DNA of 64,000 nt from Klebsormidium nitens (lineage: Eukaryota > Plantae > Klebsormidiophyceae). The DNA lies in the NCBI GenBank assembly GCA_000708835.1, contig DF237025.1, positions 155,667 through 219,666 on the forward strand, given 5' to 3'. Both the position numbers and the translations under genes were made by a program. A model generated the notes under the pieces. The model was not told the DNA's origin. It worked only from the letters and a program-made list of their open reading frames with translations, and searched no databases. Positions within the stretch are counted from its first letter, which is position 1. Each line of letters begins with the position of its first letter. Of this stretch, positions 1 through 64,000 are shown one piece after another.

Positions 1-1491
1 GTGCTTGCTCCCGTAGCGTGAAGGTACGAAAGGTGATTGCTTGCCTCAGCAGGTATGCTTTGACAGAACGTTCGATTGCGCTAGATCTAGGACATCGACA
101 ACTGGTTGTTATATTGAGAAAGGAAGACAAAAGGATTGCTTGGTACCGATTGGTACCGATCGAAATATGTGTACATCAGCAAGGTTTTGACTTCACCATT
201 AAACAGAAATCTACCCTTTGGAGCTTTGCGAAGCCTCCATGAATCAACGTTGGTGCACAAGATACACAAAACGCCTCACAGCGCCATTGCTGTATAGCGC
301 CAGCGCGTGTGGCCAAGATACGATGATTGTGGTTCACATGTTTGATCGACGGTGAGCTGTGTGCTTGCTAGCTGCTAGTCGAGATCGGATAGAATGATGA
401 CTCCAGTTTGTTAATCGTTGGAATTCTACATACGTGCTCATGTCAGTGCATACGTATCACCAATAGCGCCCCTGAAACTTCACATGCGGCCTTGCTTACT
501 CAAGGTTTATAGGTTATGCATGTATCCGCAAAGCCCGGAGCTAGATCTGGAACATGGTTTCTCTGTGGCCGCTTGTTGTGCACTAGTCGATCAGCATGGA
601 CGCAGATCAATCCTGACATTCTTGGTGACGTATACTTCGATGACACGCGCCCACGCACCGCGAGCTAGTTCATGCACGCTAGGTCCTTTGCTAGCTCATG
701 TTGGATCCTAGTATTGCAATATATATTTCAGAGTCGTTTCTGCTGCTATCAGCATGTACAAGTGCAGTGATCAGATTAGCGTTGACCGACCGTCCTGCAT
801 GCATGACATCCAATACTGTCGGTCAAAATTCGAATCGTGATCAACAGGTCTGGCGAACATGCTATGATGCATTCAAGCTCGTTGCATTCATCCGGCTACC
901 GCAACAAGTCGAGCTCGGACCTAGGATGGCCAGGCAGCCCCACGCTCCATGCAATTGGTGAGCGGGCCTGCCCTACAGACTGTGCACCCCATACGTGCTG
1001 ACCCACCATCAATGGTAAGCTTTGGTCAAAGTCGGGCCCTTAATCTTTTGCAGGACGTACCAGGGGGGACTTTTCCCACTGTTTCAACATGCATTATGAG
1101 GGGCTTTGACATAGAGGATCGAGTGAGGGGCTTTGATATACATGGAAAATCGACAAAGACGGATTTTAGGTTGACATTGATTCAGCAGATCCTTGAGGTT
1201 GTTCAATCGTCAGCAGAGTGTCTACGTAAGTACAACTCTGCTTTCTTAGCAAGCAAATATTGACTGGTTGACCTACTTGCTCCTTATGCGATAATAAGAC
1301 AAGCTCAGCTCGACAAAGCAATAGGCAAAGCGCCAAGGTGGATTGGTAACGATATATATATTGAAGCCCAGTGTACACTACTTATCCTTGCTTTGAATTA
1401 ACTTATGCGGCTCGATCGAGTCGCAAAAGCGATAATCGTCGGCACTAGCCGTTCACTTTGTGAAGTCAAAGAGAGATTGACACGTCAACCA

Positions 1492-4400
1492 TCACCGCTT
1501 CTTTCTCAACTTGGACCGTTCATACGACATGCTCCGGATGACGTACGCTCGGGCCCAGCTCTCTGAGGCGCCTTGCGTCACCAGCGCCTACGGAGGCCAG
1601 AAAATAGCGTATGTTATTATACGAGCAAGAAGAGTAGACAAGAGACCATATCTTCCCCGCAGTCAGCAATTTCCCAGCAGCTTTTCAGAGAAGAGGTTTT
1701 CGAATCTGACCAGGCTTCATGAGTTGAGACAATCCAGTAAGCAGAACCTTCCGAAAAATGCGTCGAGGACACGAGAAGCCCCGCCGGTTTGGGGAGCCAG
1801 TCAAATCTGGGAGCCAGTCAGAGAAACTACTGTAGTCACGAGGTATCATGCCTGTTACACGACCCTCACAAAAACAATGATCTAGGAACAGATTGTTCAG
1901 AGAACAACCTTGTGAGCTTTTGACTAATTCGGTCAGCGAATCAGACAGAAGGAAAACATTCAGCAGAATTTGGAGCAAGGAACGACCCTGCTCACGGCGA
2001 GGAGCATGCCGGCGAGAGCAAAGAGAAATAATGGAACAGGCTGCGCTCGGAAAATAAATGCCGCGCGCTCACCTCAATGAGTTTCTGGACGGCCTCGCTC
2101 TGCTCCTTGGCGGTTTTAGTTAGGTCCACAAATTGCTCACGCACCTCGTGAGTATACGCCTGCACAAAATTAAGCAAATCTGAACAATACGTCCTTTTGA
2201 ACACTGGCGACGCAATGCATCCACATATAATAGGGCCACCTTTTGGACAAAAACTCAAACGCTCGACCTGTATCTACAACTGTCTACTCCTATCATTCCA
2301 CCGTCAACAAGGAGCAATGAGAAAAGCGAGAATGAGGCAAGCAGAAAGAACAGAGCTGAGGGCGACTTACAATTAGCCTTGACTTCAGCTCGGGTGGCAT
2401 ATCTCCATCCGAGCCGTTGTCATTGCTGGGCTGCGGGATCTTGGCGAGCGGTGTCTTTGCTGGTGTGGCCGCCTTTCTAGGACGACCCCGCGGCTTCGGT
2501 GCGGTTGTATCGGGCGTCGAGCTGGCACCAGTCAGCCGCTGCTGAAGGTCTGCGATCTGGCAGCAAAGAAGGTGCCCGGATCAGAACGGTGAAACCAGTG
2601 AAGCTAACAAAGGAAAGCTACAGCTTCTACCGAGCAACCTGCTAAAATTAGTGTAAATTGTAATGTAACGCAGTCAGTCTGCAACTGAGTGAAATTAACG
2701 CTAACAGTGGCGGGTTGCTCGGAGAAGCTGTAGACATGGGCCTCCTCGATTCAGATAGGGGGAGGGCAGAATTACGGTTCAGCGGTTTCGGCGGTTGGGC
2801 TCTGCCAGGGAGGACCGGGACAAGAGCGGTAGACCGTCGTTCCACATGGCGATGTGAAGACAAGTTTCCTTCGAGCATCAAAGGGAGTGCAAAGCAGCGG
2901 ACGGTCCTGAAAGGGCGTCCCTCTGGCCCATCTCGCATATCGAACTGGGTTTGCAATGCGACCTTAGGGTCAATTTGTCATTCTTTGGTTACACCCGCAA
3001 AGAATCAGAAGCTGCTGTTACAAGGCGTCCGCCCGTCCGTTGGCATGAGCGACGTCGAAAAAGAGAACACGTTCGGACACGAAGTTAAATCACCAAAAGC
3101 CTTGCGAAGTGTGACACCCTACTAGCCAGCGGTGCATCTTACTTGGCCGTTCGCCGATCTCTGCGCCTCTGTTGGCCCCTTCTCAGCTGCCTGGATCTCG
3201 CTCCGCAGCTCCGCAATCAGCGCCAAGCTCTGCAATGAAAGCAAAGAAAGTAAGGATGAAGGTTGTCTCTACTCGCTACCTGGCGGATGGGCTGAACAAA
3301 TCAGAACTTGTCCATTACGCCAACGCAATGGGCTGAAGAACTCAGCCTTCGCGCGATCTGTAGGACGAGAAGTACACGCACGGCACTTCCAAAACGGGCT
3401 TTCCTGAAACCCAATTGATTGGCAAAATGTCCACTTCCAGCCGTCAAGAACGTGCAAAAACCTGAAAAAGAAGAAAGTGGTTTCCCCAGACATCGTCCAC
3501 TGGCAATGAGATTCCGTGCCGTCCGAGCGCCGTACCGTGTTCTGGTCGCTCTCGTTGCCCGCGAGCTGCGCCTCGAGCCGCGTCACCAGTGCCAGATGCT
3601 GCTCGCGCTCCTCCGCTAGGCGCGCCAGCTTCGACTCTAACGTGGCGTGCAACGACGCCACCTCCTGCTGTTCGCCGCGCAGGGAAGACTGCACGAGAGA
3701 GGTTTGGATGATTGGTAAAGAAAGTCAAGATTGGCTCTCAAAAATGGCACGCTGCATGCTCGCAGGCCTGAAGTGTTGATTGGGAAACGACAGGGATAGC
3801 CTGCGAAATGTAAGGGCAGCGATGTATGGGTGCGAGCCTGCAGTTATGGGTCGAGAGAGAGACGGGGTGAGCTCAGAAACAAGAGGGGTACATAAAGCAT
3901 GCAACGGGGATACACAAATGTATGCTCTACGGACTGTGTGCAGTCTCCGAATAAGGATCAGAAATAGGGGGAGAAACAAAACGGCGTCATTCTGGAAATG
4001 GACTCAGAGGAAAGGAGGCAGAGACGAAGGAAAAGAAAAGGGCGCCGCCACTTCGTCAACGTTCATCAACATCCCCAGGGGCCCCAGACGGTCACGCTCT
4101 CCTGGAATTGCACTTGGGCACTTACCAGGAGACCATCGAGCCGCGCCACGTCAGCAGCCGCCAGCTCCTTCTTCGGCGGGAGCGCGCCGTCCAACTCCCC
4201 GAGGCGCGCGCGCGTGCTCGCGAGCTGCGCGTCGCCCTCCTGCCGCTCCTCCTCCAGCTGGATCATCCGCGCCTGCAGCGCCGCCACGTCGCCTTTCGCC
4301 GCCGCCTCTAGTTCTCCCACCCGTTTCCGGACGCTTTTCAGCTCCTCGGACGTCCCGTCCTTCTCCGCCTTGAGCATCCGAAGCGTGTCCAACAGGTCGC

Positions 4401-7400
4401 AAACCTCGCGTTCCTTCACTTGCAGACCGGAAGCGTATTCCGCCGTTACTTCTTTCAGCTTCTCCTCGGCGCCCACCGTGACAGCTGTCAGCTGGGCGCG
4501 CAGCCGCTCCGCCTCCGCTTGAGCGCTGTCCTCCTGCTGCCTCAGAGCGGCGACCTCCGCCTGAAGTTCCGCCACTCTAGTTGTCGCCAAAGCCTCCGCC
4601 CCGTCTAGCTTCGCCCGCAGAGCGAGCATCTCCTGCGCGAGCCCCTCGCGCAGTCGCCTCGACTCGTCCAGTTTCCCCGCCACCGCGCTCTTCTCCGCTC
4701 TCTCCCCCCGATCCCTTTCTACGGCACTCTCTCTCAAGTCAGTCCGTTCCCCCGTTACCGTTTCCAATGCTGCCCCGAGCTCTTCGATCGTCTCCTGAGC
4801 CTCTTCGTACGTCACCATGACCTCAGCGACGCGCCCCTCGAGCGCCGTAACCTGCGCCTGCTGCGCTTTGTTCCCCTCGTGCGCTGCCGCTAGCTGCGCC
4901 AGAGCCGCTTCCAACTTTCCGCGCGTCGCATCCATCTCCTTTCTCGCCGCGGAAAGCTCCGCCTCCTTGGACGCCCGCAACGCATCCACCTCTTCCCTCA
5001 GCTTCTTTGCTTTCGCACGCGCCGCCTCGGCTTCTGCGACCAACGTCTTCTTTTCTTTCCCTACACCCTGCAAAGTTCTTTCCACTTCCGCAGCCCTGTC
5101 GCGCGCACCCGCCTCGGACCGCTCTAGCGTCTCCAGACTCTTTCGCAGCGCCGCGAGTTCCGTCCCGAACGCCGCCTCCTGCGCGGCCAGGTCCGCTTTC
5201 GTCTGCACCACTTTCTCCGCCATTTCTACCTTTTGCTCCCGTAACGCGACCAGCTCTTCCTCCAAACTCTTCACCGCTTCGTTCTGCGCGGCAGTCGCTG
5301 ACTCCGCCGCTTTCCGCCCCTCCGAAACCTCCTCCAGCATCGACGTCAAGCGCCGTTCTAAGCTTTCCACTTGGCCCCGCGACTTCGCCTCCGACTCCGC
5401 GACCGCGGCAAGCTCCGTCTCAAGCGCCTGCATCTCTTCGGGGCTGCCGTTCTTCGCGCCCGCGAGCTCCTCGTGGGCCAGCGCGAGCATTTTCGAGATG
5501 TCCTCCTTCTCCGCCTTTATCGTCTCCAAACGCCCGGTCATCAGTTCGATGTGCTCTTCCTTGGCCCGCAGCCGCGCTTCGAAGTCCGCCGACGCGGCCG
5601 CCAGGTCCATTGTCGCGCCCAACTTCACCTCCGCGAGCCGCTTCTCTAGTTCGCCGATCGCGGTCTTCGAGTTCGATTCCGCGGCCACCAGCCCGGCAAT
5701 CCGCGCCTCCAGCTTCGTTACCAAGAGCCCGGCGAGCTTCTCTACCTCCGACAGACGCATCCGCGCTTCCGTCAGGCTCTGCACCGCTTCGCCCCTCTCG
5801 CTTTGCGCACCCTCCAACTGCATTCTGAGCTCCGAGAGCTGCCCCTCCTTGTCCGCGATCGCCCGCTGATACCCCGCCGCATCGCTTACCAGCTTCGCTT
5901 CGAGCAGGTGAATCTCCCCCTGCATGGCTGCTAGTTCCTGCTCGTAGCCTGCCAGGGACGCGTTCACACTGGGCCCGTCCTCCAGTTGCGCTTCCAGCTT
6001 CTTGACCAACTGTCGTGCAGCGCTTTCCGCATTTTGCCACGCTTCCGCCTCCGCTCGCAACGCTTTCATCTCCTCCTTGCGGATTCCGTCCATCGCGGCC
6101 AGCGCCGCCTGCGCTTCCGCCAGCTGGCGCTCCGCGAGACGCCGCTTCTCCCGCGCGCGCTCGAGCTCCCGCGACAGCGCCGCCACGTCCGCGTCCCTCT
6201 TCTCCGCGCTGTCTCTCCCCCGCCGCTCTAGTTCCCCCCACCGCTTTTCCAGCTCGAAAGCCGCTGCTCTTGCCCGCTCATCTTCCAACTGCAGCGACGC
6301 GATCTGAGCCCTCAACCCCTCAACCTCCACCCGCCGGCTCTCTTCCAGCTTCACCAACTTCGCCTCGGCAACACCCACAGCTTCCTCCGCCGCTCTCTTC
6401 TTCCGCTGCACCTCCTCCAACTCCCCCACAAGCGCCTCAATCTGGCCCTTTCTCGCCTCTAGTTCTTTCTCATACCCCGCCACGCGCGCCTCCATCTCGT
6501 CCCGGTGCCGCACCCCCTGCGCCGCCAACTGCTGCACCGCATCCTCTAACTCCGCTTCCAACTGATCGATGTCGTTCCGCGCGTCCTCTTGCGCGTTTTC
6601 CAGCACCGCAACCCGTTCCTTCGCGGCCGCGCGCTGCTCCCGTGCCTCATCTAAGGCGTCTTCCAGATCCTCGATCTGGACCCTCAGGTCGTCCGCTCCG
6701 TGCACTCGCTCCACGTTTTTCAGCTTCGCCTCGAGAGCGTGCTTTTCGGAGGTCAGCGTATCGAGGCTCTTCTCGAGGGCGGCGACGTCGGACTGGGAGC
6801 TGCGAAACGTCCGCTCTAGTTCCTCGCGGGCGGCGGCCAGCTCCGCTGCGGCCGCTTCGTCGACGCTGTTCCGGAGCTGCTCGAGGTCGTATTGGGCTTG
6901 GGCCTGTGTGTAAGGAGAGGCATATTCAGGACTCAATCTGTACCGCATCTGCTTTTCATATTGAGATCAAACCATGCTAGGATATCACAAGACTACGAGG
7001 CTGCAGAGACGTTTTGAAGACGAGCCTATCCCCTGGCCGAATGATTTTTCTCCAAGCCACACATCTCAAGACAAGAAGCAACCTGGATTCCTCGGCGAGT
7101 TTCGTATGGCAGTGTTTCGCTGGCAATGGATGCGGACCACTCAGTGGCCCCTGGTAATCATGAAGTTCTACAGTCCTGCCACCGCGAATAGAGGCCCTCA
7201 TGATGGTGTCTTTCTCCACGAACTTCACACGAGTTGCCGTTCTCTTTTGTTTACATATCTGGCCACCTTGCCATTCGCCCGTGCTTCGACCTATTCCCTG
7301 TGTTTCACCGACTCACGAACGTTAGAATCGAAGTCGTTGTTGGCAACTCCGCTTTCAGAAGCCGCGCAGTCAAGTCGATCGCAACCGCTCCATGCACAAG

Positions 7401-10400
7401 CCCTCACCTGAGCCCTCTCCAGGTATCGCTCCGCCTCGTCAAGCCGCTTTCGCGCGAGTTCGAGCGCGGACACCACCTCCTCCTTCTCGCCCTCCAGCGT
7501 TTGGACACGCTCCTGCAGCGTCCGGTTGTCCGACAGCGTGACGTTCGCGATGTCCTTGACCAGGCGCAGCTCGCTCAGAACCTCCTCTTGCACCTCCTCC
7601 AGGGTTGACACGTGGCCGGAGAGCCGCTTGTTCTCCGCCATGATTGCAGCCACACGTGACTTGAGCTGCGCATGGGGAGAGTGGCGCGTGAGACGGGCAA
7701 AGAGGGTGCACAATGGAGGGCAACTATTGAAGATGGGATCGGTGCGAGCTGTGGCTACGAATCCCGAACCTGTCAGAATGGTTCTCGACGGATTTCGGCG
7801 ACTGATGTCTGGCGACTGAAGCTGCGACACGAGTCGAGAAAGTGGTTGACGAGTCGGGTGAGAAGGTAGCAGGTCCTGGAGGAAGAGAGTTTGTCCTTCT
7901 CAAGACCAACAGCTCGCTGCGTGCCATGCGACTGATCTTGAGACCCTCAACCTCTGCCTTTCAGTTCGGTGTTAAAGGTCAGCACAATCACCATTTAACA
8001 AATAAATCACAACGCAGGTCGAACGGCCGCCCTTACCTCTGTGTTGAGATTCTCCATGTTGCTTCTGTCTGCCGACACACTCTCCAGCTGTCCCGTGGTG
8101 TTCTCCAGGCGGGCGTTGAGCGATGCAATGCTGGCAAGGGCGGCGTCCCGCTCGACGCGCAGCGCTTGGGTGGAGCTCGTGAGGCGCGCCAGCTCAGCAA
8201 GCGAGGAGGCCTCCTTCTCAGCATACAGGGCCACAGCCTGTGGGTAGGTGAGTGCGTAAGCGGCACGCCACGGAAGGGGGGCACGGGTGTGTTTCGACGC
8301 AGGGTGAAGATTGCCGTTCTCGCAGCTGCGGTCGGGTGACTTCGGGGATAGGGGACGTGAGTTGTATACACGACCAGCTTTCAAGGCCTCGCTCACCGTG
8401 GGGGAAGGCATAATGCGCGAGGATAAAAAAGACGAGTAGCGATGGACTTTGAAGAAGCTCGGTTCCTGATTGAAGGCCTTCTTAGTTCTAACTAGAAAAA
8501 GTGCAGACGATAATGAACCGGAGGCAGGCCTGGTTGAGAGCTGCAAAATGGACTCGGGTATCAAAGAAAGAAACGAGGCATGATAAGCGACTGCTAAGGT
8601 GTGCAGGGAGGCTTGTCCAATCTGTGAGTATCAATACTTTTGGGCAGGTTCGAAGAAGGATCGTGCATTTATCAACAGGACGGTCATCTTCGCGAAGGAC
8701 GCACCAATTCTAGTCATGAAACATCAGCTGCCTTAATATACGTGTGCGGTATCTGCAGATCTGAGACTCAAGCAGGAAGTGACGCTCACCTGTTTCAACT
8801 TGGCAACACGAGTTCGCTCCTCATCCACATCCTTCCTTAGCACCGCATTGATCCGCCGGGCCTGCATAAGAGTGCATGTCGGACGAATCAGCGAAAGCTG
8901 CGATTGTCAAAGCTGAATACCTGAAAATGGTTGCGGAATGCGACTCTGACACAGCTGACACGTTTCATTCTAGGTTTGATCCAGGTAAAGACCAAACCCG
9001 CCTTTTGAGTGTTGAACGATCGTTGTACAAAGTGGTAAGAGACTGCGTTGGAAAGAAGCGAGGCCCCTTCGACTGCGATACAATAACAACAAGCATCTGT
9101 GTGCCAAGTGATTCCTCTGCGACTGCCGCTGTGTGTCAGGCCCAAATTCACTGTCTTTCCAGAGTAAACGTACCTCCCATCCACAACAACATAAGACAAG
9201 TTGCATATAAACGACTCGTTTCTAAGCATTGCTTCAGGGGGGGAACAACCCTTATTACATAAAGAAACAAGTACTTGTCAATAAAAGATAGGCAACCAAG
9301 CGCACGGCAAACAAATGCACATATCCTCTCACTGAAGAAGGAAGAAAAGGTGCACCGTCGCCATCTCTTTCTGCTCACCTTGCTCTCGCGCTCGAGAATA
9401 AAGCTCATGAGGGAGGTGACAAGCGTCTGCTTCAGTAGGGTGGCCTTCGAGTTCTCGGATTGAGAGCTCTGGCTAACAGGGACCTGGGAGTCTAGCAGCG
9501 AGCGCAGTTGGACCTGCGAATGGGCCAAAGACAGTCACAGGGTGTTTTGGCTGTTAACCACATTCGGTTACGGGCTGGTTCGAAGCTGGTTAACTGTCCA
9601 ATCACCAGACTCGAGCAGTAACCAGGTTTAAGCGTGGCTATAACGCGGTTATTGGTCAAAGAACCAGACTGGAGTTTGGTTATCGAAACTGGTTAGCAGC
9701 CAAACCTTCCTGTGAGTATTGAGACATTCTTTGCGGGGCATTGACCACTGTCAGAGATGCAGACTGTAGCCAGACCACTGAACGGAAGGACAAATAGCTG
9801 AGAAGAAAAAGTATCGTTTTGTCAAGAGAACAGTGGAGCTAGGGCAAGAAAGCAAGGTGCAAAACAGGAAGGGGTAACAAACCGAACAGGGCAAGAAGTG
9901 CACCGTGTAAGGAGGCGGTTTGATTTGATGTTTGAGATGCTGACAGTAGAAGAGACACGGCATACCTCCAGCATGCGCGGCCCCACTTCTTCGCCTTCTT
10001 CCAGGTCCTGCCCTCCGACCTTCTCCACGATTCCCTCGACCAGCGACTCGAGGCGGGCTTTGCCTGCAATTGGAGACACACACTTAAGGGATGGTCGCCA
10101 GGAGTGTGCTGCCTTTCTGGGAGGTTCTGCAGCGACGTCTGCAATAGCCGTAGGCCTTCACACCGACCAGGATGAGGAGAGATGAAGAATGGACAGGATT
10201 GGTGCATACCGGCTGTCGTCAAATGAGCCCCAAAAGCTTGCACTAATGTCAACCTGTCCGAAAGCAACAAGGCCGGACAATAAAGCACACAGCTCTCCTT
10301 CCAGATCATCAACTGATCTGCAGAAGTAATGGAACATAGGCCCAAAGATGGAACAAAAGCTGGGGGCTCGTTGGGGCGGCAGCCCCCCCGGTGTCAAAGC

Positions 10401-11661
10401 TTAGAAAGGGGCAACAGGATCCTCACCGGAGTCTGCTGCCAAATATTTTGACACGAACTGGGTGATTAAAAGCACCCCCAGGAGCGACTCCAGTTGGGGC
10501 AGGAACGGAACGGCCTCCACTTTCTGCAGCACCAAACAGAGGCCAAGAACGTCTGTGAGTCCCTCACGTCCTTTCCATGCTATCTTGTACTGCTTACATG
10601 TTAGTGAAAACTAGACCTAATGTTTAATAGGTAAATGATAGCCATCTTGAGGCACTTAAAAACAGTAGTTGTTTGTAACCTGATACATGACACACTCTGC
10701 ATTGGCCGCTACACATGCCGTAGAAGGGCATCTCACCCTGATGACTTCGGTTGTCACGCTCGCAAAAATGTACGCCGAGATTGACAATGCAAGCGCTGCC
10801 CCAAGCCGGTATGCCTGCACGCCAATCGAATCACAGGTTATGAGAATTGCATTCTTACAATGAGAACTCAGCCATCCATGCTTACTGATGATACATTCTT
10901 GACAGACTGCTAGCACTAAGCACAAAGAGAGTCTCTAACCCCAGTCCCTTTAAAGAAAGAGGGGCATTTCTGCAAGTATGCATCCACAAGCACAATCCAG
11001 TTGCAGGGACAGACTGACCGGAGGGAAAGTGACGTCGCTGGGAAAGAACGTTTGTACGGTTGGAACCCATGTTTCGAAAGTCTTCTTCGGAACCTCTGGC
11101 TCCTCTCGCTTGGGTAATCTGCAGACGGCAACATAACATGGTTGATGAAGATTCTTCTGCTCCGCAAGAGAATGTTCCTTCACAGAGATGCTTCCCGCGA
11201 AGTGGTGGTGATTCATAGCTCAACTTCGCTTCCATTCTAGTCTACATATCCAATCCGTTCTCGATAAGCAGGCCTGCTGGACGAGACTATGCAGCCAAGC
11301 AATGCCTCTCAGATGGTTGACGCTCTTCTCAGTGTACACAAATGCGTGTGATGTAGATTTCGCCGACCTACACAATCTGTGCAGAGTTCCAGTGCATCTT
11401 TGGAGAATTAGCTTACTGTTTCCTTTTCTCCAGCATATTCCTTTTCTCCACCATGTTCTTTTTCTCCACCATGTTCTTTTTCTCCGCCGCATTCTTCTGA
11501 CCGAACAGCGACTTGAAGCCTGCTGCCCGGACACTCCTGGACCTTAGCTTAGATGCTCGACGCGTCCTCACGAGGGCCCCGTGTGGCAAACGGCCTATGG
11601 CAACACATTTATTGAAAGAATCAATCTGTGCACTACTGGGTAGTGCCAAATGGCCGTTCAT
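1492..11661 (-). CDS. Multi-exon gene for a ~1,556-aa protein: putative plastid transit peptide + CURT1/CAAD-like membrane domain + ~1,300-aa coiled coil + AT-hook + basic C-terminus
   Basis: In-frame GT-AG exon chain: 11661-11417, 11118-11019, 10814-10737, 10523-10427, 10063-9966, 9513-9379, 8861-8790, 8237-8037, 7665-7408, 6903-4126, 3688-3536, 3229-3143, 2556-2371, 2159-2073, 1587-1492 (stop TGA); total 4,671 nt. The 960-aa ORF 4066..6948 is the largest exon (E/A/L/K/R-rich heptads). The start ATG at 11661 is uncertain. Confidence 0.75.
9536..9714. mobile_element. 179-bp MITE with CACAG...CTGTG termini and 3-bp TSD (AGT); CACTA/CMC-like
   Basis: Left end CACAGGGTGTTTTGGCTGTTAACCA vs reverse complement of right end CACAGGAAGGTTTGGCTGCTAACCA (21/25 identical). 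AGT at 9533-9535 and 9715-9717. Internal AACCA/TGGTT repeats. Lies in an intron. Confidence 0.65.
11417..11495 (-). repeat. Short coding tandem repeat (18-bp unit) encoding EKKNMV-like repeats
   Basis: Plus strand shows ttttctccaccatgttct repeated with variants; minus strand translates AEKKNMVEKKNMVEKRNMLEKRKQ. Confidence 0.8.
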
Positions 11662-13473
11662 TTAAGATAGTGTGAATCTGGTGTACTGTGAGGCTGCAGA
11701 GTAGGAGAGACTTTGCATGTACGGTAGATTGTGCGCTGCAAGTGAGCGTCTAAACGGATTCCCAAGCCAGGCCTTGGCGACCGATAGACTGGTGACAACT
11801 ACACATTGAAATCGACCGACATGCAGATTTGTACATACAACACTTCAGCGCAGCGCATTGGTGGCAAGGTTGGCACAAAATCCACATCTGACTACATACT
11901 TAATTTGAAAGGTGACATTTCAAATCAGAAGATTAAACATTTCAGACACTACCTTCTAACACAGACAGACATATCTGTTGGCTGCTGCGGCCAAGGGATC
12001 CCAAAAAATCAGCTAGTCACAGGCTTGCATCAATGAACCAGCGACATTCAGGTTCTAAGTCACATCACGCCTTGAGCAAGCCACATTGCTGGAAAACCAT
12101 AAAAGTCGCGTTGGGGTCTTCCTGAAGCAAGCAAAGTTCAACTACTTTTCTCTAACATTAGCACCTATAGGTAGAATGCACAAGGACCTCTGAACCTTTG
12201 GTCAGCGTTGAAGTGTAGATAACGCACCTGGATGAAAACCGGCCTTCAGCTGGTGTAAGACATCTGGTGGGCCGATCGCCAGAAAATTCTGCTTTGTGGC
12301 AACCAGGCTGCAGTCCATTTCAATGAGTGCTTGTCCAAAGCCCAAGAGCTTGGACGCTCTCAGGAGGGAAGCAGCCATGGCTTCTGTCCTAATGACCATT
12401 AATGCCCCTGAGGTCCCCGCATTGACTCTGCTTTCTGCACCTTCGTGGCGCTCCCGCGTCGATCCTCGCAGTATTTTGCCAGGTGAAATGCTCTCGCCAT
12501 AGGACAATTCTGCCGAATCGCAGCGCCTGCTTAGCTCCTCTCACATCACCGTGTTAAACTTAAAGTGGTCTCTGCCACGACTGCGGAAGGTGGTTCATCA
12601 ATGATCCTCCAGGTGGCAGGTGCCACTCACGACTCGGACTCGTCAGCCTGCCAAGCCTGGCCTGACTCCGTCCGAGGAGGACTCGGAGTCGGCGTCTGAG
12701 TCGGAGCTGGGCCTCTCCGAGTCAGCCTCAGCACTGCACTGGCAGGCTCAGGCTCACGCAAATTGGCGGGAATTCAAGGGTGGAAGAGCTGTTTGTCCCG
12801 CCATAACCGTAGACGGTTTTACTCCGATAAAGTTGGGATTTTGACTGTTGATGTTGCCCCTCATTCTATATCGCTCCGCAAATGGTGATCTATAATACTG
12901 GATATGTGCATAAGTTCAGTCCTCATGTGTTAAAGTTAAAGGAGTAGCCAGTTGCCAGATTGGGACCTCCTACATATCAATACGAGTGCTTATGAGCCCT
13001 TCATTGTAATTTTTCTTGGTGCATTTTAATCGAGCTGGGTTGCAGGCAATAAGCAGGTCCGGTCGCCCTGAATGGCAATGGCTATGATTGTTCCGTACAT
13101 AGCGATCTGACGGCTGATAGGTGTGCACGACTTGGACAGCTCTCGAAAACCGGCAGCCGACAACCCTGCCGCTCATGAGTCCGGCAACTCTTCCCCCTTT
13201 AAATTTGTGGGATTCATCATTTAAACTCATGTGCAAGATAGGCGCCCGGGAGACGGGTTAACTTACGGTAGTACAGTGTGGTGATATGGTTGTAACTGTA
13301 CTACCGTTTTAAGTGTTAAGCGCCCGGGCAAGTCGATGACTGCATGGACGTTTAAAAGATTGGATTAAAGTAGGGGCTGGCCCAAAGCGTCACGTTCTAG
13401 CTGGACGAGGCTGCTACCTAGCGGTAAGGGTACAATTGAAGGGATAACGCACCATTACCATGGGATCGGATAG

Positions 13474-13925
13474 GGGGCTATGCACACCTGGACTCGGGGG
13501 GTGTCGGGGTTTCTCTGGTAAAATGGAGACCCGAGTCTCGAAATCGACATCCGGCACCCCTTTCGGGCTATGCACACTAGTCCGGGTCTCGCTGACGTGT
13601 CGGAGACCCGCCCGGTCTCGGAAAATTTCCAAAATCCGAGACCCGGCCCTTTGGCGGGGTTTCGATCGAAAGTCGGGGTCCACCGGGAATGTCACGGGGG
13701 AACAGATGGACGCGCCGAACGTACTTTTGCGGGCTTCGATCGGTCCGTACACAAACTGTACACGGTTAGGTACACAACGCGTTGAGGAGCGGAAACCCGA
13801 CATCCCGCAACCCGGTGTGCATAGGGTTTCGTGGTTGCTCCCGAGCTTGGATCTCGGGTCTCCGACAAACGTCAGCAAAACCCCGTTTCTGGGCAAAAAC
13901 CCCCCTCCCAGGTGTGCATAGGCCC
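13474..13925. mobile_element. 452-bp MITE, PIF/Harbinger (Tourist)-like, 3-bp TSD TAG
   Basis: TIRs GGGGCTATGCACACCTGG (13474-13491) and CCAGGTGTGCATAGGCCC (13908-13925), 17/18 match. TAG at 13471-13473 and 13926-13928. Internal copies of CTATGCACAC/GTGTGCATAG near 13568 and 13815; several GAGACCCG/CGGGTCTC motifs. Confidence 0.7.
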
Positions 13926-15469
13926 TAGGTATGCCAACTGGAAGAAGCGTGCTGAGCACACGTCTCTCCTCTTCCAAGTTCTGTCGTCACGGTCACCGAC
14001 ATGGTCTGCGGCTGAGAAAGAACCCATTGCACTGGAACTTGAAGTTGAACCAGGATTGACAATCCTAAGCTGTGCGGGGTCCGACGTTGTCGCGCTCCGT
14101 TTCAGACGGCCTACCACCACTTATCAAGGGCGACGAAGGCAGCATATCTTTCTACCGAGAAAGTAACAAATCAAAGAGCTACTCCCGGCCGCCAAGCGAG
14201 ACTAGCTTGGCAGCTGTTGCCGAGGTCAAGGCGCGAGTTGACAAGCTAACTCGTTGTTGTACTCCATGTTTTAACTGTGGCTGGCCCTTTAGAGGATGTG
14301 GTGGCGCTTGACCAGAAGGCAGCGTTCCCTGGTTGCAGGCGGCCCTTGCAACATTGGGGAATGCTGAGTTCTTGAAGGGGACTACATCGGTACCTATGGC
14401 TTCTGCTTTGATGCAGAAGTCCTGCTTGCGGGGGCAAGCGGTTATAGACACCAAATGCCGGGCCGCGTCGCAGCAACTTCTGTGGCCGGTAGGCACCTCA
14501 GGGGAGCGGCAGTTGAGGGTTGCCAGCTCTGGTGAGTGCACCACTAGATGCGTTGTGATATATGCCAGTATAAGGCCGGGAACTTCAAAAGTTCAGAGAC
14601 GGCATTGCTCTTTGCAATGTCGTAGAATCTTGTGGTAGTGGCTCCGGCGCCCTAAGAGCTCTTCGCGTTTGTGCTGGAACTGCAATCTCCATCCATGTTT
14701 CCTGCGGTTCTGATTGTATTGATTCAAACGTTGCTTCCTCGAAAAAGTCCAGCAGTCACAGACATTCACATTGGGGGCCGCCACGAGGTCACGGTTGTCG
14801 GTTGTGGAGTCGTTCGGTCTCGTTGCTTGCTTTTCTGAAATGACGAGTGAAGGGAGACAGCGAAGAAGGCCACAATCATCTTGGTCAGATGCGCTGCTCA
14901 GTTTACCAAACCTGAGGTTTAGTCTGATGGTTGGCCTGGCAGCATTTCGTACCTTCCATTCTTCATGGTGCATACATAAAATCTATGCAAGATTTCAATA
15001 TGGAGATTCAAAGTCCATCACAAAACGGATGCTCGGCATTGCAAAGCAGTGCTTTGAATCTCAATAATAGCGGCAATTGTAGTTGCTGCTGGTCTGTTTA
15101 CCTCATCCAACTGATCTTTGTCGTCGGATGAAGGTTCAAGTCAATCACGTCAACGTCCAACTGCCTCCCTAAAGTTCCGCCCCCGCTCTACAAAACCCTT
15201 CTTTGAGACAGACTGATCAGAGGAAACACTATGCAGAGCATGCTTTTCTCGGCAAGCGTGTTGGGGCTGGAGCGTCGGAAAGCAGAAGGGGCGTCCGGCC
15301 CTGTGGATTCAAGCGGCCGCTTGTTGAGAAGAAAGCGCCTGTTGCAAGACTTGGCACACCGTAAGCATAGCCTGCTAACATACACACACTCTGAGCCCAG
15401 TTTCGAATTCGATGCTTATTCCAGTAATTCAGCAAGGAAGGGCGAGAAGTAGGATCGGTGTGCTTTACC

Positions 15470-18002
15470 ATGGCAATCAGCAATCAGCTGATAAGCTACG
15501 ACCACCTTACTGAAGTACTCGGCATCTGCGTCCATGCCCAAGCACCAAGCTTTCAGCATGGGACTCCCAGCGGATGTAACTTTCGGCACCTTTTCACAAT
15601 GTTGGGCGTTTTTTGCAGCTCAAGGGGTTCAGACAAGAACCGAATCACCTGCACCAGCCAGTTCACCGCGGTGACAGACAATGACCATGTGGTTTGTCCA
15701 GAAGTCCAAACGGATGCAGCAACATTGCAGTCCAGCTCCGCAGACTTGTCACCTAGAAACCAAGCCTTCGCACTCCTCCTAGCAAAGCTCCCAAAACTCC
15801 TCTGCATAGCAGCCCTCTGCTCGGTCCTCCTCCTCCCAAGCCGTCCAGCCTGGGCCGCAAACGGCGCCACCGCGACTCTCGCCCGGCCCGCACGGTTCGC
15901 CCGCTTTAGTATCGTAGCCTCTCTCGTGAGCATAAAAGAGGCGTTCAGAGTAGCTTCCGCTGGGGAGCTGTTGGCAAGTGCGTGGACGGGCCTAGTTGCG
16001 GGGTGCCTGCACACACTGACGGGGCCGGATCATCTAGCCGCGCTCGCGCCAATGTCGATCGGGCGAACGCGGCTGCAGAGTGCGTGGATGGGGGCGCTCT
16101 GGGGGTGCGGCCACGATGCGGGGCAGCTGCTGTTCGGGCTGCTGTTCCTGCTGCTCAAGGAGCGGCTGCACATGGACCTACTGTCGGTGAGTGCTGGCTC
16201 AGTTACCGAGCACGTTGGTCTGGTCGAGTGAGTCGTTGGCTGCGAGGCCCAACTTTCTTGTCGATTTATCTATCTGAGGACAACATGCCCAGTCATTGTT
16301 GCAAGTCTGGTCGACAGAGAGAGAGGCGACCAGGATAGAATCAGCTCAAGGGAAACCGTTTCGCTTGGTTGCTGGGACTCAAGAGTCAGTTGATGATGAT
16401 GCACCAGTTATCAAAAAGCGGACTGAGGCTTGACTCCTGGTCGTTATGCTTCCCCTTTGGCATCTGCGAAGATCCTGCGAAGATCAGAAGAAGGAGGATT
16501 CGCTACAGGGTTTCAAGCTCATTTCAGAAGTCTCAAAACTGTTCTGGCTCTGGCTCATATAGACTCCTACTCCGACAGTCCCTTCGTCGCTTTTACTATC
16601 TCTACCGGTCTTGTAAGTCGCTCACTCCAGATCTCCATGTTTCCAGCAATGGAGCGGGGTGGTCATCGGCGTGACCCTCTGCGGCATCGGGGCGCTCGGG
16701 TTGTACGAGTCGCGACAGCTGAGCGCGTCGATACACGAGCCGCCTCCGGAAGAACGCCCGCTGACGCCAGCCTACGCTGGCGCGTCTACAAGCGGCGCCT
16801 CCGAGGAGTACCGACCCGAAGAGACCGCGACAGATGCGCCGAGGGGAACTGCGTCTTCGAGCAAGCCATTTGGGGTGGCGACCTTCATAACAGGCGAGAT
16901 GCCCTGGCCCTTATGTCTTACCTTGCTTCAATATTCGTATTTTGATTGTGGAGAGTAGGAGACATACTTGATCACCGACTTGTTGAAACTTCATAACAGG
17001 CGAGATGCCCTGGCCCTCATGCCTTCCTTGCTTCAATATTTGTGTTTTGATTTTGGAACAGTAGGAGACATATTTGATTACCAACTTGTCGAAACCATGT
17101 AGAAGCAAGCAAAATGGAGAGACGGTTCTTCACCAAGCGAGTATTAAATTCAAGGGAATGTGTGGACACCTATGGGAATAGGCTCATCGGCATCACTCGT
17201 TTTTTAGGACGTCCTCAAGAACTCTGTACACTGCACCTGGGATGCATCTCTTCTTTCAAAGTCAAACCGTTCGCTGATTGTTCTTCCGGGCTCGTGTCTG
17301 ACCTTGTCGCGCGCGTGTTCTTGCAGGCATCTTCCACGGCTTCCAGCCCGACGCTCTCATCATGATCCTTCCCGCTCTCGCACTCCCGTCCAAGCTGGCG
17401 GGGCTGTCGTTCCTCGTAACCTTCCTACTCGGAACCATTCTCGCGATGGGGAGCTACACGGCGTTCATCGGGGCGTCCTGCGAAGTGCTCGGGGAGCAGG
17501 TCCCCGGGGTGAGGCTCCGGTTGTCAACCTCCCCCCCGTTCTTTCCCTTCTCTGAATGCTTTTTGAAGGTTTGAGACGTTCGTCGTGATGAAAAACATAT
17601 CTGTTACAAATGTGAAACAATTTCCAAATTTCTTGGACGATGGAGAGGAGTTCGGCGGAGCTGTGGAGAATTTAGTTGTACTCGTGCTTGCTACTTCGTA
17701 TACGCCTGTTCGCTTGTAGAGCTTTTATAGTTTGGACTCGGGCGATCGGATAAATTGTTTTTGGTATAGCGGACACTCCATGTTCGGCCACTGGGGGTGT
17801 GCATACCTCTTCTTGAGAATGCAGAGCCGATTGGTAATCAATTGCTTGTTTGAAACTCAGTGACTGGTCGGGTCTGTCTGAACAAATTTGTATCGTCCTT
17901 TCGCAGATCAACGAAAAGCTCTCGCAAGTTTCTTCGATGATTTCGATATTTGTTGGGGCCGCATTGATTTCTTCGAACGCATTCGGCTTCAAAATCCTGT
18001 AA
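15470..18002 (+). CDS. CGF1/CGF2: Plastid membrane protein of the CGF / UreH-like / NiCoT-related (DsbD_2) family
   Basis: Exons ~15470-16186, ~16648-16893, ~17328-17510, 17907-18002. Motifs AGCLHTLTGPDHLAALAP, GALWGCGHDAGQ, TFITGIFHGFQPDALIMILPALALPS, and C-terminal INEKLSQVSSMISIFVGAALISSNAFGFKIL*, as remembered for Arabidopsis CGF1/2. Long N-terminal transit-peptide-like leader. Confidence 0.85.
16883..17094 (+). repeat. 106-bp tandem duplication spanning the exon 2 GC donor of the CGF-like gene
   Basis: Both units (16883-16988, 16989-17094) begin cttcataacaggcgagatgccctggccct and remain alignable throughout. Confidence 0.9.
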
Positions 18003-19567
18003 CAACTTTAGTTGTAGAGCTGAGACATGGACACGTTGTGGCTCTGAGAAGGCCCTGAGAAGGTCCCTGCAGATCATTGTGCACAACCCATTGTGCACGT
18101 AGTATAAAGACCTTAACCGAAGTGGCTAATATTGCTGCTGCCTCGCAACCGACTTATACAAACCTATCGACAGGCTCCAGAGGTAGACCGTCTGTGGGCA
18201 AATTGCCCGCGTTGAACCTTCATATTCTTGTGTCGTCGGCACATTTGGGAAGGTTATTGTCAATCCAGTGAGGTCATAGTTGTTCTTTGTTCTTTTTGAA
18301 CCGTCTTTTAAACGGATTGAAGTCTTAATGTTCATCTTCCTCGAAGTATACCAGAGCGGCACCGACGTCAACCCCACTTTAATGGCTATGATTGAAGCGG
18401 CGAGGAAATCTGGCCGCGACGGTAGAAAGCCAGCCCATGCATGTGTTTTTCAATGGCTGGATTCAAGAAAATTGGGTCTACATTCCTCACGGATCATGTA
18501 CGTGCTTGCGGAAGGCCGCGTATATCCGGACACATATTGACTCCTCTGTGGTCAAATGCAATGGTTGGGGCCACGTCATGAGGAGGCCGCTGGACGCATG
18601 CGGGCCTGTAAATTGGGTCGCCAAGAGGCGCGAATATTGCTATATCTAGGTATGCATCAAAGGCTATTGTCCATATGTGGAAACCATCCCTAGTGCAGAT
18701 TGCGCATGACGGTTGTGACTTAACGATCGTCATGCGTAGAACTGCAGGTCAAAGTTCGCCGGGCCCGCTGCGGCCAGCGCCTTGCAGATGTCTAATTATT
18801 CTATTCGCGACAGCATGGGTTGCAGCCGCCCGCATGTGCTCACCGGCCGTCACGCACTGATCATTGCCAACGTACCGGCCCCGAGCGCGCGGCCCGCCCG
18901 TGTCGCGGCCGCCTCGCGCAAGACGTCTGTCTAGATTGGATCGATCGAAAGAGTATCTTCAGGGTTTTAGCACCCCAAACACGGGGTTTGCGCGGAATCT
19001 TCGAAAATGGGCGCAGCCGCAGCGAGCTGCCATGAACAGCCAGTCAATGCAGAGCTAGGAATTGTCGTCCACGCCAGGTCAGCTTGTTTTGTTCATTTTG
19101 TGGAGCGGCAAACCTAGGATAGAGGAGCTAGAATTGGGCGCCATTGAGTGTTGCAATGAAAGGCGCATCCATCTCCCGGAACAGGGTTACGAGAGTGTTT
19201 TGAGGTATCCAAGCATTCCAAAAGAAGCCCCTGAACTCGGGGGCAGATGTGCCAGTTTTGCTAGCTTGCGCTGAGTTGCAAAGTGGATTGGGCTTCACAA
19301 TCTATGTAGAGGAAGTCGCCGTCAGGAATCTTCATTGGTATACGAGGTCCTCATGCTCCCTACATTGAAAGCGTCTGTGTCTAGAAATTACTTGTCTAGC
19401 GTCTTCTTCTTCGCATGCTAGAGGTGACCCAGTCCTTGCCTTTACTGATCCAAGCATAATGCTCTTGATTACAAGCGGAGCGGCCCTCATGAAAGCAGAT
19501 TTGATGGTCTAGCTACAGATTCTGCAAGGATTGGGGTGCCGGACGGTCCGGGGGAGGGAGATAGATC

Positions 19568-22500
19568 ATGGAGGTGGCCTTTGTGCAGCAGCCTCTTCCC
19601 CAAACGCTGGGCGCCGTTGGCAGGGCGCATAGACAAGCATGCAGACGCGTTCTGCCTCTCCCAACCACATTGCCTCCGCCGTCGCACGCTATCAGTCAAC
19701 ATGCAAGCCTGTCTTTAAGGCTAACCTTCCCTGCTTGGTGGAGCACAATCCATGCAAAATGCCACTTCGTTCGGTCAGAGCTGCAACGGAGGAGCCTGCG
19801 CTGGCGAAAGGGCGCCAGCTGTCAAGCAGACAGGGGCGTCAACTGTCGAGCACCCGGAGGCGCCAGCTGTCGTGCAGCGGCGGGGGGGGCAACTCTTGTT
19901 CAGGAAGAGTCCCCGGCTGTACGTGTGACTGACATAGACAGGGAGATCAAGCGGCTTAGGGGGTTACGAGAACGGCTAAGGGCTGCGGTGTCCATCGACG
20001 AGCGGCGTCTTGTTTTGGAGAGCGATCCGGAGGTTCAGAGAGTCTGGAAGGCCTATCGGGACTCGCGGCATGCATTGAGATTGGACGAAGCGCACGGGAA
20101 GTACCTGCTCGATTGCATGATTGCGGCGGGGCAGGGGCATCTTCTGGAAAGTCCCACTCTTCTCCCCTCAAAGGAGCGGGTGAACGGGAAGCATTCAAAT
20201 GGCGCGCTGCATTCGAACGGCGCCCTCAAAGAGTCGGACACTGGGGTCTCTCTTTTGGACGGGCATTCAGACCGGGCACCCTACCTAGACGCATTTCAAA
20301 TGCTGGCGGACGCCGTCCGAAAGCTAGAGTTGGACGGCGAGCCGGACGCCCCAAACCACCCTGCGCTTCTAACCCCTCTCTTGGCCCCCGAGCATTTGGC
20401 GCCCGCGAACGCGCACGCCTGGGAGCAGCGACTGGCCGGACAGTCCAAAAGCGGGATCGACGCCATCCAAAAGCTAACGGACATGCTCAAGCGGCTTGAG
20501 AAGTTCTACGACAGCATCGGGGGTGTGGTTGGGTACCAGCTCGCGGCGCTGGAACTGATTCGCGCCAGCGAGGAGCGGGAGAAGTGCGTCGAAGAGGTGG
20601 AGAGCGTTTTGGCGGGGGATTCGGACGTGCCACTGTCCGAAAGTTCGCTTTGGGACGGGTCCGAGCTTTTGGAGGAAGCGGGCGAGGAGACGAATTACCA
20701 CATGCCGGTGGGACCGGACCTGGCAGCCGATCCTGGCTTCGCACAGCGCGCGGCGGCTTGGGGGATCACGGTGAGAGTCCAAAGTGACTGTTTCATATAT
20801 TTGTTACACTCGGGTGATCAAGACTTTACTTTCTCTCAGATGCATTACTAGCTGAGTCTAACGTGCACGTACTTGCCGCCAACATTATGAAAGTTGTGGT
20901 GGTGAAAAGGCTACCAGCATTTCTGGGGCGCAAAAGAATCCGCTTTTGATTCATTGGCTGGCGCCCGATCAGCACATTGCGTCGCAGCTTGTTGCATTTT
21001 GTAATCTCCACTCCGGAGATGCTTGAGACTCTCCTTCGGTTGACCATGCTCTCACAAATGGCAATTCAAGCTGCCACTTCTTACTCACGTGCTTCTTCCC
21101 TCTTGTGAGGAAGGTGCACACAACCTGTTTTCCGCCCCAATTGGTTGTAACTTTTGAAATGCCACCATTTATGTTGGCAGCATTGGATTCCAAAACCTTG
21201 GCTCTGGCTAAAGCATTCTAGATGCTGCTATAATCCCTACTTCACTGGTCCACCGAGGCCCAAAACCCTAATCTCGGTATTGTCCGACTAGATTGAAAAG
21301 ATGGGCGCCACTTACCCTGTCTATGCAGCTTGTGCTGGTTCTTTCAGCAATGCAAATCGGGGCGAACATGACATCGTTGCAAAGTTCAATGGCGCTGTTC
21401 TGACCTGAGATTGACAATGTTGAACAAAGGCTAAGCTCAATTTGGGTTGCACCTTCTGGTCTGGAATCCATGGGATGTGATTGCACAAAAGGTGTGGTTC
21501 CTCTAAAGTGGCTTATGCGGAAGGCAGTGCCAAAGGAGTTCTTTCAAACATCATGACCTTAAGGAGAAGAAATCTCACACGATGTCTCTAAGATGAGGAC
21601 TTGTTGCATGCTCAATCCCCCAAAAGTTATCTTCTCTTCTCTTTTTAAGAACCACTGTTGACCCGTACACTTCTTCCTATGGCTCACCCCTGACGAGAGC
21701 TTATCATCTCCGTCAAATAAAATGCGGTCGTCAAAACCTGCATCTTTCAAGGAAACTGCTTGTGATGCACCCAGTCTTCTTCCAGGGGCTGCCGTCAATG
21801 GGCGAGATTTACCCCCTCGGCGGCGCGGGTGACCGGCTAGGCCTTGTGGACGAGCGGAGCGGCGAGTGCCTGCCTGTCGCAATGCTACCGTACTGCGGAC
21901 GGACTCTGTTAGAGGGCCTCATTCGGGACCTGCAGGCAAGGCCGCATTGAATCCGCAAGAATGTCAGGACTTAGAACATTGTGATGTTGAAGTGTTTAAA
22001 CAGTCTGCGGAATGCAATCATGGGCGGTCAGGAAGCCGCTGTGTGCCCTTGATTGGCTTGGAGGTTGCCAGGCCCTTGCTTTGTGTCGGAACTTCTGAGC
22101 TGAAAGAGAAGGCTAATGATGCTTATGATCTGGACAGCTGGATATAATCTGGGCCTTTCCCCTGTCTAAGCAACCATCCGCCATGGATTTCAAGGTGGCG
22201 GTTCTGCACGTTGGTTTTCGATTGTGGTTGTTTGGTGGAAGAGTCGACATGTGTGGGAGGAGAAAGCACAATACATCAATCGAGCACGGTGAAGGAGGAA
22301 GGGCATCATCTTGTGAACCAACTAAACTAAGGGTCCTCAGCCGAGGTCAGACTTTAGTTTAACTGACAAGCTCCATTTTGCACAGGCGCGGGAGTACTTG
22401 CACTTCCGGCTGTACGGTGTCCAGCACACGACGCCGGTTGCAATCATGACGTCAGCGGCCAAGGACAACCACCGGCGAGTGGTGGAGCTATGCAAGCAGC

Positions 22501-25500
22501 AGGGCTGGTTCGGGCGGGGGCGGGGCAGCTTCCGCCTCTTTGAGCAGGTCAGCCTCCCTAATTCGTTTTTTGTCGGGATAGTTGACGTGAGAAGGGGAAG
22601 GAGTCGTTTACTCTGGCGTACTTGACGTCAGGTAAGGAGGCAGTGGGCATGAGTGATGTCAGAAGGGGAGTCTCTCGTTGTTGGTGTACTCAACGTTAGA
22701 AGGATAGAGAGATTAGTGTCATGAAGATAGCTGATTCCAGAAGGAGGTAACACTCGAGAATCACATTAATTGGTCAAGAGCAGCCAAAGGAGTCCACAAT
22801 GTGGCTCTGGAGGCATAGTTCGGATCATCGAGCATCGGAGAATGTTGGGAGGGTCAGAATATGCTTAAAGTTTCTGACCGGTACTGGGGCGAACAGAAGA
22901 TATAAGGGCAGGCATGCACGATGGCTTCATGAAAGCTGGGGTCCTCGTGGCGGACTGGTTCAAAGCAGTGTCGCCCGCACATCAGCAGCTAAAGGATGGT
23001 GGTGACATTCAGAAACGAGTTCTAAAAAGGCTACTCGCTTATACCTGCTGCGTGGTCGCGGTGGCTGCGGACAACAGCCGGTAGCTATAACAGTACACTC
23101 CCCCGGATCCAAAGCATTAGTGCAATCTTCAGAATGTAATGATTAACACGTCCTATTGCACGTTCTGGACCAAATCCTATAAGCATTCTCATAAGGCGAC
23201 TCGTTTACATTTGCAGCCACTGGTTCCGGTGGTTGCCGCGGACGACGGCCGGTGGCTGATGCAGGAGCCGCTCCAATGTATTCTGAAACCAGGGGGCCAT
23301 GGCGTCATCTGGAAGTTGGCGCACGACGAGAAGATCTTTGACTGGTTCCACGAGCGGGGGCGCAAGGCGGCCATCGTGCGCCAGATCAGGTGGGTGGCTT
23401 CTTCCGTGAAAGTTTAACTTTGCCCAAAGCATTGCCTTAGCAACGCGTCGCTCCATCTGATGCTGCCGAAAAAGGGACCTAGACCTGGAGGACACCTAGG
23501 ACAGGTTTAGCTCGACTGTTTGGGAACAGTAACCGAAACGCGCGTTTGACTGGCTCTTGAGCGCAGGCCTGATTTGGCCATAGGCAACCCGATTGGTGGG
23601 TCAGGATATGGGAGGAAAGCTCGGTACTGAGGACACGGATTTTTCTTGAAAGCTCGTTTCGTCTAACAGCAGTGAACAAAAGGGGTCCGTTGACTGCTTC
23701 CGCTTGCGTCGCCACTTGTTAGCCAGGTCTACTCGGTTGGGTCCTGGATGGAGGAAGATTCCGCTTTATGAGGCGCTATTGCAGTCTTGTGCGCCCTAAC
23801 GTTCCTTCGTGAGCGACGGTAGAAACTCGCTGATCGGAGGAAGTCTAGAGTTGTTGCGCCAGCTTCAGGAGGTCGGTTGGTGCCGAATGGTTAGCCAGTC
23901 TCTCCAGCATCAGTTGCGCGCTGGGTCTCGATTTCCGTTCCCAGCATGCTGGTCGAGCTTGCGTCAGGTCGGAGTTGCCAGAGCACGGAGAGATCTACTC
24001 AATTCTGCTGGCAAAACATGCATTCCTCATAGGCCGTTTACTTGGAGAAAATTGTCTGCCTCCTGTGGCCAACTCGCAGCGGACCGCAGCCACTCCAGTT
24101 GTGTTGGTCGCCGTTTCAACATGGAACGACAGGTCGGAGAAGCGAGGACGTAACTGGTTTCCGCTTTACTCATTTCCTGCGAGGGAATCGCACACCCGCT
24201 TTCTGACCTTGTCATGATTCACGCAGCAATCCAATGGCGGCTATGGACGCGACTCTGCTTGCGCTTTCTGGGGTCGGCCTGCAAGGTGGCAAGCGCTTCG
24301 GGTTTGCGTCGTGCGAGCGACGAGTGGGGGCGTCGGAGGGCATGAACGTGCTCAAGGTACGCTCACGATCTGTGAAAGGTGGTTCGATCCATTTGGACAA
24401 ACTTGCGCTGACCCGTTTACCAATAAGTTGATGCAAAAGACCTTGCCACCTCTCAACCACTTCTTGGATACCGTTTGAATTATAAGTGTCGACATTGGGA
24501 TTCGTTTCTTTGTCCCCGCTTTATTCACAGCCAAAATTAGTAGGCTGACCTTCCAGTCTGTCGTGGTGAATTGCTGTGTACGGTTTGAACAATGAGATTC
24601 GAGATTCTAAACACGATTCATTCAGCTTTCGGCGCGACTTCTTGCAGTCCATGATCAACAGATTGACTTAGATTGACTCTATCAAGCTTATCGTATCTCT
24701 AACCTCCTTCCCGAACTAAATCGCGCAGGAGGTGCGCACGCCGTCCGGCGAGTGGCGCTACGGCGTGAGCAACATCGAGTACACGGAGTTCGAACGAATG
24801 GGCGTCTGCGACGTGGCAGTGGCCGGGGATTCCCACCGGTCGCAGTACCCGGCCAATACAAACGTGCTGTACGTGGACCTCGGGGCGGCGCACCGGGTGG
24901 CGGCGAGCGAGGGCCGGGCGGCGCTTCCGGGGATGATCATCAACCTGAAGAAGACGGTAGAGTATAAGGACCACACGGGGCGGTTGCAGAGGTGAGGGGG
25001 CGCGAGAGGATCGTCTTTTGGTCCTGAGACATGGGGAAAATGTCGATGTCGCTTTGACGTCATGGAACACCCTTGCATTGAGCTTCATATATTTGAAGAA
25101 GACGGTGGAGTAGAAGGACCACACGGGGCGGTTGCAGAGGTGAGGGGGCGTTGGAGGAGCGCATTTGTTCTGGGTCTTTGCGCTTAAGTTTTTGATTTCA
25201 GGTAACTTTGTGCAAGAATGTTTGAATCTAAAAAGTTTGTAGAGTATGAGGATCACACGGGGCGAATGCAGAGGTGATGGGGTGTGAGAGGCGTGTTTTT
25301 GTACTGGCTTTCTACGAGAATCTCAAATCGAAATCTCATGGAACGGTGAGCGTTCAGCTTTAGAATACCCGACGAAGACGGCAAAGTATGAGGATCATAT
25401 GAGGCGACTGCAGATTTGAAGAGTGGGCGTGGGCTGAGCGTCTTGTTTCCGAAATATCGGGAAGAAAAGAACCAGTTCAAAGACTGCGGTGACTCGCAGT

Positions 25501-27869
25501 ATGGTTTGGCTCGACAAGCCCTCTGCGTCGGCTCTATTTGACACGCTGTGGTGCAGGAACAATGTTTCTTGGTCCACGAGCCTGACCTGCTCAGCCTTGG
25601 AATATAACCAGTTTGGCACCGCTCTATTCGAAGCTTCAGGAGTCTGGCACTTCTTAAAGCAAGTTACCAGCACGAGACAACGAAACTCGAGTTCCGGATC
25701 GCCGCCTTTTTATGAATCTTCGCCTGCGTTGATTCACGATCCCCACCACTTTCTTGTAGAGCGCGCGCGGGCGGCTCGAGTGTGCAGTGCTCTTTCCAAA
25801 GTTTCAGGATTTTGGCGAATCTTTAAGAAGTCACCAGAACGGGTAATGAAGGTCAACTTCCCGACTCCTACTTTTCAATGATCGTCGACTGCATGCCACC
25901 TACAATCACTATGTGTTTGCAGGGCACGCGCGGGGCGGCTTGAGTGCACGATGCAAAACATTGCGGACGAGCTTGCGCAGACGTTCCCGGAGCGCCTTTC
26001 GCCGGAAGCGTACGAAGATTTGGACACGTTTGTCGTGTACAACTCGCGGACCAAGGTGTCATCGTCCGCGAAGCGGAGGAGAAAGCCGGGGGAGATGAAC
26101 CTGCATCAGGTGGGTCACGAATTGGGTCAGGCGCAAGTGAGCGGGGGTTTAGGAAGGAGAGAATTTCGGTCGATAACTTTTTTCTGACGGTGACAGGCTG
26201 TCGAGCTCTTCAGTGGGTTCAGCGGCGGTAGGTCCAGCTTTATTTTGCGCTTCCATGCTCTTCGAAACGTCCGGTCTTGGAGATCCAGACTTCGTAGGAC
26301 TCTAGAGGGGGTTTATGACAGCCTGAGGCAGACGCCGCTGGATCGCCCTTGTCTGTTTCATAAGGTCGCCTGGCGTTTCGAAAACTGTCTGTCCGGTGAA
26401 CAGATTTCACCGTTTATCCAGACGCTTCTGCGTGCAGGGCCCCTGACTCCAAGTCTTTACCTCGCTTCGTATCTCTTCAACCCCAGCTTTTCCTCTTCAA
26501 ATCAACCAGAGGTATTGCCCCATTTGCCGCAGGTTTTGAACCAGTTACAACAGCCCAAGTTATAAGAAGACAACCTGCGTGGGACTGGTGCGTTAATCTT
26601 GGAGGCTCAGGGTGGGCAAAAGGGTGCACGTTTTCGGCTTTTTATTTCAAATGTTCGCTTTGTACTTTTTGTCGGTGTTTGCTTTGTTTTTATCCAAATG
26701 TGAGCTTGTTCTAACCATCCTGATATTTATTCCTTTTGCAGACGCCGGACGGTTCCTTCTTCGACCTGATGGCCAACGCGCACGACCTGCTGACGCAGTG
26801 TGACGTGGCGCTGCCGCCGGTGGGCGCCAAGGCCGAGTACCTCCAAAAGGGGCCGCCGTTCTTCGTGTTGCTCCACCCCGCGCTCGGGCCGCTCTGGGAC
26901 GTCATCCGACAAAAGGTGAGCGCTCTTATAAGGAAGTTACACATATTTGTCAATCAAAATGTGGATCTTGCTGCGAAGCGATTCGTAGCTCTGACACGTC
27001 ACCCGACAGAAGGTGGGCGCCTGGATTTGAGTACATTTCGTTCTCGCAGAATTGATCTCTTGGGAGCTTTTCCAGTTCTCATTCTTTAGTCTTGCTAAAA
27101 CGCGATGTGACGAGACATGGGGTCCGTTTTCTAAACCCACTCAAGAACTTGTTGGAGTCGTCCTTTCTCCCTTCGTAATGGTTGGGACGGTTGCCCACAG
27201 AAGGTGGACGTCGGTCCTCAGTTCCAATCAGACTAACTCCTTTGGAAGCATGGGCGTTCATTCTATTACACTTCTGCTCCGATGCAGATTGTCGGGGGGT
27301 CCCTGGCCCGAGGAGGCGAGCTCCAGCTCGAGATTGCCGAGCTGTGCATGCGCCACGTGTCAGTCGAGGGCAGCCTCATGATCCGCGCCGAGAACGTGAT
27401 GGGCGAGGCTTCCGTCCGGCGGACGTCCGGATCGATCCGGGAGCGGATCCTCACGTTCGGACGGCGCACCGCGCGGTGCCGGCTAGAAAACGTGACGGTT
27501 CGGAACATGGGCATCGACTGGAGCTGTCTGGCCAACGTGTACTGGCAGAACCGGCTTCAAAGAGACGAGATGCTAGAGGTCGTTTTGCACAGCGACGCGG
27601 AACTAGACGCGAGAGACGTTGTTTTAGAAGGGGGGGAGAGGATCGAGGTGCCAGCGGGACACCGGTTGAGGATCACCCGGGCGCCAAACGGCGGCCAAGT
27701 CAGGCGGTTGGAGCCGCTCGAGAAAGGGGTCGGGGGAGAGTCCCTACCGTCGTGGCATTGGCAACACAAACTGCGGGAGAATGGGAGGGTAGAACTGACT
27801 CTGGTCGAGGGGCCCGAGCGGCCGGCAGAGCAGACAGAGAGTGCCTTGGCCGCTTCAGGCAAGAATTGA
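19568..27869 (+). CDS. UGP3: Chloroplast UDP-glucose pyrophosphorylase 3 (sulfolipid pathway)
   Basis: Exons 19568-20770, 21786-21935, 22386-22547, 23217-23389, 24227-24356, 24729-24991, 25923-26109, 26742-26915, 27288-27869, all phase-consistent. Motifs LEKFYDSIGGVVGYQ, GEIYPLGGAGDRLGL, LIRDLQAREYL, KPGGHGVIWKL, YPANTNVLYVDL, GRLECTMQNIAD, HPALGPLWDVIRQK. Confidence 0.93.
24946..25430 (+). repeat. Four decaying ~145-bp-period copies of the UGP3 exon 6 3' end plus donor
   Basis: gaagaagacggtagagtataaggaccacacggggcggttgcagag|gtgagggg (real, ends 24991) recurs at ~25094-25150, ~25239-25282 and ~25376-25430 with increasing divergence. Confidence 0.9.
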
Positions 27870-28979
27870 TAGGGCGGCATCGGAGCGTCATGCACCGGAC
27901 TTGCGCAAGCGTTTTTCCTACTGACTTCGTTCTTCATTTGCGAGCGGGAATAAATCTTTTTCAGGGCTGCAAATGTGAAGGTTCGAGTCGTATGCTCAGG
28001 TGGAGTGTATGCTGAGCCGGCCCAGTACATCATGCTTGGGTTTTGGGCGGCGGCTGGGCTGCCAGGCCAGGGCTAGCTTTCTATTGAAGCATTGTCGCCG
28101 TGTTACGTATGCGCACGTATCATGCATCATGATTGGCCGGCGCGGGCAGTCATGCTGGTGCGTCGGAGGATCCAACATCTATGAAACGTTGCCGGATTAA
28201 TTCATAGCCTAGCCGGCAGCAGCTTTTTAGCTTCGACCAAAGTGTAGGTTCATATCTTAGTATACATCGGTTGCCGATCATATGCGTACAGGTATCGAGG
28301 ACTGCAACTGCCGCAGTGCCTAGCTAGCTGAATGATACTAACATGCTTAGTAGTGGTCCTCCGCCCCCTCATGCATGTTGATATATACACCGCTGACTAG
28401 CGCATGTCTGCTAAGGACTAGCTGAATGTATGGCCCAACGATCATGTTGGATCGTTGATATGTGCGTATCTGGCATGATTGCTTATAGAAGGATTTTGCC
28501 TCGGTGTATGCATAATCACATATGTCATGGGTGTTGCGTCGATGGCCTTGGTTATAACATCTGAACCGCCACACCTCGCGCATCTAAATTCAAGCCACGA
28601 ACTTGGGCTGCAAACGGTCGAATTAGCCGGGTCAAGCTAGTACCATTTGGAGCGTCAGCTGCGACATCTCCAATCGCAATCGCGAGCCTGAGCTTAGAGG
28701 TCAGCTTGGGGTAACCATGTTCCTTTCACAAACTATATTTTTCTATGATTGCGCTGGACCCTTATAAAACTTGGTCGCTTGATTTAACCAGATGAGATCC
28801 AATCGAGTCACGGTCTACAACGGCTTCAATGAGTATAATGTCCTATAGCCTTCTAGTGCGAGCTTGCTGATCTTGCTGCCACCTACTTAAGTCGCACCAG
28901 GCATATTTAACACGCACAAACAAACAACCCATCATAGCCCTGTACATACTCACACCTTCAATAGTAGTTGCATAAAAAC

Positions 28980-31296
28980 CTACAAGGACGGATCCTTAAT
29001 GACCTGAGGAACGAAGTCCGGCTTCACATACTCGCTCAGTAGCTTCGCATACATCTCATAGCGTGCCGTCAACCGAAACCCCCACTTGTCCTTCACCTGC
29101 TGGCAAAGGTTGAGATCCATATCTGCAATCATGAGCCCGTCGCGACACCGCGATAGGCTGGGCGTCCGAGAAGCGTCCGGCCCTGCGAAGTAGCTCGACC
29201 CGTAAAAGTGTCCGAAGTCCTTGTGCGCGCCCTTGCCGTCGCCGGATGTGAACGCGTTGGGGAAGGTTTCGGTGCCGACGCGGTTGATCGCGGCCACGAA
29301 ATACGTGTTGGCAATTGCGGCATTGCGCGCCTAGGAAGGGAACATGAGAAGAAACGTTATGAAGGAAGAAACCACGGGTCATTTCGCAAGCATAAGATTT
29401 TGTCCAGGCCCAATCGACCCTCTGAAGTAAAGTCGAGGCCGACCTTCATACTCTGATCGTGTCTGTAAAGCCCATGTTGTGTCAACAAGGACATGGACTT
29501 TTCTGCTGCACGACCCACTTAAGTGATCGACCGCCAAACCTCATGATTGCAACATCCAAGACCAATTTGAGCACCAGAAAAAGGTGTCCCCAAGCCCCAC
29601 CTCAACGGACCACATCGGTTCGCTCAGCTCCCCCACTGTTGCTGACGGGTTGAACACAATCTCCGCTCCATTGAGACCAAAGCCCATCCAGTTAAGGGGA
29701 TGATGCCGCCCGTAACAGATGTTGATCGCGATCTTTCCAAAGGCAGTTTCGAAGACAGGATGTCCGGTGTTCCCCTCCAAGTAGTAGGTGCTCTCGTTGA
29801 AGTCACCGACCCGTGGGATGTGATTCTGCATGGAATAGAAAGGGGTTCCGCGTATGAGGAAAGTTCTCACAAAATGGCGAACTTTTTGAATCAAAGGCTT
29901 TGGAAGAGGTTTTGTGGCTCAGATTCAAGGCAAGAACTTTTATCGGGGCAATTTGGCCACAGGAGAACGAGGATGCTTGAGCAGATCTATGATCTTTTCA
30001 CTGTCGCGTATTCAAGATTGAGATGGGGGTATTCAATTCTCGAATGATGAATAGGAGTGGACCATGTTCAATCAACTGCGGCTCTGCTGCGCTCAAAGGT
30101 TTCTTGCAGGCAATCGAACATGAACTGCTTGAATAGGCACTACCATGACACCAGCTTCTCTTCCACGGACAAACCTCCAGATTATCGAAGAACCAACTCT
30201 CACCAACCCACCTTCCGGTGCTTCCCGATCACGTTGCCGTTGTTTCCAATGACAACAGCTGTGTTCCAGATCGTTCCCCCATGCGCTTCGTCCCTTTCCA
30301 AGATCGGGCTGACTAACACCATGTTGTGTTTTCGCGCCAGGTCTTGGCAGAAGCGAGTGCTCGGGCCGGTCTCGGCACTCTCAGCAAACTCAGACCACTC
30401 CCTTTCTCTGGTGCAGAATGCAAAGGGCATCGGCCAAGCCTCCTGTAAAGTAAGATTTATTAAGATTAAAAACATCAGTAAAACAGACAAAATTATCAGG
30501 AGCATCATTCAAATACTAATTTGTTGTGATGATAAAGTAAGGTGCAGATTGGTAATCATCGGAAAGGGCGGGACGTGTTCCGCGAAGTGGAAGTGACCTT
30601 TTCCTGTCCTTCACACATGGGGCAGGCTAGAAGGTCGCGCGTTTTGAGAAACTCAATCAGGGGAGCGATGTTGAGGCAAACCGTTGCTAGAACGCATCCT
30701 TGGCTTCGAGGGCATACCTTCTGCAGGCTTCACAGTCCCTGTTTCCATGTGGCAACTTGGCAAAACATGCGGTGGCGATGCGCCAATTGACTGGGATAGT
30801 CCAACCCTGAGTTACTGCTTTCAAACCCTAATCTCAACCTCTTTCAGAAACCCTGCGAGCTCACCTGCAAACACAGGATCTTCACACTCGCTGCCCCCGC
30901 CGCCTCAACGATGCTCTTTACCCGGTTGAAGATTGCCTGCCGCTGCTTCGCGTAGGGCGCGGTCGTCGGCAGCACGATCGCATTCTGAACCACCCCAACC
31001 CTAACAACCCTCGGCGCCCTCAATTGCTCAGCCGCTGCTGAGAACTGATAAGCCTGGATGTCGAAGTCTTGCTTTTCAGCAGAGGAAAGAACTTCTTCTG
31101 AGAGGGGGAGCTCAGAGACGGGCTTGCCGCTTTTCGATCCGTGCAGGACGCGCAGCGCCTCTTCGAGCTTGTCAGAGGGGACATACTCTTTCAGGAGCTG
31201 CTCGAGCGACTCGAAGCCAGCTAGGGAGCCTGGGGTCGTGGCGGGGCGCTTGCCTGAGCTGGGGGGACGAGCTCCATCGGCCTCGAGGGGCGCCAT
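28980..31296 (-). CDS. PYD3: Beta-ureidopropionase (nitrilase superfamily, reductive pyrimidine catabolism)
   Basis: Exons 31296-30865, 30442-30212, 29825-29601, 29330-28980. Catalytic-triad contexts ILCLQEAW (E), [20 protein letters not shown] (K), [13 protein letters not shown] (C); C-terminus [27 protein letters not shown]. Confidence 0.95.
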
Positions 31297-31687
31297 CTTT
31301 GCACTTCAGATCTCCAGTGATGCTTCCCTAGGTCCTGTACTCCTGTGTGCAGCGCTCTTGAAGGAGAAGATAATTTGAATTAAATGGTACATGACTCATG
31401 AGTGCATCTCTTTCCCCCTTCCCCTGATGAAGAAGCCAAGCGAAATCTACGGGACCCGGCAACGCAACTTAAAAGCGGAAGTTCTAGGCGTCCTCGTTCA
31501 AGGCTCAGAGAGTCATTCCTTTGAACCCTTAAACTTTTGAAGCCCATGTGCAACTTGGAACACTGCTCAAGCAATGTGAAACAAACCATGTGAGCTTCTG
31601 CTTCATGCAAATGCTCTTGGCGGGTTGCATGGCCCGGGGCCGTAGCTAGGCTGCAGAAAAAAAAAAGCTGTCCTTCTCTGGGCATGC

Positions 31688-34600
31688 ATGGATCTCCTGA
31701 CGGACGCGATTGGTCTTCTGGCATCTGATGGCGAGGAACGGAAACCAGCTGCACGGGCTCGAGGAATTGAGAAGCGGTCCGAATCGCCGTCCGACTTTAT
31801 CAGCCAAGAGGACAGCATTCCCTTTGGGCCGATCTTCCCTCTCCCCCAGTTCGGCGAGGGCGCTGATCGGTTGATAGGGGTGTCCGACTTTAGTTTACCG
31901 CCAGACTTTGAGAAGCGTTTCCTCTGGTATCAGAAGCGAACGGAGAAGCACTATGAACGGCAGGGCAAGCCCCTGCCTTCAAAGACGCTCACAAGCAAAG
32001 ATGAAAGGAATATGGCCAAAGCGGAGAAGGAGGGGTTGAGCAACGGAGAGGGGGGGCTTGCGATTGTTGGACGAGGTGAGGGCGTGCTACGACTTGGGCT
32101 TCAGAACATTACTTTATCTTAACTGGTTGTAAAGTTAGTCGATGGCTGGGTGGTTTTACGTCACTCCTGCTTTGAAAGATGATTACAAGTCTGGTGGAAT
32201 GCAGGACATTTTTACACCGTTGAACATGTAGTCAAGTCCTTGGCGCGGAGCCAGAGTAGCCCAGCTACGGTGTTGGCAAGTAGCAGGTCCCGCCTCCGTT
32301 GAAACCCCACTACATTAAGTTCCTTTCTAGTTCATGCCCCTCTGAAATCCCTCCAATCCCTGGTCCATGAAAAATCCTGAAGAAAAGTCCCGGAAAGTCC
32401 ATGTTTCTGGTCTTACCCCTGTTCTAAATGACACTTCTCCCCAAATCACTCCTGAGCACTTTTAGAAAAGTCCAAGACGATTCAAAGTTATCGAACCACA
32501 GATTCTCTCGACAACAAACGTTAACCAGACAGAAATTTGTAAACATAGGTCGGAGCGGTGGCTCCGGCAACAAGCCCCCCGCCTACAAGCACCTGAGGAG
32601 GAACACATTCTTCCGGAGGAGCCATGTTGTTCTGCCCCCCGACGAGATCCAGGTGTGCGAGTGCCGCCCGAGCGAGGGATGTGCGTTGGACCACTGCTTG
32701 AATGCAGTCACGCACTGGGAGTGCACGCCGGGGTATTGCCCGTGCGGGGAAGAGTGCCAGAACCAGGTGAGGACTGTGATCCACGTAATCGTCAAAAACG
32801 TGAGAGACAAGTTTCGAATTGAGGAACTGATCCAAATGGTGCGAGACCATTGCAGATGGTGGTATGGTGTATGACTTTAGAAACAGGAACGTAGGAGACA
32901 AGGACAGGGGTCGATTGTGTGTCAATGTGTCCTCGTTATACTCAGATTAGCGAGGGATCCTGATATTAGTTCGTAGGCTTCGTTAACCCACTTTGATTCC
33001 TCGCTCGTCAGTGCCAGCATTTCATGTGCATTCTCTCCAGACAAAGATAGATAGCCCATAGAGTGGAAACCGGCTATTGTCTCTCCTGTTCGGAACAGGA
33101 CGTTTTGGGCGCAGTGTCATTTCATTGAGCATCCCATGCCCATTCTATGGTCCAAATCCTTTTGGAAACCGGGTGTAATAACATCAAAGTGAATCTGTAA
33201 AGCGTGTAGATGGGGGTTCCTCTTCGCTTGAAATGCCCCCATTACTTCGTTCCGTGCAGCGCTTTCAGCGATGTCAGTACGCAGACGTCAAGCCATGCAA
33301 AACGGAGGGGAGGGGTTGGGGTCTCTATGCGCAGGAAGATATCAAGGTGAGGTCGTATCTACTTGCCCGAAACTTTGAAGTGAATCTACCTTCTTTTCTA
33401 CCTCCCTTCTCTTCCTCCTCTTTCAACTCTTGTTCGAGAAGCCGGTAGGTCGTGAGTAGTACAAACGGATTGGAAGACAATACTCTCAATTTACTCTGCC
33501 CGAGACATGACATCCAGGAAGGCACGCGGCTTCGATCTTGATTCACAGAATTCAACGTGAAGAGTTAATGGAACGGAGTACATTGTTGCAATCCGTGCGG
33601 TGGATCCTGAACCAACAAATCCCAAATTTCCTCGGTCGAAATCCGCGGTTGGACAGAGAAAAACTGCTCCTGGAACGCAGGCTGGCCAGTTCGTGGTGGA
33701 GTACTGCGGGGAGATCATCAACGACAGGGAGGCCGTCAAGCGCTCCGAGGACTACCGACGGGAGGGTGAGCAGCCTCATCTGGGCCTGCTCTACACGTCC
33801 GCTGCCTGTGGGTACGCTTGTCAAAGGCTTGAAAGCGGATGCTCCAGTTAACGCATGAAAGAACAACGTGAGGGGTATATTGCGTTTCGTAAACCTCAAG
33901 GGGTGACGAGTCCACAGCTGAATCAGGTCAGGCAGCGAGTCGAGGCTGCGCGCCGCATTCGACAGGTGGACGAGGGTCCGTTTGACACTTGAAGATCAAT
34001 TGAGAGTTCCTAAAATAATGCAAATGCATTGGTCGGGCTAACGTGACTGCAAGGTATTGCCGTTGCTACTGAATACACGCATGAAAGCACCCATCTTAGC
34101 GACAAGCAAAGTGTGCGTGCTCCAGCTCTCACGCCGCGCCTACAAAACGTTCCTTCTTCTCCAGGCCTGCGCGACCACTACATGCTCATTCTGAGCGGCT
34201 CGGAGGTTATTGACGCCACCAAGAAGGGCAGCTACGGCCGCTTCATCAACCACTCCTGGTGAGCGCTGCCGACGTCATCTGGCTTGCTGACGTCATCTTT
34301 GCTGGGCTGACGGCTTGAAGCCGTACTCCTTCTGGCGGGCCAGGGTTGTGGGTGGCTAAGCGATTGCTGAGTTCCGGGATGCAGCGTACGCGCAGGTCCC
34401 GTTTGGATTATGCGTACGATAATCGAAACGGCTATGTCCGGCTAGTTCGGACTTTCCTGCCCGGCTCCTTAGGCTCGCACAGGCCATCTCCAACCTCGAA
34501 ACCCTGTTAAAACCAGTCACTTCCATACTCCTAAGTGTCAAGTTCTTGATCGGCCGCAGCCCAAATCCAGTCAGTCTGACACTCATTACCCCACCTCCGT

Positions 34601-37015
34601 TCCTTCAGTAACCCCAGCTGCGTAACCAAGAAGTGGAACGTGCTGGGCGAGGTGCGCGTCGGCGTGTTTGCGCACCGCGATATCCCACGCGGCGAGGAGC
34701 TGACGTACGACTACGACTTCGAGTGGTACGGCGGGGAGAAGGTGCGCTGCCGCTGCGGCGCGGCCAACTGCATTGGCTTCCTGGGCGCCAAGTCGAAGCG
34801 GTTCAAGGAGGATCTGGTGCTGTGGGAGGACGACGACGAACGGTGCGCGCTCGCCCCATTTTCGGGTCGCTTTTCAGAGGTTTCGGGGTTAAATTTTCTT
34901 GTGAGGTTGTTCAGTGTTCTGTTTTGAGATTGTTTTCTCGCTCTGTGCCTTGAGCGCTACAAGGAGGACTTCACGCTGTGGAGGACGAGCTGAAGTTGTG
35001 CTTAGCGCTTTTTGGTAACTCGGGTTCTAGGGTTTGCACTTTGAGGATTCGAGAATTTGAGGGCATTGAGCAGATTCTGTGTTTTGTATCAAAGCCCGTC
35101 GAGGACCTCGTGCCATAGGACGACGATGATAAGCGCTGCCCGCGTGCACAAGTCTCGATTTTATGTCGAATTAGGTGTATGTTGAGTTAGATCAGTTCCC
35201 CGGGCTCACACAAACTATGAACCTAAACCTAAAATTAACTTGCTCCGCACCTGTACCCACCCTAAACCCCCAAATTAACCCCATCCGTCCCCCGGGCATG
35301 ACCTAACTCAACATAACCGTAACTCAACGTAGAATCGATGTTACTCTCGCATCCGCGCCTGCCCGCTTCTTGGGGTGCAGGATCTGAAGACTCAACATTC
35401 TGAGTCCTATCTGAAAAATTAAGTATTCCCTATGATTGTCCTGTCTTTCTTGTAGATGTTCTCTTTTCGTTGTTGTTTTTTTTTCTTTTGCCTGGTTTAT
35501 CAATTTCTGCGTCCGCTGCTTAGCTTCGCCCTTGGCGATCGGTCTTCCCTTTCCCCCATTGTTGGTCCTTGTTTCGTCCACGCTTCTCTTGTTCCTTCGT
35601 GCTGTCGTTCCTGTTCCCCAATTCCGCTGTACCTTGTTTCTGGGAGCCGTTGGTTCTAATCGGCCGTTGCAATCGCCTCTGTGTAGTCGCTTGCCAGAAA
35701 AGCTGGTTATTGCCAATAATCGCGTCATTGAACGATGACGATCATAATCAGCATGCATGCCCTTCGTCATATCCGACCAAACCTTCCGGATACGTCCTAC
35801 ATTACAGACGTCTCTCAAGTTCTCCGGCGTGGTTGTATCGAGCTTTTTCCACTCTACTCCTCTTCTGCGGCCACTGCCTGCTTGCAACCGATCAGCTCGG
35901 CTGTAGGGCTGTATTTGCGTGCTTGTGGATCGAGTTTCTATACTTTGCCACAGAACTGAAAGCTCAAAAGCGTGGCAATCCAGGGAAGCGTACGTCTCTC
36001 TGTTTGTTTCGTTTCTGTCGCTTGTCGCTGTTCTGAAGTGGTAGCTTTTGCCCTGTCGTCCAGATATGAGATCGACAACGTGCCCACTTATGACTCGGAC
36101 GACGAGCCTATCGGCGGGCGGCAGCACGCCTACTACTCGTCAGACGGGGAAGCGTTCTCGGGTGACTCTGGCGGCGTATTTGACACCCTCAGGAAGGGCG
36201 ACTCTGCAGCCAGGCCGCTGACCCAGAAGGTCGCCCGTAAACGGAGTCCGGAACCCGGTGTTGAGAACGGGCGGCCGGCTTTGCCGCTGAAGAAAAGAAA
36301 AGTGGGGCAAAGAGTTGGGGACACGGAGACCCAGCAACTGGAGGGAGTGTCAGTCTTGGCAAATTCGGACGCGGCAATCGAAATTCCGACTTCTCAAGTT
36401 GTGCGGTCCAGTTTCGAAGTGTCTGCGTCAGTTGACGGAATCGCGATTGCGGGGGCTGGCCTGGCGGGGCGATCGACGGTTGTGGAGGGCCAATCGCACG
36501 ACCGGATGCGACCGGGGTCCAAGCCTGTGCGAAAGCGGGTTAAGAAGGAGGTTACTGGTTTGGCAGCCCGGTTAAGGGTGGTCAAGGAGCACAAGAAGGT
36601 GGTTAGGGGCTCGGGGATCACGGGGGGCCGGTTGGTGGTTACGAAACCGAGTGCGAAGGCGCTGTTGAACGGTGGGCGGAGGGGAAGGTTGAGGAAAAAC
36701 TTGGTGGTTAGGGATGCGTTAATCAAGAAGGTTAGTGCGGTCGAGTGGGTCCCGTCGGAGGCTGCAAGGAGGGAGATTCTGGCGAAGGAACGGGCGTTGT
36801 CCGAAGCGAGAGCGGATCTGGAGCGATTGGAAGAAGAGCTCAGACCGAAGATGCAAGCGTGCGTTGAGTCAAAAGGGGCATTAAATGTTGCGGATGCGAA
36901 GCGGTGGGTGAGCAGTGAATGCCTGGTTGCCAAAGTGGCGTTTGAGAGACACTTCGCATACATCATGCACGGGCTTGGACTTACGGACCTTGTATCTGCT
37001 GCTAGCTTGAAGTGA
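31688..37015 (+). CDS. ASHH1: AWS-SET-postSET histone-lysine methyltransferase, ASHH1/SDG26-like
   Basis: Exons ~31688-32075, 32549-32766, ~33260-33346, ~33680-33765, ~34166-34258, ~34609-34842, ~36064-37015. AWS CECRPSEGCALDHCLN...CPCGEECQNQ; SET GRGWGL, FVVEYCGEII, RFINHSCNP, GEELTYDYDF; postSET WYGGEKVRCRCGAANCIGFLGAKS followed by WEDDDERYEIDNVPTYDS, which I recall as ASHH1-typical. Confidence 0.85.
34805..35145 (+). repeat. Degenerate copies of the ASHH1 exon 6 3' end in the following intron
   Basis: aaggaggatctggtgctgtgggaggacgacgacgaacg|gtgcgcgc recurs as aaggaggacttcacgctgtggaggacgagctgaag (34961) and gaggacctcgtgccataggacgacgatgataagcgctgcccgcg (35101). Confidence 0.6.
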
Positions 37016-38514
37016 AGATACAGATTAAGCAAGACTGCAACCGTCAGGGGTGAAAACACGCCTTCGAATGTGTTGCGACCAGCTATGCCTACCAAGTAAG
37101 CCTTGAAAAGCGATGCGCCTGCCATGCAGTGCCTGAAATATTGAAAATGTCGGACACGCTAACCCGGCAACTCGTTGCGGACTCTCTAGCTTCAAAGCCG
37201 CCTTATACTCCACTTTGTGGCCACGAAATGAAGCCGGCTGCAGGCACGTAGAAACGACAGCGCGACGGTCGTGTCTCGGTGCATCGCAAAGTACTGTTAA
37301 GTCACAGGTTGCGCGGCCCTGCCTATACTAACATCAAATTTAAGCAACGGCGAGCGCGCAGTGCACATTTGGGGCAGATGGGCGAGTCCGGTTCTAAGTT
37401 AGTACTAGCAAAAGCACATGCAGGCTGCCATATGTGGCATGAGCTGTGACTAGCCATAAGTTTGTCAACGGGGCCGGGCGCGAGGCCAATCCGCGTATGG
37501 ACTCTCGAGCTAGATCGTTCAAATGATGCGTGCTCGCATGTGACATGTGCCATGTATATGGACTCATTCACAGCTCATGCAATCGCTGAGCGCGCTTTCT
37601 CAATGCCACGGCCCATGCTGGTGTACCTCACGCGTTAAGCTTGAGCTACCGGCCTGTGCCATGTGAGCGCGGGGCCCGCGCAGCCCTGCCAGTGAGGCTG
37701 CCTGTACGTAGGCACCATGATGTTCATATGCTGGCACGTGTTCCACACATAAGTCAATGATGCGTGGGAGATATAGCTTAGTTTGTTTTTGAATAATCAA
37801 GTGCACAGGCGTTGCTTTGAACACCGTCGAAATTTGTTGAATGCATTGCGGCGCACGTACCTATATATATATTGAGCAGTGGGACCGTCCCTTTCGGAAC
37901 CCAATATCTTCAAAAGCTCAAGCTTCAGGTTCAGCTGGCTCACACGGAGTCTCAAAAACTCAGAGACCACTTGCAGCTCACTGATTTTCATGACTGTTTT
38001 AGCATTGGCCAATCGGGCCCCTCTGCAATCTACAATTGCAACGATACCTATCCTCCTGCACTCAACACCAAACATTGTCCTACGATGTGTTACAATGTAT
38101 GTTGTTCCCTTTCTAAGCTGCACCTAAGCAAAATCTGCGCATGCTAGCTAAGGCTAACTCTCTGTCTATACAAACTTTCTTTCTATCCTAATCCTCTGAT
38201 AAGCTCCGATCGGTTACAATGTGCTAAACTAAATTTCCCGGCCCGCCCTGGGGCTTGAACAACACAATTCTGCCGCGCATCCCAAAAAATCTGCACAACG
38301 TTTGTTCTTGACTGCCAAAACACACCCTGTCTAATCCGTTGATCCCGCAGCTGAGGTCGTCAGTGGAAGTATGGCTCCTCTCTCCCAAGTGCTTGGTCTA
38401 CAGCTGTCCTCAACACTCTGCTCAGTCGAGGAACGCAAACACAATGGAATCTGCATGAGCCCTAGAAGCCAGTCATCTTCGAGAACATACAACCCCTTTA
38501 CAGACCCGTGCGGA

Positions 38515-40881
38515 TCAAAGTGGGAAGCCCCGGTTTGGAACCATGGTTCGCATAGCATTGAAATGCTGACCATTCCCATACCGGTTCGAATCAAAACCCC
38601 CAAGGTTCGGAGTATGCAGCTTCCCCCCCAGGTCGAGCGGCGGGCTGGCCTGGTAAACTACGGGGTCAAGGTTGACCTCTGTGCCGAACCGCGACTCCGG
38701 CTGGGCAAAATCCCGGTACTGGAGGCCCATGAGAATCGGGTTAAGGCCCGATAACGCCCCCGGAGGGCTCAACGAGATCCCCGTCTGCTCTCTAGAAACC
38801 CGCATGGGGTCTGAGTGGACGCTCACGCGCATGCTATCTGAATGCAATGGCAACCGCATGGTTTCCGGATGCATCGGCAACGACATGCCCCCCGTCAACC
38901 CCCCGTCAAACATTGACAAACCTGCGCCGCTGTGAGAACCCCCGTTTCGAGACCCTGTCTTCATCGCTGTGCCGTACTCCGCTTTAGAAGGCCCTAGCAT
39001 CCCAGCTGCCTGGCCCGGCTTTGCCGAAGGGAGCGGGGCGCACGCGCTGTCTAGGGGGGCACGATCGGCAGGCCCCAGCTGCCCCCCGCTAAGCACTTTT
39101 TCGACGGCGGCCTGGCATAGGTGCCATTTGCCACTCCAAAGCAGTCCCACACTGCAACAAAGGAAGGAAGCGTTCGGATCTGCACAGGTTTTTTCCAGTG
39201 GGTGCTAATGCAGACCGGGCTTGGCCGTTTCTTGACACGCTAGGCCATAAAGTCGAGCTTGGAAAGACGACCTAAAGAGTTGCTGACCACCATACGTTGA
39301 GAAGCAAATCCTTCAGAAGGTTTCGCTTGCTTCGGCATATAAGCACCACCAACCCGAATAAGCACCACCAACCCGAATGCTTTTAAAAACTCCTGCGAAA
39401 GGATCAAACAGCTGCTGTGAACGACTTTGGGAGTTGATTCAAGGAAAGCAACAGCGTCTCAAACACCAACTGGAAAAGCTTGCTTCCGACCACAGGTGCA
39501 AGACTTACACACCAAATATAACTCCAAGTCAGGCAAAGCGGCAGACTTGGTTTCGACCGACGATGTTAAGATGTACCTTCCCAACAAGCAGGAAGAAGGA
39601 AAAGAGAGATGACTCGTCAGAATAGGAGGAAGAGCAAAGGAGGGGAGGAGAGAAGGGTAAAGAGAAGGAAAAAGGCAGATCATTGTCTTCCTTACCTGCC
39701 ATACACAGGATTGATTGTCCGCCCGCATGCCTCATACAGCAATGACTGGAACAGCGCGGGGCGTTGCGCTTCTGGCACCGCACTGCAAAAGGCGGTCAGG
39801 CCGGCCCGACCAAAGAACTTGGACAGGAACACGGTAGCATAGCCCTGCAAACAAAGGTTGATTCCAATCGGGATGTATACAGCATCTGAGGGCAATCGAA
39901 GCTTGACTTTCTTTGCTCGGTCTGCCAAGAAGGTGAGCAACATGGACAATAGTGAGATACGATGCAAACGAAGATGGCACGAGAGCCCTTCTTGAATGAG
40001 CTTGCGTGGGCCAGCTGCAGTGAAATCTCCTGGAAGCTATACATAACTCGAGTGAAAGCAAACGTTAATGGACAGGGAGACAGTGGCATAATCTGCAGAG
40101 GGTATGTCAATGGCAACTAACTCGCAGAGCTGGCAACCAACTCGCAGAGCAGAAACAGTTTTGAATATTGTGGGTTGGTAGAGTGCGCTTTGTCATGTCT
40201 GCAAAATGAAGAGCTCCCCCGGAAAGTGGACAATGGCAGATGGGATTTTAAGCTATCACAAGGACAATCTAGTCAGGAAAATGAACTCCGCCCTCCCAAC
40301 CTCAGTACACACTAGGCAACGACGCTGCTAACATAGGCGATGATACCGCCGCTACCTAACTTGACATGCTAGTGAATGCAATTTTAGGCGCAAAATGGCA
40401 CCACTATTGGCAGCAGCTCTGGAGCATGACAGCCTGTGTCAACCGTGCAAGATCTGGAAGTACAATAAGCTCGACATGCAAGTACTCTGCTTCAGCTGCT
40501 GCTGCTAACATCAACCGCAATTGCTCAGCAGTTTTAGCAGCGCTTCCGGTTCAGTACGTCAGAGACGGGAATGCACACAGAAATTCAAACCCCTCCAGTT
40601 GGAGCTCAAGGACACCAAAGATAGCAACAGAGAAGCTGGACAATCGGACTATGACAAAAACCATCCTGAGCAAGAGAAGGGGTCTTGCTGGAACCATGTA
40701 GGAATCATGACCAGCTCGCACAGACGAACAATCGCAGCCAAAAGCAAGCGTCTGCTGTCGCACGAACACTTTTCAAACTGCGCACCTGTGCTTCCTGCCC
40801 CTCGATGCCGCTCAGGGAGCTTCTGAGAGGGCATTTGTCGCTGCAGCCTTTCCTAAGGACGCGGCACGCTACGCAGCTCAT
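38515..40881 (-). CDS. LBD: Class II LOB-domain (LBD37-42-like) transcription factor
   Basis: Exons 40881-40786, 39844-39696, 39151-38515 splice in frame to [107 protein letters not shown]2CX6CX3C motif plus the class II KFFGRAG / [11 protein letters not shown] signature. Exons 1-2 are not annotated in the ORF track as such. Confidence 0.93.
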
Positions 40882-43601
40882 CTTGACCGATATTTAACCT
40901 TGCAGAACAAAGAGCGGCGCCGCTTTAGTAGACTCAATGGTCCCTTGAAAGCAAAACTACTGGATGTGGTTTTTGTATTTCTGGTGTGTAAGCAAAGTAG
41001 GAAACACTGGTCCAGAATGGCTTGTATATTCCAAGTAAGAGTGGGAAGCCTCTCTCACTTAGCCAGCACATGTCCAACATACTGCATTATGAGGCGTAAA
41101 GAAGGTGCTTTACCTGCTCAACAAGGGCTGCTGTGCTAGTTAAAGCAGGGTCTCCAACCTTCTAAGTTTTCTCAGAAGGGTTTATGCTCTCTTTGCCTTT
41201 TGGCCGCCACAAAGTGATACTAGCAAGGGAAAAACCATATTGCTACTACAAGCTCCCTAGCAAGTGGGAACCATCTCCTAAGGAACCCTTCTACCATTCC
41301 CTCTTGAGTAAAGGCTTTAGGTTTTATTCAGACGGCAGCCTCGCTGTAACTGCGATAGATAAGCGTCAGCTGGAACTCAACATGCACAGCTTTGAGTCTT
41401 CAGTCCTAGACATGCTGTGCACTTGCTTTTAACTGGAAGCTGGGAGGCGTCAACATTTCAAAGTGTTCTTAAACGCTTGCAAATGTGAAATACGGAAGTC
41501 AGCTTTAGTACTTGAGTCTGTACAACCATCAGTGGCAGCTTCAAATGCGCTGGTCACCTAAGCCATATACAGCTTTTCGGCCAAGAGAACAGTTTGTCAA
41601 AACGCTTGCTGCCAGAACAGAAGCTGTGCATAATGTAGACCATCGTATCCTTTGTCCATCATGCTTTTAAGAGCCTCATGAAGCAGCTTCATTTTCAGAC
41701 AACCATTACAAATAGTGCTCCTACCTCACATCCCCGGCTTTGACTCCAAGTCTGAGTGAAAACCAAGCAACTGGACAGGGGGGGCATGGAAAACTCACTA
41801 AACGACTGGCTCGTCCAACTTTCGCTCTCTCCTGCTGCAATCTCGACACAGGCATGGGACGAGCTTTGCCGACCGTCTCCAGCTCCAGTTGCACCCCCAC
41901 ACGCTCAACCTCGAGCCTCTTTTTCCAAACCTTCTGCTGACGTAGCTAACCACCGTCTTCCTGCACTCTTCCTACAGCTAATAGGAAGGCATGGCCCTCG
42001 TATGGCCTGGTCATTCAGAATCATTGCCTTGCAGGCTGCCAAGACAGCGCGAATCGAAATGGACTAGACACCACAAAACCGACTTTTTCGGACCTCTGCA
42101 ATTCAGCCTGCTTCCTGGCAGGTTTAGGGGGCGGCCATGCTTTTGAAATTTGATTCAAGGTTCCTACCTTTACCTGAACTGTGAATCACCTTTGAGTCTC
42201 CAGGCTGGAAAGCAGACCACAGCTTCCTGAATCTTGCTGAATCCTGAACAGAAGACTGTGGGGACAGCCTACACTGACCCCAAGCATTTACTGTTCCGCA
42301 CGATCATCATATGATTGCGTCATGATAAGCGAAGTTGTAACCGGTTCATCGGACGGTAGAAAGGGCTTTACTTGGAAGTACGTGTCATCATCGACAGCCG
42401 AACCAAAGAGAAGGTTCCTGGGGGGCCCGAGTACTGTTGAACTGACCCCCTTGATTGCATACTCCACTTTTACTGACATCATGTAAGGCACGTGACTGGA
42501 TAAAGGCGGATATTGACACTGAAGAAAATATCGTTGGAATGATTGCTGGCGTTTTGGGACAAATTTGTCACACATCCACGCCGTCCACAAATATAGAGAG
42601 GCCGCGCGCACCGTCGATCTACCTACTCCCAAAACCTCGACGGCCGTTCGGAGTCCCGATTGTAACGGGGTAAATCATCATTTCAGGGCCCGCAACATGA
42701 GCTGGCTGGCAGGTATAGGAGATTGATATAGGACTTCCGACTCTATTATCTACGTATCGTTGCTAACGACAGGCTCATCCCCGCTGAGCCATAAAGACCT
42801 TCGGCTGTTTTGGCGGTCCGTTCGACCGGCTCCTCCACATGTGCGCCCAGCGCGCAGCAGCTCTGAGAGTCGGTGATGAGAGTCAGGTTGGAGACGAGGC
42901 TTCTCGTCTGTTGCGCTATTAACATCAGCGCATCTCAATTAGTCTTCAGCGCAGCTAGGCCAGAGCCGTTCATCATCGATCGGCTCTTGCAGTTTAGAGC
43001 ACGCTATAGGTGCGAGGCCTTTGGCGATATGTCTAGTTTCGTTAGTCGCGTTGATTTGTTCACGATTGCTAGAGCGAGGCATAGCAGTGAGGAGTGACAT
43101 TTGAGGTGATGTGGCATTTACATGCGACTATAGCTTCGAGTTGGCTTGGCCAACGACCATTGTTCATATTGTTATAACAACAATATTTTGTTATGGTTAT
43201 TGTGACTGAGTGGAACTTGAAATGTTCGCATGCGGCTGATTGCATTCTTGGTGTTCAGATTGACTTGCCACGTCGCACGGCTGAATTTTGCTGGGCGGCC
43301 CTTGGCTGGAATCTACTGAAATATGAGGGAAGCCGCTAATCTAGTTTATGAAGCAAATTAGCCTGAGCTCCGAGGTATAATCACATGCCAACAAAAGGCA
43401 TAACATTGCCAGGGGGTCACTTCCGAACCAAACCTGATGTCAAATGTCATGCACAATTTATGGAGCTCGCTCAATTGATGCAACACAGATCTGTTTTGAG
43501 GACCATCAACATGCAACCGCACAATGTAGAAATGCATTCACGGGAGAAGACAACTTAGCATACCCGCCGGGATAACACGTGGCTTGCGAAAGATCGCCTC
43601 T

Positions 43602-46600
43602 TCACTTTCTGAACAAGTTCCTAAACTGCTCGTTAGTTTTTGGGGTCTCGTCCCTCGCCGCTGCTTGCCCTGCTCGCCCTTTGATGTTCCTCGGCACAAA
43701 TGTTGTTGGATCGCCCACTAGCTGCAGATGGCCCCCTCGTCGGTGGCTGACAACTGAACGGGGCGGGTTCTCCCACCCGCCTTGCCCCCCCCTCGGTGGG
43801 CCTCTTCCTTGGCCCCCTCTACCGGGTGGCCCCCTCCCTCGTCCCCGTGGTTGTTGCGGGCCTGGGTACGATGAGGGGTCCGACTTTTCGACACTCAGCT
43901 TCCGCCCACTGAACTCCACCTCGTTATGCTCGATGGCCCTCTCAAGCCCCTCGTCCGTCTCAAACTCGACATAACCAACGCCCTGCAAGACATAAACTGA
44001 CTAAGCATCGCGCTCCGTGAATATCCGACCCAGCTGATAATTCTCGAGGCGGGGAACAAAAGGGCTAACATCGGGATGGCCATCACTCAGTTCCGTCAGC
44101 TAACTTCAAACAATGAAGCCGGGGAAGATACAATTCCACAGAGCTCTTCAGAGTAGATAAGCATTAGAAAATGCAGGACGGAAGCAGCGGCTTGCACGTA
44201 ACAGACAACAACAACAATAGCTCCAGCTGAGACTCAAACTTTCGCAAGCCGCCAGAAGACTGACGTCAGCCCAGCCGGAAGGACTCTCCGATTCCATCCC
44301 TCACCTTCTTCCGGCCAGTACGCTTGTCCGTGGGCAACCGGACCTCCTTCACCGGCCCGAACTGTGAGAAGAAGTCGGCGACGTCCTTTTCCTCCGCCTG
44401 CAGCAACAGCAAAACGAACGAAACTTTTCACCCAATCACAATGAGCATTTAGCGGGCGATACGACTTCTTCAACCTGTTTCCGCTTGTCTTCCGCTCTTA
44501 GACTGCTATCTGATGTCTCATATCAAGTGCACTCCAAACAGAGCTCGGTAACCAGGACCAAGCGCGAGTCCGCCAGAGCATTACGGTGAGTTGAAAGCGC
44601 ATGCTCAGACGCAGGGGTTCCGGTTCAATTCCGTTCCTTCGTTCGTTCTCGCATCGTCTGATATCGCATTTGGATTCCATTTCCAACTTTCGGCCATCGC
44701 AACGTGCACCAGGCGTCCGTTACGGCCGGCAGGGTTTCCGCAAGAAAAGGATTTTGGACTCCATGCAGCATGACGAAAGCAAAACCTTTGTGAGGCAAAC
44801 GGCAGTCCTAGAACCAGCCCCAAGGTAGGCGGCCAATCTGCAGACGCACTCGTCAGTCGGCGCCTTTGCGACACCGCAGACATCGGCAAAGGAACCAGCT
44901 TGACTATCAAAACCCAACGGGCCGTACAAGAACAGTGGCTGAACGCCCCACCTCCCACGGCAGGTTCTTGAGGAACGCCGTCCTCTGATCCGAATACACC
45001 GGCCGCTTCTTCCCCCCCGCCTCCTGCCCCCGTTCCTCCGGCTGCTCCCCGGCCCCGCTCGTCCCCGCCGCCGCATCTCCGTGACCGGCGTCAGCATCCG
45101 TCATGCTGACGTCAGCCCCAGCCGCCGGCCCCGCCTGCCCGCTCTCCTCCGGGACTCCGGCCTGCGCGGGCGGTGCCGGCTCCTCTCTTTGCTTCTTGGG
45201 CCTCCCCCCGTCTTCTTGAGCATCTTTGAACCCTAAACCCCGTTTCCTTTTTGGGGGGGGCGCCGCCGCAGGTGCTTTTCCCGGGGGCTTCGGCTTACCC
45301 CGGGCGGGCTCGGTTGGGCGCGGGCTGGGCTGCGGGGCAGCGGCGGCCGCCTTCGCGTCGCGCTGCTGCTGAAGTGTGCGGAGCTCAACCAGTCGGGGGC
45401 CGACCTTGGCGGACGCCTTGTCGAAGTCGTCTAGAGTGCCCACCTGCCAACGGAACGGGGGTGTAGTTGTGTCAAAAGTTGTGTAATTCGGTGTTGACAC
45501 AACCCAGATAGAGCAGTATCTTAGGAGAAAGTAGGTCACGACCGCTACCTGCAAACTGACATCGGCATGCGAGGCAATGGAACTACGTTGGCCTGAGATG
45601 ACGTGTCAGCAGATCGTGTGAAAATCGAGAAGCGGAAGCAAGGAACTCGGCATCAGGAGCAAGAACGATATAGTTTAGTAGATCATTCCGGTTCGTTATG
45701 CCGCTCACTTGACAGGCCGTCGCTTCACGCATCATCACGAGCAAAATGTTAATCCTAACTCGGCGCACCAACCGTGGGATCCAAGACAGTCAACTAGTCA
45801 GTCGCACGCCCAGTGGCTCACCTCCTCCTCAAATTGCAGCCATGCCAGGCACATCGCTTCCGTTCCGTTCCCCTCCAGCCCCCGCCCGTACACCCGCCGG
45901 AACAGCTTCCGGCACTCCTCGAAGTTTTTTAATCCCTTCTCCATCTCGACGAAAGCTGCCCACGGCTCCACCATATGGCCCCGCGTTTTGAGCACTCCCT
46001 CCCACACGCCCTCCGCCGCTTTCACGTCCCCGTTCACATTCAATTCAACGCCCGCCCAGTATCTCTCCAGCCGGAACGAGCGGTCGACCCAGTCGGGGAA
46101 GAACTCTTTCAGCAACTCTGCCGCCTGTGTGAACACGCCCCGGAGCGTATCCCTGTCGCCGGCGGGCGCGTTCGCACCGGCCGCTGCGAGCCTCCTCCTC
46201 AGCCCTGCTGCGCGGGTAAGAAAAAGCTCCTGGTAGTCCTCGGCCGAGGCCTGCAGCCCGGCGCTCAGCGCCGACTCGAAGACCGCCCGGTGGGTCTCCT
46301 CCGACGCCCCCGACCGCTCGAGAGCGAGGAGGTAACGCACCCAGAGTGCGGACACCCACGGGCAGTTTCGGATGGCGCGCGCGTAGATTCGGACGGCCTG
46401 CTGGTGGGCCTTCAGCTGGGTTTCGACGAACTGGCCGTAGCGGAGCCAAAGGTCGTGCGTGACGGGGAAGTCGGCGATGGCGCGTTCGTAAAGAATCTGG
46501 ACTCGGGACGGCTCGCGTGCGGACTCTTCAAAGGAGATGTAGGCGAGGTAGCTGCTCAGGAGGGCGGCGTCGGTGGGCTTGTCGGTGACCTGCGTTTGAA

Positions 46601-48998
46601 GAACAAGCCTTACAGGTTTGAGCATACAAAACTAGGGAAGTTGGTAGAGATGAATTGCGAGAACACAAGCTCGCAAAGCCCTTTCAAAAGAATGACGGCA
46701 AGTAGCTGAAGTGCAGACTTTCGTCGCAACAAAGAAAAGTCATTGCGGAGCTTATGAGGATTCAGATTGACGGTGACAGGACTGAATTTGTCGATCTTCG
46801 AGCAACTCTGCTGTCCGTTCTCCAACTTTGCAGCACGAAATCCCTACACAAACGTGTTCCGGACAATTTTCTTAAAAGCCTGGGAAGCGTTCCAGGAACT
46901 CACACTCTCTTCATACGGCAGTCGTGAGTCCACCACCTTGACCGCTTTCTTGAGCTCCGATTGGACGTCCGGCGGGAGTGCTTTCGGCTCGCCCGTTTCG
47001 GACGCCCACTCCTCGTACGCTTCCAGCGTGTCCGCGTGGTCCGCGAGCGGCGTTCGCAGCTGGCGCCAAAACAGCTTCTTCACACGCTCCACCTGCTTCG
47101 CCTTGTCCTGAATGTACACGCGTCTTCCGGTCAGTCTGATCATGAATGTTTTCTGAGGATTGTTTGCTGACGGTTCGACAAAGAGGAATTAATAGACTAA
47201 GCGGAATGAATGTAAGGAACGAGCTTCTATCGAGGACGGATCAGCGAGCGTGACATGCACCTGTCCGTGATTCGTGAACAGCATATGCCTTGGAACCGTC
47301 ATTTAAGAAGCTCTCGACGAACACGCCTTGAAATATGCTGATGGACATCGGCTTGTCCTACCTCTTCGCTGGCGTCTTCCAGGGTTGGCAGGACGGCGTC
47401 TTCAAAGTCACGATATGCTGTCCACACCCTGCTGCCCTTGGAGTAATGCAAGCCCGCAGCGGCCAGCGCGTTTTCGCAGAGCGTGCGGAAGCAGGCCATC
47501 CCCTCAGGAACGCAGCTGGCAACGTCGGCGTCGTGCTCCTCCACGAACTCTAGGTACTCAACCCATAGGGGAATGGACTGCACAGAGGAACGAGAGTTGG
47601 TGTTGGAAAAGGAAGCAAAGGAAGCAAACGAAAGCAAAGAGACTGTGATAAGAAGGACGAACGTCGGAGCAGAGAAAGGGTCGAAGTACAATCACGATCA
47701 AACAAGAGTTCTAAACGAACCATGCCGCCTTGGATAGAGCATGTTATCGTGAACGTGAATGGGATAAAAATTGAATAACTAAGATAAGGCAGACATTCCG
47801 ATACCTCAACAGGTGGTTCTACCCATCAACATGTTGTATAGAGAAACACTGCAACTTGTTCTGTTGCTCTGAGGCGCTGTAAACTGATGGTGAAGCATAC
47901 ATAGCTTCGTTGTGTGGGGACTGTGCCAGTGAACCTACTTCCAGCTTACCAGGTAATCCTGTACGGCCCGCTCGTAGAGCTGCTGGATGCGCTCAACGTC
48001 TTCTTCTCTGCAGAAGTGGAAATCTTGATTCTGATCACAGTGCTGAGGCAGGACACGCAATGAGAAGGCAAGTCGATAATCAAGAACAGAACGCAGTGAG
48101 AGAAACCAGACAACAAAGTTGGAGGTACTCAATGCAATGCTCGCTCGAAGCAAAAGAATCTTCTTCTCGAAGCACTACTTTGAAGGAAAGACTTTTCCAT
48201 ACATCGATCTTGTCCACAGAGAGAGGAACTTTCTGGAGCACTTCTTCTTCAAAGCTAAGATTTCCGAGGAGTGCCGCCATCAACTTCATACTACGCCAGA
48301 CAAGCATTCGGTGCCCTCTGCATGTTCTGGTACACCTTGATTCACCTGCCCTCGTTTGCAGCAAACTTGTGAATCACATGGATAAGATATTTAGTCTGAG
48401 CGATTGGCCAGGCCGCCCTCACCCCTGCACCAGCCTCGCCTCATCTTGCGTCCATTCCCGCCACATGTCAGGCGTCAGCGGGTAGAGTGCATTCATGCTC
48501 TCCCTAGCCGATCGGACTTTCTGCAGATCGCCAGACTTGCGCAGGGCTGCGATGTACTGCAAGAAGAACCAGATGCTTGAAGCAGGTTCCTTTTGAAGCT
48601 TTTTTTGTTCAGTTGCATGGCCTTCTATAGTTAAAATATAGAGGATATGCAAACGCCACCATGCATTGCTTTGCAAACCACAAACTTTTCTTTCAAGATG
48701 CTTTTAAAAAGTGAAGGATGTGCCCATGCACTACAATCAAAAAGCACCGTCACAATCTCAGCAGACGGCACCACTATACATAAGGTCTGAACAAGAGCAT
48801 CCCACCCTCGCTCCAACGCATCGTAACAACACTTTGAAAAGTGGGCCGGAAAATGCAAGAACATACCTGGACATGAGTGTTGTAGTCGGCAGGATTCGCG
48901 GCCAATTGATCCTCCAACTTCTTCAAAGCTTCCATGTCCACCTCCTCCACCTCTTCATCGCTGCTGTCAGACAGAGGGTCTGCATCAGCTGCCGCCAT
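43602..48998 (-). CDS. SART3: SART3/Prp24-like U4/U6 recycling factor (HAT repeats + RRM + Lsm-interaction tail)
   Basis: Exons 48998-48867, 48556-48423, 48007-47950, 47577-47362, 47107-46904, 46589-45822, 45443-44952, 44397-44305, 43982-43602. HAT repeats (YPLTPDMWREW, QILYERAIADFP, VRIYARAIRNCPWVSALW); RRM (TAFLKNLPWE...GVGYVEF); C-terminal PKTNEQFRNLFRK* Lsm-binding-like motif. Confidence 0.92.
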
Positions 48999-49202
48999 AG
49001 CTGCAAACTATAATCTGAGAGGCCCTTCTTGATCGATATCTAGCTTGCTACAAGTCCCAGCTTTTAGGATTGAAGGAAGGAAGTCGCCCAAGGGAAAATG
49101 CGTATTTTCAATTACAACTTCAAGCAAGCTGGTATTTGAGCAATTAAATTTTGATTTTCTCCGAGTCCTAGCTCTGGCCCTGGGTTAGTCGAGGTTAGCT
49201 TC

Positions 49203-49526
49203 TAGGGTTTCTTGAGGGTTTTGTACCCAGGCTAATAAAACCCAGCAGACTACATAACTTTGCTACTAGCTAGTCTTCTAAACTACGTCATCCATGACAT
49301 CAGCGATACCAGTGGTGGGGTACGGTACCTGTCGGTATGGTTGATACCGCCAGGTTTCACCGGGTGCGGTTGAAGTGCTCGGGGCAGATTCCGGTTACAA
49401 TGAGGGCAAACCTGTGATCTTGGTGGGGTTAGCTGGGGGGTTAGGGTGGGTAAGGGTGCGCTCTGGCGGAACGCCTTAGGGTTTGTCAAAAACCGGGTTA
49501 CTGCTCAATATTTACCCTTAGGGTTT
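49203..49526. promoter_or_regulatory. Three telo-box motifs (AAACCCTA on minus strand) upstream of SART3
   Basis: TAGGGTTT at 49203-49210, 49477-49484 and 49519-49526, i.e. 200-530 bp upstream of the SART3 ATG. Confidence 0.35.
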
Positions 49527-49671
49527 TAGTGTGCGTTAGGAAGTTAACCCTGTGTGACATCATCAGTGACGCATATCGCAAGACTAGCAAACTTACGTAC
49601 CTACGTCATAAAACCTCAAAACCCTGGGCCGCAGTTCGATCAGCTTTGCCCACAATCCAATTGGCGCTTAA

Positions 49672-50753
49672 CCCTTTGTGGCCGGGAGTTTTACGGTAGT
49701 TTTACCGTCCGCGTAAATCATCGGTAATTCTCAAAAAATTTACGATCGCGCGATCGATCGATCGTACGGTGCCGATCGCAGAACCTGCCGGTCCGGCGTG
49801 CCGGTTTATCGAGGGGAAGGTGAATATTGACTCGATAGTCAGCTCCTTCGAGCTTTCTAGCTCCTACACATGTTGCCAACGCGTTCGCAAGGCCTCAGCG
49901 GGCCCCATACAGGCACGAATGCTAACAAGCTGAAGTCGGCTTAGTCGTAAGGCCTTGTCATGCCAATTCTGTTGCCAGTTGTCCCTCCTATATGGCTGAT
50001 GGAAGCGCAATATATGCGCACAATTGCTAATACAAACAGCTTGTTGCCCTTGGCCGGGTACCTACCTAGGTTACCTAGTAGGTACCTACTTTGTGACCAA
50101 CCGGGGGCCATGTTGCCTCCCCCCAACAGTGGCAGGGGATATCCTCACGTTGCGCTGCCTTCTACATTCACACCATCTGTTGCCACAATCGGTTTGCCCG
50201 TGTTGCCACTTACGCTTCTGTCAGAGTGAATACGTCCTGCAGGTGCGGCGGCCGGGGTGCGCCGCAACAGGAAGCACGGTTTCGATTGCAAGGCCTTTCA
50301 ATTCTTAGCTGTTGCCTAGCTAGTTCCCAGTCTGTTGCCCTCATTTCCGGTCGACAATGTGGGGCCTCCCTTATCTTGTTGCCATTCCCCTGCCAACCCG
50401 GTTGGCAGGGGAATGGCAACAAGATTAGGGAGGCCCAGCATCTCTCGACCGAAACGCTGCTTGGAGTTGCCTGGGCGCCTGCTAAATTGTCGAGGCCCCG
50501 TTTGTGGCCTTGTTGCCTAAGTAATGTTGCCACATGTGCGTGACAGCGTGGCAACTGCAGGCAACACACAGCCTACTGGGGGGGCCGCGCACCTGGGCCC
50601 GGACCCCCCCATAATTTATTTTTATTTTTTGTATGTTGCATTTAGTCATTTGACACCACCCTATGAAGTCTGGGCCTCATCCGTTGCTTTCTGGGCCTAT
50701 TTGCAACATTGTGTAAAGAGTGGCAACAAAAGGCAACATCCGGCCACAAAGGG
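49672..50753. mobile_element. 1,082-bp non-autonomous piggyBac-like element
   Basis: TTAA(49668-49671)|CCCTTTGTGGCCGG ... CCGGCCACAAAGGG|TTAA(50754-50757): perfect 14-bp TIRs starting CCC with a TTAA duplication. At least 15 internal TGTTGCC/GGCAACA motifs; no transposase ORF. Confidence 0.8.
50362..50436. repeat. Near-perfect 75-bp palindrome (37-bp arms, 1 mismatch, 1-nt spacer)
   Basis: gggcctcccttatcttgttgccattcccctgccaacc-c-ggttggcaggggaatggcaacaagattagggaggccc; both strands translate to the same peptide in the ORF track (ASLILLPFPCQPGWQGNGNKIREA). Confidence 0.95.
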
Positions 50754-50988
50754 TTAAGCTCTTCATGCAATGCGGCTCCTTCGGCAATGGCGCATGATGA
50801 ACTTCATACTACAAAGATGGAGAATCTGTAACACGGTTGGCTTGGATTCTTTGCCTGATCCGTCCGTCTGCCAACAGAGCGTTGATTGTCTTGGGGTTTA
50901 TTCATTCTTTCGTTCATTCATTGAATCCTGGTAGCTCTGCCAACTGATGCATTGCTGCATGATCCGCAACCTCATTCTGCCACATAGT

Positions 50989-51032
50989 CCCCTAGCCTAG
51001 GATGTTCTCTCCCCTAGCCTAGGATGTTCTCT
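50989..51032 (+). repeat. Perfect 22-bp tandem duplication just upstream of the TMEM245-like start
   Basis: cccctagcctaggatgttctct x2. Confidence 0.9.
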
Positions 51033-51047
51033 AAGGCAAGTAATCTG

Positions 51048-54000
51048 ATGGGGGAGGATGCAAGAGCCGGCAGTTCGACTGCTCCCAATGGCGCTCCAGG
51101 ACAGCAATCTACTGGACTGTACTCGTGAGTATTCCTGGCACTCATTCAACCAAAGTTGGGTTGAATTGGTTGTGTACCACCACCACACGATCAAAAACCT
51201 CTACAAGCAGATGTGCGCTCTTCAAGCGTGTGTAGGATTTTTGTCAATTGTGCAAGTCTTTTGGCCATGATGAAGTTTGAAAGATGATGCCCCTCTGAGG
51301 CGCAAGCACACATCACCACTGGCACCAACGATCTGATGATTCTATTCGAGTTCAGGAAGTTTGGGATGTGGGAACTACTTCCAAGCTTTTAGACCTGAAA
51401 CTGAGTTACCTGATTTCTTTCAATGTGATCCAGCGGGGGGGTTGATTAGCGCCCTTTCCAACCACTTGATAAGTCCATCACACTCGTCATGCCAGATGCC
51501 CTGAGCTTGAGCTACAAACGATGAAACTTGAAGCTTTCCCTTTTTAAATTATGGTTCCTCCTCGGAGCAACAATCCCCCCTTCTTCCACAGCTCAACCTA
51601 CAAGGTCGAAGCTCCACCTTCTGAGTTTAACTTCTTCCCTTGGGCGAATCACCCCCTCTTCCCCCAGAGCTTGAGCTACAGAAGTTAGACTTGAAGCTCC
51701 CTTTTCTTCTCTAGCAAGTTCTCCTTAAAGCAAACACCCCATCTTTTGTCCAGAGATGATCCTGGCGCCGCCCCCGCTGTTGACCCGTACCTGCGCATGG
51801 CCATGTACAACGTTCGCGTTTGCCAACCTGGCGCTGATCTTGTTTGGAGTGATCTTGTTCGGCCTCTACCTTCTCCTCAACGACTTTCTGCAGCCCCTCC
51901 TATGGGCTGGCCTTTGTGCAGTGCTCCTTAAAGGTGAGGCCTTCGTGAGCGCGACAAGAGATTGGGACAATCCAAGTGTTCAGTGAGGCGTCGGAGTCGT
52001 GGCGGAATGTTTCTTGGATGCTGTTGGACGAGGTTAAAGTTGGCTGTGGTCGTACACTGATTCTTTGGTGCAAAGCTAGTGCTCCGCAAGCACACGGAGC
52101 ATCTCCCCGTTGAATAAGGCGACCTACAGGCGTAGATCGAGGAGAGGAACTTTCACATTTTTCTGATAGTGTCTCGTGCCGATATCAGTGACATGTAGTA
52201 CGAAAGGACTTGGCTGAGTATGAAGAGATAATTAAAATGATGCAATTCGCGAGAACGACCTTTGCGCAGGTTGCTTTCGAAAAGCTGGGTCCGATACAAC
52301 GCCTGCGCCTAGATCACTTCCGCCTTTGACAGATTTACACGTGGATTTGCCCCACATCGCATCCTCAGCGATTGCAATCGTCTGAATCCACCCATTCTGT
52401 TTTTGGAGCCAAGCTCTCGGCTTTCAGTGCTCTAAAAATGCTCCAGTCAGTTGATTCCATGAACTCTTGTATCCGGTGCTTCCTTGCAGGATACAAAGAC
52501 TCCTTGGTTGAGTTCTGGGTCCCCTTTCTAGAACAAGGCCTTTCGTCCGTCCTTTCGGTCCCCTTCCTCCTGCTACGAGATCTGTACATAAATATCGCAC
52601 TTGACACGTGGGCCAATCTGAGCCCGTACCTGAGACCCCTTATGAAGAAGAAGGATGAAAAGGAGAAGGGCTCTGATGAGAAGGTTCCGCTGAAGCGGAG
52701 GCGGAGCGCTCCTGCCAACAAGTTGAAGGAAATGAAGATGCACACAAGATCTGAGGTGGGTACGAGATACCTTCTGCGTTGGGCGAAACGTTAAGTGAAT
52801 AGGTGACAGTGAACGAGCTTATGTGAAGCCGGATTTGAACAGTGTTTCTGAGTTTTGCGAAGCTTGGCTCACTTGCGTTGTGTCCAAAAGCAAAGTGATC
52901 GAAGCAGAGAAAACCTCCGCTGTGCTTGCCTCCTTGGACAGTGCGTGTAAACGATTGTTCGTCTTTCTAGTCGACAGAGCATTCGAGGACCCCGCAACAA
53001 TCCTTCTTGACAAATTGCAGACGTTTTCTAATTGCTACCACACGACGTCGGGAGGGAACCGTGAAGCGGTCTTTCGTTCACGTTGCTTCTGCTGGTTGCA
53101 ACCACACACTTCTCGACTTTGAAGTTCTACGTTTTTTCATGTGCTGAGTTATAGCCCCTTTTCTGCACGTGCAGATACTATTCGAGTGGCTGGCGGCCTT
53201 TGGCGTAGGCAGCTTGCTGTGGAGCGGTCTGCGCCTGCGCTACGGCCTACTCGTTGCCGCCTGCTTATTGGGGTTTTGGACGCTTATGGAGGTTGCAAAA
53301 GAAAACGGCGCCTCTCAAAAAGCTGCACCGGCAGCAGAGCCGAAGGCGGCTGGCTCGGTTGCAGGCAGGGTGGCGGAGCGAGTGAAGGTGGGGAATGATG
53401 AATAGCGGCTTCGCATTGCTGCTTTGTTGTTGTCACCCGCTTTTAATGATACAACGGCTCTCGATCTATCTCGAAATCTTTCTTTATCCATCAAGTGTTA
53501 CCGAAAGACGGTTCTCACGTGGACGCCCCACTTTCCTAGCGAGTCGCTCCTTTCTTTCCACTACTTGAGAAGACGTTCGTCCTTTCCAACCGACGCTCTG
53601 TTACATCTTCCCGTCGTCCCATCTGTGCCGCAGGTCCAGCTCAGACACAGGGCATTCCTATTAGGAGTGAACCGCCCTCTCACAAACACAAAACAGAGCA
53701 CGGTTTCCGTTCTGATATATCTATCTCCGCCCTCGCCGCTCAGGTCGGCAGGTCGCGCTCTGAGACGGGCCTGCAGGGTCTGTCAGTCGCAAATTGACGG
53801 ACAGGAACGGACAACATCTTCATTTTCCCCTCTGATTTTATATTTTCCTCAGGCGGCAGACCGCGTGCTGGGCCAGAGCGTGGTTACCTTTTTCCATTTT
53901 CCGCTCTGACTTTTTCCTCCTTTCCGCTCAGGCGGCGGACCGCGCGCTGGGCCAGAGCGTGCAGTACAACATGAATTAAACGGAAACCAACTTCCGTTCT

Positions 54001-57000
54001 TTCGTTCTTCCGTTTTCCCTCTGATCTCCGTAACCGTTCCGCTCAGGCGGCAGACCGCTCGCTGGGCCAGAGCGCGCTGGCCCGCCTCCACACGCTGGTG
54101 ACGGTCGGCCTGGTGGCGGGTCTCCTGTTGGGCGCGCTCGCGCTCGCGGCCTTCTTCTCATACGCTATCGTGATGGAGACCAAGACGGGCGTCGAGGGGC
54201 TGAACGAGCAGGTGCAGCAGCACGGCAGCAAGTTCGCAGACTCCATGGGCGTGACCAAGGTGGGTCTGGTTATGGAGTTTGAGTTTTAGAGCTTTAACCG
54301 GGTTTCAGGGTCTTACTGTCCGGGTTCCGAGGGGTTTCGTCCTTCCGAGGCAGTGACAAATCAGGTTGGCTGGAAGCGCATCCAGAGGCGGAAAGTGGAC
54401 AGGGAGCGTGTTTGTTGCCTGGCTGCATGCACATCAAGTTTCATGAGTCCTGGCGGTCGTTTCAGATTAATTCGGTTTCCGGACGGCTCACTTGTTTGGA
54501 AGCGTTTGCCCATTCGGAAGCAGATTGGTAGTCAAGCACCGAAAGCGCTGTTCTCAGGAGCAAACCCCAGCCATTGGCGACGGCAGCTTTTGTGTTAGCT
54601 CAGCAAACACCTGCAAGCTAAGACGGAACCGGTCTATCTTCTTGCTGTTTCATTGTCACTGGCCAAGCTTCTTATTCGCATGCTCCCACCTGTCACCTCT
54701 TCAGACCAGCAAACGTACTCACCAACAAGAAGCTCGGACGCAATCCCTGTAGTCCTGTAACATCTAAGAAACTGCTCCGCTATTCCTGGTGGTGGAGGTG
54801 ACTATTCCTCCGTCTCGTCCGCAGTGGCTGCAGGAGAATGACGTCCCGGGGCTCGTGAACCGGACGTACGAAAAGGTACTGGGGACCGCCAAGGAGCAGT
54901 TCGACGATCTGGTTGTGTAAGCTTTTTAACGCCGACGGCGTATTCTCCTCCCTCTTTTCTCAGGGGGCACACCTAAATCTTGCAACGTGCAGCAAACCTT
55001 GGATCCTTCCTCTCAGCTCCGTACCGATCATCGACCGCATCGTGCCCCTCCTTCTGTTCCTAAGAAATTTCTTGCTTTGGCCGGCCGTTATTGCTCCGCT
55101 TGAAGACGAGTCGCTGTATTATCTGCGAATTGTCGGATGGGGGAAAGAGCGCGGATGTCAGAAGCTCGATTAACTGGTTGTTTTATCATCATGGTAGCAC
55201 ATTAAATTGCCTGGGGCGATCTCTTTGTGTCGCTCGACGTCGGCCAAAAACGTAATGGTTTCCTTGCGAGTCGATGACAGCGTGGCGTTGCTTGACCCGC
55301 TGACCTTCTTAGAAGTCTGCACCAAAATCCGGTGGATACCTCAACGCTTCCTCGACCTCTGACGCTGGCGTGGCCGCTGCTCACGACTTAAGAAGATTTC
55401 AACTCATGAAGAGTCAGCGCAATGAAGGAAGAGCAGAACTTGTTGTACATCTGGACCCAAATGCCACCTGCTCCACTGGCACATCCGCACATACCCTACC
55501 CCCCTCACAAACCTCAACCGTTCCAGGGCCTCGGCATTACCCTACGTTGCGCTTACACTTCGTATAGAATCGATCGCCAATATCGGCTAACCGAAACCTG
55601 ATCTGCAGGCGGTACAACTTGACGGAGGTGGTGGACACTGTTCGCGACAGTTTGGATCTCTACTTTGCAAAGGGGGAGCAGGGCGAGGGCGCGGGGAACG
55701 GGACGCTCGTGGCGACCAGGCCCGCTTCGGAGTTAGCTGAACGAGTCCAGGTAATGCAAGACTTGTCGCCTTTTCTCTTCGCGCCACTTTGCAACAGCCG
55801 TGCTGGGGTTTGATTGGTGCTAATATGCTTTGAGATTCACATGCATTCGTGAAGTTGCGGATCTGCCAGAATCCCCGGATTGGTGGGATCCAACTTCTCA
55901 GAACTTTTGCAGAAGTGCTGGAAAACCGAGCAGTGCTTTACCTTTACTTTGGACCTTTGCCAAATACAACCAGACCTGATCGCCCTTCTTCGCGACGGCC
56001 TAGAATGAAACAGGCAATCTGTCGTGATACCCACCGCCCAATTTCTTTAGGAGTTGAATTTTTTTGCCACTGCTCAGGAATCAATGCTGCCTCCCCCTGA
56101 TTCTCGAGCCCTTTGTCCCCTTATGTGTCCCCTTATCTGGCCCCATATCTCTGAACTTCATCACACGTTTGAATCTAGGAATGGCACCGCGACTGAGCAG
56201 CCTTCCCCTTTGCAGGTCATTAAAGCAAATCTCATCGCGTATCAGGTAAGGCCCCTCAGTAGCCTATGCTGATTTGGAGGCTATCCTAAAGGGCCGCGTA
56301 TTTCCTGTATGTGACGGTCAGGAGAGCGACGGCCGTAAGACGTGTGTCATTTGCAGTCCTCCGCAGGCTGCGCTTTGATTCACCTCACATCAAAGCAGAC
56401 AAATGGCTCTACTAAGACCAGTCTTTGTGACAGGTTTGCGATTGACCAGTCGGGAAATGAAGAGCTCATTGTACTTACATGGAGTCAGTCAGTAGTTTGT
56501 CTTGGACTTGCCCCTCGCTCTCCTTTCGTGACCTGTCTGAGCAGCGTTTTGCGTCCTTCTGGAATATCCGAATCACGAAAAACGTCTGTGGGGAGCCGTC
56601 TATCGCAAACGCCCTCGCTAGCGAGAAGCTGACAACACGTGGCAGATTGCCTACTGGTTGATGCAGTTTCACGACGCGGTACGAGAGATCCAAGCCGTCG
56701 TGGCTCTGGGGCCAGTGACCAAGCTGCCGGTGTCGGCAGGTGAGGAGAGCAGCAGATCTGGATCAATCGTTGTTTGAGAATCTCTTGTTGTCTGGCTCAA
56801 GTCTTCTTATAAGCATATTTGGAGCGCTTTCGCCTTCGAAACCTGAATGAGTCCAAAAAAGAAAACTGAATGAATGCCAATACTTTACGACGATGAACAC
56901 GTGTGACTCTTTACCGGTTTCGATAAGAACTTACGGTACCGGGCTCTCTTGAGTCCCGCTTCCAAATAGGTACTTGCTTGGACCAAAACGGTCCCCCTTC

Positions 57001-60000
57001 TTGGATCCTTTACAAACAAAATCCTGACACGTTTCACCAACTTAGAGTGTTTCATTCTGAGAATCTGAAGGGTGTAATGGACAGTCATTCGTTTCCCTAG
57101 GTTCTGGTTTCTATTGTTCCGTTTCTGTGCAACTTTCGCCCTGCGTGTTTGCTGTTGACTTCCAAAGTCCTAGTCTATCTTCGCCAGCGGTCTTTTTGTT
57201 AGAAGTTGAGGAGTCGTTTCGAAACCAGGCTTCGCTAAACCTCTAGTCGTTCCAGTGTACTCGATCCTTGTGATAATCCAATCTTACCACACTCTCTTAT
57301 CGATTGCGATGTCGCCTTGTTTTATGCTTGTCACAGAGAAACTGCGCGAGTACCTGCAAATCGCGCAGAGCACTGGCGCTGCCGCTCTCCGGCTCATTGT
57401 TGGACAGGGATCCAACATGCTCACGGGGTCAGTCTCCCGTCCTTCTCTTTCTCAAAAACAAAGCAGGCGACGCTTGCCAGAGGATAGGAACAACGAGCGT
57501 CGTTTGCTGAGAGTTATATATTTTTTCTTTTGTTAAATGTTTAGCCGACTCTCTTCTAGCTTTGCACATGCTAATAGTAGAAGCGCTGATGCTTGTATAA
57601 GCGGTTTTTCGTCCGCTGTCTAGCAAAGTCACAGACTATATGCTGCAAACACATGAGGAGCGGAGGAGGGAGATGCGGCAGTGAAAGAGGCCAGGCAAAG
57701 CAAAACGCATTTCCGTCTAGTCCTCGAGCTGCAACAAGACCGAACCGCATCCTTCTGAAGAAGGCGGCGAGGTGACCGCACTCTGCGTTGCGACCCGCGA
57801 GTCTATGAGACCGCAAATCCTACCGCTCTTATCAGAACAGATTACTATTATCAAGCTTCGATTTCGGTGTCCAAATACTGTGAACCCAAAGGCCTAGTTA
57901 AAGATACGCCACCAAAAGTCAAGAAACCTGAAATCCTCAAGTCCCCTTCGGTCGTGTGCAGCGGCGCGACGTTGTTCGTGACGAGCTTCCGTATGGTCCT
58001 GAGCGGCGCGTTGGGCTTCGTCAACTTCACGCTCCAGGCCGGCTTCTTCCTTACCATCCTGTATGCGCTGCTGTCCGCGGGTGAGCGTCTCATCTCGAAA
58101 CCAATTCGGACAAACCCGTTTCTCCACTTTGGCAAAATTTGGGGGATACGGGTTTGGCGTCAATCGACAGCTGCTGGAATCCTTCAGTGTCCCATTTGTG
58201 GTCCGAATAGCCCTTTGAGTGTAGGGCTTTAACATTCCCTTATCCAAGCAATCAAAAGTACAAATTTTTTCATCAGTTCAAGGACGGCAATGAGCTGGCT
58301 TGAGTTCTGGCAACGCAAGACCTCACATGAAAAAACGAGCCGTGCTTTGCCTTTGCTGGTCGCAGAGGAGGGCGCCGCCTCGAGTCAGCTCCTGGGACTG
58401 CTCCCCGTCTCGGACAAGCAGAAAGCCAAGATCAGCGACGCGCTTTTCACGGCAGTAAGGCTCTCGTCTCTTGGGAAAACGAGCCCCCCGTTTCACCATG
58501 AGGCTGAGATGTTGCTGCGGTCAAAGTTGGGCATGTTTAGACGCGGAAGCGACCAATCGTTTCAGTAAATCTAAGCTCGACTGTGCGCCTCTGCTTAGGT
58601 TTAACGACGGACGACCTCTTTCCCTTTCGCCTAGAAAGGGCGCCCCAATCTCATCCGCCAAATAGAAACCTTCCCTTCGTCGGCCTTGCTAAGGGCTGCG
58701 CTTGCTGCTTCGTCCGATCCTGCCTCTCGTTCCTTAGCGTTTGCTTCTTCTCCATTTTCGCATCGACCGCGCTTCTCTCTAAACAATGATGACCATCGTC
58801 CTGTTCTTGGTTACCGGGGCTTGAGAACAACCATCGGAACGTCTGAACCATTCCCAAGTCAGTTACTCGTAAGCCATTCGAGCCTGACAAGGTCGTACGC
58901 GCGCTGCCCGTGCAGATCAGCGGCGTGTTGTTGTGCTCCGTCAAGCTGGCCCTCTTCCAGACCGCCTTCACGTGGCTCCTCTTCCGGGCCTTCCACATCC
59001 ACTTCCTGTGAGCCGCATCGCTCTTAGCGCTCTCCAAAAGGTCTCTGCGTGAGTCTTTTGCTGCATGAAAGTCAACAATAGGGGTCGATCGGCCGAGTCG
59101 GCTTCTCCTCGTTAGACGGAAGAGACATTCTCTTAGGGAGATCAAATGATTGGATTCCTTCAAAACGATGAAATTTTCTCCAGGACGAGGCAGAGACCTC
59201 TTGTCGGCAGTTCCGAGTTAGCGCACATTTCCTTCTTCCGGTACTACGGGTACGTCATCAAATCACATAGTGAATGAAGCGCTGGACGCAAGCCTGAGAC
59301 GCTGTTCCCACTGTCGCTGAATCATCCGTCTCTAAATCCTCATTTCTAAATCCCTTTCTAAATCATACCGTTTCTGAACCATACCGTTTCTGGAACAGGT
59401 ACACATGCACGTTGCTCGCTGGGTTAAACGCTGTGCTTCCGCTCTTGCCCAACTGGCTGGTGAGCTGCCTCTTCCTTCCTTACGCCGTGATTACATGAAA
59501 TCAGCGATTGCTGACCTTGAATCTCACGGAAAAATGCAGGCCCCCTCCTTCTCTGCGGGTCGAAACCCAGACAGCCATATGAGGAGTCGATGTTGACGGT
59601 CCAAATTCCGAAGGCAAAAGGCCAAGATTCGTTCTCGCGCATGATCTTCAGTTCTCACAAGAGGTGCCTCGCTACTGGTTGCTTCCCCGTTTGTCGCTTC
59701 TCAGTTGCTCCCTTTTCTGTGGCAGTCCTCTCTTCCCGCGGGGCTGCAACTAGTCGCCCGGGGAAATTACGTCGGGGGCGTCCTTCTTGTCGTTGCGCAT
59801 AACCTGGTGAGCGGCGGCCGGAGTCAAGTACTAAAAATCATTACATACCTTCCTAGATCAGAATTTCAATCCCAGAAGCTCTGCTTCATAAAGCTCCACG
59901 ATAGATTGTGGACTCTCCGTAACCTAGGGCCTGAAAGTCGTTACTCGCTGACGTTTCAATTGCAAATGTTCGTGTTTCTTGGAAGCTTCCGAACACGTCA

Positions 60001-61442
60001 CTTTGGCGCCAGTTTTTTTCGGAGATGACCGACTCCCCCCCGACTTCTCTCTCCCAGAAACATCTTCAAACCTGTCACTGTCACTGATTCTGCACGCCGA
60101 GCGCTACTTCTCGCAGACAAGCGGACGTGAGCGGCTCAGGTTCTGATCGTAAAAGCGCACCAGTATCGCCGCATCTGCTCTGAGCACGCATAAGCACACG
60201 GGTATTGTGCTCGTTAGCGGGCGTGCTCTCAATATCATCGTCACAAGTCCGCTTTGTACCGATTCGCGGACGCCTAGCCCTTATTTTGTCGTCCCTTCCT
60301 GAAGGCTTTCTTTAACATCAAAAAGTGCATATAGACCAAGTTCGTTGTAACGGACAGCATCTGAGACTGAGCCACGTGTCCGGCAAACTTTGAGACACGT
60401 GTCCGGCTGTGCAGATGTTGGGTCAAGGCTCGGACATCATTTACAGCGACACTGTCCGGGCTCCCAGCCATATCTGACGGGTGAGAGCAGCTAGGGCAGA
60501 ACTCTGGACCGCGCCACCGGAACCAGGTTTTGCCGCAGCCTAATCAGCAGCAGCCGCTCTCGAAGTTTGGATCGTATTGAAAACCTGATTGTTTGATTGT
60601 GAAGCACGGACACTCGCTTCAAGGAGGGTTCGACTGCATCCACGTTGCAGTCACCAATTGAATAGAAACTTGCTCGTCCCTTCTCAATCGGGCGGCGTCT
60701 GATTGTCTTGGGCCTTCTAGATCTCGCTGCACCGCGAAGCAGCACCACTTGCGTTTTTCGACGAGCCCAAATAGCGGGCTTTTGGTGCAAGAAATTGCTG
60801 CAAATGTCCCCGAAAGATGCACCGGGAGAGAGTGCGTAGATGAGGAGCTGCAGCACAAGAAGGTGCAAGGAATGTTGAAAAGCTTAAGGACTGGCCGCTT
60901 TTCACGCCTTGCAGGCTTGAGCGTTGTGGGTGGGATGTCGGTCTTCAGCTCGCCGATCCAGGTAATGCAGAAAGTAACGATGGTGTCTAGCTTTTATCCG
61001 TTCCTTGGAATTCGAAATATTCCCCTCCTCTAGTGGTAATCATGAACAATCACCTGCCATCCACTACGGAACAGTCCCAAAGTTCTGCTTCAACAGAAAC
61101 GCTCCTTGACTTTCTTTGAGAATCTCATTACCGCGACCGCGAGCGCACGAGTACTGAGATTGTGCTTTGGTTCCGTCAGAACAGTCTCGCCGGCTCTGCA
61201 TTGGGATATGATCTTCTGATGCAACACGCAGGCGGCCGTCGCATTCAGGGTCGCGTTGTCAGAATTTAAACAATTGTTCGCATCCGCAACATGTTTAGTT
61301 GACGTCTACTTGCTCCTTCTGACAGAATCTTTTGTATTCTGCTCGACAGGGAGCGATCTTCGGGCCTTTGATTGTGACGATCTTTGTAGCGCTTCGCAAC
61401 CTCTATTCCGAGTTCGTAGGCAATCTCGGAACTGGTGCGTGA
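51048..61442 (+). CDS. TMEM245: TMEM245-like / AI-2E-family multi-pass membrane protein, with an apparent frameshift near 51809
   Basis: Exons 51048-51124, 51754-51933, 52490-52755, 53175-53387, 54047-54259, ~54826-54912, ~55609-55750, ~56215-56244, ~57336-57426, ~57960-58080, ~58364-58453, ~58916-59007, ~59398-59460, ~59700-59806, 60915-60961, 61350-61442; at least one more exon is unresolved. Motifs NDFLQPLLWAGLC, KDSLVEFW, ARLHTLVTVGLV, KLALFQTAFTWLLFRAFHIHF, GLSVVGG, GAIFGPLIVTIFVALRNLYSEF. Confidence 0.85.
53620..54075 (+). repeat. Tandem decaying copies of the acceptor plus exon 5' start of the TMEM245-like gene
   Basis: ...tcag|gcggcagaccgc(t/g)(c/t)gctgggccagagcg with AG at 54046 (real), 53931, 53852, and weaker copies at 53743 and ~53634, each preceded by a pyrimidine tract. 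Confidence 0.85.
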
Positions 61443-62654
61443 CATCAAATTTCGAGTGCTTCCGACGCGGTAACCTGCATGCTCGATCGGGTAAACATGG
61501 CCGAATCTTACGAGACGGTCGAGGCGCATGGTAAGGTGCACTGCATGCGATCCTTTCATGCACATTGATGACCCATTGATGACAAGTTGTGTTTGCAAAA
61601 TGCATCCCCTTATCCAGCCTCGTCCCTTCGAAACGAATGCAGCTGAAGCGAGGGACCTAGGCTAGGGACTCGAAGAGTACAATTCTATGTAATTTTGGAC
61701 CACATCCCCATACTGCATGCGACATGTCTGCAACCAACGCACAAGCGCAAGTCGTCTTCGTATTAGCTGACTTTCGTATAATGCACCGTACATTTATGCT
61801 AGCCTCAAGCTCAGCATGATCCATAGCCAGCTGGGCCTTGCACTAAGCTTCCTTGACCGTGGTGTGTGAAGGCGGAGAGCTTGAAGAACTGGGACCAGCA
61901 GCTTCACGTGGAGAACGCCACTGATATGCAAAGTCAGCATGCACAATTAAGACCCATGGGCTCACGATACGCCAACACCGCATGATTGATGGGGGAAATG
62001 ATTACTATACAGTTAGAGTCATTTGAACGTGACCAGACATGCACTTCAATGCAGCTGAAATCAATTGGCGTCTATTCAACCCCTGTGATTCATATTCAAC
62101 TTACGCATAGGACGCAAGGCCTGCCAGTGCTTTGAGCACCAGAGCAGCTAGCCGCCTATTTACGAGCGCCATGATCTGCTGGGAGACGAGATTGCGTTCA
62201 GTTTACAAAGCTGGCTGTACTGTTGCAAATGCGAGCTGACCAGTCTGGAGTCTGGGTAGACGGTTTGAACGTTGCCAGATTTGCCAGGAGAGCAGAAACC
62301 AGGTTTCAACATAACCCGGCTTCTGAGTTTGAGCTTGAAAACCGTCAGCAGAACGTCGCCGGCGAGACGTTTGACACAGTCGCGTGACCTCGTGACCCAA
62401 ACGAATGTCTGGGACGAGTATTCCGTAACTCCCGTTGCAAGCGATGGATGCCCCTGGTACGTTGACCAGCACCACAAGAAACGGGTTAAGGAACCAGGCA
62501 ACGACTCGGCCACCGTCTAGATTCAGAATCAGACTCAGAGCTCCAAAACTTGTGGCAAAAGTGCATCATTTCTTCAGCTGCTCAAATTTCGAGGGGGCGC
62601 CAATCGTGCTTGGCAGTGCAAATGGCTTCTAAGAGGCAAAAACTGTCTGACAGC

Positions 62655-64000
62655 ATGGAAGAAACTGCTCGAGAAGAGAGGAATGACGAAGTTGAGCCTG
62701 GAGTCAGCGGCAGCATTGTGCCTACAGGGCCCGCCTGCTATGATTTTGCTTTTGCGTACGGCAACCCCTGCTTCAGCGACAGGATTATGTGGCTTCGGAA
62801 GTTGGAGACATTTGTTGAAGAGCAGACGCTGGTGGAAGAGGACGTGCCGATCAACAGCGCCATTCTTGCGTCCAAGAGTTCAGTGTTTCTGAACATGCTT
62901 TCCAGCGGCATGGCAGAGTCCGACAAAGATCGTCCAGTCATCATCAGGATGAGCAGCAATGACGAGAAGGGAGCTTTCCTGAGGATGCTGCGATTTGTCT
63001 ACACAGGCGAGATTACACTTTCGAGCCTCATTGGTAGGGATCGTGCAGAGGAGTTTTTGGAGCTGCTAGCGGTTGCCGACAAGTATGCGGTCAGCAGCTT
63101 GGTCAGCGCTGTCAGTGAGGTTTGGGAGAAGCTGCTCGACGATGTCGATGTGCTGCAATTTGCCGCTTTCTCTCTCCCTGAGACGTATACATCGCTGTAC
63201 CGAGAGGTGAAAAACCTGGAGGAAAAAGCTCAGGAAGCTCTCGTTCGGAGGTTCAAGGGTGTTGGCACCTGGGATGATCTGGAATTCATGAAAGTGGGCT
63301 TAGAGTCAGTCAGTTTTTTGCTGGGAAAGGAGGAGCTTGAAGCGGAATCAGAAGAGAAAGTCTTCGAGCAGACTCTAAAGTGGGTTAGAAATACTTTCAA
63401 GACCACTGAAGATCGGCAGACCGCCGTGTCGAAGCTGTGTGCACATCTGCGGTTTGCACAAATGTCGGCCGACTTTATCGAGACCCAAGTAGCAAATGCT
63501 CCCGAGATGGACTCTCTCCCCGCGCAACGTCTGATAAGAGAAGGTCTTGGTTTTGCTGCATCTTCCTTGTCGAGAAAGGCTTCGATGACGGATAGCCGGT
63601 TTCAAAAGCGAGGAGGCTTTGATTTTAGGATTTATTTCAGAGCCCTCCTAGCCGAAGATGCTGAAGTGGAAAGCCAACAGGTGTCGCCTGCTATTGTGAA
63701 CCACAATTGGAAGTGGCACCTGATGGTGAAAAGGATGGACCGGGAAGAAGAACCAAGCACTGTTGGGCTCTTCTTGGGTGCATATGAGACCTATGAGGAG
63801 CAATTTGCACAACATTCTCTCCGTGTTCAAATGAGCTTTTCTGCAAAGTCAGTGGCAGAAGGTGAATGGGTTTCACTTGAGAAGCCCCAACTGCACCTGT
63901 TTGAATCTGAGGAGAAAGACTGGGGTTATCCAAACATCTTTGGAGATTCTTGGGAAGCAATATGTAGCAACAAGAAGTGGGTGGGAGCATCTGGCGAGAT
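62655..64000 (+). CDS. BTB/POZ-BACK protein with MATH-like C-terminus (LRB/POB1-related), 3' truncated by window edge
   Basis: Manually translated open frame from ATG 62655 to the window end with no stop (448 codons; absent from the ORF track). Motifs YDFAFAYGNPCFSDRI, INSAILASKSSVFLNMLSSGMAES, FLRMLRFVYTG, LLAVADKY, SEEKVFEQTLKW, HLRFAQMS, WKWHL, VGLFL, DWGY. Confidence 0.88.
   Translation, partial: MEETAREERNDEVEPGVSGSIVPTGPACYDFAFAYGNPCFSDRIMWLRKLETFVEEQTLVEEDVPINSAILASKSSVFLNMLSSGMAESDKDRPVIIRMSSNDEKGAFLRMLRFVYTGEITLSSLIGRDRAEEFLELLAVADKYAVSSLVSAVSEVWEKLLDDVDVLQFAAFSLPETYTSLYREVKNLEEKAQEALVRRFKGVGTWDDLEFMKVGLESVSFLLGKEELEAESEEKVFEQTLKWVRNTFKTTEDRQTAVSKLCAHLRFAQMSADFIETQVANAPEMDSLPAQRLIREGLGFAASSLSRKASMTDSRFQKRGGFDFRIYFRALLAEDAEVESQQVSPAIVNHNWKWHLMVKRMDREEEPSTVGLFLGAYETYEEQFAQHSLRVQMSFSAKSVAEGEWVSLEKPQLHLFESEEKDWGYPNIFGDSWEAICSNKKWVGASGE

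What the first reader, a model, noticed from the sequence alone, without database searches (positions are those of the whole stretch)
1492..11661. CURT1/CAAD membrane-curvature domain fused to a giant coiled coil ending in an AT-hook: candidate thylakoid-to-nucleoid tether
Seen: four small exons (11118-9966) splice in phase to ...AYRLGAALALSISAYIFASVTTEVIRKVEAVPFLPQLESLLGVLLITQFVSKYLAADSGKARLESLVEGIVEKVGG. The last helix sits in an exon (10063-9966) that has no stop and ends in a GT donor; phase-0 exons then lead into ~1,300 aa of coiled coil and a KPRGRPRK motif. Known: CURT1/CAAD has two TM helices linked by I..(V/I)P.LP...EL.G....WF..RYL plus an amphipathic helix. It is normally a ~15-kDa stand-alone thylakoid protein in plants or is appended to cyanobacterial aminoacyl-tRNA synthetases; CURT1B is also called pTAC8; MFP1 is a separate thylakoid-anchored coiled-coil DNA-binding protein. 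Inference: a lineage-specific scaffold that anchors at curved thylakoid margins and reaches DNA (or starch/pyrenoid) through a long rod. I know of no described protein with this architecture. A gene finder relying on the long ORF would miss the N-terminal domain.
Basis: partly seen in the sequence, partly recalled or inferred. Interest (0 to 1): 0.85.

Follow-up and report, generated by a model that had tools for sequence, protein, structure and literature searches.

The report
Thylakoid CAAD anchor with giant rod
A green alga related to land plants makes one large protein that joins a CURT1/CAAD-type thylakoid membrane anchor to a rod about 180 nm long and a small new end domain; relatives exist in other streptophyte algae, and I found no paper describing them.

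Summary
The region holds one minus-strand gene of 16 exons (CDS 12378..1492; 1,584 aa, about 174 kDa).

- **One transcript.** Single RNA-derived contigs of about 5.3 kb from four runs in four studies carry every junction from the CAAD exons into the 2.8-kb coiled-coil exon.
- **5' end.** A further exon at about 12.66-12.23 kb supplies a transit-peptide-like start (MAAS...).
- **Anchor.** The spliced N-terminus passes Pfam CAAD (33.5 bits, cut-off 30.7).
- **Rod.** About 1,200 residues show heptad periodicity.
- **Relatives.** Six proteins of 559-818 aa share three parts: CAAD, a conserved segment just after the membrane anchor, and a coiled coil. Two are from Spirogloea and Mesotaenium; four are from unlabelled transcriptomes. 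Two Klebsormidium-like genomic contigs carry the giant version.
- **C-terminal domain.** It is a confidently predicted three-helix bundle with no clear known fold.
- **AT-hook.** It scores just under Pfam's cut-off and occurs only in this species and its closest relative, so the nucleoid-tether reading is weak.
- **MFP1.** Arabidopsis MFP1 has a similar layout, but its membrane anchor shows no sequence similarity.

I detected no land-plant member and found no paper on this family. The scan's notes hold no earlier finding of it.

The parts
12228..12664 (-). Exon 1: 5' leader plus the start of the CDS (ATG 12378, MAAS...; an alternative in-frame ATG lies at 12399). The 5' limit is approximate.
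   Evidence: RNA contigs run 316-437 nt beyond 11596, and the loose-end letters match 12228 and upward. The donor is GT at 12227. MAAS is conserved in L007.
11417..11594 (-). Exon 2: the rest of the transit-peptide-like presequence, with the conserved VRAAGFK motif, and a Lys-rich repeat.
   Evidence: Junction 11118/11417 and the break at 11596. The motif is conserved in L007 and L008. An 18-nt repeat occurs about 4 times.
11019..11118 (-). Exon 3: the segment just before the first membrane helix (..KKTFETWVPTVQTFF..).
   Evidence: Junctions 10814/11019 and 11118/11417. 85% aa identity in L007, Ka/Ks 0.05.
10737..10814 (-). Exon 4: first CAAD transmembrane helix.
   Evidence: Hydropathy peak at residues 152-175, Pfam CAAD, junctions.
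10427..10523 (-). Exon 5: the CAAD loop (AVPFLPQ) and second transmembrane helix.
   Evidence: Pfam CAAD, hydropathy, junctions. 81% identity in L007 and 59% in L008.
9966..10063 (-). Exon 6: the CAAD C-terminal amphipathic helix (GKARLESLVEGIVEKV) and an acidic linker.
   Evidence: Pfam CAAD reaches profile position 84 of 85. Junctions 10063/10427 and 9513/9966. Ka/Ks 0.06.
8790..9513 (-). Exons 7 (9513-9379) and 8 (8861-8790): the family-specific segment just after the membrane anchor (..MLEVQLRSLLD.., ..FILERESKARRINAVLRKD..).
   Evidence: Conserved in all six distant homologues. 91-93% identity in L007. Junctions.
7408..8237 (-). Exons 9 (8237-8037) and 10 (7665-7408): the start of the coiled coil.
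   Evidence: Junctions. Heptad periodicity z 3.6-8.1.
4126..6903 (-). Exon 11: 926 aa of coiled-coil rod.
   Evidence: Junction 6903/7408, heptad periodicity, only sub-threshold generic coiled-coil Pfam hits. 76% identity in L007 and 49% in L008.
3143..3688 (-). Exons 12 (3688-3536) and 13 (3229-3143): the end of the rod.
   Evidence: GT-AG borders and phase 0. Collinear conservation islands in L007 and L008. Contig-length arithmetic. No reads were laid directly on these exons.
2371..2556 (-). Exon 14: a Pro/Ser/Thr-rich basic linker with the AT-hook-like KPRGRPRK (2496..2473), then the start of the C-terminal domain.
   Evidence: Pfam AT_hook 16.8 bits against a 17.4 cut-off. RGRP is kept in L007 only.
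1492..2159 (-). Exons 15 (2159-2073) and 16 (1587-1492, stop TGA 1494-1492). With the end of exon 14 they form the conserved C-terminal three-helix domain.
   Evidence: Conserved in all six homologues. AlphaFold2 mean pLDDT 90.3. Ka/Ks 0.04 for exon 15.
1158..1491 (-). 3' UTR, about 310-335 nt (inferred).
   Evidence: The contigs extend 2,690-2,717 nt below 5900, which equals 1,774 + 609 coding nt plus about 310-335 nt. blastn conservation with L007 reaches down to 1231.

Best explanation
**What is shown.** This is one expressed nuclear gene of a Klebsormidium-type streptophyte alga. The organism name comes from the scan's other notes and fits my data, but I did not verify it. The gene encodes a 1,584-aa protein built from these parts, in order:
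1. a presequence of about 80-140 aa that looks like a plastid transit peptide;
2. a CAAD/CURT1-type hairpin of two transmembrane helices plus an amphipathic helix;
3. a conserved segment of about 80 aa just after the membrane anchor;
4. a coiled-coil rod of about 1,200 aa, roughly 180 nm if fully extended;
5. a Pro/Ser/Thr-rich basic linker, which in this species carries one AT-hook-like motif;
6. a conserved three-helix C-terminal domain of about 65 aa.

The gene structure, its expression, the domain content and its conservation are shown by tool results.

**What is inferred.** The CAAD hairpin inserts into the thylakoid membrane with both ends on the stromal side, as in CURT1 and in the cyanobacterial CAAD synthetases. 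The rod dimerises and projects into the stroma. The C-terminal domain binds a stromal or membrane target. The protein would then hold that target at a set distance from the thylakoid, with the distance depending on rod length.

That layout is the same as MFP1 of land plants, but it uses a membrane anchor with no detectable sequence similarity to MFP1's. The target is unknown. DNA is only one candidate.
For: - **One transcript.** Contigs in four runs from four studies carry all nine junctions between 11417 and 6903. Their lengths also fit the 5' exon and the five 3' exons. Word shares of 0.21-0.41 match the exon fraction.
- **CAAD.** 33.5 bits, above the 30.7 cut-off. All six homologues also hit CAAD at 18.8-36.8 bits; two of them exceed the cut-off. 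There are two hydropathy peaks.
- **Rod.** Heptad periodicity with z up to 8.7 over residues 281-1484.
- **Family.** phmmer of the N-terminal 193 aa against 1.84 billion representatives gave six long proteins (E 1.5e-24 to 6.6e-7). Two are from Spirogloea muscicola and Mesotaenium endlicherianum. All six share the segment after the anchor and the C-terminal domain.
- **Orthologous loci.** L007 and L008 are collinear with the window exon by exon.
- **Selection.** Ka/Ks against L007 is 0.25 overall, 0.04-0.13 in the anchor exons, the segment after the anchor and C-domain exon 15, 0.29 in C-domain exon 16, and 0.29-0.54 in the rod.
- **C-terminal domain.** It folds with mean pLDDT 90.3 and pTM 0.75.
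[quoted passage not shown] MFP1 is a thylakoid-anchored coiled coil that faces the stroma (PMC10801857).
Against: - No localisation data exist and I had no transit-peptide predictor. Plastid targeting rests on composition (net charge +10, three acidic residues in the first 78) and on the CAAD domain.
- The single-sequence AlphaFold2 model of the N-terminal region is poor (pLDDT 47.6).
- Exons 12-16 were not covered by laid reads. They rest on phase, conservation and contig length.
- The target of the C-terminal domain is unknown. Fold matches are at noise level (Foldseek E above 1, VIA Z at most 6.3).
- Dimerisation and extension of the rod are assumed.
- The CAAD score is only about 3 bits above the cut-off.
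Confidence: 0.6

Rival explanations
1. One reading: a thylakoid-to-nucleoid tether. The CAAD anchors at curved thylakoid margins and the AT-hook at the far end of the rod binds AT-rich plastid DNA.
For: KPRGRPRK has the R-G-R-P core flanked by basic residues and scores 16.8 bits to Pfam AT_hook. RGRP is retained in L007 inside an otherwise fast-changing linker. The C-terminal domain is basic (pI 9.0-10.0) in six of seven members, and homeodomains appear among its weak fold matches. MFP1, which has the same layout, is reported to bind nucleoids (PMC6747931, citing Jeong et al. 2003).
Against: The AT-hook score is below Pfam's 17.4 cut-off, and there is only one hook. It is absent from L008 and from all six distant homologues, so it cannot be the family's conserved function. 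The homeodomain matches are at the noise level for small helical bundles (notes). One member's C-terminal domain is neutral (pI 6.9).
Confidence: 0.15
2. A starch or pyrenoid organiser. The rod would position starch-granule initiation or pyrenoid components relative to the thylakoids. That is the role now assigned to MFP1 in Arabidopsis, and the family would have been lost when land plants adopted MFP1.
For: MFP1's thylakoid anchorage sets where starch granules start (PMC10801857). Every labelled member found comes from a streptophyte alga, and no land-plant protein was detected at E up to 1e-3. That these algae have pyrenoids is my own knowledge, not tested here.
Against: There is no carbohydrate-binding module and no Rubisco-binding motif. 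Pfam finds only CAAD in the homologues. Absence from land plants rests on a single-sequence search. Four members have no taxon label.
Confidence: 0.2
3. An artefact: two neighbouring genes, a small CURT1-like gene and a coiled-coil gene, wrongly joined by contig assembly or read-through.
For: A minor contig retains intron 5 (10192-10422, depth 3.1). If translated it would stop 8 codons after exon 5. Logan contigs cannot by themselves prove a single molecule.
Against: All 15 introns are GT-AG and in phase, with no stop in 1,584 codons. The same contig spans every junction in four independent studies. Six homologues from independent transcriptomes and genomes have the same N-to-C architecture in one ORF. 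L007 and L008 are collinear with the window.
Confidence: 0.02
4. Not a plastid protein: the CAAD-like hairpin would anchor a long coiled coil to another membrane such as the ER or the nuclear envelope, as was first thought for MFP1.
For: Targeting was not tested. The CAAD score is modest.
Against: Every characterised CAAD/CURT1 protein is a thylakoid protein (PMC4893482). All family members carry an N-terminal extension of 45-135 aa before the hairpin. A VRAAGFK motif of the stromal-processing-site type is conserved in the three Klebsormidium-like genes.
Confidence: 0.05

Closest known systems
CURT1A-D (plant CURVATURE THYLAKOID 1) and cyanobacterial CurT; Pfam CAAD PF14159
   Same: The same domain: two transmembrane helices joined by a short (V/I)P(L/F)LP loop, followed by an amphipathic helix. 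It passes the Pfam cut-off. An N-terminal presequence comes before it.
   Different: CURT1 proteins are small stand-alone proteins of about 100-170 aa (my own knowledge). Here the domain makes up about 5% of a 174-kDa protein and is followed by a conserved segment, a 1,200-aa rod and a new C-terminal domain. Canonical CURT1s did not appear among the phmmer hits at E up to 1e-3, so this is a divergent CAAD subtype. Curvature induction and margin location are untested.
Cyanobacterial CAAD-containing aminoacyl-tRNA synthetases (ValRS, IleRS, LeuRS, GluRS, ArgRS, MetRS, CysRS)
   Same: CAAD is used as a portable thylakoid-anchoring module fused to a soluble part on the cytoplasmic or stromal side (PMC4893482).
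   Different: In those enzymes CAAD is inserted into, or appended to, an enzyme, and only in cyanobacteria. That paper states that recruitment is seen specifically by the synthetases and that no such fusions exist in chloroplasts. Here the partner is a structural rod in a eukaryote, and CAAD lies at the N-terminus.
[quoted passage not shown]
   Same: The layout and presumed topology: transit peptide, thylakoid membrane anchor, and a long coiled coil facing the stroma that positions other components, namely nucleoids and PTST2/starch initiation (PMC10801857, PMC6747931).
   Different: The MFP1 anchor is a twin-arginine signal plus one transmembrane segment. It has no CAAD hit and no similarity to this N-terminus (BLASTP E 13). 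Neither the segment after the anchor nor the C-terminal domain was seen in the part of the MFP1 sequence available to me. I therefore treat it as an analogue, not a demonstrated homologue. MFP1 is reported as 726 aa (my own knowledge).
AT-hook DNA-binding motif (Pfam PF02178)
   Same: An R-G-R-P core with flanking Lys/Arg/Pro (KPRGRPRK).
   Different: It scores 16.8 bits against a 17.4 cut-off, occurs as a single copy, and is conserved only in the closest relative.

Membership tests
CAAD / CURT1 (PF14159) | A profile match above Pfam's gathering score | tested here: met
   33.5 bits against 30.7, E 3.9e-8, profile positions 15-84 of 85. The homologues score 18.8-36.8 bits.
CAAD / CURT1 (PF14159) | Two transmembrane helices joined by a short Pro-containing loop, followed by an amphipathic or coiled-coil helix | tested here: met
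   Hydropathy peaks at residues 152-175 and 178-205. The loop reads AVPFLPQ. The single-sequence AlphaFold2 model has helices 33-60, 67-86 and 93-107, at low confidence.
CAAD / CURT1 (PF14159) | CURT1 proper: a small stand-alone protein | tested here: not met
   1,584 aa encoded by a single transcript.
CAAD / CURT1 (PF14159) | Thylakoid location (grana margins), oligomerisation and membrane bending | not testable with these tools
   This needs localisation, fractionation and liposome assays.
CAAD / CURT1 (PF14159) | A plastid transit peptide | tested here: inconclusive
   Composition only: net charge +10 and three acidic residues in the first 78 aa, plus a conserved VRAAGFK motif. No predictor was available.
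MFP1 | Sequence similarity to the MFP1 N-terminal anchor (twin-arginine signal plus one transmembrane segment) | tested here: not met
   No CAAD hit in MFP1 residues about 55-170. BLASTP E 13 against this N-terminus. There is no RR motif before the first membrane helix here.
MFP1 | A thylakoid anchor followed by a long stromal coiled coil | tested here: met
   Met at the level of architecture only. The topology is inferred.
MFP1 | DNA binding and PTST2 recruitment by the coiled-coil or C-terminal part | not testable with these tools
   Needs biochemistry.
AT-hook (PF02178) | A profile match above the gathering score | tested here: not met
   16.8 bits (16.0 in a second construct) against 17.4.
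AT-hook (PF02178) | The R-G-R-P core conserved among orthologues | tested here: not met
   Kept in L007 only. Absent from L008 and from P0001-P0005 and P0007.
Homeodomain-like three-helix DNA-binding fold (considered for the C-terminal domain) | A structural match clearly above background | tested here: inconclusive
   Best Foldseek E is 1.4 (WUS homeodomain, TM 0.46). VIA Z is 5-6.3, mixed with unrelated helical proteins. There is no sequence match in the PDB or Pfam.

The most novel reading that the evidence does not exclude
This family is the streptophyte-algal thylakoid scaffold that organises stromal contents (nucleoids, starch or pyrenoid) at a distance set by rod length. In land plants it would have been replaced by MFP1, which has a different anchor, as a case of non-orthologous displacement. 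It would also be the first known recruitment of the CAAD anchor by a protein other than a synthetase, and the first such fusion in a eukaryote. Its C-terminal three-helix domain would be a new cargo-binding module.
Probability: 0.25. Interest if true: 0.75.

Novelty: new variant of a known kind. Interest (0 to 1): 0.6.

Why it matters
CAAD/CURT1 is known in two forms: a small protein that shapes thylakoid membranes, and an anchor captured by cyanobacterial tRNA synthetases. A conserved eukaryotic family in which the same anchor carries a rod of 45-180 nm and a dedicated end domain suggests a new role. [quoted passage not shown]

This gives a concrete candidate for how chloroplast interiors were organised before land plants used MFP1. 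It also supplies a new small domain whose binding partner can be sought directly.

Tried and rejected
1. **Word-index protein searches failed.** A search with the 926-aa exon found nothing at E up to 1e-10. The family alignment and the N-terminal region of P0001 each returned only P0001 itself. In some searches the scoring was limited to the 8,000 candidates sharing most words, and I take coiled-coil words to have swamped the index. These blanks say little.
2. **MFP1 orthology rejected for the anchor**. Only about the first 400 aa of MFP1 were available from the paper's supplement, so its C-terminus was not compared.
3. **Atlas searches gave nothing.** The ESM Atlas feature search on the N-terminal and C-terminal parts of P0001 scored 0.79 or less, which is noise. 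The fold search in 'atlas' failed three times because the machine did not answer.
4. **No other family match.** NCBIfam and Pfam on the homologues gave only CAAD and sub-threshold SMC/Rad50-type coiled-coil noise.
5. **PDB sequence search** with the C-domain profile returned only designed helical proteins at E above 0.2.
6. **The tree is unresolved.** A tree of nine members resolved only the clade of three Klebsormidium-like genes, so the four unlabelled members could not be placed.
7. **Run accessions** were found in no paper.
8. **Intron 6.** No tRNA, Rfam family or repeat explains the contigs with loose ends at 9536 and 9564.


Full report
**1. Gene model**

Reading the minus strand and assembling candidate exons in a script gave 16 exons. 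All have GT-AG introns of 204-633 nt. All phases fit, and there is no stop codon until the TGA at 1494-1492. The exons are:

| Exon | Window coordinates |
|---|---|
| 1 | 12399/12378-12228 |
| 2 | 11594-11417 |
| 3 | 11118-11019 |
| 4 | 10814-10737 |
| 5 | 10523-10427 |
| 6 | 10063-9966 |
| 7 | 9513-9379 |
| 8 | 8861-8790 |
| 9 | 8237-8037 |
| 10 | 7665-7408 |
| 11 | 6903-4126 |
| 12 | 3688-3536 |
| 13 | 3229-3143 |
| 14 | 2556-2371 |
| 15 | 2159-2073 |
| 16 | 1587-1492 |

Its ATG at 11661 is not.

**2. Transcript evidence**

Twenty public runs from eight studies hold 0.21-0.26 of the sampled words of 6800-11700. That is the share expected if only the exons are present.

Laying four of these runs (four studies, two organism labels) on 5900-11800 showed one contig of 5,256-5,360 nt per run. 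Each contig carries all nine junctions: 6903/7408, 7665/8037, 8237/8790, 8861/9379, 9513/9966, 10063/10427, 10523/10737, 10814/11019 and 11118/11417. Every skipped stretch has CT..AC ends on the plus strand, which is GT..AG on the gene's strand, and there are no mismatches. The CAAD exons and the coiled coil are therefore on one assembled transcript.

The contigs leave the genomic sequence at 11596. Their next letters match the end of an upstream exon at 12228, where the sequence reads ..KAGFHP followed by a GT donor. The contigs run 316-437 nt further, which places the transcription start near 12.54-12.66 kb.

In the related contig L007 the only usable start codon is the ATG of MAAS... I therefore take 12378 as the start, giving 1,584 aa and 173.8 kDa.

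Below 5900 the contigs extend 2,690-2,717 nt. This equals the rest of exon 11 (1,774 nt), exons 12-16 (609 nt) and a UTR of about 310-335 nt. If all five 3' introns (2,025 nt in total) were retained, the lengths would not fit. Word shares of 0.26-0.41 for 1150-4125 agree with this.

A minor contig that retains intron 5 (10192-10422) has depth 3.1, against 52.3 for the spliced form in X1. If translated it would end 8 codons after exon 5.

**3. Domains**

- **CAAD.** The spliced N-terminal peptide hits Pfam CAAD at 33.5 bits against a cut-off of 30.7, E 3.9e-8, over profile positions 15-84 of 85. There are two hydrophobic segments at residues 152-175 and 178-205 of the 1,591-aa numbering. They flank the loop AVPFLPQ, and the helix GKARLESLVEGIVEKV follows.
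- **Rod.** From residue about 281 to 1484, hydrophobic residues show a 3.5-residue periodicity with z up to 8.7 against shuffles. This stretch has only four prolines. At 0.1485 nm per residue that corresponds to about 180 nm. Pfam gives only sub-threshold generic coiled-coil hits there.
- **AT-hook.** KPRGRPRK at 2496..2473 scores 16.8 bits against a 17.4 cut-off.

**4. Relatives**

A phmmer search with 193 aa of the spliced N-terminus (the pre-membrane segment, CAAD and the following 85 aa) against 1.84 billion cluster representatives found eight proteins at E up to 1e-3. Six of them are long:

| Protein | Length (aa) | Source |
|---|---|---|
| P0001 | 769 | Spirogloea muscicola SM000324S12583 |
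| P0003 | 741 | Mesotaenium endlicherianum ME000098S10422 |
| P0002 | 559 | RNA contigs of three runs |
| P0004 | 698 | RNA contigs of further runs |
| P0005 | 818 | Unlabelled Trinity transcriptome |
| P0007 | 662 | Unlabelled Trinity transcriptome |

All six hit CAAD at 18.8-36.8 bits. All six share the same layout:
- an N-terminal extension;
- CAAD, with ..GG(E/D)GRAR(L/I)ES.. after the second membrane helix;
- the motifs ..PSMLDVQLR.LVDE.. and ..FV..RE.K.RRIN.VLRKD..;
- a coiled coil of variable length;
- a C-terminal block, ..EL.AY...VR.Q(F/Y)VD..KP.KEQ...ALV..G....WA..YV.RSM..

That last block is exactly what window exons 14-16 encode, which independently supports the 3' exons.

The two short hits are gene-caller fragments on genomic contigs of close relatives.
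- **L007** (17.5 kb) is collinear with all 16 exons at 45-94% amino-acid identity, while its introns do not align.
- **L008/L009** (a JGI metagenome) carries a third, more distant copy at 49-76% identity in the main exons, also with an exon of about 910-950 aa.

Ka/Ks between the window and L007 is 0.25 overall. It is 0.04-0.13 in the CAAD exons, the segment after the anchor and C-domain exon 15. C-domain exon 16 is at 0.29. The rod exons are at 0.29-0.54.

A tree resolves only the clade of three Klebsormidium-like genes. No land-plant, chlorophyte-labelled or bacterial protein reached E 1e-3. This was a single-sequence search, so absence elsewhere is not proven.

**5. The C-terminal domain**

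With a seven-row alignment, AlphaFold2 gives mean pLDDT 90.3 and pTM 0.75. The model has three helices (residues 8-25, 36-48 and 53-74 of the construct), with the conserved D..KP.KEQ loop between helices 1 and 2.

- Foldseek against the PDB finds nothing better than E 1.4.
- VIA-align's best Z values are 5-6.3 and mix homeodomains with unrelated helical proteins. By the tool's own calibration, that is background for small helical bundles.
- There is no Pfam or PDB sequence match.
- The domain is basic (pI 9.0-10.0) in six of seven members and neutral in one.

**6. The AT-hook is not a family feature**

RGRP is kept in L007, within ..PRLRGRP... It is absent from L008 and from all six distant homologues, although several of them have a Pro/Ser/Thr-rich and sometimes basic linker at that position.

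**7. Comparison with MFP1 and CAAD in the literature**

According to PMC10801857, MFP1 has a transit peptide, a twin-arginine signal, one short transmembrane domain and a C-terminal coiled coil facing the stroma, and its thylakoid anchorage sets where starch granules initiate. Its nucleoid binding is cited in PMC6747931.

I took the Arabidopsis N-terminal sequence from that paper's dataset. It has no CAAD hit and no similarity to the window's N-terminus (E 13). MFP1 is therefore an architectural analogue.

[quoted passage not shown] It states that recruitment of CAAD is seen specifically in aminoacyl-tRNA synthetases and that such fusions do not exist in chloroplasts. Full-text searches for MFP1+CAAD, for CAAD/CURT1+coiled-coil+fusion, and for CURT1/CAAD with pyrenoid or the algal names found no description of this family.

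**8. Organism**

Other follow-up notes of this scan call the genome Klebsormidium nitens. My data fit a streptophyte alga: the nearest labelled relatives are Zygnematophyceae, and the two organism labels with identical RNA contigs would suit the nitens/flaccidum renaming. I did not verify the species.

No protein of this species containing either the N-terminus or exon 11 appeared in the collections searched. The full-length product seems to be missing from them. I could not inspect the official annotation.

**9. Interpretation**

- **Shown:** one expressed, conserved gene under purifying selection, with CAAD, a conserved segment after the anchor, a long heptad-repeat rod and a conserved folded C-terminal domain.
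- **Inferred from the known behaviour of CAAD/CURT1:** insertion into the thylakoid with both ends in the stroma, so that the rod projects into the stroma.
- **Inferred from the architecture and the MFP1 analogy:** a tether or scaffold whose reach is set by rod length. The rod is about 1,200 aa in Klebsormidium-like algae and about 300-500 aa in the others.
- **Unknown:** the ligand. DNA is possible in this species, through the single hook and the basic domain, but it is not supported as the family's function.

No operator restriction came into play.

Noticed in passing
window 12400-12546 (minus strand): The 5' leader carried by the RNA contigs holds upstream ORFs. One is a minimal ATG-TGA at 12546. 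Another has 33 codons and starts at 12500. Its TAA stop overlaps the in-frame ATG at 12399 (TAATG), 21 nt upstream of the likely start at 12378. The leader does not align with L007.
   Followed up: partly
window 11420-11496: An 18-nt tandem repeat of about 4 copies (88-93% matches) inside exon 2 encodes the Lys-rich ..KKNMVEKKNMVEKRNMLEK.. stretch between the presequence and the CAAD. The tblastn alignment of L007 to exon 2 stops at the start of this stretch.
   Followed up: partly
window 10192-10422: A low-depth contig (3.1 against 52.3) lies wholly inside intron 5. It may be unspliced RNA or a minor retained-intron isoform. If translated, it would give a truncated CAAD protein lacking the amphipathic helix.
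   Followed up: partly
window 9536-9600 (intron 6): In runs X5 and X8, short contigs with loose ends at 9536 and 9564 match a piece of intron 6. That piece contains a B-box-like GGTTCGAA. No tRNA, Rfam family or in-window repeat was found, so it may be a dispersed element expressed from elsewhere in the genome.
   Followed up: partly
P0003 (Mesotaenium endlicherianum, 741 aa): Its rod is built from about seven or eight near-identical repeats of roughly 45 aa (..ALAEQATQLKQKEEE..LEEAKQAD..). Rod length in this family can therefore change by internal duplication.
   Followed up: no
window 15458-16231 (plus strand): The upstream neighbour on the other strand has a 257-aa ORF with several hydrophobic segments and a ..GPDHLAALAP..GCGHD.. 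motif. It looks like a metal-transporter-type membrane protein and was not examined.
   Followed up: no
L008 7027-7353 and L009 1591-1917: In the metagenomic relative, the gene upstream of the CAAD gene has a weak ESSS (NDUFB11-like) Pfam hit. I did not compare synteny with the window.
   Followed up: no
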